Shown: piece after piece, positions 1 to 64,000 of the stretch | How the letters are laid out: each line of letters opens with the position of its first letter | Position numbering within the stretch: the stretch's first letter is position 1 | NCBI GenBank assembly: GCA_963727815.1 | Contig: CAVSGV010000001.1 | Span: forward strand, 12,055-76,054 | DNA from: an uncultured bacterium | Lineage (GTDB): Bacteria > Margulisbacteria > WOR-1 > CAVSGV01 | Direction of reading: 5' to 3' | DNA: 64,000 nt | Notes under the pieces: model-generated | What the model saw: the letters and a program-made list of their open reading frames with translations, nothing else | What the model was told of the DNA's origin: nothing | The model's database searches: none | Position numbers and translations under genes: made by a program

Positions 1-281
1 CGTTCGACTTCAACGGTGAAATCCACGTGGCCGGGAGTGTCGATGATATTGATCCTGTAACCCTTCCATGTGGTAGTGATGGCCGCGGACGTGATAGTGA
101 TGCCGCGCTCTCTCTCCTGGACCATCCAGTCGGTCACGGTATTGCCCTCATCCACGTCGCCGATCTTGTGGATCTTGCCGGAATAGAAAAGTATCCTTTC
201 CGTGGTCGTGGTCTTACCGGCATCTATGTGGGCCGCGATGCCGATGTTCCTGTATTTATCCATTGTCTGTGTTCTTGCCAT
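1..281 (-). CDS. fusA: Elongation factor G, N-terminal part (gene continues beyond window start)
   Basis: Reverse translation from 281 reads [69 protein letters not shown]...[16 protein letters not shown]. It contains the GTPase G1 (AHIDAGKT) and G3 (DTPGH) motifs. Its position after rpsL-rpsG matches the str operon. Confidence 0.85.
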
Positions 282-345
282 AATATATTTGCCCTGATTT
301 TTCCTTTTTTCTGTTAACTGTTAGCTGTCAACTGTTAACTTTTCC

Positions 346-816
346 TTACCACCTGAAGTGCGCGAATGCCTTGTTGGATTCCGCCATCTTGTGAGTGTCT
401 TCCCTTTTCTTCATCGACGCACCCACTCCGTTGAACGCATCCATTAATTCCCCTGAAAGCTTTTCTATCATAGAGTGTCCGGCCCTTTTCCTGGCGTTCT
501 CTCTTATCCACTGCATGGATATTGAGAGGCCTCTTTCCTGGGGGACCTCGATGGGAACCTGATATGTGGCGCCGCCTACCCTTCTGGGTTTTACTTCCAT
601 CAGCGGCCTGACATTATTTAGAGCTTTCTCGAATATTTCCATCTGCGGTTTTTTAAGTTTCGCGGATGCGGCATCGAGCGCTCCGTATAATATTTTTTCG
701 GACGTGCTCTTCTTGCCCATCATCATCATCTTGTTGATGAAACTCTGCACCGTCTGGCTCCCGTACACGGCATCCGGCGCCACTACTCTTTTTCTTATGT
801 TCCCTCTTCTTGGCAT
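346..816 (-). CDS. rpsG: 30S ribosomal protein S7
   Basis: 156-aa ORF (MPRRGNIRKRVVAPDAVYGS...NKAFAHFRW) with typical full-length S7 sequence. It sits between rpsL and fusA. Confidence 0.97.
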   Translation of the reverse strand: MPRRGNIRKRVVAPDAVYGSQTVQSFINKMMMMGKKSTSEKILYGALDAASAKLKKPQMEIFEKALNNVRPLMEVKPRRVGGATYQVPIEVPQERGLSISMQWIRENARKRAGHSMIEKLSGELMDAFNGVGASMKKREDTHKMAESNKAFAHFRW

Positions 817-825
817 GTTGTCTCC

Positions 826-1217
826 TTAACCTTTTGCCGGGGCGGCTTTCGGCGCTTTTGCCCCGTAACGCGATCTTCCCTGTTTCCTGTTCTCAACTCC
901 GCCTGTGTCGAACGTGCCCCGGACTATGTGATACCTGACGCCCGGAAGGTCCTTAACCCTTCCGCCGCGCACCAGCACCACTGAGTGTTCCTGAAGGTTG
1001 TGTCCCACGCCGGGAATGTAAGCTGATGATTTCCATGCCGTTCGTCAGACGCACCCTGGCCACTTTTCTCAGGGCCGAGTTCGGTTTTTTCGGCGTGGTC
1101 GTATATACCCTTATGCAGACGCCTCTCTTGAACGGATTCCGCAGCAATGCCGGAGCCTTGCTCTTGAACGTTTTTCTTTTTCTTTTCGCCCTTACCAGCT
1201 GATTTATCGTTAGCCAT
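826..1217 (-). CDS. rpsL: 30S ribosomal protein S12, reading frame broken twice (consensus error or pseudogene)
   Basis: The S12 sequence is unmistakable but spread over three frames. The ATG at 1217 overlaps the rpoC stop (TAATG). [63 protein letters not shown] lies in a second frame (ORF 953..1147 plus its open upstream part). [35 protein letters not shown]... lies in a third (ORF 826..1008). One extra base near 1213 and one near 1020 would explain this. Confidence 0.8.
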
Positions 1218-4200
1218 TATGTGGATGCTCCTTCCTCAACTGCCGGCGCGTGAGCTTGTGCGCTCAACATGGACGGAACAAGTTCTACCGCCCTGTATGC
1301 TTCGAACCCTGTTCCCGCGGGTATGAGTTTTCCTATTATGACGTTCTCTTTCAGTCCGTACATTTTGTCGACGCGGCCTTTGATAGCCGCATCGGACAAT
1401 ATCCTTGCCGTTTCCTGGAACGAAGCGGCAGATATGAACGACTCGGTAGACAGCGATGCTTTTGTAATGCCGAGCAGGACTTCCGTCGCGGTCGCGTGCT
1501 CGCCCTTCGCTTCCGAGTTCACCTTCTCAAGTTCCCTGTTCTCCAGGAGTTCTCCCGGCAGCAGCGTCGTGTCACCCGGATTCACTACCCGGACCTTGTT
1601 CGTCATCTGCCGGACTATTACTTCCACGTGCTTGTCGCTTATGGAAACGCCCTGGCTGGTGTATATCCTTTGCACTTCGTCCACAAGGAACGTCTGCACG
1701 GCTTTCTTATCAAGTATCCTGAGCAGGTCATGCGGATTCACGCTGCCGTCCGTCAGTGCAATGCCGGGCATTATCTTGTCGCCGCTCGCCACTCTCAACC
1801 TTGTCTCGTAAGGCACCGCGTATTCGCGTTTCTCGTTAGGACCGGCGATAGTAATGAGCCTTGTGCCTTCCCTCTCGGAAATTTCAACCGTTCCCTCGAT
1901 CTCGGCGAGAAGCGCCGGATCTTTCGGCCTTCTGCCTTCGAAAAGCTCCTCGACTTTCGGAAGACCCTGAATGATGTCCCTGGTCTTGCTCGGGTCGCGT
2001 CTTATGCTCTCCACTTTTGAAAGGAAGTCATAAGCGTTCACTTCCTGCTGGTCCTCGACCGCGATACGGGAACCCGCGAGTATTGAATATATCTCGCCGG
2101 GGACGACTTCGATGCTCTTGCCCCTTGAGTCCTTTATGGCTATGACAAAGCCCGGCGTCTTCGCGGGAACTCCGTCAGCCACTTCATCGCCCGCTTTCAC
2201 GCTGTCGCCTATCTTTACATATACTTTGGCATCTTTCGGGACGTCGTATTCCTTTTTGATCTTAGGGTTATATATGAATATCATGCCGTCATTCTTCGCT
2301 ATCCTGTCGGTGACGTTCTTCTCTTCTATCTTTGTTTTTTCTCCGAAACGTCCAGACCCATGTACATGACGCTGTCCGGGCGCCGTCGCCGCTACGTATT
2401 CATATGTAGGATCGAATTCGGCTATCGCGTCGCCGGATGTGATGCTGGCGCCTTCTTTAACGATGACGATGGAGCCCACAGGAAGAACATATTCCTCTTT
2501 CTTGTCCTTCACCTTCACATACGCGATGGATTCCCTCGTGACCATTTTAGCTTTATCGCCGTTCTCATCGATGAAATCCCTGAGCTCAAAGCCGTCTCCA
2601 AACTCGAATTTTCCGCTGTGTTTTACTTTTATCGGGACCTTCGCGGTCTTGTGCAGCGCGACGCCTCCGATGTGGAACGTTCTCATTGTAAGCTGTGTTC
2701 CGGGTTCACCGATGGATTGCGCCGCGATTATTCCCACCGCTTCGCCTACATTGACAAGCTCTCCCCTGGAGAGGTCCCTTCCGTAGCACTTCTGGCAAAG
2801 GCCCTTCTTTGTCTTGCATGTCAAGACCGAGCGGACCTTCACTTTCTCGATGCCCGCTTCCGATATCGCGCTCGCGTCATCCTCGGTTATCTCTTCGCCT
2901 GCCTTGACTATGGTCTTCCCGGAGATGGGATCGTTGATGTTCTTTACGGCCACTCTTCCCGCTATCCTGGTCTTGAGCGCCAGTATTTCTTCGAAACCTT
3001 CGCGGACGCTGGTTATCGTAACGCCTTCTTCAGAGCCGCAGTCTTCCTCGGTTATCATGACGTCCTGCGCAACATCGACAAGCCTTCTTGTGAGATAGCC
3101 GGAGTCGGCCGTGCGCAGAGCTGTGTCGACGAGACCCTTTCTCGCTCCGTAAGATGATATGAAATATTCCGTGACGTTAAGGCCTTCTTTGAAGTTCGCC
3201 TTGATAGGTATCCTTATGATATTACCGGACGGGTCAGCCATCAGTCCGCGGATGCCGGCGAGCTGACGGACCTGCTGCAGGTTGCCTCTCGCTCCGGAGA
3301 AAGCCATGAGGTATACCGAATTCAGCTTGTCGAATTCCTTCAACATGGCATCCGTAACGTCCTCTGTCACCTTGCCCCAAATGTCGATGGAACGGATGAA
3401 GTGTTCTTTCGCGGATATTGTGCCGTGCTTCAGCTGTTTATCAAGAGATTCGACCTGCTTGGTCGCCTTGCCTACGATGTTCTTTTTCTGCGACGGGACC
3501 TTCAGGTCTTCAATGGAGATGGTGATGCCCGCGATGGTGGCATATTTGAAGCCAAGCCGTTTTATCTCGTCCGCCATGGATGACGTGACGTCGCTTCCGA
3601 ACTTGAAGAAGAACATCTTGATGAGCGCTTCCAGCTGTTTCTTGCCAACCGTGTAATTTATGTAGTCCAGCTTCGCGCCCGGGACCTTCTTTGCCATTAC
3701 CTTTGCAAGTGTGTTGTTGAACTTTATGCGGCCCACCGTGGTCTGGAGCATCTGGCCGTCCTTCCGGACTTTGATGACCGCGTGCAGATGCACCTGGTCC
3801 AAATCCTGGGCGACCATCGCTTCGTTCTCGGAAGAAAAGTTCATGCCTTTGCCGAGCGTTACTCTTTCATCTTCTACCGTCATGTAGTAAACGCCAAGGA
3901 CCATGTCCTGCGTCGGCGTGATTATGGGTCTTCCCGACGCCGGAGACAGAATGTTCCTTGAAGACAACATGAGCAGCCTTGCTTCAACCTGTGATTCGGT
4001 AAGGAGCGGCACGTGGACAGCCATCTGGTCGCCGTCGAAGTCCGCGTTGAACGCCGGGCAGACCAGAGGATGTATCTGGATAGCCTTGCCTTCAACAAGT
4101 ATCGGCTCGAAAGCCTGGATGCCGAGCCTGTGCAGAGTCGGCGCGCGGTTCAGAAGGACAGGATGTCCCTTGATGACCTCTTCGAGGATGTCCCAAACGA

Positions 4201-5413
4201 AAATATCCCTCTTCTCGATGTTACGCTTCGCGCTCTTCACGTTCTGTGAAAGTCCTTTTTCGACAAGTTTCCTGATAACGAACGGTTTGAAAAGTTCGAG
4301 CGCCATTTCTTTCGGCAGGCCGCACTGATGCATTTTCAGCGTCGGGCCGACGACGATTACGGACCTTCCCGAGTAATCTGTTCTTTTTCCAAGGAGATTC
4401 TGTCTGAACCGTCCCTGCTTTCCTTCGATGATATCAGAGAGTGATTTTAGCGGACGGCCTGTTGATCCTGTGACCGCTCTCTTTCTCCTGCCGTTGTCGA
4501 TGAGAACGTCCACAGATTCCTGCAGCATTCTTTTCTCGTTCCTTACTATCATGTCGGGAGCGCCCATGCTGATGATCTTCTTCAGCCTGTTGTTCCTGTT
4601 CAATATCCTTCTGTAAAGGTCATTGAGATCGGATGTGGCGAACCTTCCGCCTTCCAGCTGGACCATCGGACGAAGGTCCGGCGGCATGACTGGAATGACC
4701 TCAAGTATCATCCACTCCGGCTTGTTGGCCGACTTCAGGAACGCTTCCATTACTCTCAATCTTTTTACGATCTTTATTCTCTTCTGGCCTTCGCTGCCCT
4801 TCAGGTCGCGTCGAAGCTTTGTGACGACTGCCGCAATGTCGATGGTGGCGAGCACTTCTTTTACCGCTTTCGCGCCCATCTCAACTTTGAAAGTGTTGCC
4901 GTATTTCTCTCTGGCTTCCTGGTATTCCGGCTCCCTCAGAACCTGGCCGACCTTCAGCTTTATCTTTTCTTTTCCCTGAGGATTCACTTCCGTGACCATG
5001 TAGGCATCGTAATAAATGACCTCTTCGATGAGTTTTGTGGACGCGTCAAGAACGATCCCGACGAAACCCGGCGTTCCGCGCAGATACCAGACGTGAGAGA
5101 CCGGGACTGCAAGCTTTATGTGTCCCATTCTTTCGCGTCTTACTCTGGATGTGGTAACTTCCACTCCGCAGCGTTCGCAAACGATCCCGCGGTATCTTAT
5201 CCTTCTGTATTTTCCGCAGTGGCATTCCCAGTCCTTCACAGGCCCGAATATCTTCTCGTCAAAGAGACCTTTTCTCTCAGGTTTGAAAGTACGGTAGTTG
5301 ATGGTCTCCGGCTTTTCCACTTCGCCGTGCGACCACGAGAGGATCTTTTCGGTGGACGCGAGCCCGATCCGGATCATTTCGAAATCTTTGCTCTCTTTTT
5401 TCTTAAGTTGCAT
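1217..5413 (-). CDS. rpoC: DNA-directed RNA polymerase subunit beta'
   Basis: 1398-aa ORF with an N-terminal zinc motif (CHCGKY...CERCGVEV) and the catalytic NADFDGDQM motif. It lies downstream of rpoB. Confidence 0.98.
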
Positions 5414-8400
5414 AACCGCCGCCTTTTTCTCTCTTATCTCGAGGTCCTCTGTTGAATATGCTCGCCCTTTCCGGCGCGTCCTCGCTGATGTTCACTTCTT
5501 TGCCTTCCTTGTTCAGAGTTTTGAAATCCAGGCCGAGGCTTCTCAGTTCCTTTATGAGGACCTTGAACGATTCCGGCGTGCCGGGCTTGCCCATGAGCTT
5601 GCCTTTGATGATCTCTTCGTACACCTTCGCGCGTCCGGTGACGTCGTCAGATTTGACCGTCAATAATTCCTGCAGAGTGTTGGCGGCGCCGTAAGCTTCA
5701 AGCGCCCAGACCTCCATCTCTCCGAACCTCTGTCCGCCGAACTGCGCTTTTCCTCCGAGAGGCTGCTGAGTAATGAGCGAGTACGGGCCCGTGGACCTTG
5801 CGTGCATCTTGTCATCGACAAGGTGGATGAGTTTCATGACGTACATGCATCCGACGGCCACCGGCCTGTCGAAAGCTTTTCCGGTCCTTCCGTCGCGAAG
5901 AAGAACTTTTCCGCTGGTGTTGACCCAGGAATAGCCCGGCGTGGCGGATGCCTTCTGGAGTTCTTCGTTCACCTTGACCACGGAAGCGTCATCCATTAAA
6001 TGTTCATCAAAAGTCGGAACGTCATAGAATTTGTTCATGATCATACCGGCATGGCCAAGGAACAGTTCGAATATCTGTCCGATGTTCATGCGGGAAGGAA
6101 CGCCCAGCGGGTTCAGGATTATATCAAGCGGAGTGCCGTCCGGCAGAAATGGCATATCTTCCTCGGGCAATATCCTCGCGACTATACCCTTGTTCCCGTG
6201 CCTTCCGGCCAGTTTGTCGCCGATGGATACTTTCCTGAGCTGCGCGATGTATACTCTGATTATTTCGTGGACTCCCGGCGGGAGTTCATCGCCGGCCTGC
6301 CTTGAGAACGTCCTGACCGCGATGACCTTTCCTTCTTCTCCGGACGGGACTTTTAGTGACGTGTCCCTCATGTCCCTGGCTTTGTCGCCGAATATCGCTC
6401 TCAAAAGTTTTTCTTCGGCTGGAAGTTCCGTCTCGCCCTTCGGGGTTACCTTGCCCACAAGTATGTCGCCCGGTTTTACTTCCGCGCCGGGGATTATGAT
6501 GCCTCTTTCGTCAAGATCGGCAAGCGCTTCCTCGGAAACGTTCGGTATCTCGCGAGTTATCTCTTCCATTCCGAGTTTCGTGGCACGGACGTCAACTTCA
6601 AGTCTTTCGATGTGAATGGACGTGTAAATGTCCTTTTTTACCAGCTTTTCAGATATGATCATGGCGTCTTCGTAGTTATAGCCTTCCCACGGCATGAAAG
6701 CGGCAAGGATGTTCCTGCCCAGCGCCAGTTCTCCCATTTCCGTCCCGGAGCTGTCGGCGATGATCTGGCCTTTTTCAACTTTCTGGCCTGATCTTACTAT
6801 CGGCCGCTGATGCATGCAGGTGTTCTGGTTCGATCTCTGGAATTTTATCAGTTTGTGGACTTCGGGTTTTTTGCCTCCGGTTATGACTATCTCATCGGCT
6901 GTGACCCTGGATACTCTGCCGTTGGTATTGCTTCTCGTAAGGAGATTTGAATCTCTCGCCACTTTACCTTCAAGCCCGGTGCCTACGTACGGCGCTTCGG
7001 GAACAAGAAGCGGAACGGCCTGTCTTTGCATGTTCGCGCCCATCAACGCCCTGTTCGCGTCGTCGTGCTCCAGGAAAGGTATCAGCGCGGTCGTTATTCC
7101 GACCAGCTGGTCCGGAGCCACGCCCACGTAATCAACTTCTTTCGGCGTCGCGATGATGAATTCCCTTTTGTATCGCACAGGAACCTGCTCTTCGTTTATT
7201 CTTCCGCTGCTGGTAAGCCTTACGTCGCAGGGGCCAAGCTTGTAAAGGTCTTCAACGTCGGCTGTAAGATATTCCACCTTGTTCGTCACATGCCCGTTCT
7301 TCACTTTCCTGTAAGGCGTTTCGATGAATCCGTATTTATTGATCTTCGCGTACGTGCCCAGCGATGCGATGAGGCCCGCGTTCGGACCTTCAGGCGTCTC
7401 TATGGGGCATACCCTTCCGTAGTGGGAAGGATGGATGTCCCTGACCTCGAATCCAGCTCTCTCGCGCGTTAGCCCTCCGGGCCCGAGCGCTGAAAGCCTT
7501 CTCTTGTGCGTCAATTCCGCTAGAGGATTTGTTTGGTCCATGAATTGCGACAACTGGCTTGAACCAAAGAATTCCTTTATAACTGCCACGAGCGGTCTTA
7601 CATTTACTACCATCTGCGGAGTCAGGTTCTCTCCCGCTTTTACCACTAACTGTTCTTTTACCAATCTTTCCACTCTTGAGAGCCCTACCATGAACTGCCG
7701 CTGCAGAAGTTCTCCGACAGAGCGGATCCTTCTGTTGCCCAGATGGTCTATGTCATCGGCCATTCCGTTCCCAAGATGCAGGTCGATGAGGCATTTCACT
7801 ATCCCGAGGATGTCCTCTTTAGTGAGGACCGTTTTTTCCATGGAACCGGTGATGCCAAGCTTCTTGTTCACCTTGTATCTGCCGACTTTGCCCAGGTCGT
7901 AGCGCCTTACATTAAAGAAAAGGTTGTTGAGATAAGCCTGCGCGCCTTCCATAGTGATGGGATCGCCGGGACGCAGCTTCTTGTATATCTCGACCAGAGT
8001 TTCTTCTTTCGGCTTGATGGGATATTCATGCAGGGATTTCCTGCCGTATTCTGAATCTCCCAGAGCGGCTTTTATCTCCTTTTCGGAGCAGCCGATCGCG
8101 GAGAGGAACGTGGTGATGGGGACCTTCTTTGTCCTGTTGATCCTTGCGTGGACCACCGATGAAGCGTCAACTTCGACTTCCAGCCACGAACCCCTGTCGG
8201 GTATTATGGTGGCGAAGTAAGTGATCTTGCCCTTCTCGCTCTTCTTGTTCTCCCGCAGGTAGACTCCGGATGACCTTACCAACTGGCTGACAATGACCCT
8301 CTCAACGCCGTTGATGATGAAGGTTCCCCTGTCCGTCATGATAGGCAGATCGCCGACGAAGACATCCTGAGATTTCACTTCGCCGCTCTGCTTGTCGATG

Positions 8401-8684
8401 AGACGGACCTTTATCTTGAAGGGGGCGCAGAAAGTAACTTCTTTGATGAGGCAGTCCTGGATAGAATGCTTCGGATCCCCTATCTTGAAGTCGCCGGTGA
8501 ACTCCACCTCATAGCGGCCTTCATATCCCTTTATGGGGGAAAAACTGCGCAGAGCTTCGCTGAGGCCTTCCGCCAGGAACAGCTTGAACGAGTCCTTCTG
8601 AAGCTCCAGAAGATCCGGAGGCTCTATGAGGCGCTTCTGCGCGGGCCCGAATAATTTAACTCTTTCCCTTACTGCATTTGTCAT
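5403..8684 (-). CDS. rpoB: DNA-directed RNA polymerase subunit beta
   Basis: 1093-aa ORF with conserved beta-subunit blocks (e.g. [39 protein letters not shown]). It overlaps the rpoC start by 11 nt. Confidence 0.98.
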
Positions 8685-9049
8685 TATTTTATCTCCACTT
8701 TCCCACCTTCGGCTTCAATTTTCTTCTTTATCTCTTCCGCTTCAGCCTTCTTTATCTTCGTCTTCACGGGCTTCGGCGTGGTATCAACCAGCTCTTTCGC
8801 TTCCTTAAGACCCAGACCGGTAACGTCTCTCACAACTTTCAGCACCTGGATCTTCTTGTCGCCGGCTGATGTCAGTACGACGTCGAATTCATCCTGGACC
8901 GCCGCGGCTTCGCCAGCGACTGCTGCAGGAGCAGCAACAGCGGCAACAGCGGAAACGCCGAACTTTTCCTCCATCTTCTTCACGAGATCGGAGAGTTCCA
9001 GCACCGTCATCCCTTCTATGGTCGTTAATATCTCTTCCATTTTTGCCAT
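8684..9049 (-). CDS. rplL: 50S ribosomal protein L7/L12
   Basis: 121-aa product [32 protein letters not shown]..., with an Ala-rich hinge and a typical C-terminal domain ([19 protein letters not shown]). I prefer the ATG at 9049 to the TTG at 9103 used by the ORF track. Confidence 0.95.
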
Positions 9050-9062
9050 CACAATCACCTCC

Positions 9063-9584
9063 CTATCCTTTCGCTTTTTTCTCTTTAACCGCATTAACAG
9101 CAATGGCGAACTTGGTTATTATCGCCTTGCAGTCAAGAACAAAATTCGTGATGGGGGCCTTCATGCCGCCCGCCACCTTCGCCAGCAGCACTTCTCTTGA
9201 GGGGAGCTTGGATAGTGCCGATATCGTTTTTATGTCTATCAGATTTCCGTCCAGCAGCCCGCCTTTTATGCTCAGCTTTTCGTTCTCTTTTATGAAATCG
9301 GACAATGCTTTCGTCGGCTGGACCTGGTCCTTGTAGCCGAAAACCACGGCCGTCGACCCCTTAAGAAGCTTATCGATGCCTTCCAGCGACATGTCCTTCA
9401 CCGCTAGCGTGATGAGAGTGTTCTTGAACACCTTGAATTCAGCTTCGCTGGGCCTCAGTTTCTTGCGGAGCTTGGTCAACTGCGCCATTGTGAGACCGGA
9501 GTAATCTGTAAGGATGACCACCGAGCTCTTGTCGAATTTTTCCTTTATTGTTTTTACAGTTTTCTTTTTAAGTTCTTTCAGCAT
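9063..9584 (-). CDS. rplJ: 50S ribosomal protein L10
   Basis: 173-aa ORF with the L10 family pattern. It sits directly upstream of rplL, as in the canonical L10-L7/L12 operon. Confidence 0.95.
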
Positions 9585-10294
9585 TATATTTCTCCGGAGC
9601 TGACCATCTTGCTGATGTCCACTTTTACAGCCGGCCCCATCGTCGCAGATAGCGCGACGCTCTTTATGAAAACGCCCTTCACGCTGGATGGCTTTGCCTT
9701 GTTGACAGCTTCGATGACACTTGACAGGTTCGTGTTCAGTTTGTCCTCGCCGAAGCTTACCTTGCCGATGGCAACGTGTATGACGCCGGTCTTGTCGGTC
9801 TTATATTCGACTTTGCCCGCCTTGAACTCTTTTACGACCTTGCCAACATCGAAAGTGACCGTTCCGGTCTTCGGATTTGGCATCAGGCCCTTTTGGCCGA
9901 GGACTTTTCCGAGTTTTCCCACCGCGGCCATTATGTCAGGCGTTGCGATGGTGACGTCGAAATCGGTCCAGCCTTTGCTTATCTTGTCTATCATGTCCTC
10001 CGCGCCAACGTAATCGGCGCCCGCGGATTCAGCTTCCTTTATCTTCTCGCCCTTCGCGATGACGACGATCCTGGTCTTCTTGCCGCTTCCGCCGGGAAGA
10101 CCGACCGTGCCCCTAACCTGCTGGTCGCTTCTCTTGGGATCGATCCCGAGTTTGATGGAAAGGTTTACCGATCCGTCGAACTTGGAATAGGACGTGGATT
10201 TCACCATAGCTATCGCGTCGTTGGGGAGATATTTCTTTCCCTGTTCGATGAGCTTGGCTTTTTCCAGGTATTTCTTTCCTCTTACCATATTCAA
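9584..10294 (-). CDS. rplA: 50S ribosomal protein L1
   Basis: 236-aa ORF (…[17 protein letters not shown]…[13 protein letters not shown]…) in the L1 family, following rplK. The start could be 10294 or 10288. Confidence 0.95.
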
Positions 10295-10331
10295 TATCTA
10301 TCCTTAATTTTGAATTTTTATCTTTAAACTT

Positions 10332-10754
10332 TTACTTTACAGTGATCCCCATGTTCCTGGCCGTTCCTTCGATGATCTTCATCGCGGCCTCGATGTCGTT
10401 AGCGTTAAGATCGGGCATCTTTATCTCAGCTATTTCCCTGACCTTTTCTTTCGATATGCTTCCCACCTTGTTCCTGTTCGGCTCGCCGGATCCTTTTTCG
10501 ATGTTCGCCGCTTTTTTCAGGAGCACCGCCGCCGGGGGCGTCTTCAGGACGAAAGTGAATGACCTGTCCTCGAAAATGGATATCTCGACGGGAATGACCG
10601 TGTCGCCTTTGTCCTGCGTCGCCGCGTTGTACTGCTTGCAGAATTCCATGATATTGACGCCGTGCTGGCCCAATGCGGGACCGATGGGCGGAGCCGGATT
10701 GGCTTTGCCCGCGGGTATCTGCAACTTTATCATCGTTTTTAGTTTTTTCGCCAT
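10332..10754 (-). CDS. rplK: 50S ribosomal protein L11
   Basis: 140-aa [46 protein letters not shown]..., a canonical L11. Confidence 0.97.
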
Positions 10755-10758
10755 GTGA

Positions 10759-11472
10759 TTATGTTACTTTCTCTGCCTGCTCGAAATCTATCTCCACAGG
10801 CGTATCTCTGCCGAATATATTGACCAGGGCTTTTATCTTATTCCTTTGAGGGTTGATCTCTTCGACGGAACCAGTATAGCCTCTGAACGGTCCGCTAATG
10901 ATCCTAATCGCTTCACCCTTTTCAAAAGAAACCTCGATCTGCTCTTCCCTGACCCCAAGCTGTTTAAGCACTCTCTGCATTTCCCTGTCCGTGACCGGGA
11001 TGGGCCTGGTCTTGTTCCCTATGAACTTCGCCACGCCCGGGGTCTGCTTCAGCGAATGCCACGATTCCTCGTCAAGTATCATTTCGACGAAAACATAGCC
11101 CGGGAACATTTTCTTCTTCTTCTCAACCCTCTTGCCGCTCTTTATCTCGACTATGTCCTCTTCCGGCACGAGTATTGTGAAGACCTTGGCCTCCAGGCCT
11201 TCCTTCTTTACGTTCCTCTCGATGCTGGTCTTTACCAGGTCTTCGTTCCCCGTCAGCGTCTGAAGAACGTACCATTTTCTCTCTTCGGTAGGCTGGGACT
11301 GCAATGGCTGAGGCTGCGCCTCTTCCGCCTTTTGTTCAGCAGGCGTCTGTTCAACAACAGGTTTTTGCTCAACAACAGGTTTTTGCTCAACAACAGGTGT
11401 TTGCTCGACAACAGGGTTCTCCTGCTTTGCCTCAGCGTTCACCGGATTTTCAGATACGTTCTCTTCAGCCAT
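10759..11472 (-). CDS. nusG: Transcription termination/antitermination factor NusG with a repeat-containing N-terminal extension
   Basis: NGN domain ([16 protein letters not shown]...) and KOW motif ([21 protein letters not shown]). They are preceded by about 65 aa of low complexity with PVVEQT/K hexapeptide repeats. Position follows secE. Confidence 0.93.
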
Positions 11473-11483
11473 TGCCCACCTTA

Positions 11484-11696
11484 TTATCGGATCCCTGACC
11501 TGCCCACCAAGCTGAAGAAACGGGCAAAACAGAAATCAACCAACATTACATAAACCACCGTCAGGAAAACTATCACAAAAACTATAATGGTCGCCGCCGT
11601 AACATATTGCTGGCCGGGCCAGACCACTTTTTTTGACTCAGCTTTGATCTCATTAAAATAGTTAACTACTTTTTCTTTTATTTCTTTATAATTCAT
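11484..11696 (-). CDS. secE: Preprotein translocase subunit SecE
   Basis: 70-aa ORF with a KVVWPGQQY motif followed by a single TM helix. It has the canonical position between tRNA-Trp/rpmG and nusG. Confidence 0.85.
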   Translation of the reverse strand: MNYKEIKEKVVNYFNEIKAESKKVVWPGQQYVTAATIIVFVIVFLTVVYVMLVDFCFARFFSLVGRSGIR

Positions 11697-11716
11697 ATTC
11701 TACCGGACAAATACTG

Positions 11717-11790
11717 CAGGCGAGGAGGGACTCGAACCCCCAACCGCTGGTTTTGGAGACCAGAGCTCTAGCCAGTTGAGCTACTCGCCC
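11717..11790 (-). tRNA. trnW: tRNA-Trp (anticodon CCA)
   Basis: Reverse complement is GGGCGAGTAGCTCAACTGGCTAGAGCTCTGGTCTCCAAAACCAGCGGTTGGGGGTTCGAGTCCCTCCTCGCCTG. It folds into a 74-nt cloverleaf with a 7-bp acceptor stem, anticodon loop CT-CCA-AA and a GTTCGAGTC T-loop. No CCA is encoded. Coordinates are +/- 2 nt. Confidence 0.9.
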
Positions 11791-11807
11791 ACTTCCCAGC
11801 ACCGAGA

Positions 11808-11957
11808 TCACTTTTCCTCTTTATGCGGCGTATGTTTCTTACACCACTTGCAATACTTTTTAAGCTCAAGCCTGCCAGTTGTTGTCTTCTTATTTTTCTT
11901 AGAAGTATAATTTTTTCTTTTGCAAACCGTGCACGATAACGTGATTATTTCCTGCAT
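11808..11957 (-). CDS. rpmG: 50S ribosomal protein L33
   Basis: Not in the ORF track because it is under 60 aa. Translation is [49 protein letters not shown]. It has the CxxC...CxxC zinc-ribbon L33 pattern and the usual position upstream of tRNA-Trp/secE. Confidence 0.85.
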
Positions 11958-12050
11958 ATCCCAACCTTCTTAAATATTTCAAAAGACGCAAAAGCCCTTC
12001 TTCCAGATCTCCTGGAGTTATAAAAAGGGTTTTTTGCGGAACAATGGGTA

Positions 12051-12079
12051 ATTTTATTACAATCGCTTTTTCTTGTCAA
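12051..12079 (-). promoter_or_regulatory. Candidate sigma70-type promoter of the rpmG-secE-nusG-rpl cluster
   Basis: On the minus strand: TTGACA (12079-12074), a 17-nt spacer, then TAAAAT (12056-12051). It lies about 90 nt upstream of the rpmG ATG. This is a sequence match only. Confidence 0.4.
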
Positions 12080-12088
12080 GCGTTATTT

Positions 12089-14320
12089 TCAGATCTTTTT
12101 CCTGTATTCCTTTGCCGCCAAAACCATGTTCTTTAATGAGGGAACTGTCTCTTTATATCCCCTCGTCTTTAAGCCGCAATCAGGATTTATCCACAGCTGT
12201 TCCGGCTTCAGGTTCTTAAGGCTTTCTTTGATAAGCAACGACATTTCTTCCACTGTAGGCACCGCGGGGCTGTGAATGTCATAAACGCCGGGGCCTATCC
12301 CCTTCTTGTACTTGTATTTCTTGAAGACCTCGAGCAGCTCGCCTTTGCTCCTTGAATTCTCGATGGATATGACGTCAGCGTCCATGAGATCGATGTATTT
12401 GATGATCTCGTTGAAGTTGGAATAGCACATGTGCGTGTGTATCTGCGTCCCGTCAGCAACGCCCGATGCTGACAGCCGGAACGCTTTCACGCCGAAATCG
12501 AAATACGCGAGCTTCTTGTCGTTCTTTATGGGCGCGCCTTCCTGCAGGGCTGGTTCGTCTATCTGGATGACCTTTATTCCCTTCTTTTCCAGGTCGATGA
12601 CCTCGTCGTTCAAGGCGAGAGCTATCTGGTACGCTATGTCTTTCTTGTGGATGTCGTCACGGACGAACGACCAGCTGATTATGGTCATGGGCCCGGTGAG
12701 CATTCCTTTCATGGGTCTCTTGGTCAGCGACTGCGCGAATAATATTTCATCGAGCGTCATCGGCCTCATCCTTTTCACGTCCGCCCAGATTATCGGAGGC
12801 TTTACGCATCGTGAACCATATGAGACGACCCAGCCGTTGAGCGACGTTGTGAACCCGGAAAGTTTTTCTCCGAAGAACTCCACCATGTCCGTCCTCTCGA
12901 ATTCGCCGTGGACCAGAACGTCCAGGCCGATCTCCTCCTGCAAACTCACGACTTTTTCGATCTCACTCTTTATGAAATATCTGTAATCCGCTTCGCTGAT
13001 CTTCCCTTTCCTGTATTCCATCCTTTTCACTCTGACTTCTTCCGTTTGCGGGAAGCTGCCAATGGTCGTAGTCGGAAGCAGCGGCAATTTGAATTCATCC
13101 CTTTGTATCTTGCTCCTTACCGAGTAGATCGACTTTCTCTTGAAATCGGCGGGTTTCAGTTTCTTCATTCTCGCGTGTACTTCCTTCAGGTTGCGTTCAA
13201 CGCAATACTTCAACTCTTTCAGTTTGTCCGAGTTATCAGCCAGCTGCTGCTTTACTGCGGAAGCTCCTCCGGTAAGAGCTTTCTTGATTATCAGTATCTC
13301 TTCTATCTTTTCGTCGGCGAACGCGAGGTTGTCTTTGCACACGTTCGGGAGGTTCGATTCGTATTTCATGGAGACCGGCACGTGCTGGAGGCTGCATGAC
13401 GGAGAGATGATGATCTCCTGCGGTTTTATCTTCTTTATTATCGCCTGGCAGAGAGCGATCTTCGCCTTAATATCCGATATCCAGATGTTCCGTCCGTTCA
13501 CCACTCCTGCCATGAGGACCTTGTCTTTCGGAAAACCGTATTTCTTTATGTTCGCCAGGTTCTCGGTATTGGATACGAAGTCCATGCCTACGCCGTGGAC
13601 GGGAAGGGCTATGACATCTTTATAATGTGTAATGGAATCGAAGTATGTGACCAGTATTATTTTCGCGCCTTTAACTTGTGAAAAGAAATCTTTCAGATGT
13701 TTCATGTCGCTCTTCGGCATGTCCGTTACGAGAGCGGGTTCCTCGATCTGGATGTACTCCACTCCTTCTTTCGCCAGCTCATTTATCAGCTGGACGTAAA
13801 GAGCGGATATCTTTTCGAACCATTTCCCGAACGACTTGTATCCCTTGGCAAGCTTGACGAAAGTATACGGGCCGACAAGAGTGACCTTGATATTGGAACC
13901 TTTATTCCTCCTGAACATCTCGACGAAACGGGAGCTGTTGAGTTTAGGTTCCATGTCTTCGGTAAGTTCGGGGACGAGATAGTGATAGTTGGTATTGAAC
14001 CATTTCGTCATCTCCATGGCCGATCTTCCGCGGGCCATTTCGAAATATAACTGTATATCATCCGAAAGATGGCGGAATCGTTTCGGTATCAGTCCGAACG
14101 CAACGGTAAGGTCCAGCATTCTGTCGTAGAACGTGGCGTCGCAGAGCGGGATAAGATCCAGCGAGCTCTGCTTGGTAAGGTTGTGGCGCATGAGCTGTTC
14201 GGCGTCTTTCAGGAGAGCATCCTTGCTGACCTCGCCCTTCCAGTATTGCTCAATAAGGAACTTAAGCTCCCTTTTTTCCCCGATGTACGGATATCCTATG
14301 GTAGTTGCCGTTACTTTCAT
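12089..14320 (-). CDS. metE: Cobalamin-independent methionine synthase (5-methyltetrahydropteroyltriglutamate-homocysteine methyltransferase)
   Basis: 743-aa two-domain ORF. The C-terminal zinc-site blocks HTHMCYSNF and INPDCGLKTRGY are typical of MetE. Confidence 0.95.
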   Translation of the reverse strand: MKVTATTIGYPYIGEKRELKFLIEQYWKGEVSKDALLKDAEQLMRHNLTKQSSLDLIPLCDATFYDRMLDLTVAFGLIPKRFRHLSDDIQLYFEMARGRSAMEMTKWFNTNYHYLVPELTEDMEPKLNSSRFVEMFRRNKGSNIKVTLVGPYTFVKLAKGYKSFGKWFEKISALYVQLINELAKEGVEYIQIEEPALVTDMPKSDMKHLKDFFSQVKGAKIILVTYFDSITHYKDVIALPVHGVGMDFVSNTENLANIKKYGFPKDKVLMAGVVNGRNIWISDIKAKIALCQAIIKKIKPQEIIISPSCSLQHVPVSMKYESNLPNVCKDNLAFADEKIEEILIIKKALTGGASAVKQQLADNSDKLKELKYCVERNLKEVHARMKKLKPADFKRKSIYSVRSKIQRDEFKLPLLPTTTIGSFPQTEEVRVKRMEYRKGKISEADYRYFIKSEIEKVVSLQEEIGLDVLVHGEFERTDMVEFFGEKLSGFTTSLNGWVVSYGSRCVKPPIIWADVKRMRPMTLDEILFAQSLTKRPMKGMLTGPMTIISWSFVRDDIHKKDIAYQIALALNDEVIDLEKKGIKVIQIDEPALQEGAPIKNDKKLAYFDFGVKAFRLSASGVADGTQIHTHMCYSNFNEIIKYIDLMDADVISIENSRSKGELLEVFKKYKYKKGIGPGVYDIHSPAVPTVEEMSLLIKESLKNLKPEQLWINPDCGLKTRGYKETVPSLKNMVLAAKEYRKKI

Positions 14321-14387
14321 ATTTTGGCCTCCCTGCCCGCCTGCCTGCCGTTTGGCATGGCCTCTGGCGGGCTTACATATATATACG

Positions 14388-14822
14388 CTATTCTAATGTC
14401 AGTTTAAGGACCAGGGCATCTTCGCCCGCCCTCGGATAATAGCCTTTTCTCCTGGCTATTTCCTTGAAGCCGAAACCGGAATAAAGCTTCCTTGCCGCTT
14501 CGTTCGTGTTCCTGACCTCCAGGAAGATCTGCTCTATCCCCTCTTTGCCAGCTAACTCGATCAGATAACTTATCAGCTTTGAAGCGATCCCGCGTCTCCG
14601 GAATTCCTTTTTTACGGCGAGGTCCGTAATGTGCCCTTCATCCAGGACCTTTTCGAAGACCACGAAACCGGTGATATCTTCATCGGACAGGCATATGAAA
14701 ACATCTTTATTGTTCGAGCTTATCGCTTCCACAAAAAGCTCTCTGTCCCACGGATCGGGGAAAGATCCTGCTTCTATCTCCGCGATATCCTCTACATCGG
14801 CCTCAGTTGCTTTTTTTATCAC
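14388..14822 (-). CDS. rimI: GNAT acetyltransferase, ribosomal-protein-alanine N-acetyltransferase type
   Basis: 144-aa ORF with the acetyl-CoA motif RRRGIASKLI and size and pattern typical of RimI. Confidence 0.8.
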   Translation of the reverse strand: MIKKATEADVEDIAEIEAGSFPDPWDRELFVEAISSNNKDVFICLSDEDITGFVVFEKVLDEGHITDLAVKKEFRRRGIASKLISYLIELAGKEGIEQIFLEVRNTNEAARKLYSGFGFKEIARRKGYYPRAGEDALVLKLTLE

Positions 14823-14940
14823 AAAACTCGCAGATTATAGCAGAAGGAAGGTTAAATCACAAAATATATTTTGGAGTGAGCTAATCTGTTTGTTCAAATT
14901 GCTTCCGAATATCGCGGAGATGAACTCTGCTCTTCCTTTG

Positions 14941-15019
14941 TGTAGGGACGGGGCTTGCTTGCCCGCCTCTGGAGGGTCCCCGTCCGTGGTCTTGGACAGC
15001 CATAAAGGCTATCCCTACA
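14941..15019. repeat. Nested inverted repeat (REP-like hairpin) just downstream of the array
   Basis: TGTAGGGACGGGG...CCCCGTCC...TCCCTACA. The outer 8-bp arms are TGTAGGGA/TCCCTACA and the inner arms GGACGGGG/CCCCGTCC. It lies in the rimI-array spacer. Confidence 0.4.
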
Positions 15020-15091
15020 TAATAGACCTTGCAACAAAAGAGCACAGCTTGACTGTGCGATTAATATCCTTTTCTTGAACCTGCCACTTCC

Positions 15092-17059
15092 CTATTTAAT
15101 CCCGTATCTGTCTTTTATCATCTTCAGCGTATCCGCATCCATCGTCGTATCTTCCATCAGATCCTGTATTTCATCTTTTGAAAGCTCTTTGTTATCTATC
15201 AAGGGTTTGCATTCATCAGGAAATGGGACTTTTTTCTGTTCATATATGATATCTTGTGTGACCATGTTGCCGGAATTGTTCTTTGCCTCAGCTCTAAACA
15301 CAATGGATGGAGCTGATATAACAAGGAATTTGTCAGATTGCGTTATGGTCCATACATCGGCTTTTGGCCGTAAAGAAAGATGCATCACCTGGCCGTTATC
15401 GATCTGTAAAAGGCCCGTATCGATCTGCGACAGGATAGCTTGCGGGTCCGAAGCGGTGATCGTTAAATTCTTTTTGTCCGTATTTATGACGATCTCAATC
15501 CCCTCCCCTGTTATAAGCTTTGTTTTGAACGTCGTGATATCCGGCATGAGCAGCCCGGCAGTCACGCCTTTAGGCCCTGAAGCATCGCTTGCGGAATAGA
15601 TCAGCTTGTAGAAAAAGGGAGTGCACAGGTGCTTGAATGGCAGTTTTATCTTGAAAGGTTCAAGGGCAAGGGATAACATTAGGGCATTCCTGTCGATCGT
15701 GATCGTCGTTGTTTCCGGAGTTCCGGAATTGCCTGCGTTGTCGATGGCATAGCATTCCAGAGTGGTCACGCCGTCTGTATTTACCGATAGTGTGCCTTTA
15801 TCTGAAGAGATGATCTGCTCATCATTTTCAGCGCCGGTCTTTTTATAATGTATCTCTTTCACTCCGGAGCCATATTCGTCATCCGTCGCAACAAGTGTCA
15901 CTGTGATAGCGCTATTGTTCACCCCATCGCTGTTCGGCGCAGGAGAAACGGAATTTCTGGTGGTCGGAGGGATCAAGTCTGTCTTGACCTTCATCACATC
16001 CAGGCTGTCCGCATGGAACTGGAGGTAATAGACGTTCTGATAGTCGTCGACGAAAATATCCCTCCTCATTAGAAGCGAATTGCCGGGAAATTGTGTCTGG
16101 CATACCAACTGTCCTTTTTGATTGAATTTATACACGTATTCGTCATAACTGGTATAAAAATATTTCCCTTTTATTAAAGTGTCCTCCCCGGGAGAGCGTT
16201 TCACATACGCCGCAACATAAACATTTCCGGCAAAGTCAACAACCCATTGGGAAACGCCACGGGAATTCTCAAGGTTTTTATATTCATCAGGGAAAGAAAC
16301 AATAAACTGTTTAACCTTCTGCTTCCGCGAATTATATATACTGACATCCGCTCCAGAAGCATAATCACCATAATAATTTGGCTTGCCGAAATAATATTTG
16401 AGCTGACCTTGTGAGTATACTGGATCGATCGAATAATAACTTCCCTTATTATCCAAATATAAGCTGGGAACATCTTCTAATAAGTTGCCATTATTGTCCA
16501 ATTTAAGGCATTTCGTTTCTGTATTTTTTTCCTTATGCATCGGGTTGTAATATGTTTTTAAATATATGTCACCCTGGGCATCAACGTATATTCCGCCCAG
16601 ACTAATTCCCTCATAACGATCATCCTTCCTCACGATATCGGATAACGATTTAATCCAGATCAACAAGCCCGTTTCATTTATTTTGGCGACATAATCTTTG
16701 CCTGCATAATTCATGCCAGCAAAATATATATTTCCTGCGGGATCAACCCATGCACACGTATCAATTCCATATAATGATGGATTGTTTGGGGATTGCGCCT
16801 TCCCTATATAACTTCCATTAATATTAAATTTCTGCAGATCGATGTAAACAAAGCCATTTTTGATGTCAATAAAAAAGTTGCTTGGGCCTTTAGACTCTCC
16901 TGCATCTTGAAGATTTGAAGGCGGTATCAACATATTGATCTGGCCATCTCCGTTTCCATATGGCAAAGAAAATAGCACTTCTTGCGCTCTTCCTTGACTT
17001 GGAATCAGTAAAATACATAAAAACATTATTACAAATATATTATTTTTATTCATGTTCAA
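15092..17059 (-). CDS. Array member P5: secreted propeller-like/Ig-like protein with a unique ~200-aa C-terminal extension
   Basis: 655-aa ORF with signal peptide MNMNKNNIFVIMFLCILLIPSQGRA/QE and recurring D-x-x-G-N-I-Y type strand motifs. VDDYQNVYYLQFHADSLDVMKVKTD is followed by an Ig-like module (ATDDEYGSGVKEIHY...AIDNAGN). It is paralogous to 17586-19074, 19618-21114, 21373-22866 and 23425-24873. Confidence 0.85.
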   Translation of the reverse strand: MNMNKNNIFVIMFLCILLIPSQGRAQEVLFSLPYGNGDGQINMLIPPSNLQDAGESKGPSNFFIDIKNGFVYIDLQKFNINGSYIGKAQSPNNPSLYGIDTCAWVDPAGNIYFAGMNYAGKDYVAKINETGLLIWIKSLSDIVRKDDRYEGISLGGIYVDAQGDIYLKTYYNPMHKEKNTETKCLKLDNNGNLLEDVPSLYLDNKGSYYSIDPVYSQGQLKYYFGKPNYYGDYASGADVSIYNSRKQKVKQFIVSFPDEYKNLENSRGVSQWVVDFAGNVYVAAYVKRSPGEDTLIKGKYFYTSYDEYVYKFNQKGQLVCQTQFPGNSLLMRRDIFVDDYQNVYYLQFHADSLDVMKVKTDLIPPTTRNSVSPAPNSDGVNNSAITVTLVATDDEYGSGVKEIHYKKTGAENDEQIISSDKGTLSVNTDGVTTLECYAIDNAGNSGTPETTTITIDRNALMLSLALEPFKIKLPFKHLCTPFFYKLIYSASDASGPKGVTAGLLMPDITTFKTKLITGEGIEIVINTDKKNLTITASDPQAILSQIDTGLLQIDNGQVMHLSLRPKADVWTITQSDKFLVISAPSIVFRAEAKNNSGNMVTQDIIYEQKKVPFPDECKPLIDNKELSKDEIQDLMEDTTMDADTLKMIKDRYGIK

Positions 17060-17068
17060 TCCTCCTGA

Positions 17069-17575
17069 TTAATGCAGAACTAGTCTTCTTGGCTCATAGT
17101 TTTGGCGATCATAATTGCTATAATTGGTCCAAATACTATGAACCCCATTTGATTCGGGCGTACTTGTCCCTTCCGAGGCAATGATCTGAATATCGTTTGG
17201 AACAGTCGTGTTATTGCTGCTGATCCAATTTTTAATACGATATATAGTCACCACATGTTCCCCAGCGTTCACTAGAACATCTCCAGGCTGAATAGTTCTT
17301 AAATCATCAATGCTTGTGGAATAGCTCTCATGTGTTAGGTCACCCGTAAATGCATGCCATGGCCTCCAATGATATCCGGCCAGCAATGCGCCTGCACAAA
17401 CAAGACCAGAACAGTCTGAGCCATAACCCTGATAGCCATCGTCTCCGCCTACTCCAGCCCCCTCTTTTCCTCCGAACCAGTAACCGCCCCACTCATATGG
17501 TGAAAAGGGAGATGATGAGGCGATGAGATGACGAGGTGCAGGCAAGGGAAAAACGCCCGACATTTTCGTTGGCAT
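17069..17575 (-). CDS. Array member N4: small NlpC/P60-family peptidase, no signal peptide
   Basis: 168 aa with PYEWGGYWFGG...GYGSDCSGLVC (catalytic Cys context) and GEHVVTIY (catalytic His context). The N-terminus MPTKMSGVFPLPAPRHLIASSSP has no hydrophobic h-region. Confidence 0.85.
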   Translation of the reverse strand: MPTKMSGVFPLPAPRHLIASSSPFSPYEWGGYWFGGKEGAGVGGDDGYQGYGSDCSGLVCAGALLAGYHWRPWHAFTGDLTHESYSTSIDDLRTIQPGDVLVNAGEHVVTIYRIKNWISSNNTTVPNDIQIIASEGTSTPESNGVHSIWTNYSNYDRQNYEPRRLVLH

Positions 17576-17585
17576 ATTACCTTCT

Positions 17586-19074
17586 TTATTTCTTGCCGCG
17601 GATCCTAATCGTTGCAGTTTCTGACGACCCTATATTCTCAGCATAATCCACCGCATATGCTTTTATTGCCGTGGTCCCTTCAGCGCTTATTGCAAATGTC
17701 GCCTCGCTTGTCGTAAGCACTTCCTCGGCCGACACAGCTCCCGTCAATGAATAGTGTAATTCTTTCACTCCAGACCCCCATTCATTGTCCCTGGCGGTCA
17801 AAATGGCCTGAACTGCACCTATGTACCACTCGTCTTTGTCCTTATGCGGCTTTTTATCGTTCTTGTCATGGTCGGCCCCTTCTTTGCCCTTGCCCAGCTT
17901 ATCGTCTTTGTTTTGCTTTCCCCTGTCGTCCTTATCCTTGTCGTTGTCTAAACGTTCCGGCTTAATGGCTATATCCACTTCTGGTGAGATTGTGTCTGTC
18001 TTGACCTTCATCACATCCAGGCTGTCCGCATGGAACTGGAGATAATAGACGTTCTGGTAGTCGTCCACGTGGATCTTTCTTGTTCAAATCTACTGGATAA
18101 CCCGGGAACATAAATTGGGATACGAGCTTCCCTTGCCGATCAAACTTATAAACAAAATAATCGTCAGGGATAAGAAACACGTCATCTAAAAGCTTGATCA
18201 TTTTATCAGGGTCCCTGATTACAAATGCTGCAACATATATATTACCCTTGAGATCAACCTCCCATTGGTAAACCCCGCGATAATTATTAGATCGCATAAA
18301 ATCTGCAGGCAGGGAAATTTTGAGCTTCTTGTGAAATTGCTTCTCGGGATTTAGAATGCTAATGTCAGCCCCGGACTTGTAATCACCAGCATATTTCTCA
18401 CCCCAGGCATATAAATTCCCCGTGGAATAAATTGTATTAAATACATAATAGTTGCCATCCTTATCTAAGTGAAAACTTGGCACCTCTCCTAATAAGCTAC
18501 CATTTTGATCTAATTTAAGATATTTTGTCTCCGCAGATTGATTTTGTGGATTTGCTCTATACCATACTTCAAGATAGATATTTTCTTGATCATCAACATT
18601 GATTCCTCGAGCTATATCTTCATAGCTTTTGTTATGCGCAACAATTTCTTGTAATGATTTACTCCAGATCATTGAGCCATCCTTATTTGTTTTGGCTATT
18701 TGATTAGAGTTGTTATGTAAATCACTAAACCCCGAAACATAAACATTCTCTTCCGAATCCACCCACGAACAGGTTCGTATCCCACTGAAAGGCTGATTCT
18801 CTTCGTACTTAATTTTACCTATGAATTCACCATTAGTTTTATATTTTTGTAAATCTACATAAACCACATCATGTTTAATGTCCACAAAAAACCAGCCCGG
18901 GCCTGAAGCATCTCCTTGTTCCTGAAGATTGGGGTCAGGTATATACATATATACTTGGCCGGCCTGTTTACCATAAGGCACAGAAAAAAGAACTTCTTGA
19001 GCGAAAACCCTGTTAGGCATAAGTAAAACACAAATAATTATAATGAGGAAAATAATGTTTTTTTTCATTTTCAA
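17586..19074 (-). pseudogene. Array member P4: propeller/Ig paralogue interrupted by a frameshift near 18075
   Basis: ORF 17962..19074 covers the signal peptide and propeller part, ending ...FPGYPVDLNKK then out-of-frame DPRGRLPERLL. ORF 17586..18068 (…VDDYQNVYYLQFHADSLDVMKVKTDTISPEV...IRIRGKK) continues the paralogue alignment in another frame. A single extra G at about 18075 separates them. Confidence 0.75.
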
Positions 19075-19085
19075 CCCCCTGATTT

Positions 19086-19601
19086 TTAATGCCTCGCGAG
19101 TTTTCGAGCTAGATATCCTATTTTAGGATCCAAATAATCCTTAAATAATTTTTTGCCTGTCAAAATAGTAACGCCATTTGAATAAGACGCCTTGAGAATA
19201 TTGCCTTCTGAGGCAATAACACTGATTTCATTCGGTGTACCATCAGCTTCTCTGCTACTTATCCCATAAACTGTCACTACATGCTCATCTGGATTAACTA
19301 AAATATCCCCCGGCTGCAAATCTTTCAGATTTGTTATTTTCCTGGAATAATACTCATTAGTCAATGTTGCAGTATAAGGGCGCCACGGTTTCCAATGATA
19401 TCCCGCCCGCAAGGCCCCAATGCTAACTAATCCCGAACAATCTATCCCATATCCTTCATAGGATACATGGCCGCCGACATCGTTCCCTTCTTGCCCTCCA
19501 AACCAATATCCGCCCCACTCATAAGGTGGAAAGGGAGATGATGAGGCGATGAGATGACGAGGTGCAGACGCAGGCAAGGGAAGAACCCCCGACATTTTCA
19601 T
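19086..19601 (-). CDS. Array member N3: small NlpC/P60-family peptidase, no signal peptide
   Basis: 171 aa: MKMSGVLPLPASAPRHLIASSSPFPPYEWGGYWFGG...GYGIDCSGLVS...DEHVVTVYG. Confidence 0.85.
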   Translation of the reverse strand: MKMSGVLPLPASAPRHLIASSSPFPPYEWGGYWFGGQEGNDVGGHVSYEGYGIDCSGLVSIGALRAGYHWKPWRPYTATLTNEYYSRKITNLKDLQPGDILVNPDEHVVTVYGISSREADGTPNEISVIASEGNILKASYSNGVTILTGKKLFKDYLDPKIGYLARKLARH

Positions 19602-19617
19602 AGGGATATGACCTTGT

Positions 19618-21114
19618 TTATTTCTTGCCGCGGATCCTTATTGTAGCTGTTTCTGCATTCCCAACATTCTCCGCGTTATCCACCGCATATGCATTTATTA
19701 CCGTAGTCCCTTCAGCGCTTATTGCAAATGTCGCCTCGCTTGTCGTGAGCACTTCCTCTGCCGACACAGCTCCCGTCAATGAATAGTGTAATTCTTTCAC
19801 TCCAGACCCCCATTCATTGTCCCTGGCGGTCAAAATGGCCTGAACTGCACCTATATACCACTCGTCTTTGTCCTTATGCGGCTTTTTATCGTTCTTGTCA
19901 GGGCCGGCCCCTTCTTTGCCCTTGCCCAGCTTATCGTCTTTGTTTTGCTCTCCCCTGTCGTCCTTATCCTTGTCGTTGTCTAAACGTTCCGGCTTAATGG
20001 CTATATCCACTTCTGGAGAGATAGTATCCGTTTTAATCTTCATGATGTTCAAATGGTCGGCATAGAACTGGAGGTAATAGACGTTCTGGTAGTCGTCGAC
20101 GTGGATTTTGTCGCTTAAATCTACAGGATACCCGAGGAATTTAAACAGAGATACAAGCTTGCCTTGCCGATCGAACTTGTAAACATACAGATTTTGTCCG
20201 ATAAAAAAACCGTTGCCTACCAGTTTAATAATTTTATCCGGAGCATATTTTTCAAAGGCAGTTATATATATATTGCCTGCAGGGTCAATATCCAATTGGG
20301 AAATACCGCGATAATCTTCAAGCTTTTTAAACTCGCTGGGCAGAGAAATGCTAATTTTCTTTAATAATTTATTGTCAGGATTAAAAATATCAACATCGGC
20401 ACCTGATTCATAATCGCCAAAATAGTTCGGATCGCCCGAAAAATAACTCAGCTTTCCTTTTGAAGAGGTTGGATAAAATACATAATAATTCCCATTCTTA
20501 TCCAGCTGATAGCTCGGTACGTTCCCCAGATAATTGCCGTTCTTGTCTAATTTAATATATTTAGTTACCCCCATTTCATCGTTGGGATTTGCCCTGAAAT
20601 AAACTTCAAGATATATGTCACCCGAAGCATCCACATAAATGCCCCTATCAATATCTTCATACCGCTTATCATCCCCCACGATTTCCCGCAATGATTTGCT
20701 CCAAATCACTGAACCACTTTTGTTTAACTTCGCAATATAACTATCCCCAGCAGTATTCGCTCCGGAAAAATAAATATTTTCTTCTGTGTCCACCCAGGAA
20801 CAGGTTAATATGCCTTCAAACAATGGGTTCTCTTTGGTTATAATTCTACCAATGTACGCTCCATCAGTAGTAAATTTCTGCAAATCTATATAAACAATAT
20901 TATGAATAATATCGACAAAAAAACGACCCGGCCCCGAAGCATCACCTTGGTCCCGAAGATTGGGGTCGGGTATATACATATGTACTTGAGCACCTTGTTC
21001 GCCATAAGGTACTGAAAAAAGTAACTTTTCTGCAAACATTTTATTGGGAAAAAGAAAAATTCCGATAATCAGCACAAAATAGCCAATTTTTTTGTAGAAA
21101 ACATTTATCTTCAT
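19618..21114 (-). CDS. Array member P3: secreted propeller-like/Ig-like protein
   Basis: 498 aa with a signal peptide (…IGIFLFPNKMFA/EK). Repeated motifs are FFVDIIHNIVY, SWVDTEENIYF, IYVDASGDIYL, QLDKNGNYYVF, DIDPAGNIYITAF, KFDRQGKLV and HVDDYQNVYYL. It also has a Lys/Asp-rich linker and an Ig-like C-terminus. Confidence 0.88.
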   Translation of the reverse strand: MKINVFYKKIGYFVLIIGIFLFPNKMFAEKLLFSVPYGEQGAQVHMYIPDPNLRDQGDASGPGRFFVDIIHNIVYIDLQKFTTDGAYIGRIITKENPLFEGILTCSWVDTEENIYFSGANTAGDSYIAKLNKSGSVIWSKSLREIVGDDKRYEDIDRGIYVDASGDIYLEVYFRANPNDEMGVTKYIKLDKNGNYLGNVPSYQLDKNGNYYVFYPTSSKGKLSYFSGDPNYFGDYESGADVDIFNPDNKLLKKISISLPSEFKKLEDYRGISQLDIDPAGNIYITAFEKYAPDKIIKLVGNGFFIGQNLYVYKFDRQGKLVSLFKFLGYPVDLSDKIHVDDYQNVYYLQFYADHLNIMKIKTDTISPEVDIAIKPERLDNDKDKDDRGEQNKDDKLGKGKEGAGPDKNDKKPHKDKDEWYIGAVQAILTARDNEWGSGVKELHYSLTGAVSAEEVLTTSEATFAISAEGTTVINAYAVDNAENVGNAETATIRIRGKK

Positions 21115-21117
21115 TTT

Positions 21118-21353
21118 TCAAACCCCCTGTTCCTTTAATGCGTCAAGAGTTCTTCTGGGTAGATAATAATGGCTATCATAATAATCGTAATTATGAAAGT
21201 TCTCAAGGACAGCACCGCCAACATTTTGTCCTTCTTTCCCTCCATACCAATACCCACCCCATTCATAAGGTGGAAAGGGAGATGATGAGGCGACGAGATG
21301 ATGAGGCGAAGCGGCGCGAAAACACAGAAGCAAGGAACCCCTATCCTTCTCAT
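21118..21353 (-). pseudogene. Array member N2: NlpC/P60 remnant lacking the catalytic core
   Basis: The frame 21118..21333 reads ...SPHHLVASSSPFPPYEWGGYWYGGKEGQNVGGA, then jumps directly to a C-terminal tail (VLENFHNYDYYDSHYYLPRR...). The roughly 110 aa holding DCSGLV and EHVV are missing. The unit's ATG (21353) is in a different frame. Confidence 0.75.
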
Positions 21354-21372
21354 TGGCTTGCTTACCTCTTTA

Positions 21373-22866
21373 TTACTCGCCGCGAATCCTTATTACAGCA
21401 GTTTCTGACGACCCTATATTCTCCGCGTTATCCACCGCGAATGCTTTAATCACTGTGGTTCCTTCCTCACTTATCGTAATGGTCGCTTCGGTAGTGGCCA
21501 ATACCTCTTCCGCCGATACCGCACCAGTAAGCAAGTAATGCAATTCTTTCACTCCAGACCCCCATTCATTGTCCTTCGCGGTCAAAATGGCCTGAACTGC
21601 CCCCATATACCACTTATCTTTGTCCTTATGTTGATTTTTATCATCCTTATCCTTGTCATGTCCCTTATTGTCTTGATCCGTCTTCCCCATTTTGTCGTGT
21701 TCGTTGCCCTTATCCTTGTCGTTGTCTAAACGTTCCGGCTTAATGGCTATATCCACTTCTGGAGATATTGTGTCTGTCTTTACCTTCATCACATCCAGAT
21801 GGTCGGCATAGAATTGGAGATAATAGACATTCTGATAAGTGTCTACCTGGATAGTTTTACCTAGCCCGATTGGATAACCCGGGAAATTTGTCTGAAAAAC
21901 TAATTTGCCTTCTTGATCAAACTTATAAATATAATAATCGTCTGGAATTACCAATACATTATCTATTAGCTTCATCCTTTGAGTGCGATCGCGGATTACA
22001 GCTGCCGTTGCATATATATTTCCCTCAAGGTCAACCCCCCAATCATACACATCACGATAATTACTATAATGAGTAAATTCATAAGGCAAAGAAATTTTGA
22101 CTTTTCGAGCCAACTTATTTCCTGAATCAATTATTTGCACATCGGCGCCAGAAGTATAATCCCCGACATATTTCTCGCCAAACATTACTGTACCAAACAA
22201 GTTGCCTTTAGAATAAATCGGGGAAAAAACATAGTAATTACCATTCTTATCCAGATGACAACTAGGGACTTCTCCAAGCAAACTTCCATTTTGATCGAGT
22301 TTAAAGCACTTTATTCCAGCTGTCTTGTCTTGAGCATTCGCCCTATAATATACCTCAAAATACACATTGCCTTGCGCATCCACATTAATTCCCTCTGCAT
22401 TTACTCCCTCATAACGCTTGTCTTGAGCAAACAGGTCAGGCAATGATTTAATCCACATCAACACCCCATCTTTATTTAATTTAATGATCTGATCGTAATG
22501 GCCTGTTGGATGCGGAACTATTGCATATACGTTTTCTTCAGCGTCAATCCATGAACATGTTTTCATCCCTTTCAATAGCTGATTATCTGGGGGTGTTACT
22601 TTACTAATAAATTCCCCCTTCATATTAAATTTTTGCAAATCAATAAATACATCATTTAAGCTGCCATCCGCCGAAAACCATCCAGGACCCGTTGCTCCGC
22701 TATGTTCCTTAACATTTGGACTGGGAATATACATAGATACTTGGCCATCCCCGTCTCCATAAGGTAATGAAAAGAGCAAATCTTGGGCAAACACGACCTG
22801 CGGCAATAAAAGACCCAAAACAATGAAAAATAATCCAAAAATTGTCTTACACGTTTGTTTTACCAT
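21373..22866 (-). CDS. Array member P2: secreted propeller-like/Ig-like protein
   Basis: 497 aa with signal peptide MVKQTCKTIFGLFFIVLGLLLPQVVFA/QD. It has the same architecture as the other P members. This is the most diverged copy of the conserved C-terminal module, with linker KDKGNEHDKMGKTDQDNKGHDKDKDDKNQHKDKDKW. Confidence 0.88.
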   Translation of the reverse strand: MVKQTCKTIFGLFFIVLGLLLPQVVFAQDLLFSLPYGDGDGQVSMYIPSPNVKEHSGATGPGWFSADGSLNDVFIDLQKFNMKGEFISKVTPPDNQLLKGMKTCSWIDAEENVYAIVPHPTGHYDQIIKLNKDGVLMWIKSLPDLFAQDKRYEGVNAEGINVDAQGNVYFEVYYRANAQDKTAGIKCFKLDQNGSLLGEVPSCHLDKNGNYYVFSPIYSKGNLFGTVMFGEKYVGDYTSGADVQIIDSGNKLARKVKISLPYEFTHYSNYRDVYDWGVDLEGNIYATAAVIRDRTQRMKLIDNVLVIPDDYYIYKFDQEGKLVFQTNFPGYPIGLGKTIQVDTYQNVYYLQFYADHLDVMKVKTDTISPEVDIAIKPERLDNDKDKGNEHDKMGKTDQDNKGHDKDKDDKNQHKDKDKWYMGAVQAILTAKDNEWGSGVKELHYLLTGAVSAEEVLATTEATITISEEGTTVIKAFAVDNAENIGSSETAVIRIRGE

Positions 22867-22886
22867 TTTTTCCTCCCGTTTTAACG

Positions 22887-23408
22887 CTAACGTCTAACTA
22901 ATCTTCTGGTTTCATAATCATTATCTAGATAATATTTAAGGTTGTTTTGAAAGTTATCGTTTTTAATGACAGCGACACCATTCAAAAAGAGTAATCCTTC
23001 TTTTTTGGAAATACGATCCTCAGAAGAAATGACCTCAATTTTATCGGGAACCCCTCGAGTAATTGTGTCTATATTAAAAAGGGTTACAACATGTTCTCCT
23101 GGTTTCAGCAAAATATCCCCTGGCTGTAAAGTTCTTGGATCAATACTTGTAGAATAAAATTCATTTGTTAACGTTGACGTAGTAGCCCTCCATGGATGCC
23201 AATTATACCCCGCCCGTAATGCCCCATTGCTGACAAGCCCGGAACAATCCATCCCATATCCTTCATATGCATTATGCCCTCCGACGTTAACCCCTTCTTT
23301 CCCGCCAAACCAATATCCGCCCCATTCATAAGGTGGAAAGGGAGATGATGAGGCGATGAGATGACGAGGTGCAGACGCAGGCAAGGGAAGAACCCCAGAC
23401 ATTTTCAT
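22887..23408 (-). CDS. Array member N1: small NlpC/P60-family peptidase, no signal peptide
   Basis: 173 aa: MKMSGVLPLPASAPRHLIASSSPFPPYEWGGYWFGG...GYGMDCSGLVS...GEHVVTLFN. Confidence 0.85.
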   Translation of the reverse strand: MKMSGVLPLPASAPRHLIASSSPFPPYEWGGYWFGGKEGVNVGGHNAYEGYGMDCSGLVSNGALRAGYNWHPWRATTSTLTNEFYSTSIDPRTLQPGDILLKPGEHVVTLFNIDTITRGVPDKIEVISSEDRISKKEGLLFLNGVAVIKNDNFQNNLKYYLDNDYETRRLVRR

Positions 23409-23424
23409 ATGGATATGACCTTCT

Positions 23425-24873
23425 TTATTTCTTGCCGCGGATCCTTATTGTTGCAGTTTCAGATGACCCTATATTCTCAGCATAATCCACCGCATATGCT
23501 TTTATTACCGTGGTACCTTCAGTGCTTATTGCAAATGTCGCCTCGCTTGTCGTAAGCACTTCCTCTGCCGAAACAGCTCCCGTTAATGAATAGTGCAATT
23601 CTTTCACTCCAGAACCCCATTCATTGTCCCTGGCGGTCAAAATGGCCTGAACTGCACCTATATACCACTCGTCTTTGTCCTTATGCGGCTTTTTATCGTT
23701 CTTGTCTTTGTTTTGCTTTCCCCTGTCGTCCTTATCCTTGTCGTTGTCTAAACGTTCCGGCTTAATGGCTATATCCACTTCTGGAGATATTGTGTCGGTC
23801 TTGACCTTCATCACATCCAGATGATCGGCGTAGAATTGGAGATAGTAAACGTTCTGGGCGTCATCAATTTGAACGACTTTCCGTGTCCCTATTGGATAAC
23901 CATCAATTTTAGCTTTGAATTCAAGATGGCCTTTTTGGTTGAATTTGTAAACATAATAGTCATCCGAAATTTCGAACACATCCCCAACAATATGGGACCA
24001 TAAACTCTTATCTCTTGTGATATTGGCAACCGCATAAACATTACCCGCTGGGTCTACATTCCATTGTGACACTGTACGGAAATAGCTAGATTGTTTATAT
24101 TCAGCGGGAAGGTCAACAACAATCTTCTTGGTAAGATGGTTCTGTTGATCATAAACCTCAACATTAGCTCCAGATACGTAATCGCCATGGTATTTATCCC
24201 CAAAAAGTACAGTGCCATATAATTTACCAGTTGAATAAACTGGATTAAAAACAAAATAATCCTCTGCTTTATCTAAATAACAACTAGGCACTTCCCCCAG
24301 TAAATTTCCACCGCTGTCCAGCTTAAGATACTTTTCATCAACAGTTTGATTTACTGAATTCGCACGAAAATCAGTTTGCATATATATATTTCCTTGAGTG
24401 TCCACATAAAAGCCTTCTCCAACATCTTCATAGCGTTTATCCTGAGCTACTATGTCCAGCAGGGATCTTGCCCATATTATTGACCCATATTTACTTATTT
24501 TCGCCACATTATCATATCCATTCAATGGATGCTTCATAACAGAATAAATATTCCCGTCATTATCCACAAAACAACTTGACCGCATATATTTAAATATAGG
24601 ATCATTCGGCGGTTGAATCTTACCAATAAATTCTCCGTTAAGGCTAAACATTTTCAGGTCAATATATGCTTTGTCATTATTAGCATCAACAAAAAACCAT
24701 CCCGGTCCCGCAGCCTCGCCTGCATCTTCAAGATTCGGATTTGGAATAAACATATAAATTTGCGCATCCTGTTGCCCATACGGGACGGAAAAAAGCACTC
24801 CCTGGCCAAATAGTTTATTCGGTATAAGTAATAAACACACAATTAATACCAGAATACAAAGATCCTTTTTCAT
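23425..24873 (-). CDS. Array member P1: secreted propeller-like/Ig-like protein
   Basis: 482 aa with signal peptide MKKDLCILVLIVCLLLIPNKLFG/QG, a propeller-like region, a shorter Lys/Asp linker and the conserved Ig-like C-terminus (...DNEWGSGVKELHYSLTG...AVDYAENIGSSETATIRIRGKK). Confidence 0.88.
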   Translation of the reverse strand: MKKDLCILVLIVCLLLIPNKLFGQGVLFSVPYGQQDAQIYMFIPNPNLEDAGEAAGPGWFFVDANNDKAYIDLKMFSLNGEFIGKIQPPNDPIFKYMRSSCFVDNDGNIYSVMKHPLNGYDNVAKISKYGSIIWARSLLDIVAQDKRYEDVGEGFYVDTQGNIYMQTDFRANSVNQTVDEKYLKLDSGGNLLGEVPSCYLDKAEDYFVFNPVYSTGKLYGTVLFGDKYHGDYVSGANVEVYDQQNHLTKKIVVDLPAEYKQSSYFRTVSQWNVDPAGNVYAVANITRDKSLWSHIVGDVFEISDDYYVYKFNQKGHLEFKAKIDGYPIGTRKVVQIDDAQNVYYLQFYADHLDVMKVKTDTISPEVDIAIKPERLDNDKDKDDRGKQNKDKNDKKPHKDKDEWYIGAVQAILTARDNEWGSGVKELHYSLTGAVSAEEVLTTSEATFAISTEGTTVIKAYAVDYAENIGSSETATIRIRGKK

Positions 24874-24883
24874 ATAGCCCCTC

Positions 24884-26953
24884 CTAATGTTTTACGAGTC
24901 TTCTAATTTGATATTTACTGTATTTCCCAAAGTGATCCGTAAAGACTGCCACTCCGTTCGGGATAGAAACATCTTCTCTGGCCAAATAATCCCCTTCTGA
25001 GTCGATGAGCATGATTTTATCCGGTATCCCGTGCAAATAACTCTTTATACCATATATTGTAACGACATGTTCTCCAGGCCAAACCAAAATATCGCCAGGT
25101 TGAATGTTCCTTGGATCAACACTTATTGAATAATAGTTGTCAGCCAAAGTTGTTGTTTTGACGCGCCACCCACGCCAATTATATCCTGCCCTCAACGCTC
25201 CAACACAAACCAACCCAGAACAATCTATTCCGTATCCATCATAAGTTTCAGCACCGCCAACATTTTGTCCTTCTTTCCCTCCATACCAATACCCACCCCA
25301 CTCATAAGGGACTCCGCTATAAGTGGTCAGCCATTTAATATAATTTGTACCCCAATGATCTGATGGTGCAGTATTGTCCAAAACACTGATCCTTGAAGAA
25401 TATTCAGAGGTGGCAGATACTACAGATTGCCCGCTTAATGAAACAGTGACTTTAAGTCTTTGGTTCCCTGAGGAAAAAATAATATTGTCAGCCCCCCATG
25501 AAGTTAGGACATTATTTGCAGCTTCGTCATACCAGTAATTCCTATTATATGTATCACCTATACTGTCACTGCCGCGATGGATCAAATTCTTCCATTCAAA
25601 AACCGGCTGCGGCCAGGTGGAAGGCCATTTGTATATTACCGGCGCCTCGGTGGTGCTTAAGACTGGAACTTTCAGAACAGGCGGGCTGATCCCGGCCTGC
25701 GCTCCCTCACTGCCGGTAGCGAACCACTTCCCATCGTTCACCACTTCATCTTGAGTTTGCTGAGTATATGCCCTCACTTCACCGCTCCCATCATCTGCCC
25801 ATACTATAGCACGAACGGTCACCAGCGTATCTGTTGTGGGATATCCTGCAACGGGTAAGCCATAGGTCGACGTTCCGTGGCGGTAATAGATACCGACTTT
25901 TTTAAGGGGAGATTCTTTTTTGGGAGTAGCTAAAAATATCTGCTCGCTAGTCCCGCAGTAGCTATCCCAGCCTATTTCGCCATTATTCATAACAGGATCA
26001 TAACTCCAAAGAATGGGAAACTCACTATAAACTTTCGCGTTGGTAATTTGCGTGGTCTGACCGCTATCATATAAAAATATATCCACGTGATATCCGCCAG
26101 AATAATTATGGCTCTCCCAGACTAATTTCCCATCATTATCTAAGCAGGGAAAATAATTCTGTAGAGCATTATTGGTGATCGGCTTGGGCTGACCGCCGTC
26201 ATATAAATATATCTGATAGGAACCTCCTGGAGAATAACCGGCCCAGGCTATTTTGCCGTTATTTATATTGACATCCCAATTATAGGCGGTTGTATTAGGA
26301 TCCGAAATTTGTCTCACCTCAGGACTGGCATTTGGATCATATAAATATATATTATAGCCATTGCCATCGTAGCCAGACCAGGCTACTTGGCCGTTATTTA
26401 TGCAAGGGCTTCTATTATCGATAGTATTATAAGGATTGGGAACTGGTATAACCTCAGGACTGGCATTAGGATTATATAAATATATCTGGTAGGTATTGCC
26501 ATCGTAGCCAGACCAGGCTATTTGGCCGTTACTTATGCTGGGGAAAAAATTATCGTAACCACTATTGGAGATCGGTATGGGCTGACCACCATCATATAAA
26601 AATATCTGATCGTTATTGCCATCAAAGCTATGCCAGACAACCTGGCCGTTACTTATTTTGGGATGAGGGCTATTGTAATTGTTGGGATTATTTGTAAAAT
26701 TGCCGATCGGTTTAATTTGGTGGCCATCATACAAATAAAACAATCCACTGCCATCGGGGGTTTGAGTATACCAGGCTATTTGGCCGTTACTTATACTGGG
26801 GAAATAATTATTGTACTCATTATTTGTAAATTGAGTAACTGCATATTCAACCGCCCAGACTTTGATCGCGGACAAGAAAAAGCAACAAAAGACAATAAAA
26901 ATGCTGATAAAAACTTTATTTCTCAGAACACGATCTTTACAATTTGATAACAT
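24884..26953 (-). CDS. Array member F0: secreted 7-repeat (propeller-like) protein fused to a C-terminal NlpC/P60 peptidase domain
   Basis: 689 aa with signal/anchor ...FISIFIVFCCFFLSAIKVWA/VE. There are seven repeats of about 45 aa of the type P-x-I-S-N-G-Q-I-A-W...Y-Q-I-Y-L-Y-D. The C-terminus is VPYEWGGYWYGGKEGQNVGGAETYDGYGIDCSGLVCVG...PGEHVVTIYG. Confidence 0.88.
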   Translation of the reverse strand: MLSNCKDRVLRNKVFISIFIVFCCFFLSAIKVWAVEYAVTQFTNNEYNNYFPSISNGQIAWYTQTPDGSGLFYLYDGHQIKPIGNFTNNPNNYNSPHPKISNGQVVWHSFDGNNDQIFLYDGGQPIPISNSGYDNFFPSISNGQIAWSGYDGNTYQIYLYNPNASPEVIPVPNPYNTIDNRSPCINNGQVAWSGYDGNGYNIYLYDPNASPEVRQISDPNTTAYNWDVNINNGKIAWAGYSPGGSYQIYLYDGGQPKPITNNALQNYFPCLDNDGKLVWESHNYSGGYHVDIFLYDSGQTTQITNAKVYSEFPILWSYDPVMNNGEIGWDSYCGTSEQIFLATPKKESPLKKVGIYYRHGTSTYGLPVAGYPTTDTLVTVRAIVWADDGSGEVRAYTQQTQDEVVNDGKWFATGSEGAQAGISPPVLKVPVLSTTEAPVIYKWPSTWPQPVFEWKNLIHRGSDSIGDTYNRNYWYDEAANNVLTSWGADNIIFSSGNQRLKVTVSLSGQSVVSATSEYSSRISVLDNTAPSDHWGTNYIKWLTTYSGVPYEWGGYWYGGKEGQNVGGAETYDGYGIDCSGLVCVGALRAGYNWRGWRVKTTTLADNYYSISVDPRNIQPGDILVWPGEHVVTIYGIKSYLHGIPDKIMLIDSEGDYLAREDVSIPNGVAVFTDHFGKYSKYQIRRLVKH

Positions 26954-26970
26954 CTTATTATTTCTGACCT

Positions 26971-28329
26971 TTATTCAACGTTCAATACCAAGCTTTCTTC
27001 TTTTGCTCCCCATTTGGCCAAGGCATATACTCGAGCAATAAGTTCATATTGTCCTAGTTGGGTGACCTTAACCCGGAATGTAAATTCTTTAGTCGTACCC
27101 CCTTTTAATGGTCCCAGGTATAATACTACAGCATTCACGTACATCGAGACTTTCTGTGCTTTACTCCTTCCCTCAAAATTGGGACGAATAAAAGTTCCTG
27201 TCTCTTCTACAGGCTCTATTCCTACGGGCAAGAGACAGCTTATCTCCGCTTGCATATCCTGTGGTATGGTTACTACGAGTTGCAAGATCGCTTCTTCACT
27301 CACTTTGGGAGTATTTGCCAGACTGAATTGAATACTTACGGGAGATGGTAACGGTCCTTTCACGCTTGTTGAAACCGTCGGTGCAGCATTGGCCGTCACA
27401 GAGGTCGTATTTGTTTCTACTGTCACACTGATCGTACTTGATTCACTTTCAACACTTATATTTCCTGGCGCTGCAATTTCGCCCGTATTCACAACGGTTT
27501 CTTGACTTCCAGGAATCCCTGTGGAGATTGATTCTACTGTTGCAACTTTGTTAGCTGTCGACTCGCTCACGCCTGCGGGAGTAACATTGCCTGTTACATT
27601 AATTGCGCCAGGTGTTTCAATTGAAATTGTATTCGTAATCGGCACCTGATTTTCCGCAGTTCCTGATTCTACCGTAGTACTTTTATTCTCAACAACTTCT
27701 ACTGAAACTGCCGGCGCAATATTGCTGATCGCAGGAACTACAGCAGGCATACTGACTACACTCGTATTTACAACCGGAGATTGATTCACATTAGCGCCTG
27801 ATTCTGCCGTCGCACTTTTATTTTCAACAACTTCTACTGAAACTGCCGGCACGACATTATTGATCACGGGAACTGAAGCGGGCGCACTAACCGTACTCGT
27901 ATTTACGATCGGCGATTGATTCACATTAGCGCCTGATTCTACAGTTGCACTCTTGTTCTCAACAACTTCTGCTGAAACTGCCGGCACAACATTGTTGATC
28001 ACAGGAACTGCAGCAGGCACGCTGACCACGCTCGTATTAACGATCGGCATTGGATTTACTGGGCTTGTTATGGCTCCTCCTGCCGGTTTTGTTACAGCCG
28101 TTGCTCCGGCTGGAGTAACAGTGCCGGTCACGCCTATCGCGGCTGGAATACTTACCGCATTTGAATTCCCAACTGGGATTTGATTCGTAGCACCCGCGGG
28201 ATTTGCTTCTGCTGTTACGTTATTGCTGCCAACCACTTCCGAACTGAGCTCCTGGGCAATTCCATAAGAAGAGAATGTTATACAGATGAGCCCGGCAAGA
28301 AGAATATTTGAAACGATCTTTTTAAGCAT
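26971..28329 (-). CDS. Array member R0: secreted Val/Asn/Ser/Thr-rich tandem-repeat protein with a beta-sandwich-like C-terminal domain
   Basis: 452 aa with signal peptide MLKKIVSNILLAGLICITFSSYGIA/QE. It has three near-identical 45-aa repeats and one degenerate repeat. The ~110-aa C-terminal domain resembles CARDB/DUF11-type folds; this is inference from its pattern of alternating hydrophobics. Confidence 0.8.
   Translation of the reverse strand: MLKKIVSNILLAGLICITFSSYGIAQELSSEVVGSNNVTAEANPAGATNQIPVGNSNAVSIPAAIGVTGTVTPAGATAVTKPAGGAITSPVNPMPIVNTSVVSVPAAVPVINNVVPAVSAEVVENKSATVESGANVNQSPIVNTSTVSAPASVPVINNVVPAVSVEVVENKSATAESGANVNQSPVVNTSVVSMPAVVPAISNIAPAVSVEVVENKSTTVESGTAENQVPITNTISIETPGAINVTGNVTPAGVSESTANKVATVESISTGIPGSQETVVNTGEIAAPGNISVESESSTISVTVETNTTSVTANAAPTVSTSVKGPLPSPVSIQFSLANTPKVSEEAILQLVVTIPQDMQAEISCLLPVGIEPVEETGTFIRPNFEGRSKAQKVSMYVNAVVLYLGPLKGGTTKEFTFRVKVTQLGQYELIARVYALAKWGAKEESLVLNVE
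27643..28047 (-). repeat. Coding tandem repeat, 3 x 135 bp (plus a degenerate 4th copy down to about 27505)
   Basis: The string AACAACTTCTRCTGAAACTGCCGGC recurs at 27691, 27826 and 27961, a period of 135 nt. The protein unit is P(I/V)VNTS.VS.PA.VP.I.N..PAVS.EVVENKS.T.ESG...NQ. Confidence 0.85.
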
Positions 28330-28379
28330 TTTATTTATTCCCTGATCTTTTTGACCTTGAGAATTTCCGGCGTTTTAAC

Positions 28380-28408
28380 AATGGATCATCAAAAAACCAT
28401 GATCCATT
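28380..28408. promoter_or_regulatory. Perfect 10-bp palindrome upstream of the array (possible operator or 5'-UTR hairpin)
   Basis: AATGGATCAT-caaaaaacc-ATGATCCATT, lying 51-79 nt upstream of the R0 start codon in the trxA/array divergent spacer. Confidence 0.3.
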
Positions 28409-28456
28409 TACGGCGTCACGATAACACAACTCCCCGACTAATCAACTACTTCTTAC

Positions 28457-28485
28457 TTGTATTTCCCCTCCGGCTTTAGTAAAAT
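28457..28485 (+). promoter_or_regulatory. Candidate trxA promoter
   Basis: TTGTAT (28457-28462), a 17-nt spacer, then TAAAAT (28480-28485), followed by a GGAGG RBS and the ATG at 28517. This is a sequence match only. Confidence 0.3.
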
Positions 28486-28516
28486 CAAAATCCGGTGCGA
28501 TGGGAGGAAAAACAAT

Positions 28517-28840
28517 ATGAGCAAAGCTCAGGAAGTTAACGAATCGAATTTCGACGAGGAAGTGCTGAGGCACACCGCGCCCGTGCTCGTGGATTTCTGG
28601 GCGTCCTGGTGCGCTCCCTGCAGGACCCTCGCCCCCATCATCGACGCCACGGCGGCAGAGTTCACCGGAAAAGTAAAAGTGGTGAAACTGAACGTTGACG
28701 ACAATCAAAGCATCGCAGCCAAATACGCCGTAATGAGCATCCCGACGCTCGTTATATTCAAGGACGGCAAGGAAGCGGAACGCTCCGTCGGTTTCATCTC
28801 CCTGAAAAACCTTTCGGACAAACTAAAATCCCATTTATGA
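28517..28840 (+). CDS. trxA: Thioredoxin
   Basis: 107-aa product MSKAQEVNESNFDEEVL...VDFWASWCAPCRTLAPI, with the WCxPC active site. GGAGG lies 8 nt upstream. The ORF-track start at 28457 is an upstream extension. Confidence 0.93.
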   Translation: MSKAQEVNESNFDEEVLRHTAPVLVDFWASWCAPCRTLAPIIDATAAEFTGKVKVVKLNVDDNQSIAAKYAVMSIPTLVIFKDGKEAERSVGFISLKNLSDKLKSHL

Positions 28841-29544
28841 CCCTGGATATCAAGGGTTTCATAGAAACTTCCCTCGTTGATTGGGACGGAAAGATAGTTT
28901 CCGTCGTGTTCCTGCCCGGGTGCAACTTCCGCTGCCCCTACTGCCAGAACGCCGGCCTCATCGACCATCCCGAAAAATATAAGAGCATCCCCGAAGAAAA
29001 AGTTTTCGAATACCTTGAAAGCCACAAGGAGTTCATCGACGGGGTCTGCATCACCGGCGGCGAGCCTACGCTCCAAAAGAACAGCGGATTGACGGAATTC
29101 ATCGCGAGGCTGAAAAAAGACGGATTCCTTGTGAAACTGGACACGAACGGGAGCGATCCGGCGTACCTTAAAGAGCTTCTCGAAAACAAGATGATCGATT
29201 TTGTGGCGATGGACATCAAAGGACCGCCTGAAGATTACAACAGGGCGACGAACGTCAAGGTGAACACCCGTGACATCAAGGAAAGCATCAATATCCTTCT
29301 TAAAGGGGCGGTCGATTACGAGTTCCGCACGACCGTTGTTCCCACGATTACGGGAATGCCCGAACTTGAAGGCATATTAAGATTGATCAACGGCGCGAAG
29401 AAATACGTCCTCCAGCAATTCCAGCCCGAGAATTGCGAGGACATCGAGCTGAAGAAGCTTAAACCTGTCGACCGCGATACAATGATGGAAATGAAGAAAA
29501 CGTCAGAAGCGTACATTAAAAAGGTCGTCTACAGGGGAAAATAG
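28837..29544 (+). CDS. Radical SAM activating enzyme (anaerobic ribonucleotide reductase activase-like)
   Basis: 235 aa with N-terminus MTLDIKGFIETSLVDWDGKIVSVVFLPGCNFRCPYCQN. It has a CxxxCxxC cluster motif in the NrdG-type context and GGEPTL. No nrdD is present in the window. Confidence 0.8.
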   Translation: MTLDIKGFIETSLVDWDGKIVSVVFLPGCNFRCPYCQNAGLIDHPEKYKSIPEEKVFEYLESHKEFIDGVCITGGEPTLQKNSGLTEFIARLKKDGFLVKLDTNGSDPAYLKELLENKMIDFVAMDIKGPPEDYNRATNVKVNTRDIKESINILLKGAVDYEFRTTVVPTITGMPELEGILRLINGAKKYVLQQFQPENCEDIELKKLKPVDRDTMMEMKKTSEAYIKKVVYRGK

Positions 29545-29589
29545 GCTGCCGTTCCTATTTTATGTTTTCGATGATATAATCGAGAGACT

Positions 29590-29742
29590 ATGGGCAGATT
29601 ATCGGGATTGTTCACGGGTTTCTTCGGGCTGATATTTTTCGTCATATTGATGTCGATGATAATAATGTGGTTCTCCGCGCCCATCCTTCTTTACGCGATA
29701 TATCAGCAGCTGAAGATCCTCAACGAGAAGCTGAAAAAATGA
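29590..29742 (+). CDS. Hypothetical small membrane protein (50 aa)
   Basis: MGRLSGLFTGFFGLIFFVILMSMIIMWFSAPILLYAIYQQLKILNEKLKK. It has two hydrophobic segments, and its stop overlaps the rsmH ATG (ATGA). There is no homology evidence. Confidence 0.35.
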   Translation: MGRLSGLFTGFFGLIFFVILMSMIIMWFSAPILLYAIYQQLKILNEKLKK

Positions 29743-30671
29743 CGGAGCCAACCCGTTACGAACACACCCCGGTAATGGCCGGCGAAGTTTTCGATTATCT
29801 GAGCCTTAAACCCAACAGCTTGATCATCGATGCCACTTTGGGCGGGGGCGGCCATGCGAAAAAGATATTGGAAGCTTCAAAGACCATCAGGTTGATCGGC
29901 ATCGACCAGGATGCCGACGCTATTGAAGCCGCAAAAGAAAACCTCAAGATATATTCTGATAGAGTATCTTTTATTCAGGACAATTTTTTAAATATCAGAT
30001 CGCATCTCGCATCTCACATCTCGCACATCGATGGCATTCTCTTCGACCTGGGCGTTTCATCGTATCAGATCGATTCCGCAGAGCGCGGGTTCAGCTTCCA
30101 GGCCGATGCCCCCTTGGACATGAGGATGGACCGCTCCACGAAGATCACAGCTGCAGACCTGGTCAATGACCTTTGCCACGAAGAACTGGAGAAGATGATA
30201 CGTGATTACGGTGAAGACAGGTATTTCAAAAGGATAGCATCCTCGATCATAAAGAGAAGGCCGCTTTCAACAACATCTGAACTTGCTGATGCGGTCAAAT
30301 TCTCGATACCGAAGACGACGCCGGTCAATACGACGAAATCGATCGCGAGGGTCTTCCAGGCTTTAAGGATCGCCGTGAACGACGAGATGGAGAAGCTGAA
30401 GAAGGCTCTGCAGGATTCGATCGACGTTCTTGCTCCAAAAGGCAGGATTGTCGTGATATCTTATCACTCCCTGGAAGACAGGATAGTGAAGAGCACCTTC
30501 AAGACGGCGTCCGTCGATTGCATCTGCCCGCCGAAACAGCCCGCGTGCACTTGCGATCACAAAAAACAGCTGAACATCCTGACCAAAAAACCGGTCACTC
30601 CATCCGATGAAGAGGTAAGAGCTAATCCGAGATCGAGGAGCGCTAAATTGAGGGCGGCAGAAAAGATATGA
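29739..30671 (+). CDS. rsmH: 16S rRNA (cytosine1402-N4)-methyltransferase
   Basis: MTEPTRYEHTPVMAGEVFDYL...DATLGGGGHA...DGILFDLGVSSYQID...SYHSLEDRIVK, the canonical RsmH/MraW blocks. I prefer the ATG at 29739 to the ORF-track start at 29667. Confidence 0.93.
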   Translation: MTEPTRYEHTPVMAGEVFDYLSLKPNSLIIDATLGGGGHAKKILEASKTIRLIGIDQDADAIEAAKENLKIYSDRVSFIQDNFLNIRSHLASHISHIDGILFDLGVSSYQIDSAERGFSFQADAPLDMRMDRSTKITAADLVNDLCHEELEKMIRDYGEDRYFKRIASSIIKRRPLSTTSELADAVKFSIPKTTPVNTTKSIARVFQALRIAVNDEMEKLKKALQDSIDVLAPKGRIVVISYHSLEDRIVKSTFKTASVDCICPPKQPACTCDHKKQLNILTKKPVTPSDEEVRANPRSRSAKLRAAEKI

Positions 30672-30703
30672 AGCCTGCGACTAAACGTCGCGGCTTCCAT
30701 TGT

Positions 30704-30770
30704 GTCACCCTGAGCAATAGCGAAGGGTCTGCGTTTAAAAATGCGGATGCTTCGCTGCGCTCAGCATGAC
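30704..30770. repeat. Short palindromic repeat element, copy 1 (GTCACCCTGAGC...GCTCAGCATGAC)
   Basis: GTCACCCTGAGCAATAGCGAAGGGTCTGCGTTT... is shared with 42942-43013. The terminal arms GTCACCCTGAGC/GCTCAGCATGAC and the inner arms AGCGAAG/CTTCGCT can pair. Confidence 0.6.
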
Positions 30771-30824
30771 TATCAGGAAACCGCGACGATATTGTCGCAG
30801 GTTTCCGAACTGGAAGGAAATATC

Positions 30825-31100
30825 ATGAAAATTCTTAGAGCATTCGCAATATTGATAATTTTCGTCGCGCTTGCGGCGATACACCTTGCCATATATACGG
30901 GAAGCATCAAAACAGGGTATGAGATAGACGATCTGAAAAAACAGCTCGACAGCGTACGCAACGAGAACCGGTACCTGAACTATCTTGTGGCGAAGGAAGA
31001 AGCGCTTCCAAGGATAGAACAGATAGCAAAAGGAAAGTTGAACATGGTCTATCCCGAAAAGATCAACTACGTTACAGTGGCCTCGAAGGAATCCGAGTAG
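30825..31100 (+). CDS. ftsL: Cell division protein FtsL-like
   Basis: 91 aa: MKILRAFAILIIFVALAAIHLAIYTG, a single TM followed by a coiled-coil segment (IDDLKKQLDSVRNENRYLNYLVAKEE). It lies directly after rsmH, and GGAAGGA lies 7 nt upstream. Confidence 0.7.
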   Translation: MKILRAFAILIIFVALAAIHLAIYTGSIKTGYEIDDLKKQLDSVRNENRYLNYLVAKEEALPRIEQIAKGKLNMVYPEKINYVTVASKESE

Positions 31101-33533
31101 CTACATATTCAATTTGAATTCAGCAAGCCCGCCTCTGTCGGGGAAAATTCCGTTGCCCAGTCCGAGCGCTTTCACGGTCCCCATGCCCAGGTTAAACAGC
31201 GCATTCTCGTCGCGGTAATAGACCAGCTGAGGCTCTCCGTTTATCTTCGCCATGTCCGCCGCAAGCTTGACGGAGTCGGTGAAATTCCCCATTTTATCCA
31301 CCAGCTTTACGTCCATCGCCTGGTTGCCGGTGTAAACTTTTCCTTCGGCCAGCGCGTAAACTTCCGTGGTCGTCATTTTTCTTCCGTCGGCGACGGCCTT
31401 TACGAAATCGTCATACGTCTCGTCCATGTAATCTGAAATGGTCTTGACCTCATCGGGCGAAAGTTTCCTGAGTCCGGAGAACATGTCGGAGTGTTCCCCC
31501 TCCTTGATCGACTCGGCCTTAATGCCGAGCATCTTCAGAAGCCCGGAGTAATTCATGATATCGGCTTCTATAACGCCGATGCTGCCGGTGATCGTTCCGG
31601 GATCGGCAACGATCTTGTCCGCGGCCGCGGCGATGTAATATCCGCCGGAAGCCGCCACATCGCCCATCGACGCGACGATGATCTTTCCCTTGTCCTTTGC
31701 CTTCCTTAGTTCATGATATATCTGTCCGGACGCGACCGCAGACCCGCCTCCGCTGTTTATCCTGACTATTATGGCTTTCACCTGCCAGTCGTCCTCGGCT
31801 CTCTTTATCCTGTCGGTAATATCATCCGCGCCGGTGACCGTTCCGCCGAATATGACGTTCTTCCCCGATCTTCCGGTTACAATGTCGCCGTCAATGTCTA
31901 TCACGGCTATTTTGCTGGGGAATGAGAAGAAATACGACTGGTCCGTGTTCCGCATGATATCCTTCTGCGCAATCATCTGGATGTCATCTTTCGTCTTGCA
32001 CAGCTCGGCCGCCGCTTTTTTGGCGTCTTCGAAGTAGCCGACCTGGTCAATGAGCCCCAGCTCCTTGCCCTTCGCGGCGGAGAAAATGCTCCCGTCGGAT
32101 ATGTCTTTAAGCTTGGCGAGAGTTATTTTGTCCTTCCTGGATTCGCCGATGTCGGTCACCATCTGCCTGTAAAGGTCCGCAAGTATCTCGCGGACAAGAA
32201 GCCTTTGTTCTTTTGTCAGCTCCGATGACATCTCGTTGAACGTGGTCTTGTACTTGCCCTTCGCTATTATCTGCATCTCGACGCCGATCTTTTCAAGAAG
32301 GCCGTTCACCTTCATTATGTTGATGGACTTGCCAAGCCCGCCGACCGTTCCCCCCGGAGGAGCGACCACCACGTCCGCGACCGATGACAGATAATATTCA
32401 TCCCCAAGAGTTCCCTCCTCCATGTAAGCCACGATCTTCTTTCCCTTCGCCTTGGCTTTAAGGAGTTCGGTCCTTATTTCCTGGACTATCGCGTAAGAAC
32501 CCAGGCCGCCGTCAAAACCGTGCACTCTCAGGATTATGCCGTCGATGTAGGGGTCGTCGGTGGAATCCTTTATCTCCTGGATGATGGAGTCCGCGCCTAT
32601 CCTGCCCCCGCCGAAAATGCTGAAGTCCCCCAGCCCGCCCACGATGTTGCCGCCTATTTCTATGAGAGCGAATTCCTTAGGCCGGACGATGGACATCGCG
32701 CGCTTCGGCTTTTCGAAGAAGCTTATCTCGCCGCCTATCATCTGGACGGTCCCGCTGTTCGCGGCGCTGTTCAGCTCTCCCGCGTAATTGATCCTCATGA
32801 TGGGAAGGTCCAGGCTTGCCCCGAAAGTGGTGAACCCTCTGTCGATGCCGGTCCTCAGCATGAAGCCGTCAACGACCTTTATTTCCAATCCGTAATGAGT
32901 GAAATCCCCGGGTCCCTGCCTGGCTAATTCGGAATCTGCCGCGATCAACAGCCAGTCGTCGAAAGGCCTGTACGCCATTCCCACTCTCGCCGAGCCTGGG
33001 ATATCGAGCGGGCTTTCGGCAACGGCATCCTGTCCGAGTATTCCCAGGGTAAGCTGCGGCGACAGTTTCATCAGGAACCCAACGTCAACGCTGTATCCCC
33101 GGTGGGCTTCGGTGGACGTCTCCCAGTAGAGGTTCTTATATGTAAGACCGTAGCTTATGCCCATCGCGCTCTGGACGCCCGTCGCGAACATGTCCGCCTT
33201 GAATTTCTCGCCCGTCGGCAGGATCTTATCCATGCCGTAGTAACCGATGGTCCCGAGGTTGTAGCTGTAATAATGGTTCTCGTCGATGACTTCCTTGTTC
33301 GTGTCGATATTGCCGAAAGAAAATCCCGGCGCGGCGGCGTTCGCCATTCCTGCGGGGTTGTAGAAGACGCAGCTCAGGTCGTCGGCGACCGCGGTGGCAG
33401 CCCCGCCCATGCCCGCCTGCCTCACCGACGTTGTGCCTTTAGAGAATTCCTCCTGGACAGTGTCTGCGAAAGCGGCAGTCAACATCACGGTGATGATCGT
33501 AATAATGACCGCAGAGATGAACTCCGCTCTCAA
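31101..33533 (-). CDS. sppA: Signal peptide peptidase SppA (two S49 domains) fused to an N-terminal outer-membrane beta-barrel-like domain
   Basis: The C-terminal ~530 aa hold two ClpP/S49 repeats (…ILRVHGFDGGLGS… and …IIVRINSGGGSAVASG…MGDVAASGGYYIA…). The N-terminal ~300 aa hold ...VRQAGMGGAATAVADDLSCVFYNPAGMA..., with alternating-strand character. I prefer the TTG at 33533, which gives signal peptide MRAEFISAVIITIITVMLTAAFA/DT. The ORF-track start at 33641 would overlap gltX. Confidence 0.85.
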   Translation of the reverse strand: MRAEFISAVIITIITVMLTAAFADTVQEEFSKGTTSVRQAGMGGAATAVADDLSCVFYNPAGMANAAAPGFSFGNIDTNKEVIDENHYYSYNLGTIGYYGMDKILPTGEKFKADMFATGVQSAMGISYGLTYKNLYWETSTEAHRGYSVDVGFLMKLSPQLTLGILGQDAVAESPLDIPGSARVGMAYRPFDDWLLIAADSELARQGPGDFTHYGLEIKVVDGFMLRTGIDRGFTTFGASLDLPIMRINYAGELNSAANSGTVQMIGGEISFFEKPKRAMSIVRPKEFALIEIGGNIVGGLGDFSIFGGGRIGADSIIQEIKDSTDDPYIDGIILRVHGFDGGLGSYAIVQEIRTELLKAKAKGKKIVAYMEEGTLGDEYYLSSVADVVVAPPGGTVGGLGKSINIMKVNGLLEKIGVEMQIIAKGKYKTTFNEMSSELTKEQRLLVREILADLYRQMVTDIGESRKDKITLAKLKDISDGSIFSAAKGKELGLIDQVGYFEDAKKAAAELCKTKDDIQMIAQKDIMRNTDQSYFFSFPSKIAVIDIDGDIVTGRSGKNVIFGGTVTGADDITDRIKRAEDDWQVKAIIVRINSGGGSAVASGQIYHELRKAKDKGKIIVASMGDVAASGGYYIAAAADKIVADPGTITGSIGVIEADIMNYSGLLKMLGIKAESIKEGEHSDMFSGLRKLSPDEVKTISDYMDETYDDFVKAVADGRKMTTTEVYALAEGKVYTGNQAMDVKLVDKMGNFTDSVKLAADMAKINGEPQLVYYRDENALFNLGMGTVKALGLGNGIFPDRGGLAEFKLNM

Positions 33534-33629
33534 AACAAAAGAGCACAGCTTGCCTGTGCGGATTATTTGCTTGTGAGTAATTTTTCTGCATTCTTGCAAC
33601 AAAGTATCGGTAATTGTATACTGCTTGCT

Positions 33630-35084
33630 ATGGATAATCAAGATTCAGCCTCGCCTGCGAGCGGACAGGTCAGAGTGAGATTTGCGCCGTCGCCCACGGG
33701 ATTCCTCCACATAGGCGGCGCGAGGACGGCGCTCTACAACTGGCTTTTCGCAAAGGCCAACAACGGAACGTTCATCCTGAGGATCGAAGACACCGACAGG
33801 ACCCGCTCTACCGAGGAGGCCGTGAAGGCGATACTCGACGGCATGGAATGGCTGGGGCTTGATTGGAACGAAGGGCCGGACGTCGGCGGGGAATTCGGGC
33901 CGTATTTTCAGACCCAGAGGCTGGATACTTACAAGGAATGGGCGGACAAGCTTCTTGCTGAAGGAAAAGCCTATTATTGTTTCTGCACACCCGAGGAGCT
34001 GGCGGAACAGAGAAGGATCGCCGCAGAAAAAAAAGAGGCTCCCAAATATGGCGGAAAATGCAGGAACCTGAAAAAAGAAGAGGCCGCAAGAAGGCAGGAG
34101 AGCGGAGAGCCGTGCGTCATTCGATTCAAGCTGCCTGATACCGGCGTCACCAAAGTGCGCGATCTCATCCGAGGCGAAGTTTCGTTCGAAAATGAAGTGC
34201 TGGATGATTTTGTGATCGTTAAGTCCGACGGGTTCCCCACGTATAATTTCGCAGCAGTAGTTGACGATAATCTGATGCGGATAACGCATGTGATACGCGG
34301 CGACGATCATTTATCGAACACGCCAAGACAGATACTTTTATACAAGGCTTTCGGCCTCACTCCTCCTCAATTCGCGCACATTCCCATGATAATGGGACAG
34401 GACAAGGCGAGGTTATCAAAGCGGCACGGCGCGACGAGTGTCATCGAATATAAGACGATGGGTTATCTTCCTGAGGCCGTGGTCAATTACATCGCCCGCC
34501 TCGGCTGGGGCCACAGGGACCAGGAGATCTTCTCCAGGCAGGAGCTGATCGATCTTTTCAGGCTTGAGAAAGTCTCGAAGACGCCGGCGATATTCGATTT
34601 CAACAAGCTGAACTGGCTGAACGCGCATTACATAAAGACATCTGAACTTGATAGGATCGTGGGGCTTTGCCTGCCTCTCATCGAAGCGGCGTATCCGAAC
34701 GTCAACAGGCATTATGCGCACAAGGTGATAAAGAGCCTGCAGGAGAGGCTGAAGGTTATACCGGACATCGTTCCGCTTTCAGAATATTTCTTCAAGGACA
34801 ACTTTACGGTGGAGCCTGAAGCGAAAGCGAAATATCTTGATAAACCCGGAGCAAAGGAATTGATCGCGAAGTTGAGAGCGAGGATCGAGAAGATCGATCA
34901 CATGGACCATGCCAGCCTGGAGGCGGCTTTCAAGAGTTTGGCGGAAGAAGCGAAAGTCAAGCTGGGTGAGATAATCCATCCTGTTAGGGTGATGCTGACC
35001 GGAAGGGCGGAATCGCCCGGCATCTACGAAGTCATCGAGGTCCTGGGAAAAGAAAAGACGCTAAAAAGACTGGCGGATCTTTAG
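33630..35084 (+). CDS. gltX: Glutamate--tRNA ligase
   Basis: 484-aa product MDNQDSASPASGQVRVRFAPSPTGFLHIGGARTALYNW, with the HIGH motif and the KMSKS-type motif RLSKRHG. The ORF-track start at 33102 is an antisense-to-sppA extension. Confidence 0.95.
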   Translation: MDNQDSASPASGQVRVRFAPSPTGFLHIGGARTALYNWLFAKANNGTFILRIEDTDRTRSTEEAVKAILDGMEWLGLDWNEGPDVGGEFGPYFQTQRLDTYKEWADKLLAEGKAYYCFCTPEELAEQRRIAAEKKEAPKYGGKCRNLKKEEAARRQESGEPCVIRFKLPDTGVTKVRDLIRGEVSFENEVLDDFVIVKSDGFPTYNFAAVVDDNLMRITHVIRGDDHLSNTPRQILLYKAFGLTPPQFAHIPMIMGQDKARLSKRHGATSVIEYKTMGYLPEAVVNYIARLGWGHRDQEIFSRQELIDLFRLEKVSKTPAIFDFNKLNWLNAHYIKTSELDRIVGLCLPLIEAAYPNVNRHYAHKVIKSLQERLKVIPDIVPLSEYFFKDNFTVEPEAKAKYLDKPGAKELIAKLRARIEKIDHMDHASLEAAFKSLAEEAKVKLGEIIHPVRVMLTGRAESPGIYEVIEVLGKEKTLKRLADL

Positions 35085-37435
35085 AACTTCAGGTTCAGGA
35101 AATCCAGCACCCAGATGGCCATTGCCCTAAGGTAATTCTGGCCGACAAAATCTCCTTCTTCATTGAAGCCTTCCGGCGTTCTTGCAAAATATCCCTTTTT
35201 GGTGAGAACGCCGTTAATACCCTTTAATATCTGCATGCCCTCTTTCTTCATTCCGTAATGGAGCATAAGCGCCGCCAGGAAGAAATTCGCTCCGACCCAT
35301 GCGTCATCGGCTTGCTCGTGTCCCACGGGGCTGCCGTCGGCATGCCGCGCGTTCACCGCGCCCATGTGGCCCCTTAGCTCGCCTTTTCCGAAAGTAAGAA
35401 CGTTCTTCTTATAGATCTCACGCAAAGTGCTTTTCGCCTTTTCATCGGACATGAGAGAGGGAAGGCCAAGTATTATGGTGAATAATTGTCCTGCTAGTTG
35501 GTCCGTAAGTATGTCTTTGTTGCCCTCGAAGATATCATAATATTTGCCGTTCCAGAGCTTCTTGTCCAAAATAGGTTTGCCCTTTTTAAGCCATTCCTGG
35601 AAGTCTTTGGTTTCAGCTTCCTTCCCTATCTCCTTGCCCATCGCTATGGCGGACTCGAGGGAGGCGAGCCACAGCATTCCGCAGTACGCTGAAACGCCTT
35701 TCATTTCGTAATTATCATAGGTCTGATCCTTTCCGTTGTTCTCTATCATGCCGTCATTGTTCTTGTCCCCGATCTTTTTAAGATAGTACAAAGATTTTTT
35801 TATCGCGGGCCAGCTCTGCTTCAGGAATTTCTTGTCCTTGCCGCTGTTCTGGTATACCAGCTGCATAAGCAGTACGAACTTTGAATTGATGTCCTTCCAT
35901 AGGTTCGGATTGCGCCATATGTAATCATTAAGTCGTTTTAGCGCCTTCTTCGCGTTGGCCAGATCGTGAGGAAGCGCCCATAGCTCTTTCAATACGCCGG
36001 AGAATTGCTCTTTGTGACCGGGGGCGTATTTCTTTTTCTTGTCAAAATGATAGCTCCAGTACCTGGTCTTGCGATGGTTCTTCTTGCCGGCGGCCGCGAC
36101 GAACTGTTTCATTATCTGTTTTGCAAGCTCAGGCCACATCTTTACCAGCGGGAATAAGCCGTAGAAAAGAACGTCAAGCGTGCAGTAAAAGAAATAGTCG
36201 AAGCATTCAAGCAGGCCGAACTCGCCCGTTTTCGCATCCCATATGGTGCCGCCGTCCGCAAGGAAATACATCTCGTTGGCCATCATATTGGCAAGCCAGG
36301 CGGGATAACGCTTTTTAAGGTCATTCTGCATCTCAATTATGGATTTTTCCCAGCCTTTATAATTCGCCAGAGCTATCCTGCCTATCTTTGCCGCATTCCT
36401 TCCATTACCGTCAAAAAATCGCGTGTAATGGCGCTGCGCGCTGTTAATGGGCTGCCGCTTACGGGACAACCTTTCATAATCCGGTCTGTCCCACGAAAGC
36501 GCGAAAGGAATTTCCACCTTTTCTCCCGGCTTCATCGTCAGCTGGATTGCTAATGCGGCCGCGTTCCTTTTTCCTTTCGCGTTAACGGCTTTATTATCAA
36601 GTACGCCGTAATTACTGAACGGCTTCCAGACCACATTGCCGGATGCGGAAGGGTCGAAATCTTTTTGCCACGTGACAAGGCCGTTATTTTGATGCCCCAC
36701 GGAAATGGCGAATTGGCCTTTTGTTTTCTTATGCCCCATTACTATGCTGGTGGTATCCTCGTCACCGACCACTTCATTGATCGTGTCGCCCGGTTTTGGA
36801 ACGAATTTACAGAGTTCCGAATTGTGCGGCACGTTCGGCCAGGTTATGGGCCAGCCGGAAATATTTTCCGCCGTCATCATTATCGTAAGGTCCACCACTT
36901 TTTTTGAGGTGTTCACCGCCTCCCATTTGTAAACCCCGACAGGATAGCTGGATTCCTTATAATTCTTCGTGATGACCGGCGAGAACTGCGTGCATATCAA
37001 TTTCACGGGCCATTTCTCATTGTCATAAGTGAAACCTGATATCGGATAGGAAGCAAAATAATGGCCTTTCCCTTTTGGATAGCCGTAATTAAAGGCGGAG
37101 AGTTCCCTGCCTTTCGGTTTATTGGTGGAAAGGCTCCAGGCCACCGGTTTTTTCCCGGATTCCCTTTGCATTACGTGGAACTGGAACGCAGGGATATTGC
37201 GGTACACAAGCCGCCCGTTGCCAAGGGTCCATGTGGAAAAATCCCCTTCCGGCGTGCGGCCGATGGTGCCTGCTCCGAGACCGCCTATCGGGTAGCCGTG
37301 CGGATAAGTATCGATCAATACGATCTTCCTGAACCCTGTTATCTTGTCCGGATTCTTCGGGTCCTCGAACAGAGGCGTCATGGATTTTTCTTTGCCCGGC
37401 TTCGGAATGACTCCGATAGGCATGGAGAAAGACAT
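35081..37435 (-). CDS. Glycoside hydrolase family 116-like (GBA2-type beta-glucosidase/glucosylceramidase)
   Basis: 784 aa. The N-terminal block YPIGGLGAGTIGRTPEGDFSTWTL and the large (alpha/alpha)6-like C-terminal half are typical of GH116/DUF608 proteins. Confidence 0.8.
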   Translation of the reverse strand: MSFSMPIGVIPKPGKEKSMTPLFEDPKNPDKITGFRKIVLIDTYPHGYPIGGLGAGTIGRTPEGDFSTWTLGNGRLVYRNIPAFQFHVMQRESGKKPVAWSLSTNKPKGRELSAFNYGYPKGKGHYFASYPISGFTYDNEKWPVKLICTQFSPVITKNYKESSYPVGVYKWEAVNTSKKVVDLTIMMTAENISGWPITWPNVPHNSELCKFVPKPGDTINEVVGDEDTTSIVMGHKKTKGQFAISVGHQNNGLVTWQKDFDPSASGNVVWKPFSNYGVLDNKAVNAKGKRNAAALAIQLTMKPGEKVEIPFALSWDRPDYERLSRKRQPINSAQRHYTRFFDGNGRNAAKIGRIALANYKGWEKSIIEMQNDLKKRYPAWLANMMANEMYFLADGGTIWDAKTGEFGLLECFDYFFYCTLDVLFYGLFPLVKMWPELAKQIMKQFVAAAGKKNHRKTRYWSYHFDKKKKYAPGHKEQFSGVLKELWALPHDLANAKKALKRLNDYIWRNPNLWKDINSKFVLLMQLVYQNSGKDKKFLKQSWPAIKKSLYYLKKIGDKNNDGMIENNGKDQTYDNYEMKGVSAYCGMLWLASLESAIAMGKEIGKEAETKDFQEWLKKGKPILDKKLWNGKYYDIFEGNKDILTDQLAGQLFTIILGLPSLMSDEKAKSTLREIYKKNVLTFGKGELRGHMGAVNARHADGSPVGHEQADDAWVGANFFLAALMLHYGMKKEGMQILKGINGVLTKKGYFARTPEGFNEEGDFVGQNYLRAMAIWVLDFLNLKF

Positions 37436-37570
37436 ATTATTTAAAAAATTAAAGTAAGCTTTTACTATGTTCGGTGGAATAGATGCTCTTCCCCTTTCAT
37501 GGAAATTGATCCGTAGAATTATCGGAATATCAGAGCGGAAATTTCAGTTTAGAAGCAAATTGTTTGGGTC

Positions 37571-37635
37571 GGAACCTGAGGCTGAAAGCCTCGGTTCCAA
37601 CTTTTTAGGAACCGCGACTTTTAGTCGCAGGTTCC
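37571..37635 (-). terminator. Two tandem GGAACC-clamped hairpins at the 3' end of speB
   Basis: GGAACCTGAGGC-tgaa-GCCTCGGTTCC (37571-37598) and GGAACCGCGAC-tttta-GTCGCAGGTTCC (37608-37635). The second encodes the last ~10 codons of speB. The first is nearly identical to 58651-58678. Confidence 0.45.
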
Positions 37636-38477
37636 CGCGCGGCAATTACGTATCCCATCAGTTTGTAGATGAGTTTCGCTGCGGTGTAATCCGGATGGCT
37701 CAAGCCCTTGATGGGAGCTAATTCAACGCAATCAAAGCCGACGATGTTCTTATCTCTGGCCACGGTCTTTAATATATCTAGGACCTGATAGTAATCGAGA
37801 CCGCCGGGTTCAGGAGTTCCTGTTGACGGCATGATGGACGGATCGAGCGCGTCAACGTCAAAAGTGACGTAAACATCTTTTGATAACTGTGACGCTACGA
37901 TATCTTCGAGCTCAAGCTTGTCGGCAAAATGGATCTTGGCGATCTGGCCGGATTCTCTGGCGAATTTCATCTCTGATATATCCATCGAGCGGATGCCGAC
38001 CTGGACAACCGGGCATATTTCGAGGATGCGCCGCGCGGCGCAGGCGTGGCTGAATTTTGAGCCGTGATAAGTGTCGCGAAGGTCCGCGTGGGCGTCGAAC
38101 TGGAGAACGCTGAGATATTTGAATTTTTCTGCGGCGGCTTTGACGGCGAACGGCGTTATCGAGTGCTCTCCGCCGAGCATGACGGGAACTTTCTTGTCAT
38201 CAAGTATCTTTCCGATCCTGCTCTCGATGCCCTTGATATCCCTGATCTCCTTATCAACGTGAATGCCGAACCTCGATGTTTCGCGGTCCAACTCTATGTC
38301 GTAGTCCTCGATGTATTGAGAGGCGGCTAATATGGCCGCCGGTCCTTTTGAAGTTCCTTTGCCGTATGAAACGGTCTGTTCGATGGGTGCGGGAACGACC
38401 ACGAATTTCGAGGTCTTGTATTCCCGATATCTGGGTTCGAGGTCAAGGAATTGATGCGCTGGCATAAGTGGTATCAT
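37605..38477 (-). CDS. speB: Agmatinase (arginase/ureohydrolase family)
   Basis: Metal-site blocks MLGGEHSITP, QFDAHADLRD and TFDVDALDPS. The start may be 38477 (MIPLMPAHQF...) or 38531. Confidence 0.88.
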   Translation of the reverse strand: MIPLMPAHQFLDLEPRYREYKTSKFVVVPAPIEQTVSYGKGTSKGPAAILAASQYIEDYDIELDRETSRFGIHVDKEIRDIKGIESRIGKILDDKKVPVMLGGEHSITPFAVKAAAEKFKYLSVLQFDAHADLRDTYHGSKFSHACAARRILEICPVVQVGIRSMDISEMKFARESGQIAKIHFADKLELEDIVASQLSKDVYVTFDVDALDPSIMPSTGTPEPGGLDYYQVLDILKTVARDKNIVGFDCVELAPIKGLSHPDYTAAKLIYKLMGYVIAAREPATKSRGS

Positions 38478-38621
38478 TATAATTTCAATAATCCATTTGT
38501 AAATGGCGTATATCTTGAAACGTATAATCAACCTTATGTCAACTCGACCGATTGTGAGGAATAACCATTTTTCCTCTTTGTCTTAATGTTTTCCACTTTC
38601 TTTTGCCAGAAAAGAAAGTGG

Positions 38622-38845
38622 AGCAAAGAAAGCTGGTCGCAAGGAGAGGATCCCCTTGCGTATTCCCCTTTCAGCGCACAAAACTCGTGCCCTCATCAGG
38701 CTTCGGGCCTCGTTTGCGCGCAAGGAAAGGGAAAAAAGGCACATCCGGAATTGATATTACTACAGCTACCAAAGTCAAGGCGAGCCAAAGCTGAGAGTGA
38801 CTGCGGCAAACCACTTAGCCAATTTGGGCGCCTTGATTTTTTCTT
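38622..38845 (+). ncRNA. Candidate small RNA of unknown class (speculative)
   Basis: It lies in an orphan 430-bp spacer. Local stems include CGCAAGG/CCTTGCG (38638-38660) and GCGCACAAA...TTTGCGCGC enclosing AGGC-ttcgg-GCCT. A long imperfect hairpin CAAGGCG...CGCCTTG (about 38775-38836) is followed by ATTTTTTC, which resembles an intrinsic terminator. Perfect hairpins flank it at 38593-38621 and 38847-38878. I recognise no known RNA family. Confidence 0.2.
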
Positions 38846-38928
38846 GTTACTTCTTTTGTATCAAGACAAAAGAAGTAAGAGAAGAAGGTGTGTTTGGTGT
38901 TGGGCTAGTCTTTACATAAGGTTGATTG

Positions 38929-38956
38929 TTGACGCTAGCTGTCAAAGCATTACAAT
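38929..38956 (+). promoter_or_regulatory. Candidate pcm promoter (would give a leaderless or near-leaderless mRNA)
   Basis: TTGACG (38929-38934), a 16-nt spacer, then TACAAT (38951-38956). The pcm ATG is only 8 nt further on, with no Shine-Dalgarno sequence. Confidence 0.35.
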
Positions 38957-38964
38957 ATCTGTGC

Positions 38965-39615
38965 ATGAACGAAAAGGAACTGACCGAACTCCGCAACGCG
39001 ATGGTGGATATCCAGCTCGTCCCCCGCGGGATAACAGATAAACTCGTGCTTGAGGCCATGCGCAACGTCCCCCGCCACAAGTTCATGCCGAAAAATCTGG
39101 AAGACGCCGCTTATGAGGACAACGCTCTGCCCATCGGAGAAGGACAGACCATCTCCCAGCCTTTCATGGTCGCGATAATGACAGAAAAGCTCGGGCTCAA
39201 CGGCGGAGAAAAAGTGCTCGAGATTGGCACGGGTTCGGGCTATCAGTCGGCAGTGATCGCCGAGATCGCTTCAAAGGTCATCACCATCGAAGTTGTCTCA
39301 GCCCTGGCTGAAAGATCGAGAAAATTATTCGATGAGCTGGGTTACAAGAATATCGAGATGATCTTAGGCGACGGAACGCTCGGATATCCAAAAGAAGCCC
39401 CGTTCGATGCGATCATCGTGACCGCTGCGGCGCCGTCGATACCCAAGCCGCTGATCGAACAGCTTAAGGACGGCGGAAAGCTTGTGATACCGGTCGGCGA
39501 GATGTTCGGCCAGACGCTTACGGTCGCGACAAAACACGGGAAAAAGATCGATATCGAAGAGTCGATCGGTTGCGTTTTTGTTCCGCTTGTGGGAAAGTTC
39601 GGCTGGAAAACCTGA
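38965..39615 (+). CDS. pcm: Protein-L-isoaspartate O-methyltransferase
   Basis: MNEKELTELRNAMVDIQLVPRGITDKLVLEAMRNVPRHKFMP...TISQPFMVA...LEIGTGSGYQSA, the canonical PIMT blocks. Confidence 0.92.
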   Translation: MNEKELTELRNAMVDIQLVPRGITDKLVLEAMRNVPRHKFMPKNLEDAAYEDNALPIGEGQTISQPFMVAIMTEKLGLNGGEKVLEIGTGSGYQSAVIAEIASKVITIEVVSALAERSRKLFDELGYKNIEMILGDGTLGYPKEAPFDAIIVTAAAPSIPKPLIEQLKDGGKLVIPVGEMFGQTLTVATKHGKKIDIEESIGCVFVPLVGKFGWKT

Positions 39616-39770
39616 TCTTTCATCTCACATCTCGCATCTCCCATCTCTTGTCATTTATCAAAATTTATGCTAATATCCCTCTTTGCGTGTCAAGCCACGA
39701 AAACCGCCGATAATAGCGCCCTGAAACGGCGGCATCACAACAAAACCGGGCGCACGGAGGAGTGAGCAGT

Positions 39771-41195
39771 ATGGCAGAAGAACTTAAGGCAACGTCATTG
39801 GGAGGTTTCAAGGACAAGTCCGCGGAAGACATAGACGCGATGATAAGGGAAACCCTCGAAGAGAACAAGAAAGCCTCAACAGCCCCGAAAAAAGAAGAAG
39901 AAGAAAAGGTCCAGGGATTCAAGGCAACGCACATCAACATATCGCCGGTAAAACCCGTCGAAAGGATCGGAGCGCAAAAGACCCTTGCTTCCGTGAACGC
40001 CGCCCCGACGGCAAAACAGGAAGAGGAAATGGCTTATGAAGCCACTTTCAAGAGCTATCAGCCGGGCGATGTGGTAAAAGGCACCATAGTAAAAGTTGAT
40101 CCTTCCGGCGTCCTCGTCGACATCAAATATAAATCCGATGGATTCATTGCTCCGGCGGAACTTACCGACAGATCGTTCAGCAACATCAACGACATCGTGA
40201 AGATCGGCGACAAGATAGACGTGATGATAATGAAGCTCGAGGACAAGGAAGGCTATATCGTCCTGTCCAAGAAGCTTGCCGACCACGAAATGAGATGGAA
40301 GACGGCCTTCGATGCCTACAAAGGAAGAAAAGTGCTCGAAGCAAAAGTTACTTCCGCCGTAAAAGGCGGCCTCGTGGTGGATTACGAAGGCATCCGTGGT
40401 TTCATTCCGGCCTCGCAGGTTGCGAAAGAATCCGAGGAGCCCATCGAAAGCTTCGTCGGCAAGACGATCCCGATAAAGATAATAGAGATAAACAGGCGCC
40501 AGGGAAAAGTGGTCATGTCGCACAAGATCGCCGCGGGAGAAAAGGTAAGGCCGGACGTCACGAAGGTGCTTGATGAGCTGGAAGTCGGGCAGACAAGGCA
40601 CGGAACCGTGACCAGCCTGAAGAACTTCGGCGCGTTCGTCGACATAGGCGGCATTGAAGGATTGATACACCTTACGGAGCTTTCGTGGAAGAGGGTCAAT
40701 CACCCGTCCGATCTTTTGAAGATCGGCCAGGAACTGGACGTTTTCGTCCTCGGAGTGGACAGGGAGAACAAGAAAGTCGCTCTCGGGTTAAAAGAGCTTC
40801 AGCCCGATCCGTGGGTAAAAGCGGCGGAACTTTATCAGCCCGGCCAGATAGTAAAAGCGAAGATAGCAAGGTTCGTTAAGTTCGGCGCTTTCGCGGAACT
40901 GGATGGGAACCTTGAAGGTCTCATCCACATATCAGAATTATCCGACAAACCGATAAGCAGGCCGGAAGACGCTGTTGCGGTCGGCGATACTGTGGACGTG
41001 AAAGTCCTCAAAGTGATCCCGGAAGAACAGAAGATCGGTCTTTCAATAAAAGAAGCCAAGAAAGAAGAAGGGCGTAAGGAACTAAAGGATTTCCAGGAGT
41101 CCCAGCCGGAAGAAAAGAACACGGTCACCATCGGTGATATCGTGAAGGACAAACAGTCCTTCGACCTATCTCAGGACAAGAACAAACAGGCTTAA
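39771..41195 (+). CDS. rpsA: 30S ribosomal protein S1 (four S1 domains)
   Basis: There are four S1/OB repeats (GDVVKGTIVKV..., VLEAKVTSAVKGGLVVDY..., TRHGTVTSLKNFGAFVDI..., GQIVKAKIARFVKFGAFAEL...). The ATG at 39771 follows GGAGG. The GTG at 39762 is also possible. Confidence 0.9.
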   Translation: MAEELKATSLGGFKDKSAEDIDAMIRETLEENKKASTAPKKEEEEKVQGFKATHINISPVKPVERIGAQKTLASVNAAPTAKQEEEMAYEATFKSYQPGDVVKGTIVKVDPSGVLVDIKYKSDGFIAPAELTDRSFSNINDIVKIGDKIDVMIMKLEDKEGYIVLSKKLADHEMRWKTAFDAYKGRKVLEAKVTSAVKGGLVVDYEGIRGFIPASQVAKESEEPIESFVGKTIPIKIIEINRRQGKVVMSHKIAAGEKVRPDVTKVLDELEVGQTRHGTVTSLKNFGAFVDIGGIEGLIHLTELSWKRVNHPSDLLKIGQELDVFVLGVDRENKKVALGLKELQPDPWVKAAELYQPGQIVKAKIARFVKFGAFAELDGNLEGLIHISELSDKPISRPEDAVAVGDTVDVKVLKVIPEEQKIGLSIKEAKKEEGRKELKDFQESQPEEKNTVTIGDIVKDKQSFDLSQDKNKQA

Positions 41196-41240
41196 TAATA
41201 AGCTCTATCTCTTTAAGCTCAAATATTTATTCTTTTGCCT

Positions 41241-41456
41241 TTACTTATTGCCTTTACTAATGTAAACCGTATCTTTATAGCTACAACCACCGGATACAGA
41301 TCCAGCAATTGGCTTCTTGCCCATATTTTTCTTTGCCTCCTGCTGAGAGTGATACCGTAAAGCCTGTTGCAACTGAATCCGGTTATGCTTTTTATGCTCT
41401 TCTTGTAGCTGTCTTTCTTTTACCTCAATTTGAAAAACGGGACCGCCATGTGACAT
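41241..41456 (-). CDS. Hypothetical small protein
   Basis: 71-aa version MSHGGPVFQIEVKERQLQEEHKKHNRIQLQQ..., preceded by a strong AGGAGG. The longer ORF reaches 41576. No recognisable family. Confidence 0.4.
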   Translation of the reverse strand: MSHGGPVFQIEVKERQLQEEHKKHNRIQLQQALRYHSQQEAKKNMGKKPIAGSVSGGCSYKDTVYISKGNK

Positions 41457-41593
41457 ATTAATCAACCTCCTTATTGTCTTTCTTCCAATACACCTTGAGC
41501 ATCGACCTGACACTGGCTTTGAGCCGTCCATACTCCACTCAATATATTTATCGATAATTTTCGATAAGAATTTCACGAAAGATCATCGTTTCT

Positions 41594-42136
41594 ATGGTAA
41601 AATACAGAATAATGACAAAAGAAGAACTGGGGAAACTTGTTAAAGAAGCGGCGCTCCTTAAAGGCGAGTTCATTCTCCGGAGCGGCAGGAAGAGCAATTA
41701 TTACTTCGACAAATACCTCTTTGAAACAAAACCCGAGGTCCTGAGGCCGCTGACGAAAGAACTGGCAAAACTTCTTCCTCCTCTTGATTCGTTCAACAGG
41801 CTCGCGGGACCGGAACTCGGAGCGGTCGCATTGGCAACTGCCCTCTCGCTTGAGGTCAACAAACCTTTCGTCATCGTCCGCAAAAAAGAAAAAGGATACG
41901 GCACGGACAAGATCGTCGAGGGCGAAGTAAGCAAAGGCGAGAAAGTCGTTATCATCGAGGATATCCTGACCTCAGCCGGAGCCGCGATAGAATCCGCCGA
42001 TAAGCTGAAACATTCGGGTATAGAGGTCGTGATGATCATCGGCGTGCTCGACCGTGAAGAAGGCGCGAAGGAGAACATGGAATCGTCCGGATATATGTAC
42101 AAGGCGCTTTTCACTAAATCCGAACTGGGAATATGA
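41594..42136 (+). CDS. pyrE: Orotate phosphoribosyltransferase
   Basis: 180 aa with the PRPP-binding block VVIIEDILTSAGA and an FILRSGRKSNYYFD N-terminus. It overlaps pyrF. Confidence 0.93.
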   Translation: MVKYRIMTKEELGKLVKEAALLKGEFILRSGRKSNYYFDKYLFETKPEVLRPLTKELAKLLPPLDSFNRLAGPELGAVALATALSLEVNKPFVIVRKKEKGYGTDKIVEGEVSKGEKVVIIEDILTSAGAAIESADKLKHSGIEVVMIIGVLDREEGAKENMESSGYMYKALFTKSELGI

Positions 42137-42942
42137 CGTTCATAGAGAGACTGGACGAAGCATCAAAAAAGAACAATTCGCTCCTCTGCATCGGGCTTGA
42201 TATCGACCTCAAGAAGATCCCGGCTTCCCTCCTGAACAAAGGCGACCCCATTTTCGATTTCAACAAGGCGATCATCGATTCAACGAAGGACCTTGTCTGC
42301 GCTTACAAACCGAACATCGCGTTCTACGAGATGTACGGCATCTACGGCCTTCAGGCGCTGATAAAGACCATCGAATACATCGGCGGCGAGGTGCCGGTGA
42401 TACTCGATGCCAAGAGAGGAGATATCGGCAACACCGCTCTGGCATACGCGAAGGCGGTGTTCGATGTCTTCAAGGCCGACGCCGTGACGCTGAACCCTTA
42501 CATGGGATTCGATTCCATCGAGCCTTTCCTGATGTATAAGGATAAAGGCCTTTTCATCCTCTGCCTCACATCGAACCACAGCAGCAAGGATTTCCAGACG
42601 GATGGAGCCGAACCCTTATATAAACAGGTAGCCAAGAAGGTGAAGATATGGAACAACTTCGGCAACTGCGGGCTTGTGGTGGGCGCGACAAATCCTGAAG
42701 AGCTAAAGGAGATACGTTCTATCGCCGGTGAGATGCCCATATTGATACCTGGCATCGGCGCTCAGGGCGGGGACCTTCATTCATCCGTCCGGTTCGGGGT
42801 AACAAAAAAAGGCGACCGCGCTATCATCAATTCTTCAAGAGGGATAATTTACGCTTCCACTGGCGAGGATTTCGCGGGCACCGCAAGGGTCGCGGCGAGG
42901 AAGCTCAAAGAAGAAATAAACAGTTATCGATTCGTTGGGTAG
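42133..42942 (+). CDS. pyrF: Orotidine 5'-phosphate decarboxylase (long, type 2)
   Basis: 269 aa: LCIGLDIDL...ILDAKRGDIGNT...PGIGAQGG, the type-2 OMP decarboxylase blocks. Confidence 0.93.
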   Translation: MTFIERLDEASKKNNSLLCIGLDIDLKKIPASLLNKGDPIFDFNKAIIDSTKDLVCAYKPNIAFYEMYGIYGLQALIKTIEYIGGEVPVILDAKRGDIGNTALAYAKAVFDVFKADAVTLNPYMGFDSIEPFLMYKDKGLFILCLTSNHSSKDFQTDGAEPLYKQVAKKVKIWNNFGNCGLVVGATNPEELKEIRSIAGEMPILIPGIGAQGGDLHSSVRFGVTKKGDRAIINSSRGIIYASTGEDFAGTARVAARKLKEEINSYRFVG

Positions 42943-43013
42943 TCACCCTGAGCACTAGCGAAGGGTCTGCATTTGATAAAAATAGATTCTTCGGCCTTCA
43001 GCCTCAGAATGAC
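42942..43013. repeat. Short palindromic repeat element, copy 2
   Basis: GTCACCCTGAGCACTAGCGAAGGGTCTGCATTT...GCCTCAGAATGAC. It fills the convergent pyrF/trpA gap and supplies the last codons and stop of trpA. Confidence 0.6.
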
Positions 43014-43753
43014 AAAGCTTTTTTCAGGCTCGAAACATATTCACCGACATTCCCTTTTCTCGCAATGACATCGATGACCGCACTGCCCACAATAACTCCG
43101 TCCGATAGTTTCGTCGCGGCCCTCGCCTGCTGAGGCGTTTTTATCCCAAATCCAATGGCTATCGGCGTATTCGTGAGCTTTCTCAGCTTTGATATCGTCT
43201 TCTGGGCTTGAAGGTGAAGGCTTTTTCTTGCCCCCGTGATGCCGGATATCGATACAGCATATATGAACCCCGATGACTTTTTGGCTATCATTTTTAGTTC
43301 CTTGTCACTGGAATTTGGCGCCGCGAGGAATATCAGGTCAAGGCCATGTTTTTTTATCAAATTCGACGCGTCGACCGGAAGGTCTGGGATTATCAGACCG
43401 TCGATGCCGGCTGCTTTTGAATTTTTCACGAACTTATCGACGCCGTATGCGCTCAGGATATTGAAGCTTGTCATGAATATCAAAGGAATGTTCGACCTCT
43501 TCCGGATATTTCTGGCAAGCTTGATCGCATCTGATGCCGAGGTGTTTTTGTTCAAGGCTCTCAAAGCTGATGCCTGGATGGTCGGGCCGTCTGCAATCGA
43601 ATCGGAAAAAGGAATGCCGATCTCGACAATGTCCGCTCCGGCTTTCTCTATCTCATAAACCAGCTTTTCGGTCCTATCGATGTTCGGATCGCCGGCCATT
43701 ATGAAGACGATCAATGCTTTATCGTTCTTGAATGTATTCGATATCCTGCTCAT
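43004..43753 (-). CDS. trpA: Tryptophan synthase alpha chain
   Basis: 249 aa: ...FIMAGDPN...[20 protein letters not shown]...GFGI..., canonical TrpA. It overlaps the trpB stop. Confidence 0.95.
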
Positions 43754-44925
43754 CTTGCTCCTCTAACTATTCCCATGTCTTTATCTCCACGCCCTGACAA
43801 ACAAACTATCACTATCTGATCCTTTGATATCTTCATCTTCTTTAGATACGCAATGGCATGTGATGATTCGAGGGCTGGAACTATCCCCTCAATATCTGAC
43901 AATAGCCTATATGCTTCCAGCGCTTCTTTATCCGATACCGAAACATATTTAACGCGGCCGATGTCCTTAAGATAGCTGTGCTCCGGCCCCACTCCGGGAT
44001 AATCAAGTCCGGCGGATATGGAGTGAGTTTCGGATATCTGCCCATCCTTCGTTTGAAGGAGATATGTTTTCGCTCCATGAAGAACACCAACCTTGCCAAC
44101 CTCAAGTGTCGCAGAGTTCTTTCCAAGCCCCATCGATGTTCCTCCGGCTTCCACTCCGAACATTTTTACTTTTTTATCATCAAGGAAAGGATGGAACAGG
44201 CCTATCGAATTGCTCCCGCCGCCGACACACGCGACCAGAACATCAGGCAGTCTTCCTTCGGCCTCCAATATCTGTTCTCTCGCTTCCCTGCCGATGACCG
44301 ACTGGAAATCCCTGACCATCATAGGATACGGGTGAGGGCCTATCACGCTTCCGATAAGATAATACGTGTCCGGGTTCGCCATCCAGTCGCGCAATGTTTC
44401 ATTCACGGCATCTTTCAGCGTCCTGCTGCCGGACATGACGGGCCTTACCTCAGCACCGAGCTCCTTCATCCTGCGTACGTTCAGCGACTGCCGCTTGATG
44501 TCTTCATCGCCCATGTAAACGACGCATTTAATTCCAAAAAGTTTGCAGGCCGTGGCGGTGGCGACGCCGTGCTGTCCCGCTCCGGTCTCCGCGATGATGC
44601 GCTTCTTTCCCATTCTTTTCGCGAGAAGTATCTGGCCTATGCAATTATTGAGCTTGTGGGAGCCTGTCTTGCACATATCCTCTCTTTTCAGATATATGCT
44701 TCCGCCGTAAAGTTCCGACAGGTTCCCGGCAAAATATAATGGCGTTGGCCTGCCAACAAAATCCTGAAAGTAATGCTGGAGGTCTTTCTTGAATTTCCGG
44801 TCGTTCTTATATTTTTTGTAGGCGGCTTCAAGCTCAAGCACAGGTTTCATGAGCGTTTCAGGCACGAAACGCCCGCCGTATTTGCCGAAATAGCCATTCT
44901 TGTCGGGAAGGTCCTTAAAGTTCAT
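43750..44925 (-). CDS. trpB: Tryptophan synthase beta chain
   Basis: 391 aa: [13 protein letters not shown]...KTGSHKLNN (PLP lysine)...GGGSNSIG. Confidence 0.96.
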
Positions 44926-44980
44926 AGTGGGGTTATTCTATATTATAGGAGAGTGTTTTGAAAGCCGAACATAATAACCG

Positions 44981-45238
44981 TTATTTCTTTTCTTGTTCGT
45001 GTAACGTTTTCGAGATCCAGGCAAGCAATTTAATCAAAGGTGGATCTTCCACAAATCCAAGGACTTGTCCGTTATCTCCAATAATTAGGCCATCGACCGT
45101 TATCCTGATCTTTATCCCCTCGATTTCATCTTTGAGCGGTTCATCTTTTTGTCTCATCGCTTGCTTCCTGGCGTTTTCCTTTCTATGTTTATAATATCTG
45201 ATCGAATAATATAGATTAAGCCACGGTTGAATAACCAA
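44981..45238 (-). CDS. Hypothetical protein (possibly the 3' part of 45154-45552 after a frameshift)
   Basis: 85-aa ORF overlapping the next ORF by 85 nt in another frame. No recognisable family. Confidence 0.3.
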   Translation of the reverse strand: MVIQPWLNLYYSIRYYKHRKENARKQAMRQKDEPLKDEIEGIKIRITVDGLIIGDNGQVLGFVEDPPLIKLLAWISKTLHEQEKK

Positions 45239-45552
45239 GCGGGTGTAACTATTATCATTACGGTAACAGCAAGAGGATATAAAACAAGAGGATGTTCATA
45301 CCATTTCCTTGGAGCAGAAAAATCTGGTTTGGGATCGTTGTTTTCAATATCTGAACGCGGGTTTTTCACAGGCAAATTGCTTTCTGAGGTTTTCATCAAA
45401 TCCGCAAGCTGCACGGGCGGCGGAACTATAGGCATGCCTCCGATCCCATTCGTATCCACTGCTTTAACAAGCGCATTCGTGTCCAACCCCGCGAATATTT
45501 TCATGTCACCAAAAATACGATTAACTCCATCCATCGAGAACATCAAACCCAT
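45154..45552 (-). CDS. Hypothetical membrane protein
   Basis: 132-aa ORF with one C-terminal TM helix (HPLVLYPLAVTVMIIVTPAWLF). No recognisable family. Confidence 0.45.
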   Translation of the reverse strand: MGLMFSMDGVNRIFGDMKIFAGLDTNALVKAVDTNGIGGMPIVPPPVQLADLMKTSESNLPVKNPRSDIENNDPKPDFSAPRKWYEHPLVLYPLAVTVMIIVTPAWLFNRGLIYIIRSDIINIERKTPGSKR

Positions 45553-45668
45553 TGAAAATACTCCCTACGTGAAATTTATATTGGAGATCGACCATCTCCC
45601 CTGTCATATATATATCGTCAAAAATTACCGAAAAATTCGTCATTCAGAGCACTATTCTGCGGCCTCAT

Positions 45669-45697
45669 TTGCCTTTTTCCCGCGATACATATATAAT
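45669..45697 (+). promoter_or_regulatory. Candidate clpC promoter
   Basis: TTGCCT (45669-45674), a 17-nt spacer, then TATAAT (45692-45697). The clpC ATG (45708) is only 10 nt downstream. This is a sequence match only. Confidence 0.3.
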
Positions 45698-45707
45698 ATT
45701 CCTTCTT

Positions 45708-48506
45708 ATGTTATGCCAGAACTGTAAGAAACGTCAGGCAACAATCCACATAACGCGAATAGTCAACGGAAGGCGCGTGGAGATGCACCTGTGCTCAAAG
45801 TGCGCCGCAGACCTGGGCTTGCTCGGACCCGACATGGGCGGCCTCGGCGATTTCTCCGGCCTGGGTTTCCCGGGCTTCTTCGAATTCCCGGACCTTTTCA
45901 CCCAGTTCTTCAAGAGACGCCCCGCCGACAGGATATATGATTATTTCACGGAGGAAGCCCAGAACGTCATAAAACTGGGAGGGGAAGAGGCTGAAAGGCT
46001 TTCCCAGGACCAGCTCACAACGGAACTTCTTCTCCTGGGATTGATAAAAGAAGAAGGCATGGCCTACAAGGTGCTCGTCGGCCTGAACGTGGACATTGTG
46101 GACCTTTTCGCCAACGTTGAATCCCTCATAGGACGAGGACTGGGAACGCCCGCCGAGATCACTCTCTCTCCGAGGGCAAAAAAGATAATGGAGCTGGCTT
46201 ACAACGCCGCAAGAGAACTGGGCGCCAACTACGTGGGAAGCGAGCACATTCTGCTTGGAATAATCAAGGAAGCGGAAAGCGTCGCCGCCCAGGCGCTCCA
46301 TAAAAGAAAAGTGACTTACGATAAAGTGGTAAAGATGTTACTGGGTCTTCTTAAGGGCGAGGAAACCGAAGGGAAAGCCAAACGTCCCCAGAAACCCGAG
46401 GAACCGGAGGAACCGGAAGAGCCCGGTGAAGGCGGAGAAGAAGGGCCCGAAATGCCTGAAGGAGGGGAAGGTTCTCCTTTCGCGGAGCTTTTCGGCATGC
46501 CGGGAATGGGTGTGGGCGCGCCGCCGCAAAAACCGAAGCCCGCGTTGTCATCTTTCGGCCGCGACCTGACCGAACAGGCGAAGAATGGCAAGCTGGATCC
46601 CGTCATCGACAGGGATAAAGAGATCGAAAGGGTGATAAGGATACTTTCAAGACGCACAAAGAACAATCCCGCGTTGATCGGCGACCCTGGCGTGGGAAAG
46701 ACCGCGATAGTCGAAGGCCTTGCCGAAAGGATAGTTTCGGGCGACGTCCCCGAGATATTGAAAGACAAGAAAGTAATAGCGCTCGACCTGGCCGGGATGA
46801 TAGCCGGGACAAAATACCGCGGCGAATTCGAAGCCCGCGTGAAGAAAATGCTCGACGAAATAATGTCTAAATCAAGGCAGATCATACTTTTCATCGATGA
46901 ACTTCACACTCTGGTGGGAGCCGGCGCTGCCGAAGGCGCTATTGATGCCGCGAATATCCTTAAACCCGCTCTGGCAAAAGGCGACCTTCAGGTCATCGGC
47001 GCAACGACCGTCGATGAATACAGGAAATACATCGAGAAGGATCCGGCGCTTGAGAGAAGGTTCCAGCCTGTCCAGGTTAGCGAACCGGACGTCGATCTTA
47101 CCATCCAGATACTTAAAGGACTCCGAAGCAAATATGAAGAACATCACAAAGTGAAGATATCTGATGAAGCGCTGGACGCCGCGGCAAAGCTTTCAGACAG
47201 GTACATCACCGACAGATATCTGCCTGACAAAGCTATCGACCTTATGGATGAAGCCGCCGCGAAGGTCCGCCTGAAACAGCTTTCCCCGTCAAAAGAACTG
47301 AAGGACCTGCAAAAAGAGCTGGATAAACTGAAAAGAGAACAGGATACTTCCGTGACCGGCAAGAAATTCGAGGCTGCTGCCAAGACAAGAGATAAGATCG
47401 CGGAGCTTGAAGAAAAGATAAAAAAGATGAGCGAAGCATGGAAGAAAGAACGCGGAAAGACCGGATCCGTCATAACGGAGGAAGACATCGCCGAGGTAGT
47501 TTCGGATTGGACGGGCGTTCCTGTCATCAAGCTGACGCAGGCGGAAACGGAGCGTCTAGTCCACATGGAAGAAGCTCTCCACAAGAGGATAATCGGACAG
47601 GAAGACGCGGTGGATTCGATCTCACAGGCGATACGCAGGGGCCGCGCCGGCTTGAAAGCGCCGGAAAGGCCCATCGGCTCGTTCATTTTCGCGGGACCAA
47701 CAGGCGTCGGAAAGACCGAAGTGGCAAGAAGGCTCGCGGAGTTCATGTTCGGAAGCATCGACGCGCTCATCAGACTTGATATGTCCGAGTACATGGAAAA
47801 GCACACCGTTTCAAGATTGATCGGCTCGCCTCCTGGCTATGTGGGCTATGAAGAAGGCGGCCAGTTGACCGAAGCTGTGAGAAGGAAACCTTATTCCGTC
47901 GTTCTTTTTGACGAGATAGAAAAAGCGCATCCCGATGTTTTCAATACTCTTCTCCAGATACTCGAAGATGGAAGGCTGACCGATTCCAAGGGAAGGACAG
48001 TGGATTTCAAGAATTGCGTGATAATAATGACGACGAACCTTGGCTCTCAGTTCCTTTCCGAGGGCGGAGCTCCCGTGGGGTTCACCGCCAAGGCGGACCT
48101 TGATGCTTCCTACAAGAACATTAAGAGCCGCGTTCTGGATGAGATAAAGAAGGAATTCAGGCCGGAGTTCCTCAACAGGATCGACGAGATAATAGTTTTC
48201 CATCCGCTTACCGATGATGAGCTGAAAAAGATAGTCGTTCTTTTGCTTTCCGATCTTGAAAAACAGATCGAGGCCAGAGGCATGACTTTGTCAGTTGATG
48301 ATGCGGTGAAGAGCTCGCTCTTAAAGGAAGGTTACGATCCAAAGTTCGGCGCAAGGCCGCTCAGGAGATCGATACAAAGGATGATAGAGAACCCGCTCTC
48401 AAATGAGATGCTGAAAGGTACTTTCAAAGAGGGCGATGCGATACTTGCCACGGTAAAAGACGGCAATATAGTTTTTGAGAAATCTGAGGGAAAGAAGAAA
48501 ACTTAG
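45708..48506 (+). CDS. clpC: AAA+ chaperone ClpC with an N-terminal McsA-like zinc ribbon
   Basis: MLCQNCKKRQATIHITRIVNGRRVEMHLCSKCAADLG gives a CxxC...CxxC motif. It is followed by two Clp_N repeats and a Glu/Pro-rich insert. There are two Walker A motifs (GDPGVGKT, GPTGVGKT) and a UVR-type motif (KKFEAAAKTRDKIAELEEKI). Confidence 0.92.
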   Translation: MLCQNCKKRQATIHITRIVNGRRVEMHLCSKCAADLGLLGPDMGGLGDFSGLGFPGFFEFPDLFTQFFKRRPADRIYDYFTEEAQNVIKLGGEEAERLSQDQLTTELLLLGLIKEEGMAYKVLVGLNVDIVDLFANVESLIGRGLGTPAEITLSPRAKKIMELAYNAARELGANYVGSEHILLGIIKEAESVAAQALHKRKVTYDKVVKMLLGLLKGEETEGKAKRPQKPEEPEEPEEPGEGGEEGPEMPEGGEGSPFAELFGMPGMGVGAPPQKPKPALSSFGRDLTEQAKNGKLDPVIDRDKEIERVIRILSRRTKNNPALIGDPGVGKTAIVEGLAERIVSGDVPEILKDKKVIALDLAGMIAGTKYRGEFEARVKKMLDEIMSKSRQIILFIDELHTLVGAGAAEGAIDAANILKPALAKGDLQVIGATTVDEYRKYIEKDPALERRFQPVQVSEPDVDLTIQILKGLRSKYEEHHKVKISDEALDAAAKLSDRYITDRYLPDKAIDLMDEAAAKVRLKQLSPSKELKDLQKELDKLKREQDTSVTGKKFEAAAKTRDKIAELEEKIKKMSEAWKKERGKTGSVITEEDIAEVVSDWTGVPVIKLTQAETERLVHMEEALHKRIIGQEDAVDSISQAIRRGRAGLKAPERPIGSFIFAGPTGVGKTEVARRLAEFMFGSIDALIRLDMSEYMEKHTVSRLIGSPPGYVGYEEGGQLTEAVRRKPYSVVLFDEIEKAHPDVFNTLLQILEDGRLTDSKGRTVDFKNCVIIMTTNLGSQFLSEGGAPVGFTAKADLDASYKNIKSRVLDEIKKEFRPEFLNRIDEIIVFHPLTDDELKKIVVLLLSDLEKQIEARGMTLSVDDAVKSSLLKEGYDPKFGARPLRRSIQRMIENPLSNEMLKGTFKEGDAILATVKDGNIVFEKSEGKKKT

Positions 48507-48568
48507 TTGCCAGTTGTCAGTTGCTAGGTGCTAGTATTTTCTGACAACTAGCAACTAGCCCCTAGCAC

Positions 48569-48569
<1 letters not shown>
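48506..48569. terminator. Heptamer-built imperfect palindrome filling the convergent clpC/pyrG spacer
   Basis: GTTGCCA GTTGTCA GTTGCTA GGTGCTA g-tattttc-TGACAAC TAGCAAC TAGCCCC TAGCACC. The arms are about 75% complementary by my pairing. Any terminator role is inferred from position only. Confidence 0.3.
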
Positions 48570-51512
<2,943 letters not shown>

Positions 51513-51525
51513 ACTTATCTCCTAA

Positions 51526-51884
51526 TCATAACAAATGGGGGATGAATATCAAACAGCCGACGATTATAGCACAGACCGCGGAAAAAAGCACGGCCCCGCG
51601 GCGACGTCTTTTGCTATCATCGCGGACCTGCTGTGGGACGGCGAAAGCAGGTTCACCATTTCTTCTATGGCGGTATTGACCATTTCCGACACGAGCACGA
51701 AACAGATGGAAAGTATGACGGCAACTAACTCAAATGACGACAATTTTATATAGACGCCGAAAAGCGCGACGGCTATCGCTACAACGATGTGGATCCTTAT
51801 GTTCCTCTGGGTCTTCAGCGCGTGATTTATCCCGCCGGAAGCGTACTTCAAGCTCTGATAGAATTTTCTAGGCATTTGAGGCAC
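51526..51884 (-). CDS. dgkA: Diacylglycerol/undecaprenol kinase DgkA, frame broken in a G-run near 51594-51597
   Basis: The ORF 51564..51884 ends ...IAKDVAAGPCFFPRSVL*. Shifting one base at GCGGGGCC restores the expected hydrophobic C-terminus AVLFSAVCAIIVGCLIFIPHLL* (stop at 51526). Confidence 0.8.
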
Positions 51885-52254
51885 CTCCTAATATCCTGTC
51901 CTGTCTGTCGAACATCTTCCTGCCGTGATCGAAACCCAGAAGATGGAGCAGTCCGTGAGCGAAAAGTCGCTCTATCTCGGCGGAGAACGAGCTTCCGTAT
52001 TCTTTCGCGTTCTTTCTCGCCTCCGACGGGCAGATCATTATATCACCGAGCATTCTGCCTTCGTTCATGTTGAACGAGAGGACGTCGGTCGGCTTGTCCA
52101 TGCGCCTGTACTTCTTGTTCAACTTCTTCATTTCGCTCTTCGAAACAAAACTCAGGCTAACTATCCAGTTCTTCCTTGAAGCTTTTCCTGAGATCCTCTT
52201 CAATCTTTTCAAATTGATGCGGACTTTCTCGGGATTATTGATTATTAATTCCAT
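51868..52254 (-). CDS. ybeY: rRNA maturation endoribonuclease YbeY
   Basis: 128 aa with the zinc motif HGLLHLLGFDH. Confidence 0.92.
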   Translation of the reverse strand: MELIINNPEKVRINLKRLKRISGKASRKNWIVSLSFVSKSEMKKLNKKYRRMDKPTDVLSFNMNEGRMLGDIMICPSEARKNAKEYGSSFSAEIERLFAHGLLHLLGFDHGRKMFDRQDRILGGASNA

Positions 52255-53506
52255 TTATCTCCCTCAGGCTGCCGCCCAGAGAGTTCAGCTTGCCGATAAG
52301 GTTGTCATAGCCTCTCTCGATGAACCTTTCAACGTCGTCTATCAGCGTTTCGCCTTCCGCCGCCAATCCCGCGAGCACAAGGGCCGCGCCCGCTCTTAGG
52401 TCGTAAGCGCGCACGGGACATCCCGATAGTTTCTTGACCCCTTTTATGATGGCGCTCTGTCCCTCAAGGCGGATATCGGCGCCCATTCTCTTCAACTCGT
52501 GCACGTGCATGAACCTGTTCTCGAAAACGGTCTCGGTGATGACGGATGTTCCGCCCGCCACGCTCATGAGAGCTGCGAACTGCGGCTGAGCGTCGGTGGG
52601 AAAACCCGGATAAGGCATCGTCTTGATATCAGCGGACTTCAGACCGTCCTTCACCTTAAGCTTCATTTGGGAGCCCGAAACGGATATTTCTACTCCGACA
52701 TCCTGCAATTTTCTTATGACAGGCTCAACGTGCTGTTCAATTATCCCGTCGAGGACGATGTCGCCTTTGGTGATCACGCCGGCGATCATCAGCGTGCACG
52801 CTTCGATCCTGTCCGGCATGACCTTGTAGTCCACCGCCTTCAGCTTGCTGACGCCGGAAACTTTTATCGATTCGGTCCCCGCCCCTTCGATGCGCGCGCC
52901 GCATCTGTTGAGAAAAGCGGCGAGGTCGGCTATCTCCGGTTCCTGAGCGGCGTTATCGATGACGCTCTCGCCCTCGGATAAAGTTGCGGCCATCATTATT
53001 GTTTCAGTTGCGCCGACGGAGGGAAAATCGAGGCATATCTTCGCGCCTCTCAACTTGTTCGCTTTCACTATCACGAAGCCGTGCTCCATGCTGACGGTCG
53101 CGCCCAGCGCTTCAAGCCCTTTTATGTGAAGGTCCACGGGACGGCTTCCTATGGCGCATCCTCCCGGAAGCGGCACTTTCGCGAGCCCGGCCCTCGCAAG
53201 GATGGGACCGATGACGAAGAAAGAAGCGCGCATTTTCGTGACCAGCTCGTAGGGCGCAACGTGCTTTACCGTGCCGTTGGTCCAGACCTTGACGGTGTTG
53301 GGCTCGGAATATTCCGCCCGCAGGCCCAGCGAACGCAGCACTCTTATCATCGTGATTATGTCCAGAAGGTTGGGAACGTTCGTGATGGTGGTCTCGCCGT
53401 GAAGAAGGACTGTGGCTGCGAGGATAGGCAGAGCGGCGTTCTTGGAGCCCGATATGGACACCTTTCCGCTCAGTCTTTTTCCTCCGGTAACAAGCGCTTT
53501 TCTCAT
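52235..53506 (-). CDS. murA: UDP-N-acetylglucosamine 1-carboxyvinyltransferase
   Basis: MRKALVTGGKRLSGKVSISGSKNAALPILAA... with the active-site loop LPGGCAIGSRPVDLH. The ATG at 53506 is preferred over 53545. Confidence 0.95.
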   Translation of the reverse strand: MRKALVTGGKRLSGKVSISGSKNAALPILAATVLLHGETTITNVPNLLDIITMIRVLRSLGLRAEYSEPNTVKVWTNGTVKHVAPYELVTKMRASFFVIGPILARAGLAKVPLPGGCAIGSRPVDLHIKGLEALGATVSMEHGFVIVKANKLRGAKICLDFPSVGATETIMMAATLSEGESVIDNAAQEPEIADLAAFLNRCGARIEGAGTESIKVSGVSKLKAVDYKVMPDRIEACTLMIAGVITKGDIVLDGIIEQHVEPVIRKLQDVGVEISVSGSQMKLKVKDGLKSADIKTMPYPGFPTDAQPQFAALMSVAGGTSVITETVFENRFMHVHELKRMGADIRLEGQSAIIKGVKKLSGCPVRAYDLRAGAALVLAGLAAEGETLIDDVERFIERGYDNLIGKLNSLGGSLREINGINNQ

Positions 53507-53510
53507 GATA

Positions 53511-53906
53511 TCATTGCGCTTTCTCCGCGACTTTAAGCCGGACAAGGGCGCGTCTCAGAGCGATCTCCGCCTTCACCATTTCAGATATCTCGGCTTTTTT
53601 GGCAAGATACGCTTCCGCGTTCTCCTTGTCCTTTTTCGCCTTCAGCATGTCTATCTCCACGGCCCTTTCGGCGTCCTCGGTCACTATAGTGACCACATCC
53701 CTAACCACCCTGACGAACCCTCCCATAACGGCGATATATTCCTTCTTTTTGTCCCTCAAGAAATACAGCGGGGCGATCTTAAGCTGGGCAAGAAGAGCGA
53801 TGTGCCCCGGTAATATCCCGAGCGAGCCTTCAGTGCTCTCAAGGCTTACCACGTCAAGCTTCTCTTCTCTTAATACTTTTTGCGGAGTGATTATTTCAAG
53901 GTCCAT
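53511..53906 (-). CDS. atpC: ATP synthase F1 epsilon subunit
   Basis: 131 aa. It is the last gene of the atp operon and has a typical N-terminal beta-sandwich plus helical hairpin sequence. Confidence 0.92.
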   Translation of the reverse strand: MDLEIITPQKVLREEKLDVVSLESTEGSLGILPGHIALLAQLKIAPLYFLRDKKKEYIAVMGGFVRVVRDVVTIVTEDAERAVEIDMLKAKKDKENAEAYLAKKAEISEMVKAEIALRRALVRLKVAEKAQ

Positions 53907-53908
53907 GT

Positions 53909-56138
<2,230 letters not shown>

Positions 56139-56139
<1 letters not shown>

Positions 56140-57647
56140 TATTTGCTCCTGAATATTTTTTTGTACTGTTCCGCCGCTTCTATCAGCCTGGTCTCAGTGG
56201 TCTCGTTTATAAGTTTAAGTTTCCTTATGTCGCTCAACTGTTCGTAATAATGCGTCCGCAGGTGAGAAAGGAAGCCGGCTTCGAATTTCATCACGTCCTC
56301 TTTGTTTATGTCATCCAGATATCCTCTCACGCCGGCAAAGATGACCGCCGCTTCTTCCGCCACTTCCATCGGCGTGTACTGCCCCTGCTTCAGTATCTCC
56401 GCAAGCCTCTCGCCGCGTATGAGCTGGTTCTTCGTCGCCTGGTCAAGTTCGGCTGCGAACTCGGAGAAAGCAAGAAGGTCCCTGTACTGCGCAAGGTCCA
56501 GCCTTAAGCGCGAAGCGACCTGCTTCATCGCCTTTATCTGCGCCGCGCCACCCACCCTTGAGACGGAAAGCCCCGCGTTGATGGCGGGACGCGTGCCCGC
56601 GAAGAAGAGCTCGCTCTCCAGATATATCTGTCCGTCCGTGATGGAGATGACGTTCGTCGGGATATAAGCGGAAATGTCCGCAGCCAGAGTTTCAACTATC
56701 GGCAAAGCGGTAAGCGAACCTCCGCCGAGTTCCTTTGAAAGTTTCGCTGCGCGCTCAAGAAGCCTTGAGTGAAGATAGAATATGTCGCCGGGGAACGCTT
56801 CCCTGCCCGGCGGTCTTCTAAGTAAAAGCGACAGCTGCCGGTATGAGGCCGCGTGCTTTGAGAGGTCGTCGTATATCACAAGCGCATCTTCGCCCTTGTA
56901 CATATAATATTCGCCGATGGCGCATCCCGCGTAAGGCGCGATGTACTGCAGAGCCGGAGGAGCATCGGCAGGCGCCGCAACGATGGTGGTGTATTCCATT
57001 GCTCCCGCGTTCTGGAGGATATCCTGAACAGAAGCGATGGAGGACATCTTCTGGCCGATGGCAACATACACGCATTTAACATTTTCTTTTTTCTGGTTGA
57101 TTATCGTGTCTATGGCAATGGCCGTTTTTCCGGTCTGACGATCGCCGATTATCAGCTCTCTCTGCCCGCGCCCGATCGGGATCATGGAGTCGATCGCCTT
57201 GATGCCGGTCTGAAGCGGCTCGCTTACGGGCTGCCTGTCCACTACCGAAGGCGCGGCCATTTCTATGTTCCTCTTTGCCGAGGCGTTGATCGCGCCTCTG
57301 CCGTCGATGGGTTCGGCAAGCGCGTTCACGACCCTGCCGCAAAGCGCTTCTCCTACCGGAACCTCCACTATGCTGCCGGTTCCCCTGACTTTCTGTCCCT
57401 CGGTGACCGAGCCCGCTTCTCCCATTATCACGCATCCGATGTGGTCTTCCATAAGGTTAAGGACAATGCCTTTCGTCCCGTTTTCAAAGAGCAGTATCTC
57501 GGACATCTTGGCGGAAGGCAGGCCGAAAACGATGGCTATCCCGTCGCCGGAAGAAAGGACCTCCCCCACCTCCTGCTCGTGGACCTTGCCCTGATAGGTC
57601 TCTATCTTTTTTTTGAGCAGTTTGCTTATTTCTTCGTTCTTTGCCAT
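56139..57647 (-). CDS. atpA: ATP synthase F1 alpha subunit
   Basis: 502 aa with Walker A GDRQTGKT and conserved alpha-subunit blocks. Confidence 0.98.
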
Positions 57648-57653
57648 GTTGTC

Positions 57654-58160
57654 TTACACTGCCAGCCTTTCACGCATTTCCGAAAGACGTCCGTTCACCG
57701 TTCCGTCCATCACATTGCCGTCAAATTTTATCAGCATGCCGCCGATCATTTTCCTGTCGATCCTGTATGTGATGTTGACCTTCCTGCCGAATTTTTCTTC
57801 CAGTTTGCCGCCCAGCTCTTTTTTTTCGGCGGCGGTAAGAGCGATACTGGACGTTACTTCCGCCTCGGCTTCGTTCATCTTTTTGTTCAAGAGGTCCATA
57901 AATTCCCTCGAGATGTCATACAGTTCTTTCTCGCGCCTGCTGTCCATTACCATGCTGAGGAAGCTTTTTGTCAGCGGATGACACCCGGAAAAAGCTTCCA
58001 TCTTGTCCTTCTTGGGGACGGCCCTGTTTGAGAGATAATCGCGGACCTTTTTGTCCCTGAGTATCTCTCTTATGTTCTTCATGTCCGCTCTGACAGGTTC
58101 TGTCACGTTATCTTCGATGACCGTGTCAAGCAAAGCCCTGGCGTATTTCCCTGCTGTCAA
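57654..58160 (-). CDS. atpH: ATP synthase F1 delta (OSCP) subunit
   Basis: 168 aa. It sits between atpF and atpA and has an OSCP-like sequence (…IGGMLIKFDGNVMDGTVNGRL…). Confidence 0.85.
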   Translation of the reverse strand: MTAGKYARALLDTVIEDNVTEPVRADMKNIREILRDKKVRDYLSNRAVPKKDKMEAFSGCHPLTKSFLSMVMDSRREKELYDISREFMDLLNKKMNEAEAEVTSSIALTAAEKKELGGKLEEKFGRKVNITYRIDRKMIGGMLIKFDGNVMDGTVNGRLSEMRERLAV

Positions 58161-58161
58161 A

Positions 58162-58641
58162 TCATTCCTCCAATTCCTTGATGAACCCGTCTATCATGGA
58201 CCTCTGGATGCCGCTCGTCATCTTCTTCCTTATTATCTTCTCCGCGACAAGAACGGACAACCTGGCCACGTCCCTTCTTATCGCATTGCCTGCTTCCACT
58301 CTTTTCTGCTTTATTTCTTCTTTGGCGCGCTTCAGATATTCTCCGGCTTCAGCTTTTGCGGCCGCCACGGTTTCAGTCCTTATCTTGCCGGCTGCGGAGT
58401 TCGCGTCATCAACTATCTGTTTTGCCAAAGAGTTCGCCTTGTTGACAACCTGGAGGCCTTCATCGGCGGAAGCTTTCGCCGCGGACATTTTGGCGTCAGC
58501 TTCGGACAGCGTATTTTCCACGTAGGACTTCCTGTCCTGAAGTATCTTCAAGACCGGCTTGTAAAGAAAATAGTTCAGTATGTAGATCAATATCACGAAA
58601 TTGATCACTACCGCTATTAAAGTTGCATTGATGTTTAACAT
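58162..58641 (-). CDS. atpF: ATP synthase Fo b subunit
   Basis: 159 aa with an N-terminal TM helix followed by a long charged helix. Confidence 0.85.
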   Translation of the reverse strand: MLNINATLIAVVINFVILIYILNYFLYKPVLKILQDRKSYVENTLSEADAKMSAAKASADEGLQVVNKANSLAKQIVDDANSAAGKIRTETVAAAKAEAGEYLKRAKEEIKQKRVEAGNAIRRDVARLSVLVAEKIIRKKMTSGIQRSMIDGFIKELEE

Positions 58642-58650
58642 ATTTCTTGT

Positions 58651-58678
58651 GGAACCTGAGGCTTAAAGCCTCGGTTCC
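58651..58678 (-). other. Intra-operon hairpin between atpE and atpF (same family as 37571-37598)
   Basis: GGAACCTGAGGC-ttaa-GCCTCGGTTCC: an 11-bp stem with one bulge, lying immediately downstream of the c-subunit gene. Confidence 0.45.
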
Positions 58679-58712
58679 TATCCACTATTCACTATCCTCT
58701 ATCCACTGTTCT

Positions 58713-58952
58713 CTACTTGAACGGATTCACGAATATCAAAATGATCGCTATGAGCAGAGCGTAAAGCGTCAGCAACTCGATAAAGGACATGCCGATTATG
58801 AGCGCCGTCATGATGGGGCCTCTCGCTTCCGGCTGTCTAGATATTCCCTCCACCGCTTTTCCCGTCGCGAAACCCTGGGCAAGAGCGGAACCGAACGCGG
58901 CGATGGCTACGCCAAGAGCCGCTCCGAGAACTGATATCATCTGTACTGTCAT
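58713..58952 (-). CDS. atpE: ATP synthase Fo c subunit
   Basis: 79 aa forming a two-helix hairpin, with the conserved carboxylate in ...IGMSFIELLTLYALLIA. Confidence 0.93.
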   Translation of the reverse strand: MTVQMISVLGAALGVAIAAFGSALAQGFATGKAVEGISRQPEARGPIMTALIIGMSFIELLTLYALLIAIILIFVNPFK

Positions 58953-59003
58953 GATTCAACCTCCTTTCTCAAACCCTAAGTAAGATACGATCTCTTCAAA
59001 CGG

Positions 59004-59669
59004 TCAATGACCTTCTATTGCCATGGCGATGTAGAACACCGCCAGAAGCATGAATATGTAAGCCTGTATCGCGCCGATAAGAAGGCTGAGCGCAAGTATC
59101 GGTATGGGATAAAACAGGGGCAGCGCGACAAGCCCCGTCAAAATGATCAGGATCGTTTCCTTGCCGAAAATATTGCCGAAAAGCCTTATCGAGAGCGAAA
59201 GCGGCTTCGCGAGCTCCTCTATCACGTTAAGAGGAAAGAAGACCGGGTTCGGCTCGAAGAACCTTTTAAAATATCTGATCGGCCCCTTCTCTATCATCCC
59301 GAAGATCTGCACCAGGCTGATCGTAAGAAGCGCAAGCCCTGCGGTCGTATTCAGGTCCGCGGTGGGGGCTTTTATGTCAAAAGGAAGCACTCCCAGCCAG
59401 TTCGACGTTATTATAAACAAAAAAAGCGTCGCGACAAAGGGGAAATATTTCATCCCCTTCTCCCCCAGTCTTTCGGTGATCATGGTCTTTAATCCTTCAG
59501 CGCCCAGTTCCACGGCGCTCTGGAGAAGGCCGGGTTTCATCTTCAGGGATATCCTTACGGCGACCGCGACGATAATGAGGAAAGCCGTCACGATCCATGC
59601 CGCTATAAGAGTGTCCGAATGGAAAGTGAGCCCGTAAAGGTGCCAGACGGAATGGACCCCGATATTCAA
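59004..59669 (-). CDS. atpB: ATP synthase Fo a subunit
   Basis: 221 aa, polytopic, with the essential Arg block LSLSIRLFGNIF. Confidence 0.93.
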   Translation of the reverse strand: MNIGVHSVWHLYGLTFHSDTLIAAWIVTAFLIIVAVAVRISLKMKPGLLQSAVELGAEGLKTMITERLGEKGMKYFPFVATLFLFIITSNWLGVLPFDIKAPTADLNTTAGLALLTISLVQIFGMIEKGPIRYFKRFFEPNPVFFPLNVIEELAKPLSLSIRLFGNIFGKETILIILTGLVALPLFYPIPILALSLLIGAIQAYIFMLLAVFYIAMAIEGH

Positions 59670-59695
59670 GTTCCCCAGAAAAAGTCCTCCTTACA

Positions 59696-59884
59696 TCACA
59701 TTAAATTCTTAACGGATTTATACATGCTCCATATGCCGGAAAAGATCCCCAAAAAAAGCAGCGCGACAGTGAACGCCGGAAAGGTCTTCAGTCCAGTGTC
59801 GATAAGATCTCCGATCAAAAGCCCCACAACAGCCGGCGCAACAAGCATTATCCCTATATTGATGTATCTCAGGAAATCTGTCAT
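59696..59884 (-). CDS. atpZ: AtpZ/AtpI-like small membrane protein
   Basis: 62 aa with two TM helices (…GIMLVAPAVVGLLIGDLID… / …AFTVALLFLGIFSGIW…). It lies directly upstream of atpB. Confidence 0.6.
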   Translation of the reverse strand: MTDFLRYINIGIMLVAPAVVGLLIGDLIDTGLKTFPAFTVALLFLGIFSGIWSMYKSVKNLM

Positions 59885-61065
59885 TTAATCTTTGGTGCGC
59901 GCGACTTTGACGCGTCAAATTCTTCCGGCCTCACGTCTATGAACCCGAAATAATGCAGCAGCGCGCCCACAATGCGCTCGCTGGCTTTGCCGTCCCCGTA
60001 AGGATTTACGGACCTTGCCATTTTTTCATATTCTCCGTTGTTCGACAAGAGATTCTCCACTTCTTTCATTATGTTCTCTGTGTTTGAACCGACCACTTTC
60101 ACCGTGCACGCCATTACGGCTTCCGGCCGCTCTGTTTCCTCGCGCAGGACCAGCACGGGCTTGCCCAGCGACGGAGCCTCTTCCTGAACCCCGCCCGAAT
60201 CCGTAAGGATAAGGTATGAGCTTTTCATCAGATGAATGAACGGCTCGTAATCAAGAGGATCGATAAGCTGGACGTTCGCGGATGATGAGAGTATGCCTCT
60301 TACCGTTTCGGAGACGATGGGATTTTTGTGCACCGGTAATATCACGGTGGCGATCTCCTTGTGCTTATGAGCTATCTTTTTCACAGCTTCGCATATGCTG
60401 CGCAGCGGAGCTCCGAAGCTCTCCCGCCTGTGGACCGTAACAAGAATGAGCTTCTTCGATCTCTCCCTTATGTTTATTTTCGCCTGCCTTAAGTTGTATG
60501 GTCTCTTGGCCACCATGTAAAGCGCGTCAATGACCGTGTTGCCAGTAAGGTAAATTGACGATTTGTTCACTCCCTCCGCTGTCAGGTTTTTCGACGCTGC
60601 CTGCGTGGGCGCGAAATGGATGTCGGCCATAGCGGTGGTAAGCCGCCTGTTCATTTCTTCGGGGAACGGATAATATTTTTTTCCGGTCCTGAGCCCCGCC
60701 TCGACGTGGCCGATGGGAATGTGCTGATAGAAAGCGGCGAGCGAGGAAGCGAAAGTCGTGGAAGTATCGCCCTGGACCAGCACTATGTCGGGATGTTCGC
60801 GGATGATTATGTCTTCCAGTCCCTGGAGGCAGCTGCTGACGATGGAAGAGAGCGTCTGCTCCTTTTCCATTATCATAAGATCGTAGTCAGGCTGCAGATC
60901 GAAAACTTTCAGGACCTGGTCCAGCATTTCCCGGTGCTGTCCCGTGACAACGATTATGGGATCGAAGACATCCAGGTGTTTTTTCGTCTCCGCGATGAGC
61001 GGCGCCATCTTGACCGCTTCGGGCCGCGTCCCGAAAACAAAAAGTATTTTTTTCTTGTGTATCAC
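59881..61065 (-). CDS. wecB: UDP-N-acetylglucosamine 2-epimerase (non-hydrolysing)
   Basis: 394 aa: KILFVFGTRPEAVKMAPL...GHVEAGLRTG...DSGGVQEEAPSLGKPVLVLR. Confidence 0.93.
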   Translation of the reverse strand: MIHKKKILFVFGTRPEAVKMAPLIAETKKHLDVFDPIIVVTGQHREMLDQVLKVFDLQPDYDLMIMEKEQTLSSIVSSCLQGLEDIIIREHPDIVLVQGDTSTTFASSLAAFYQHIPIGHVEAGLRTGKKYYPFPEEMNRRLTTAMADIHFAPTQAASKNLTAEGVNKSSIYLTGNTVIDALYMVAKRPYNLRQAKINIRERSKKLILVTVHRRESFGAPLRSICEAVKKIAHKHKEIATVILPVHKNPIVSETVRGILSSSANVQLIDPLDYEPFIHLMKSSYLILTDSGGVQEEAPSLGKPVLVLREETERPEAVMACTVKVVGSNTENIMKEVENLLSNNGEYEKMARSVNPYGDGKASERIVGALLHYFGFIDVRPEEFDASKSRAPKIK

Positions 61066-62138
61066 TTCTTGTTGTCCCCGTTCTGGAAAGCGATGTTCCT
61101 CAAGACGTCCTTCGCGAAATCCAGCGCGATTATCCCCGCCACCACGAATATGGAAAGGAAAATGAACGTCTGATAATTATTCAACTCCTCGGCGGCCAGC
61201 GACGCCAGGCTTAATATGACGCACGCTATATAAATGATGATGACGACCTGCCTCTGATTGAACCCGGCCTTCAGAAGACGGTGATGCAGGTGTTTCTTAT
61301 CCGCTTCGAAGATGGATCTTCCCGCGATGGTCCTTCTTATGACGGCGGTCGCGATGTCGTAGATGGGGACTGCCAGCACAGCCACCGGTATTATCAGCGC
61401 TATGACAAGAGTGCTCTTAAGCACTCCGACGATCGATGCGCACGCGAGCATGAACCCAAAAAAAAGGCTGCCTGAATCTCCCAGGAAGATCGAGGCAGGG
61501 AAAAAATTGTACCTGAGGAATCCCAGCGACGCGCCGCAGAGAGCCGCGAGGATCAGCGCGGAATCGCATTGGCCCATCTTGACTGCGACTATAAAAAGAG
61601 CAACGGATGCGATGAGGGTGACGCCGGAAGCAAGCCCGTCAAGGCCGTCGATAAGGTTTATCGCGTTGGTAATGGATACCATCCAGATGATGGTAACGGG
61701 AATTGCCCACGCGCCAAGCATTATGACCTTCGTGAAAGGCGTGGAGAAGAAAAGTATGCGCGCGCCGAAATAAACTGCGATGCATGATGCGATGATCTGC
61801 CCCGCGAGCTTTAAGAGCGCCGGCATGTCTTTCATGTCGTCCACCATGCCGATGATAGTCATCAGCAGTCCGGCGAGGATAATGCCGATAAGACCCGTGA
61901 ACTCATCCGGTTTGATGTTGAGCCCGAAATACCTGAAGAGGTACATTCCCAAAACCAGCGCGGCTATGAAGCTGATGCATATCGAAAGGCCGCCGAAACG
62001 AGTGATTATTTTTTTGTGGACCTTCCTGCGCGACGGACGGTCAACGGCCCCAAATTTCAAGGCGACCCATCTTGCCGCCGGAGTGAATATCAGCGTCAGG
62101 AACGCGGAAACAGCGAAAACCAAGAGGTATAACTTCAT
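61062..62138 (-). CDS. Polyprenyl-phosphate N-acetylhexosamine-1-phosphate transferase (WecA/MraY family, GT4)
   Basis: 358 aa with about 10 TM segments, MVDDMKDM (the DDxxD-type motif), NAINLIDGLDGLA and HLHHRL. Confidence 0.9.
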   Translation of the reverse strand: MKLYLLVFAVSAFLTLIFTPAARWVALKFGAVDRPSRRKVHKKIITRFGGLSICISFIAALVLGMYLFRYFGLNIKPDEFTGLIGIILAGLLMTIIGMVDDMKDMPALLKLAGQIIASCIAVYFGARILFFSTPFTKVIMLGAWAIPVTIIWMVSITNAINLIDGLDGLASGVTLIASVALFIVAVKMGQCDSALILAALCGASLGFLRYNFFPASIFLGDSGSLFFGFMLACASIVGVLKSTLVIALIIPVAVLAVPIYDIATAVIRRTIAGRSIFEADKKHLHHRLLKAGFNQRQVVIIIYIACVILSLASLAAEELNNYQTFIFLSIFVVAGIIALDFAKDVLRNIAFQNGDNKK

Positions 62139-62181
62139 ATGATCGGACGTATTTTATCATAGAAGAGTATGGCGTTCTATG

Positions 62182-62718
62182 TTATTTCCTGGCGGCTTTC
62201 AGGGCGGTCGCGTACCAGAAAAGCTCATCGAGGAAGGCTTTTACCCTGTCCTTATACAACTCGTCAATGATTTTCCCGTTGGCGTCAAAAAGTTTCTGTA
62301 CGACCGGGAAATAAAGCGTTTCCCGGATGGAAACCATGCAGAGTTCGGCGACCACCTGCCTCAGCTGTTCCACAACCCTCGCTCCGCCCAGCGCTCCGGA
62401 CGAGACCCCGCAGAATCCCACCGGTTTTTTCGCGTATTCGGGCCTGAGCATGTCCAGCATCATCTTGAGTTCGCCCGGGTAGCCGTGATTGTATTCTGGG
62501 CTAACTATTACAAGCGCGTCGGCAAGTTTCATCTTCTGCGAAAGTTTCATCGCCTGGACGGATTCTTCCGTTTTGTCGGTAGCTTCTATCCTGTAATCCC
62601 GGACGTCGATTATCTCGGTCCTTACGCCGAGAGTGTTCACCTCCGTGACCATGTAATTCGCCACTTTTTCCGATTCGCGGCCCATCCTAGCGGTGCCAAG
62701 CATTACAGGTATGAACAT
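62182..62718 (-). CDS. NAD(P)H-dependent FMN reductase family protein
   Basis: 178 aa: ...GTARMGRESEKVA...ALVIVSPEYNHGYPGELK..., the flavodoxin-like FMN_red pattern. Confidence 0.85.
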   Translation of the reverse strand: MFIPVMLGTARMGRESEKVANYMVTEVNTLGVRTEIIDVRDYRIEATDKTEESVQAMKLSQKMKLADALVIVSPEYNHGYPGELKMMLDMLRPEYAKKPVGFCGVSSGALGGARVVEQLRQVVAELCMVSIRETLYFPVVQKLFDANGKIIDELYKDRVKAFLDELFWYATALKAARK

Positions 62719-62772
62719 GTGATCCTCCTTTTCGGTTTTGTGTACGCGTTAAATAGTATATAATAAATCGCC

Positions 62773-63528
62773 ATGAAAACAATAAAAAGATATCTGACCT
62801 GGCAGGTCGTATTCGGTGTTTCCCTTCTCGTCCTTTCTGCCGTGATATATTTCATCCATTTTCTGTTGTTCAGGGACACGGTGTTCATCTTCAAGGAAAT
62901 GATAAACGACCTTGCGTTCATTCCGATCGAAGTATTGATAGTCACTCTCATAATCAACCAGCTTCTTGAACAACGCGAAAGAGCCGGCCTTCTGAACAAG
63001 CTGAACATGGTCATCGGCGCTTTCTTCAGCGAGATAGGCAACGACATGCTGATAAAGCTGTCATCGTTCGATCCTTGCGCCGGTAAAATAGCGAGCGACC
63101 TGGCGGTCAAGCCGGACTGGACCGACAAGGAATTCAAAGATGTGGGAAATATGATCAGCGGATATTCCTGTGAAGTGAGAATGAGCGTGGATAATCTTGT
63201 TTCCCTTCAGGAGCTTTTCAGGAAGAACCGCCCGTATCTGTTAAGGATGCTGGAGAACCCGAACCTCCTGGAGCACGACAGGTTCACGGAACTTCTTTGG
63301 GCGGTCTTTCATCTTTCGGAGGAGCTTCATCAAAGGCAGAACGTTCGCGAGCTTCCAAAAAGCGATATCGAACATCTTTCCGTTGATATCAAGAGAGCAT
63401 ATGCGCTGTTGATCACGGAATGGCTGTTTTACATGAAGCACCTGAAGGAAAATTATCCATTCCTTTTCTCTCTGGCAATAAGGATGAACCCGTTCGACAG
63501 CAGGGCTTCAGTCATCGTTAAGAAATGA
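62773..63528 (+). CDS. Hypothetical membrane protein
   Basis: 251 aa with two N-terminal TM helices, then a helical soluble domain. No family recognised. Confidence 0.6.
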   Translation: MKTIKRYLTWQVVFGVSLLVLSAVIYFIHFLLFRDTVFIFKEMINDLAFIPIEVLIVTLIINQLLEQRERAGLLNKLNMVIGAFFSEIGNDMLIKLSSFDPCAGKIASDLAVKPDWTDKEFKDVGNMISGYSCEVRMSVDNLVSLQELFRKNRPYLLRMLENPNLLEHDRFTELLWAVFHLSEELHQRQNVRELPKSDIEHLSVDIKRAYALLITEWLFYMKHLKENYPFLFSLAIRMNPFDSRASVIVKK

Positions 63529-64000
63529 AGGTGAATATCTCCGCGGCATCTTTCCTGTTCTTTGCGTGAGGTCCCATATCTTTCGGATATCCCAGGGTCA
63601 GCATCGCGACCACTTCCTGGTCGGCGGGTATATTCAATATCTTCTTTACTCTTTTCTCGTCGAACCAGCCTATCCAGCATGAACCGACTCGCAGGTCCCA
63701 TGCGGTAAGGACCATGTGCTCAAGCGCTATCGCCACGTCAAGGTAATACCACTTCTTGTTCACGATGAACGACATCACCTTGTGGAGCAGGTCGATGGGT
63801 CCCGCGGTCGCGACAATGACAGCCGGAGCCTTGGCGATGAAAGAATTGATGACAACTCGCGTGCCGATGGGCATTTTTTCGCTCATCAATTCTATCTTTT
63901 CCCTGTTGGTCACCACGTAAAAATGCCAAGGCTGGGAATTTGAGGCAGAGGGCGCGAGATTCGCAGATTCAAGGATGAGATCAAGCTTTTCCTTCTCTAC
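63518..64000 (-). CDS. Nitroreductase family protein (5' end beyond window)
   Basis: The open frame continues to base 64000: ...VEKEKLDLILESANLAPSASNSQPWHFYVVTNREKIEL...LDVAIALEHMVLTAWDLRVGSCWIGWFDE. The ORF-track GTG at 63916 is internal. Confidence 0.8.
   Translation of the reverse strand, partial: VEKEKLDLILESANLAPSASNSQPWHFYVVTNREKIELMSEKMPIGTRVVINSFIAKAPAVIVATAGPIDLLHKVMSFIVNKKWYYLDVAIALEHMVLTAWDLRVGSCWIGWFDEKRVKKILNIPADQEVVAMLTLGYPKDMGPHAKNRKDAAEIFTFIS

Follow-up and report, generated by a model that had tools for sequence, protein, structure and literature searches.

The analysed stretch of DNA, a window of 64,000 nucleotides, carries a 13-kb island with the gene order R0, F0, P1, N1, P2, N2', P3, N3, P4', N4 and P5 (Table 1). 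R0 did not match any Pfam or NCBIfam profile. A 183-aa homologue of its C-terminal domain was found in the nearest related locus, L007, directly upstream of an F0 orthologue. F0 matches the Pfam profile NLPC_P60 (PF00877) with 23.2 bits, just at the curated cut-off of 23 bits, and also matches beta_prop_Msarc repeats. The P genes code for beta-propeller proteins with an Ig module, and the AlphaFold2 (AF2) model of P1 is an all-beta propeller plus Ig (pLDDT 85). P5 shares its architecture with P0006, P0007 and the P gene of L007, and this is the full-length ancestral architecture of P. Two of the units are damaged: the frameshift in P4 sits at the boundary between the variable and the constant part of the gene, and an internal deletion in N2' takes out the DCSG and HV motifs. 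In N4, the leader has an in-frame deletion of 6 nt and the first ATG differs.

The GC content of the island is 40-42% versus 47-53%, and the NlpC/P60 domain was found in none of the 60 relatives that were searched. Because of the low GC content and the missing domain in these relatives, the island looks accessory. A scan of the array for promoters and terminators gave site counts at chance level, with the hairpin after P5 as the sole exception to be named. The genome is that of a diderm (BamA is present) and codes for secretins, so that a periplasm is available.

Table 1. Features of the island, with positions in the window.
Feature	Position	Strand	Description
R0	26971..28329	(-)	first gene of the island; signal peptide; 45-aa repeats and compact C-terminal domain
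F0	24884..26953	(-)	signal peptide, beta-propeller repeats, pre-domain of ~200 aa, complete C-terminal NlpC/P60 domain; candidate full-length exported toxin
F0 domain start, PYEWGGYWYGGKEGQNVGGAE	25247..25309	(-)	homology boundary in common with the cassettes
P1	23425..24873	(-)	signal peptide; strong Shine-Dalgarno (SD) sequence AGGAGG; NHL-type beta-propeller plus Ig (OmpL47-type); candidate for the partner or immunity protein of the toxin domain in F0
Homogenised junction block, copy 1	23330..23860	(-)	propeller end, K/D-rich linker, Ig, stop, spacer, N leader, PYEWGG
Homogenised junction block, other copies	~19523-20019, 17499-18020, 21267-21822	(-)	copy 21267-21822 more diverged
N1	22887..23408	(-)	173 aa; non-homologous leader of 24 aa, then NlpC/P60 from PYEWGG; Cys55 and His106 present
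P2	21373..22866	(-)	exported propeller plus Ig; SD GGGAGG; candidate partner of N1
N2'	21118..21333	(-)	dead cassette; N-type leader, F0-like 5' end, internal deletion, own tail
P3	19618..21114	(-)	exported propeller plus Ig
N3	19086..19601	(-)	171 aa; orphan NlpC/P60 cassette
P4 (P4')	17586..19074	(-)	propeller plus Ig gene with frameshift; ORFs 17962-19074 and 17586-18068
N4	17069..17575	(-)	168 aa; orphan NlpC/P60 cassette
P5	15092..17059	(-)	propeller, Ig, C-terminal domain of 190 aa
Terminator-like hairpin	15042..15058	(-)	directly 3' of P5; consensus match only; possible end of the transcription unit

The domain encoded by the N genes is the same catalytic domain that forms the C-terminus of F0 but detached from the export device, as had been proposed in the original prediction: homology is shared from the motif PYEWGG onwards. 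With 21.1 bits (N1), 21.0 bits (N3) and 14.2 bits (N4), these three proteins remain below the PF00877 cut-off, and NCBIfam matches to RipB are weak. The subfamily has the signature PYEWGG...DCSGLV...HV...RRL and is barely recognised by PF00877 (14-23 bits). The catalytic Cys (in DCSG, at the start of a helix) and the downstream His (in HV) are invariant in alignments of 14 and of 16 sequences which include N1, N3 and N4, and these three keep all family-invariant residues. In the AF2 model of N1, the core (residues 53-130, pLDDT 74-97) adopts a papain-like alpha+beta fold, and residues 1-52 have a pLDDT below 55. A helix modelled at residues 13-21 reaches a pLDDT of only ~54 and is probably driven by the alignment. 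The top Foldseek matches of the model are RipB, the P60 protein MAP1204 and RipA (3pbi, 3s0q, 3i86), with probabilities of 0.84-0.99 but E-values of only 0.03-0.26, while a sequence search of the PDB with N1 returned only noise plus RipB at E = 2.7.

In all homologues, PYEWGG is preceded by a first helix, YLxWLxxY, which is present in F0 as NYIKWLTTY. For N1, N3 and N4, homology begins exactly at PYEWGG, and the first helix is replaced by an unrelated leader rich in Pro, Ser and Ala. Compared with the complete domain including this helix, F0 is complete and N1, N3 and N4 are not. Among 1.84 billion representative proteins, 92 relatives of the N1 domain were found. Their matches begin around residue 25 of N1, and in most of them the domain occupies the C-terminus of a protein of 300-3200 aa. 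The leader of 24 residues occurs in no other protein among these representatives, and its DNA has no second copy in the genome outside of the array. Similarity of the leader DNA to the post-Ig region of P5 and to the pre-domain region of F0 was not above that of shuffled controls.

N1 and N3 start with MKMSGVLPLPASAPRHLIASSSPF and N4 with MPTKMSGVFPLPAPRHLIASSSPF; MSGVLPLPASAPR is part of the N leader. Hydropathy analysis and a motif scan agree with the earlier statement that these starts have no hydrophobic h-region, lipobox Cys or twin-arginine motif: a hydrophobic run, an RR pair and a Cys upstream of the catalytic DCSG are all absent from N1, N3 and N4. Their maximal Kyte-Doolittle mean over 10 residues, within the first 45, is 0.85-1.03, versus 2.8-4.0 for R0, F0 and P1-P5. 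The latter all have an uncharged hydrophobic run of 10-17 residues and thus the clear, classic signal peptides that had been ascribed to the other proteins of the array. A TM-like segment was not detected in N1, N3 and N4 either (maximum over 19 residues at most 0.86). It had been suggested to inspect the N genes for alternative upstream starts, and none was found, as the frame stays open for only 12-15 codons in the 5' direction and does not contain ATG, GTG or TTG.

Ribosome-binding sites are strong for the P genes (AGGAGG or GGGAGG). The N genes have only GAAGG or AAGG; the distance is 4-10 nt to their first ATG, which is not conserved, and 16 nt to the ATG that is. Each of N1, N3 and N4 is an intact ORF of 168-173 aa which begins with an in-frame ATG behind a weak SD-like sequence and codes for both catalytic residues, Cys and His. 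They could thus be translated in place, and this counts against considering them as orphan cassettes.

We analysed 57 related loci, which belong to Armatimonadota, Omnitrophota, Desantisbacteria, UBP15 and other uncultured phyla. A P-like gene directly follows the NlpC/P60 domain copy in 52 of the 55 copies that have enough downstream DNA, with a gap of ~0-85 nt in the 12 genome loci that allowed a clean measurement. As a rule, the domain makes up the C-terminal end of a larger protein (400-1165 aa), and an exported multidomain body with the toxin domain at its extreme C-terminus is the arrangement of F0, of most of the 92 relatives and of most of the 57 loci. Judged from this synteny and from the C-terminal position of the domain in larger proteins, the conserved pair is N followed by P and not P followed by N.

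The original prediction had considered P and N together as a split version of the F0 architecture. This was not supported, as P is homologous to the separate gene which follows F0-type genes and not to the N-terminal half of an F0-type protein. In L007, the F0 orthologue is directly followed by a P5-type gene without any N gene. The F0 protein and this orthologue, which is its only relative, share ~32-67% identity along the full length (~45% throughout). A hallmark of polymorphic toxin systems is a nearly constant N-terminal body whose C-terminal toxin differs among close strains; the two F0 proteins are diverged throughout. Because L007 has only R0-like, F0 and P5-like genes, the array is, from this comparison of loci, a local expansion. 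Most P-like proteins do not have any Ig module. One P homologue (P0003 in L001) has an IS element upstream but no NlpC/P60 gene within 10 kb upstream. Although this was counted against the orphan-cassette reading, it neither helps nor refutes it.

Orphan domain fragments also occur in other lineages, each of them after a P gene or a P-gene remnant, but their cut points differ. The cut is at -35 aa in L045, at -12 aa in L012, at DCSG in L050, L057 and L016, and in mid-domain in L014, where the Cys is lost and the fragment has an ATGA overlap with the P gene. Together with N1, N2', N3 and N4, these six are solo cassettes without trafficking parts which are arranged as pairs.

The junction block is 93-100% identical among units 1, 3 and 4, while both of its flanks are only 50-68% identical. 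Its dS of 0.28-0.41 is sharply bounded, and the flanks are saturated. As the synonymous sites are conserved too and dS is low, the conservation of the Ig module and of the N leader is at the DNA level, which points to gene conversion rather than to protein docking. It had been speculated that these two form a docking pair, but this interpretation is not supported, also since the pair that is conserved across phyla is N followed by P. On the evidence of the synonymous sites, the conservation of the block is due to recent gene conversion or to common descent of the DNA, and not to selection on an interface. The block boundaries coincide with the starts of the variable toxin core and of the variable propeller.

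For the N cores, dN/dS is 0.10-0.24 (three of six pairwise comparisons, those with estimable dS). Because of these values and because all family-invariant residues have been kept, the cores have diverged as working domains. The four toxin cores are equidistant (54-60%), which also fits an old in-place duplication under selection and was counted against the orphan-cassette reading.

At the domain start, N2' is identical to F0 in 60 of 63 nt, with an exact run of 52 nt. The same segment of F0 is identical to N1, N3 and N4 in only 43-50 of 63 nt (68-79%), and the longest exact run is 11-14 nt. By this comparison, N2' is a chimera which consists of an N-type leader and of F0 sequence from PYEWGG onwards, which is evidence that recombination has taken place where the toxin domain begins. 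As for N1, N3 and N4, their homology to F0 at PYEWGG is poor for a RecA-type exchange, since it is short, of limited identity and without longer exact runs, and this was counted against the orphan-cassette reading.

We consider it fairly probable that F0 is an exported toxin, that P1-P5 are periplasmic immunity-type partners and that N1, N3 and N4 are orphan toxin cassettes. The island would then be a Sec-dependent polymorphic-toxin-type locus, with F0 as its sole complete exported protein, in which a signal peptide, a propeller stalk and a pre-domain precede the C-terminal NlpC/P60 peptidoglycan hydrolase domain. Each NlpC/P60 unit would pair with the next gene, which codes for an exported NHL-type beta-propeller protein, so that the cognate pairs would be F0-CT/P1, N1/P2, N2'/P3, N3/P4 and N4/P5. 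N1, N3 and N4 would be copies of the toxin domain which were severed at PYEWGG, without the first helix and without export parts, and they would have no signal peptide because they are such cut-off cassettes. A variable cassette, made up of an N core and the propeller of the next P, would be flanked by copies of the homogenised block of ~0.5 kb. We infer from the synteny (P genes after 52 of 55 NlpC/P60 copies) that P is a periplasmic immunity or inhibitor protein, and peptidoglycan is presumably the target. The cassettes may serve as a reservoir which is loaded onto F0 by recombination, with the P genes providing standing immunity, and the N ORFs would not be exported as such. For an immunity protein, the P proteins are large (350-650 aa), which was counted against this reading.

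The arrangement resembles the orphan cdiA-CT/cdiI and rhs-CT/rhsI modules, where a full-length exported toxin gene and an immunity gene are followed by 5'-truncated toxin fragments, each with an immunity-type gene (Poole et al. 2011, PMC3150448). The CDI/Rhs orphans are demarcated by a conserved motif (PMC3150448), and fragments begin at a conserved peptide motif in both cases, VENN there and PYEWGG here. It is also common to both that cut points vary, that some modules decay and that the array is on one strand with tiny gaps. However, the toxin of our locus is a Sec-exported, propeller-stalked NlpC/P60 hydrolase rather than a T5SS or T6SS protein, and the putative immunity protein is an exported beta-propeller and not a small cytoplasmic protein. 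Unlike most CDI orphans, the orphans described here have an ATG and a unique leader of 24 aa. Further differences from CDI/Rhs are the short, diverged stretch of homology with the main gene and the position of the homogenised block, most of which falls within the 3' portion of the immunity gene.

Zhang, Aravind et al. (2012, PMC3482391) have described polymorphic toxin loci in which solo cassettes form toxin-immunity pairs, and their survey lists a Sec-dependent class with beta-propeller repeats. Tox-NlpC/P60 systems from this survey likewise have a C-terminal NlpC/P60 domain of papain fold, predicted to degrade the cell wall of the target. In the survey, these are listed only with delivery by T6SS, PVC or TcdB/TcaC, in Bacteroidetes and deltaproteobacteria, and an immunity family is not named (PMC3482391). 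The systems described here differ by a plain signal peptide, by hosts from uncultured phyla and by a dedicated P-like partner. RipA, RipB and other housekeeping NlpC/P60 proteins match the N1 model best in structure and have the Cys-His core in the same motifs, but the sequence similarity is marginal. Unlike the N/P array, they are encoded by single exported genes, which neither form polymorphic arrays nor have a constant partner gene downstream.

It is unlikely that tandem duplication left the N genes behind as inert by-products without a role as reservoir, after a single illegitimate junction between the Ig end and PYEWGG had been amplified by unequal crossing-over, with only the P genes in use. 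The identical junction in every unit, the deletion in N2' and the frameshift in P4, the weak ribosome-binding sites of N compared to the strong ones of P, the poor homology to F0 for exchange, and the Cys lost by the L014 orphan would all be accounted for. However, dS of the cores is saturated, and three unselected ORFs of 170 codons which are still open and retain every invariant residue would be unexpected unless they had been captured very recently. In addition, the N2' chimera argues that exchange with F0 does occur, and orphan modules are found in several phyla.

Alternatively, N1, N3 and N4 might be working leaderless hydrolases which are translated in place and reach the wall by docking to, or piggy-backing on, the Ig module of the P encoded upstream, by a novel signal in the leader, or by lysis or vesicles. 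This, too, is quite unlikely. In its favour are intact ORFs which start with ATG behind an SD-like GAAGG and retain every catalytic and invariant residue, the low dN/dS of the cores, the in-frame indel of 6 nt in the N4 leader, the synonymous nature of three of the five leader substitutions, and the tight spacing to the P stop, which might allow translational coupling. But the leader is devoid of a hydrophobic core, RR motif and lipobox, is found in no other protein, takes the place of the first helix and belongs to the part of the model with a pLDDT below 55. Its conservation, like that of the Ig module, is at the DNA level. Across phyla, the conserved order is N before P, and the Ig module is absent from most P-like proteins. 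Orphans elsewhere lack PYEWGG or the catalytic Cys, and N2' and P4 are decaying.

More unusual readings of the array are very unlikely in our opinion. The homogenised 0.5-kb block might be a dedicated recombination module which shuffles toxin-immunity cassettes into and out of the F0 site, similar to antigenic variation, or N might be made and exported by the Ig module of the upstream P, which would represent a new, signal-less and partner-dependent type of export.

Measured from the start of the P stop codon, the ATG lies 19, 22, 19 and 13 nt away in the four units, which is +1 in frame throughout, as had been noted. Two caveats apply to this offset. In unit 2, the ATG at 21353 is outside the NlpC/P60 frame, and the remnant (21118-21333) shares frame 0 with P2, after TAATAA. 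Furthermore, the junction is inside the block with its 93-100% identity among units 1, 3 and 4, so that the offsets are not four independent observations. The accompanying conclusion that simple read-through fusion is unlikely can be retained. A prfB-type +1 frameshift was considered and rejected, as neither a shifty P-site codon nor an SD sequence ~3 nt upstream was found in the overlap of 6-11 codons.

That a single exported P-N fusion protein arises by a programmed +1 frameshift or other recoding at the P stop is extremely unlikely. It is true that the offset is constantly +1 and that the frames share an overlap of 6-11 codons ahead of the P stop, that the leader, being rich in Pro, Ser and Ala, resembles an interdomain linker, and that a fused architecture exists in F0. 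However, the overlap (ATA AGG ATC CGC GGC AAG AAA TAA) does not contain a shift-prone codon, no tRNA can re-pair in +1, an SD sequence 3 nt upstream as in prfB is absent, and the A-run is too short for transcriptional slippage. The offset, within one homogenised block, is a single observation. It varies in other lineages (e.g. the ATGA overlap in L014), P2 ends with TAATAA in frame 0, and the fusion would still be without the first helix of the domain.

In Tae-Tai systems, a leaderless enzyme of NlpC/P60 type is followed by an exported partner. As in Tae/Tai and Tse1/Tsi1, a wall amidase or endopeptidase of NlpC/P60 or papain fold without signal peptide is encoded beside a periplasmic immunity protein with signal; here, in contrast, the complete domain forms part of a Sec-exported protein, the copies without signal peptide are cut short, and T6SS genes (TssC/VipB, Hcp) were not found. 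A role of the N proteins as leaderless effectors that depend on a contractile or another dedicated secretion system, akin to the T6SS NlpC/P60 effectors discussed elsewhere (PMC12994826), with P as periplasmic immunity protein, would match the leaderless N with an exported P next to it, but has next to no probability, as TssC/VipB and Hcp were not found in the genome (only 70% complete), no T6SS adaptor, PAAR or VgrG gene was apparent among the genes of the island, the family is otherwise always fused to bodies that bear a Sec signal, and the truncated first helix speaks against a finished effector.

In summary, the N cassettes most likely represent detached, spare copies of the toxin domain in a polymorphic toxin locus, and an exported immunity-type partner comes after each of them. 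The paradox of wall hydrolases without export signal resolves once the genes are phased as N followed by P. While this type of locus is already familiar, what is new, from the sequence comparisons, is a small and poorly annotated NlpC/P60 subfamily at the C-terminus of Sec-exported proteins, almost always followed by a gene for an NHL-type beta-propeller without annotation. For genome annotation, this means that a short leaderless ORF of NlpC/P60 type located behind such genes is better labelled as a cassette than as an enzyme. If P is an immunity protein, it would represent the first dedicated immunity family for Tox-NlpC/P60, and arrays of toxin-immunity cassettes would operate in uncultured diderms with small genomes which are devoid of T5SS and T6SS machinery.

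As the original prediction claimed, the small NlpC/P60 ORFs N1, N3 and N4 lack an export signal. Their N-termini read MKMSGVLPLPASAPRHLIASSSPF (N1 and N3) and MPTKMSGVFPLPAPRHLIASSSPF (N4), and a hydropathy and motif scan found no h-region, RR motif, early Cys or transmembrane segment. The maximal 10-residue Kyte-Doolittle mean is 0.85-1.03 in the N proteins, as compared to 2.8-4.0 in R0 (the first island gene), F0 (an exported protein with C-terminal NlpC/P60 domain) and P1-P5 (exported propeller proteins). There is no alternative upstream start, as the frame is already closed 12-15 codons further 5′ and this interval contains no start codon.

The Pfam match is marginal (F0 23.2 bits at a cut-off of 23; N1 21.1, N3 21.0, N4 14.2), and when 1.84 billion representative proteins were searched exhaustively with HMMER, just 92 relatives of the N1 domain emerged. 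In nearly all of these, the match starts at about N1 residue 25 and is located at the C-terminus of proteins of 300-3200 aa. The helix YL(K/R)WL(T/S)xY directly precedes PYEWGG in all relatives inspected; in N1, N3 and N4, its place is occupied by an unrelated Pro/Ser/Ala-rich leader, which has no match in P5, F0 or the rest of the genome. At the DNA level, similarity between F0 and the N genes ends exactly upstream of CCTTATGA (PYE). Because of the C-terminal position in relatives and the leader in place of the helix, we consider N to be a 5′-truncated copy of a C-terminal NlpC/P60 module and not a normal stand-alone enzyme. The AF2 model of N1 is confident for residues 53-130 only, and its best PDB neighbours are the P60 domains of RipB, RipA and MAP.

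Truncated N fragments with various start points recur behind a P gene or a P gene remnant in unrelated loci. The UBP15-type orphans start with M(R)MSAN..DCSG right behind the P stop, and their frame is open backwards for about 40 codons into the 3′ end of the P gene. Compared with the main toxin, they diverge mainly in the final ~35 residues, which may represent a specificity region.

Features of the array and of related loci (L numbers) from other genomes and metagenomes.
Feature	Sequence	Coordinates	Strand	Remark
trxA	window	28457-28840		flanks array
R0	window	26971-28329	-
F0	window	24884-26953	-	689 aa
P1	window	23425-24873	-
N1	window	22887-23408	-
P2	window	21373-22866	-
N2′	window	21118-21333	-	remnant
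P3	window	19618-21114	-
N3	window	19086-19601	-
P4	window	17962-19074 / 17586-18068	-	frameshifted
N4	window	17069-17575	-
P5	window	15092-17059	-
terminator-like hairpin	window	15042-15058	-	just 3′ of P5
rimI	window	14388-14822		flanks array
homogenised block, unit 1	window	23330-23860
Lys/Asp-rich linkers	window	23690-23790, 19760-19990, 21540-21700
N fragment	L045			starts 35 aa before helix
N fragment	L012			starts within helix, behind P remnant
N fragment	L050	1892-2353		UBP15-type, starts at DCSG
N fragment	L057	9458-9910		UBP15-type, starts at DCSG
N fragment	L016	11573-11620		UBP15-type, starts at DCSG
N fragment	L014			starts mid-domain, Cys lost
R0 C-terminal domain homologue	L007	7872-8423		183 aa, no repeats
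propeller with copper-amine-oxidase-N-like domain	L009	1820-3187
propeller with copper-amine-oxidase-N-like domain	L018	6629-7987
propeller with copper-amine-oxidase-N-like domain	L012	9486-9956
NlpC/P60 gene and three P-like genes	L030	4776-8573
IS (rve-family transposase)	L001	8732-9852		GCA_028712365.1

The genes form a tightly packed minus-strand array between rimI and trxA, and the transcription unit has no plausible end other than the hairpin behind P5. GC is 40-42% in the island (15000-28400) versus 47-53% in the flanks, and the island NlpC/P60 domain was found in none of 60 relatives searched from the same family, order or class. Both suggest horizontal acquisition and fit an accessory, horizontally moving conflict locus.

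We analyzed synteny in loci that encode the N-type domain, 14 of them taken from species genomes and 43 of metagenomic origin. A P-like gene immediately follows this domain in 52 of the 55 copies for which 700 nt or more of 3′ sequence is available, with a gap of 0-85 nt in the 12 genome loci where this is cleanly measurable. Host labels include Armatimonadota, Omnitrophota, Desantisbacteria, UBP15 and "Hebobacteria". In the nearest relative, L007, an R0-like gene, an F0 orthologue and a P5-like gene occur with nothing further, so the array has arisen by local expansion between F0 and P5. The pairing is thus N then P, and a P+N pair as a split F0 architecture, which had been proposed, is not supported. 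In L007, a homologue of the R0 C-terminal domain is encoded immediately 5′ of the F0 orthologue; R0-type genes may be a third conserved operon member.

P homologues are rare, have no dedicated Pfam family and elsewhere share the architecture of P5 (signal peptide, propeller, Ig, C-terminal domain). The AF2 model of P1 (pLDDT 85) shows an NHL/YVTN-type beta-propeller and an Ig/PKD-like domain. The P-like genes 3′ of the domain code for a signal peptide, a start (V/L)LFS.xYG and an end GN.YYL.F..D..DV, and most lack the Ig module. In some, a C-terminal copper-amine-oxidase-N-like domain replaces Ig, so the extra propeller-fused domain is lineage-specific. In one locus, L030, a single NlpC/P60 gene precedes three consecutive P-like genes, a poly-immunity-like arrangement. 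In L001, an IS is found directly upstream of the P homologue P0003, and no NlpC/P60 gene occurs upstream in the 10 kb fetched.

Upon alignment of the four successive P+N units, a sharply bounded block of ~0.5 kb became evident, which is 93-100% identical among units 1, 3 and 4 and ~80% identical to unit 2, while the flanks on both sides are only 50-68% identical. It extends from the propeller end (DDYQNVYYLQF) over the K/D linker, Ig, stop, spacer and leader up to PYEWGGYWFGG. In its coding part, dS among P1, P3 and P4 is 0.28-0.41; for the propellers and N cores, dS has reached saturation. The strict conservation of Ig module and leader, for which a docking pair had been one speculative reading, is thus at the sequence level a conservation of DNA, by gene conversion or recent common descent, and does not point to a protein interface. 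Under the re-phased pairing, the variable unit, N core plus following propeller, would be a toxin-immunity cassette. P1-P4 carry a Lys/Asp-rich low-complexity linker of variable length (DNDKDKDDRGKQNKD...) between propeller and Ig, which is absent from P5 and all P homologues elsewhere.

N2′, the remnant of a fourth N gene, is a three-part chimera of an N-type leader, F0 sequence and its own N1-like tail. Behind the leader, 60 of 63 nt are identical to F0 (with an exact run of 52 nt), as compared to 43-50 of 63 for N1, N3 and N4. We regard this as direct evidence that sequence has been exchanged with F0, the expression site. An internal deletion of ~110 codons between short GCTG repeats has removed the catalytic core. 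The frameshift of P4 is located exactly at the boundary between variable propeller and block, before DDYQNVYYLQF; it may have been left behind by an imprecise conversion tract, or be an assembly artefact of the repeat. It is unlikely that the N genes as a whole are inert duplication relics. N1, N3 and N4 retain the catalytic Cys (DCSG), His (HV) and all family-invariant residues, and of six pairwise comparisons of the N cores, the three with estimable dS give dN/dS of 0.10-0.24, so that the cores diverged under purifying selection as working domains.

We consider it fairly probable that the locus as a whole encodes a Sec-dependent toxin with orphan N cassettes and P partners, which builds on the observed architecture, synteny, N truncation, DNA-level block homogenisation and one F0/cassette chimera. 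F0 would be exported by Sec, possibly further, and then attack peptidoglycan. Judging from synteny, the P protein after each NlpC/P60 unit would be its periplasmic inhibitor or immunity protein, with P2-P5 providing standing immunity. N1, N3 and N4 would be orphan cassettes that have no export function themselves and form a reserve of alternative toxin heads, from which recombination at the PYEWGG boundary may place a head onto F0. Such recombination would carry along the correct downstream P. Weak points are that the N genes share only a short, diverged stretch of homology with F0 and that the N ORFs are intact and have ATGs.

Translation of N in place, with non-classical or P-assisted export, is quite unlikely. 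Strong SD sequences (AGGAGG, GGGAGG or AGGGGG) precede all P genes at normal spacing; upstream of the N genes there is no more than GAAGG or AAGG, the first N ATG lacks a conserved position, and the ATG that is conserved lies 16 nt from this SD-like element. The offsets from P stop to N ATG (19, 22, 19 and 13 nt, all +1) are as reported, but all lie within one homogenised block and thus count as a single observation, and in unit 2 the ATG is out of the NlpC/P60 frame. Since the 6-11 codon overlap of the P and N frames contains neither a shift-prone codon nor a prfB-like SD, P2 ends with TAATAA, and the offset varies in other lineages, a P-N fusion by +1 frameshift is highly improbable. The genome is diderm (BamA was found) and has secretins; neither TssC nor Hcp was found in this only 70% complete genome, and we give hardly any credence to N as T6SS-type effectors.

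The puzzle of signal-less wall hydrolases is resolved by a known paradigm. In polymorphic toxin loci, a complete toxin and its immunity gene are followed by solo cassettes of toxin domains, each paired with an immunity gene (PMC3482391), which is the layout of this array. It also matches that of orphan modules in CDI/Rhs loci, whose limits are set by a conserved motif (PMC3150448). What is new is a formerly unannotated module, a predicted NlpC/P60 toxin with a beta-propeller partner, which occurs, orphan arrays included, across uncultured phyla.
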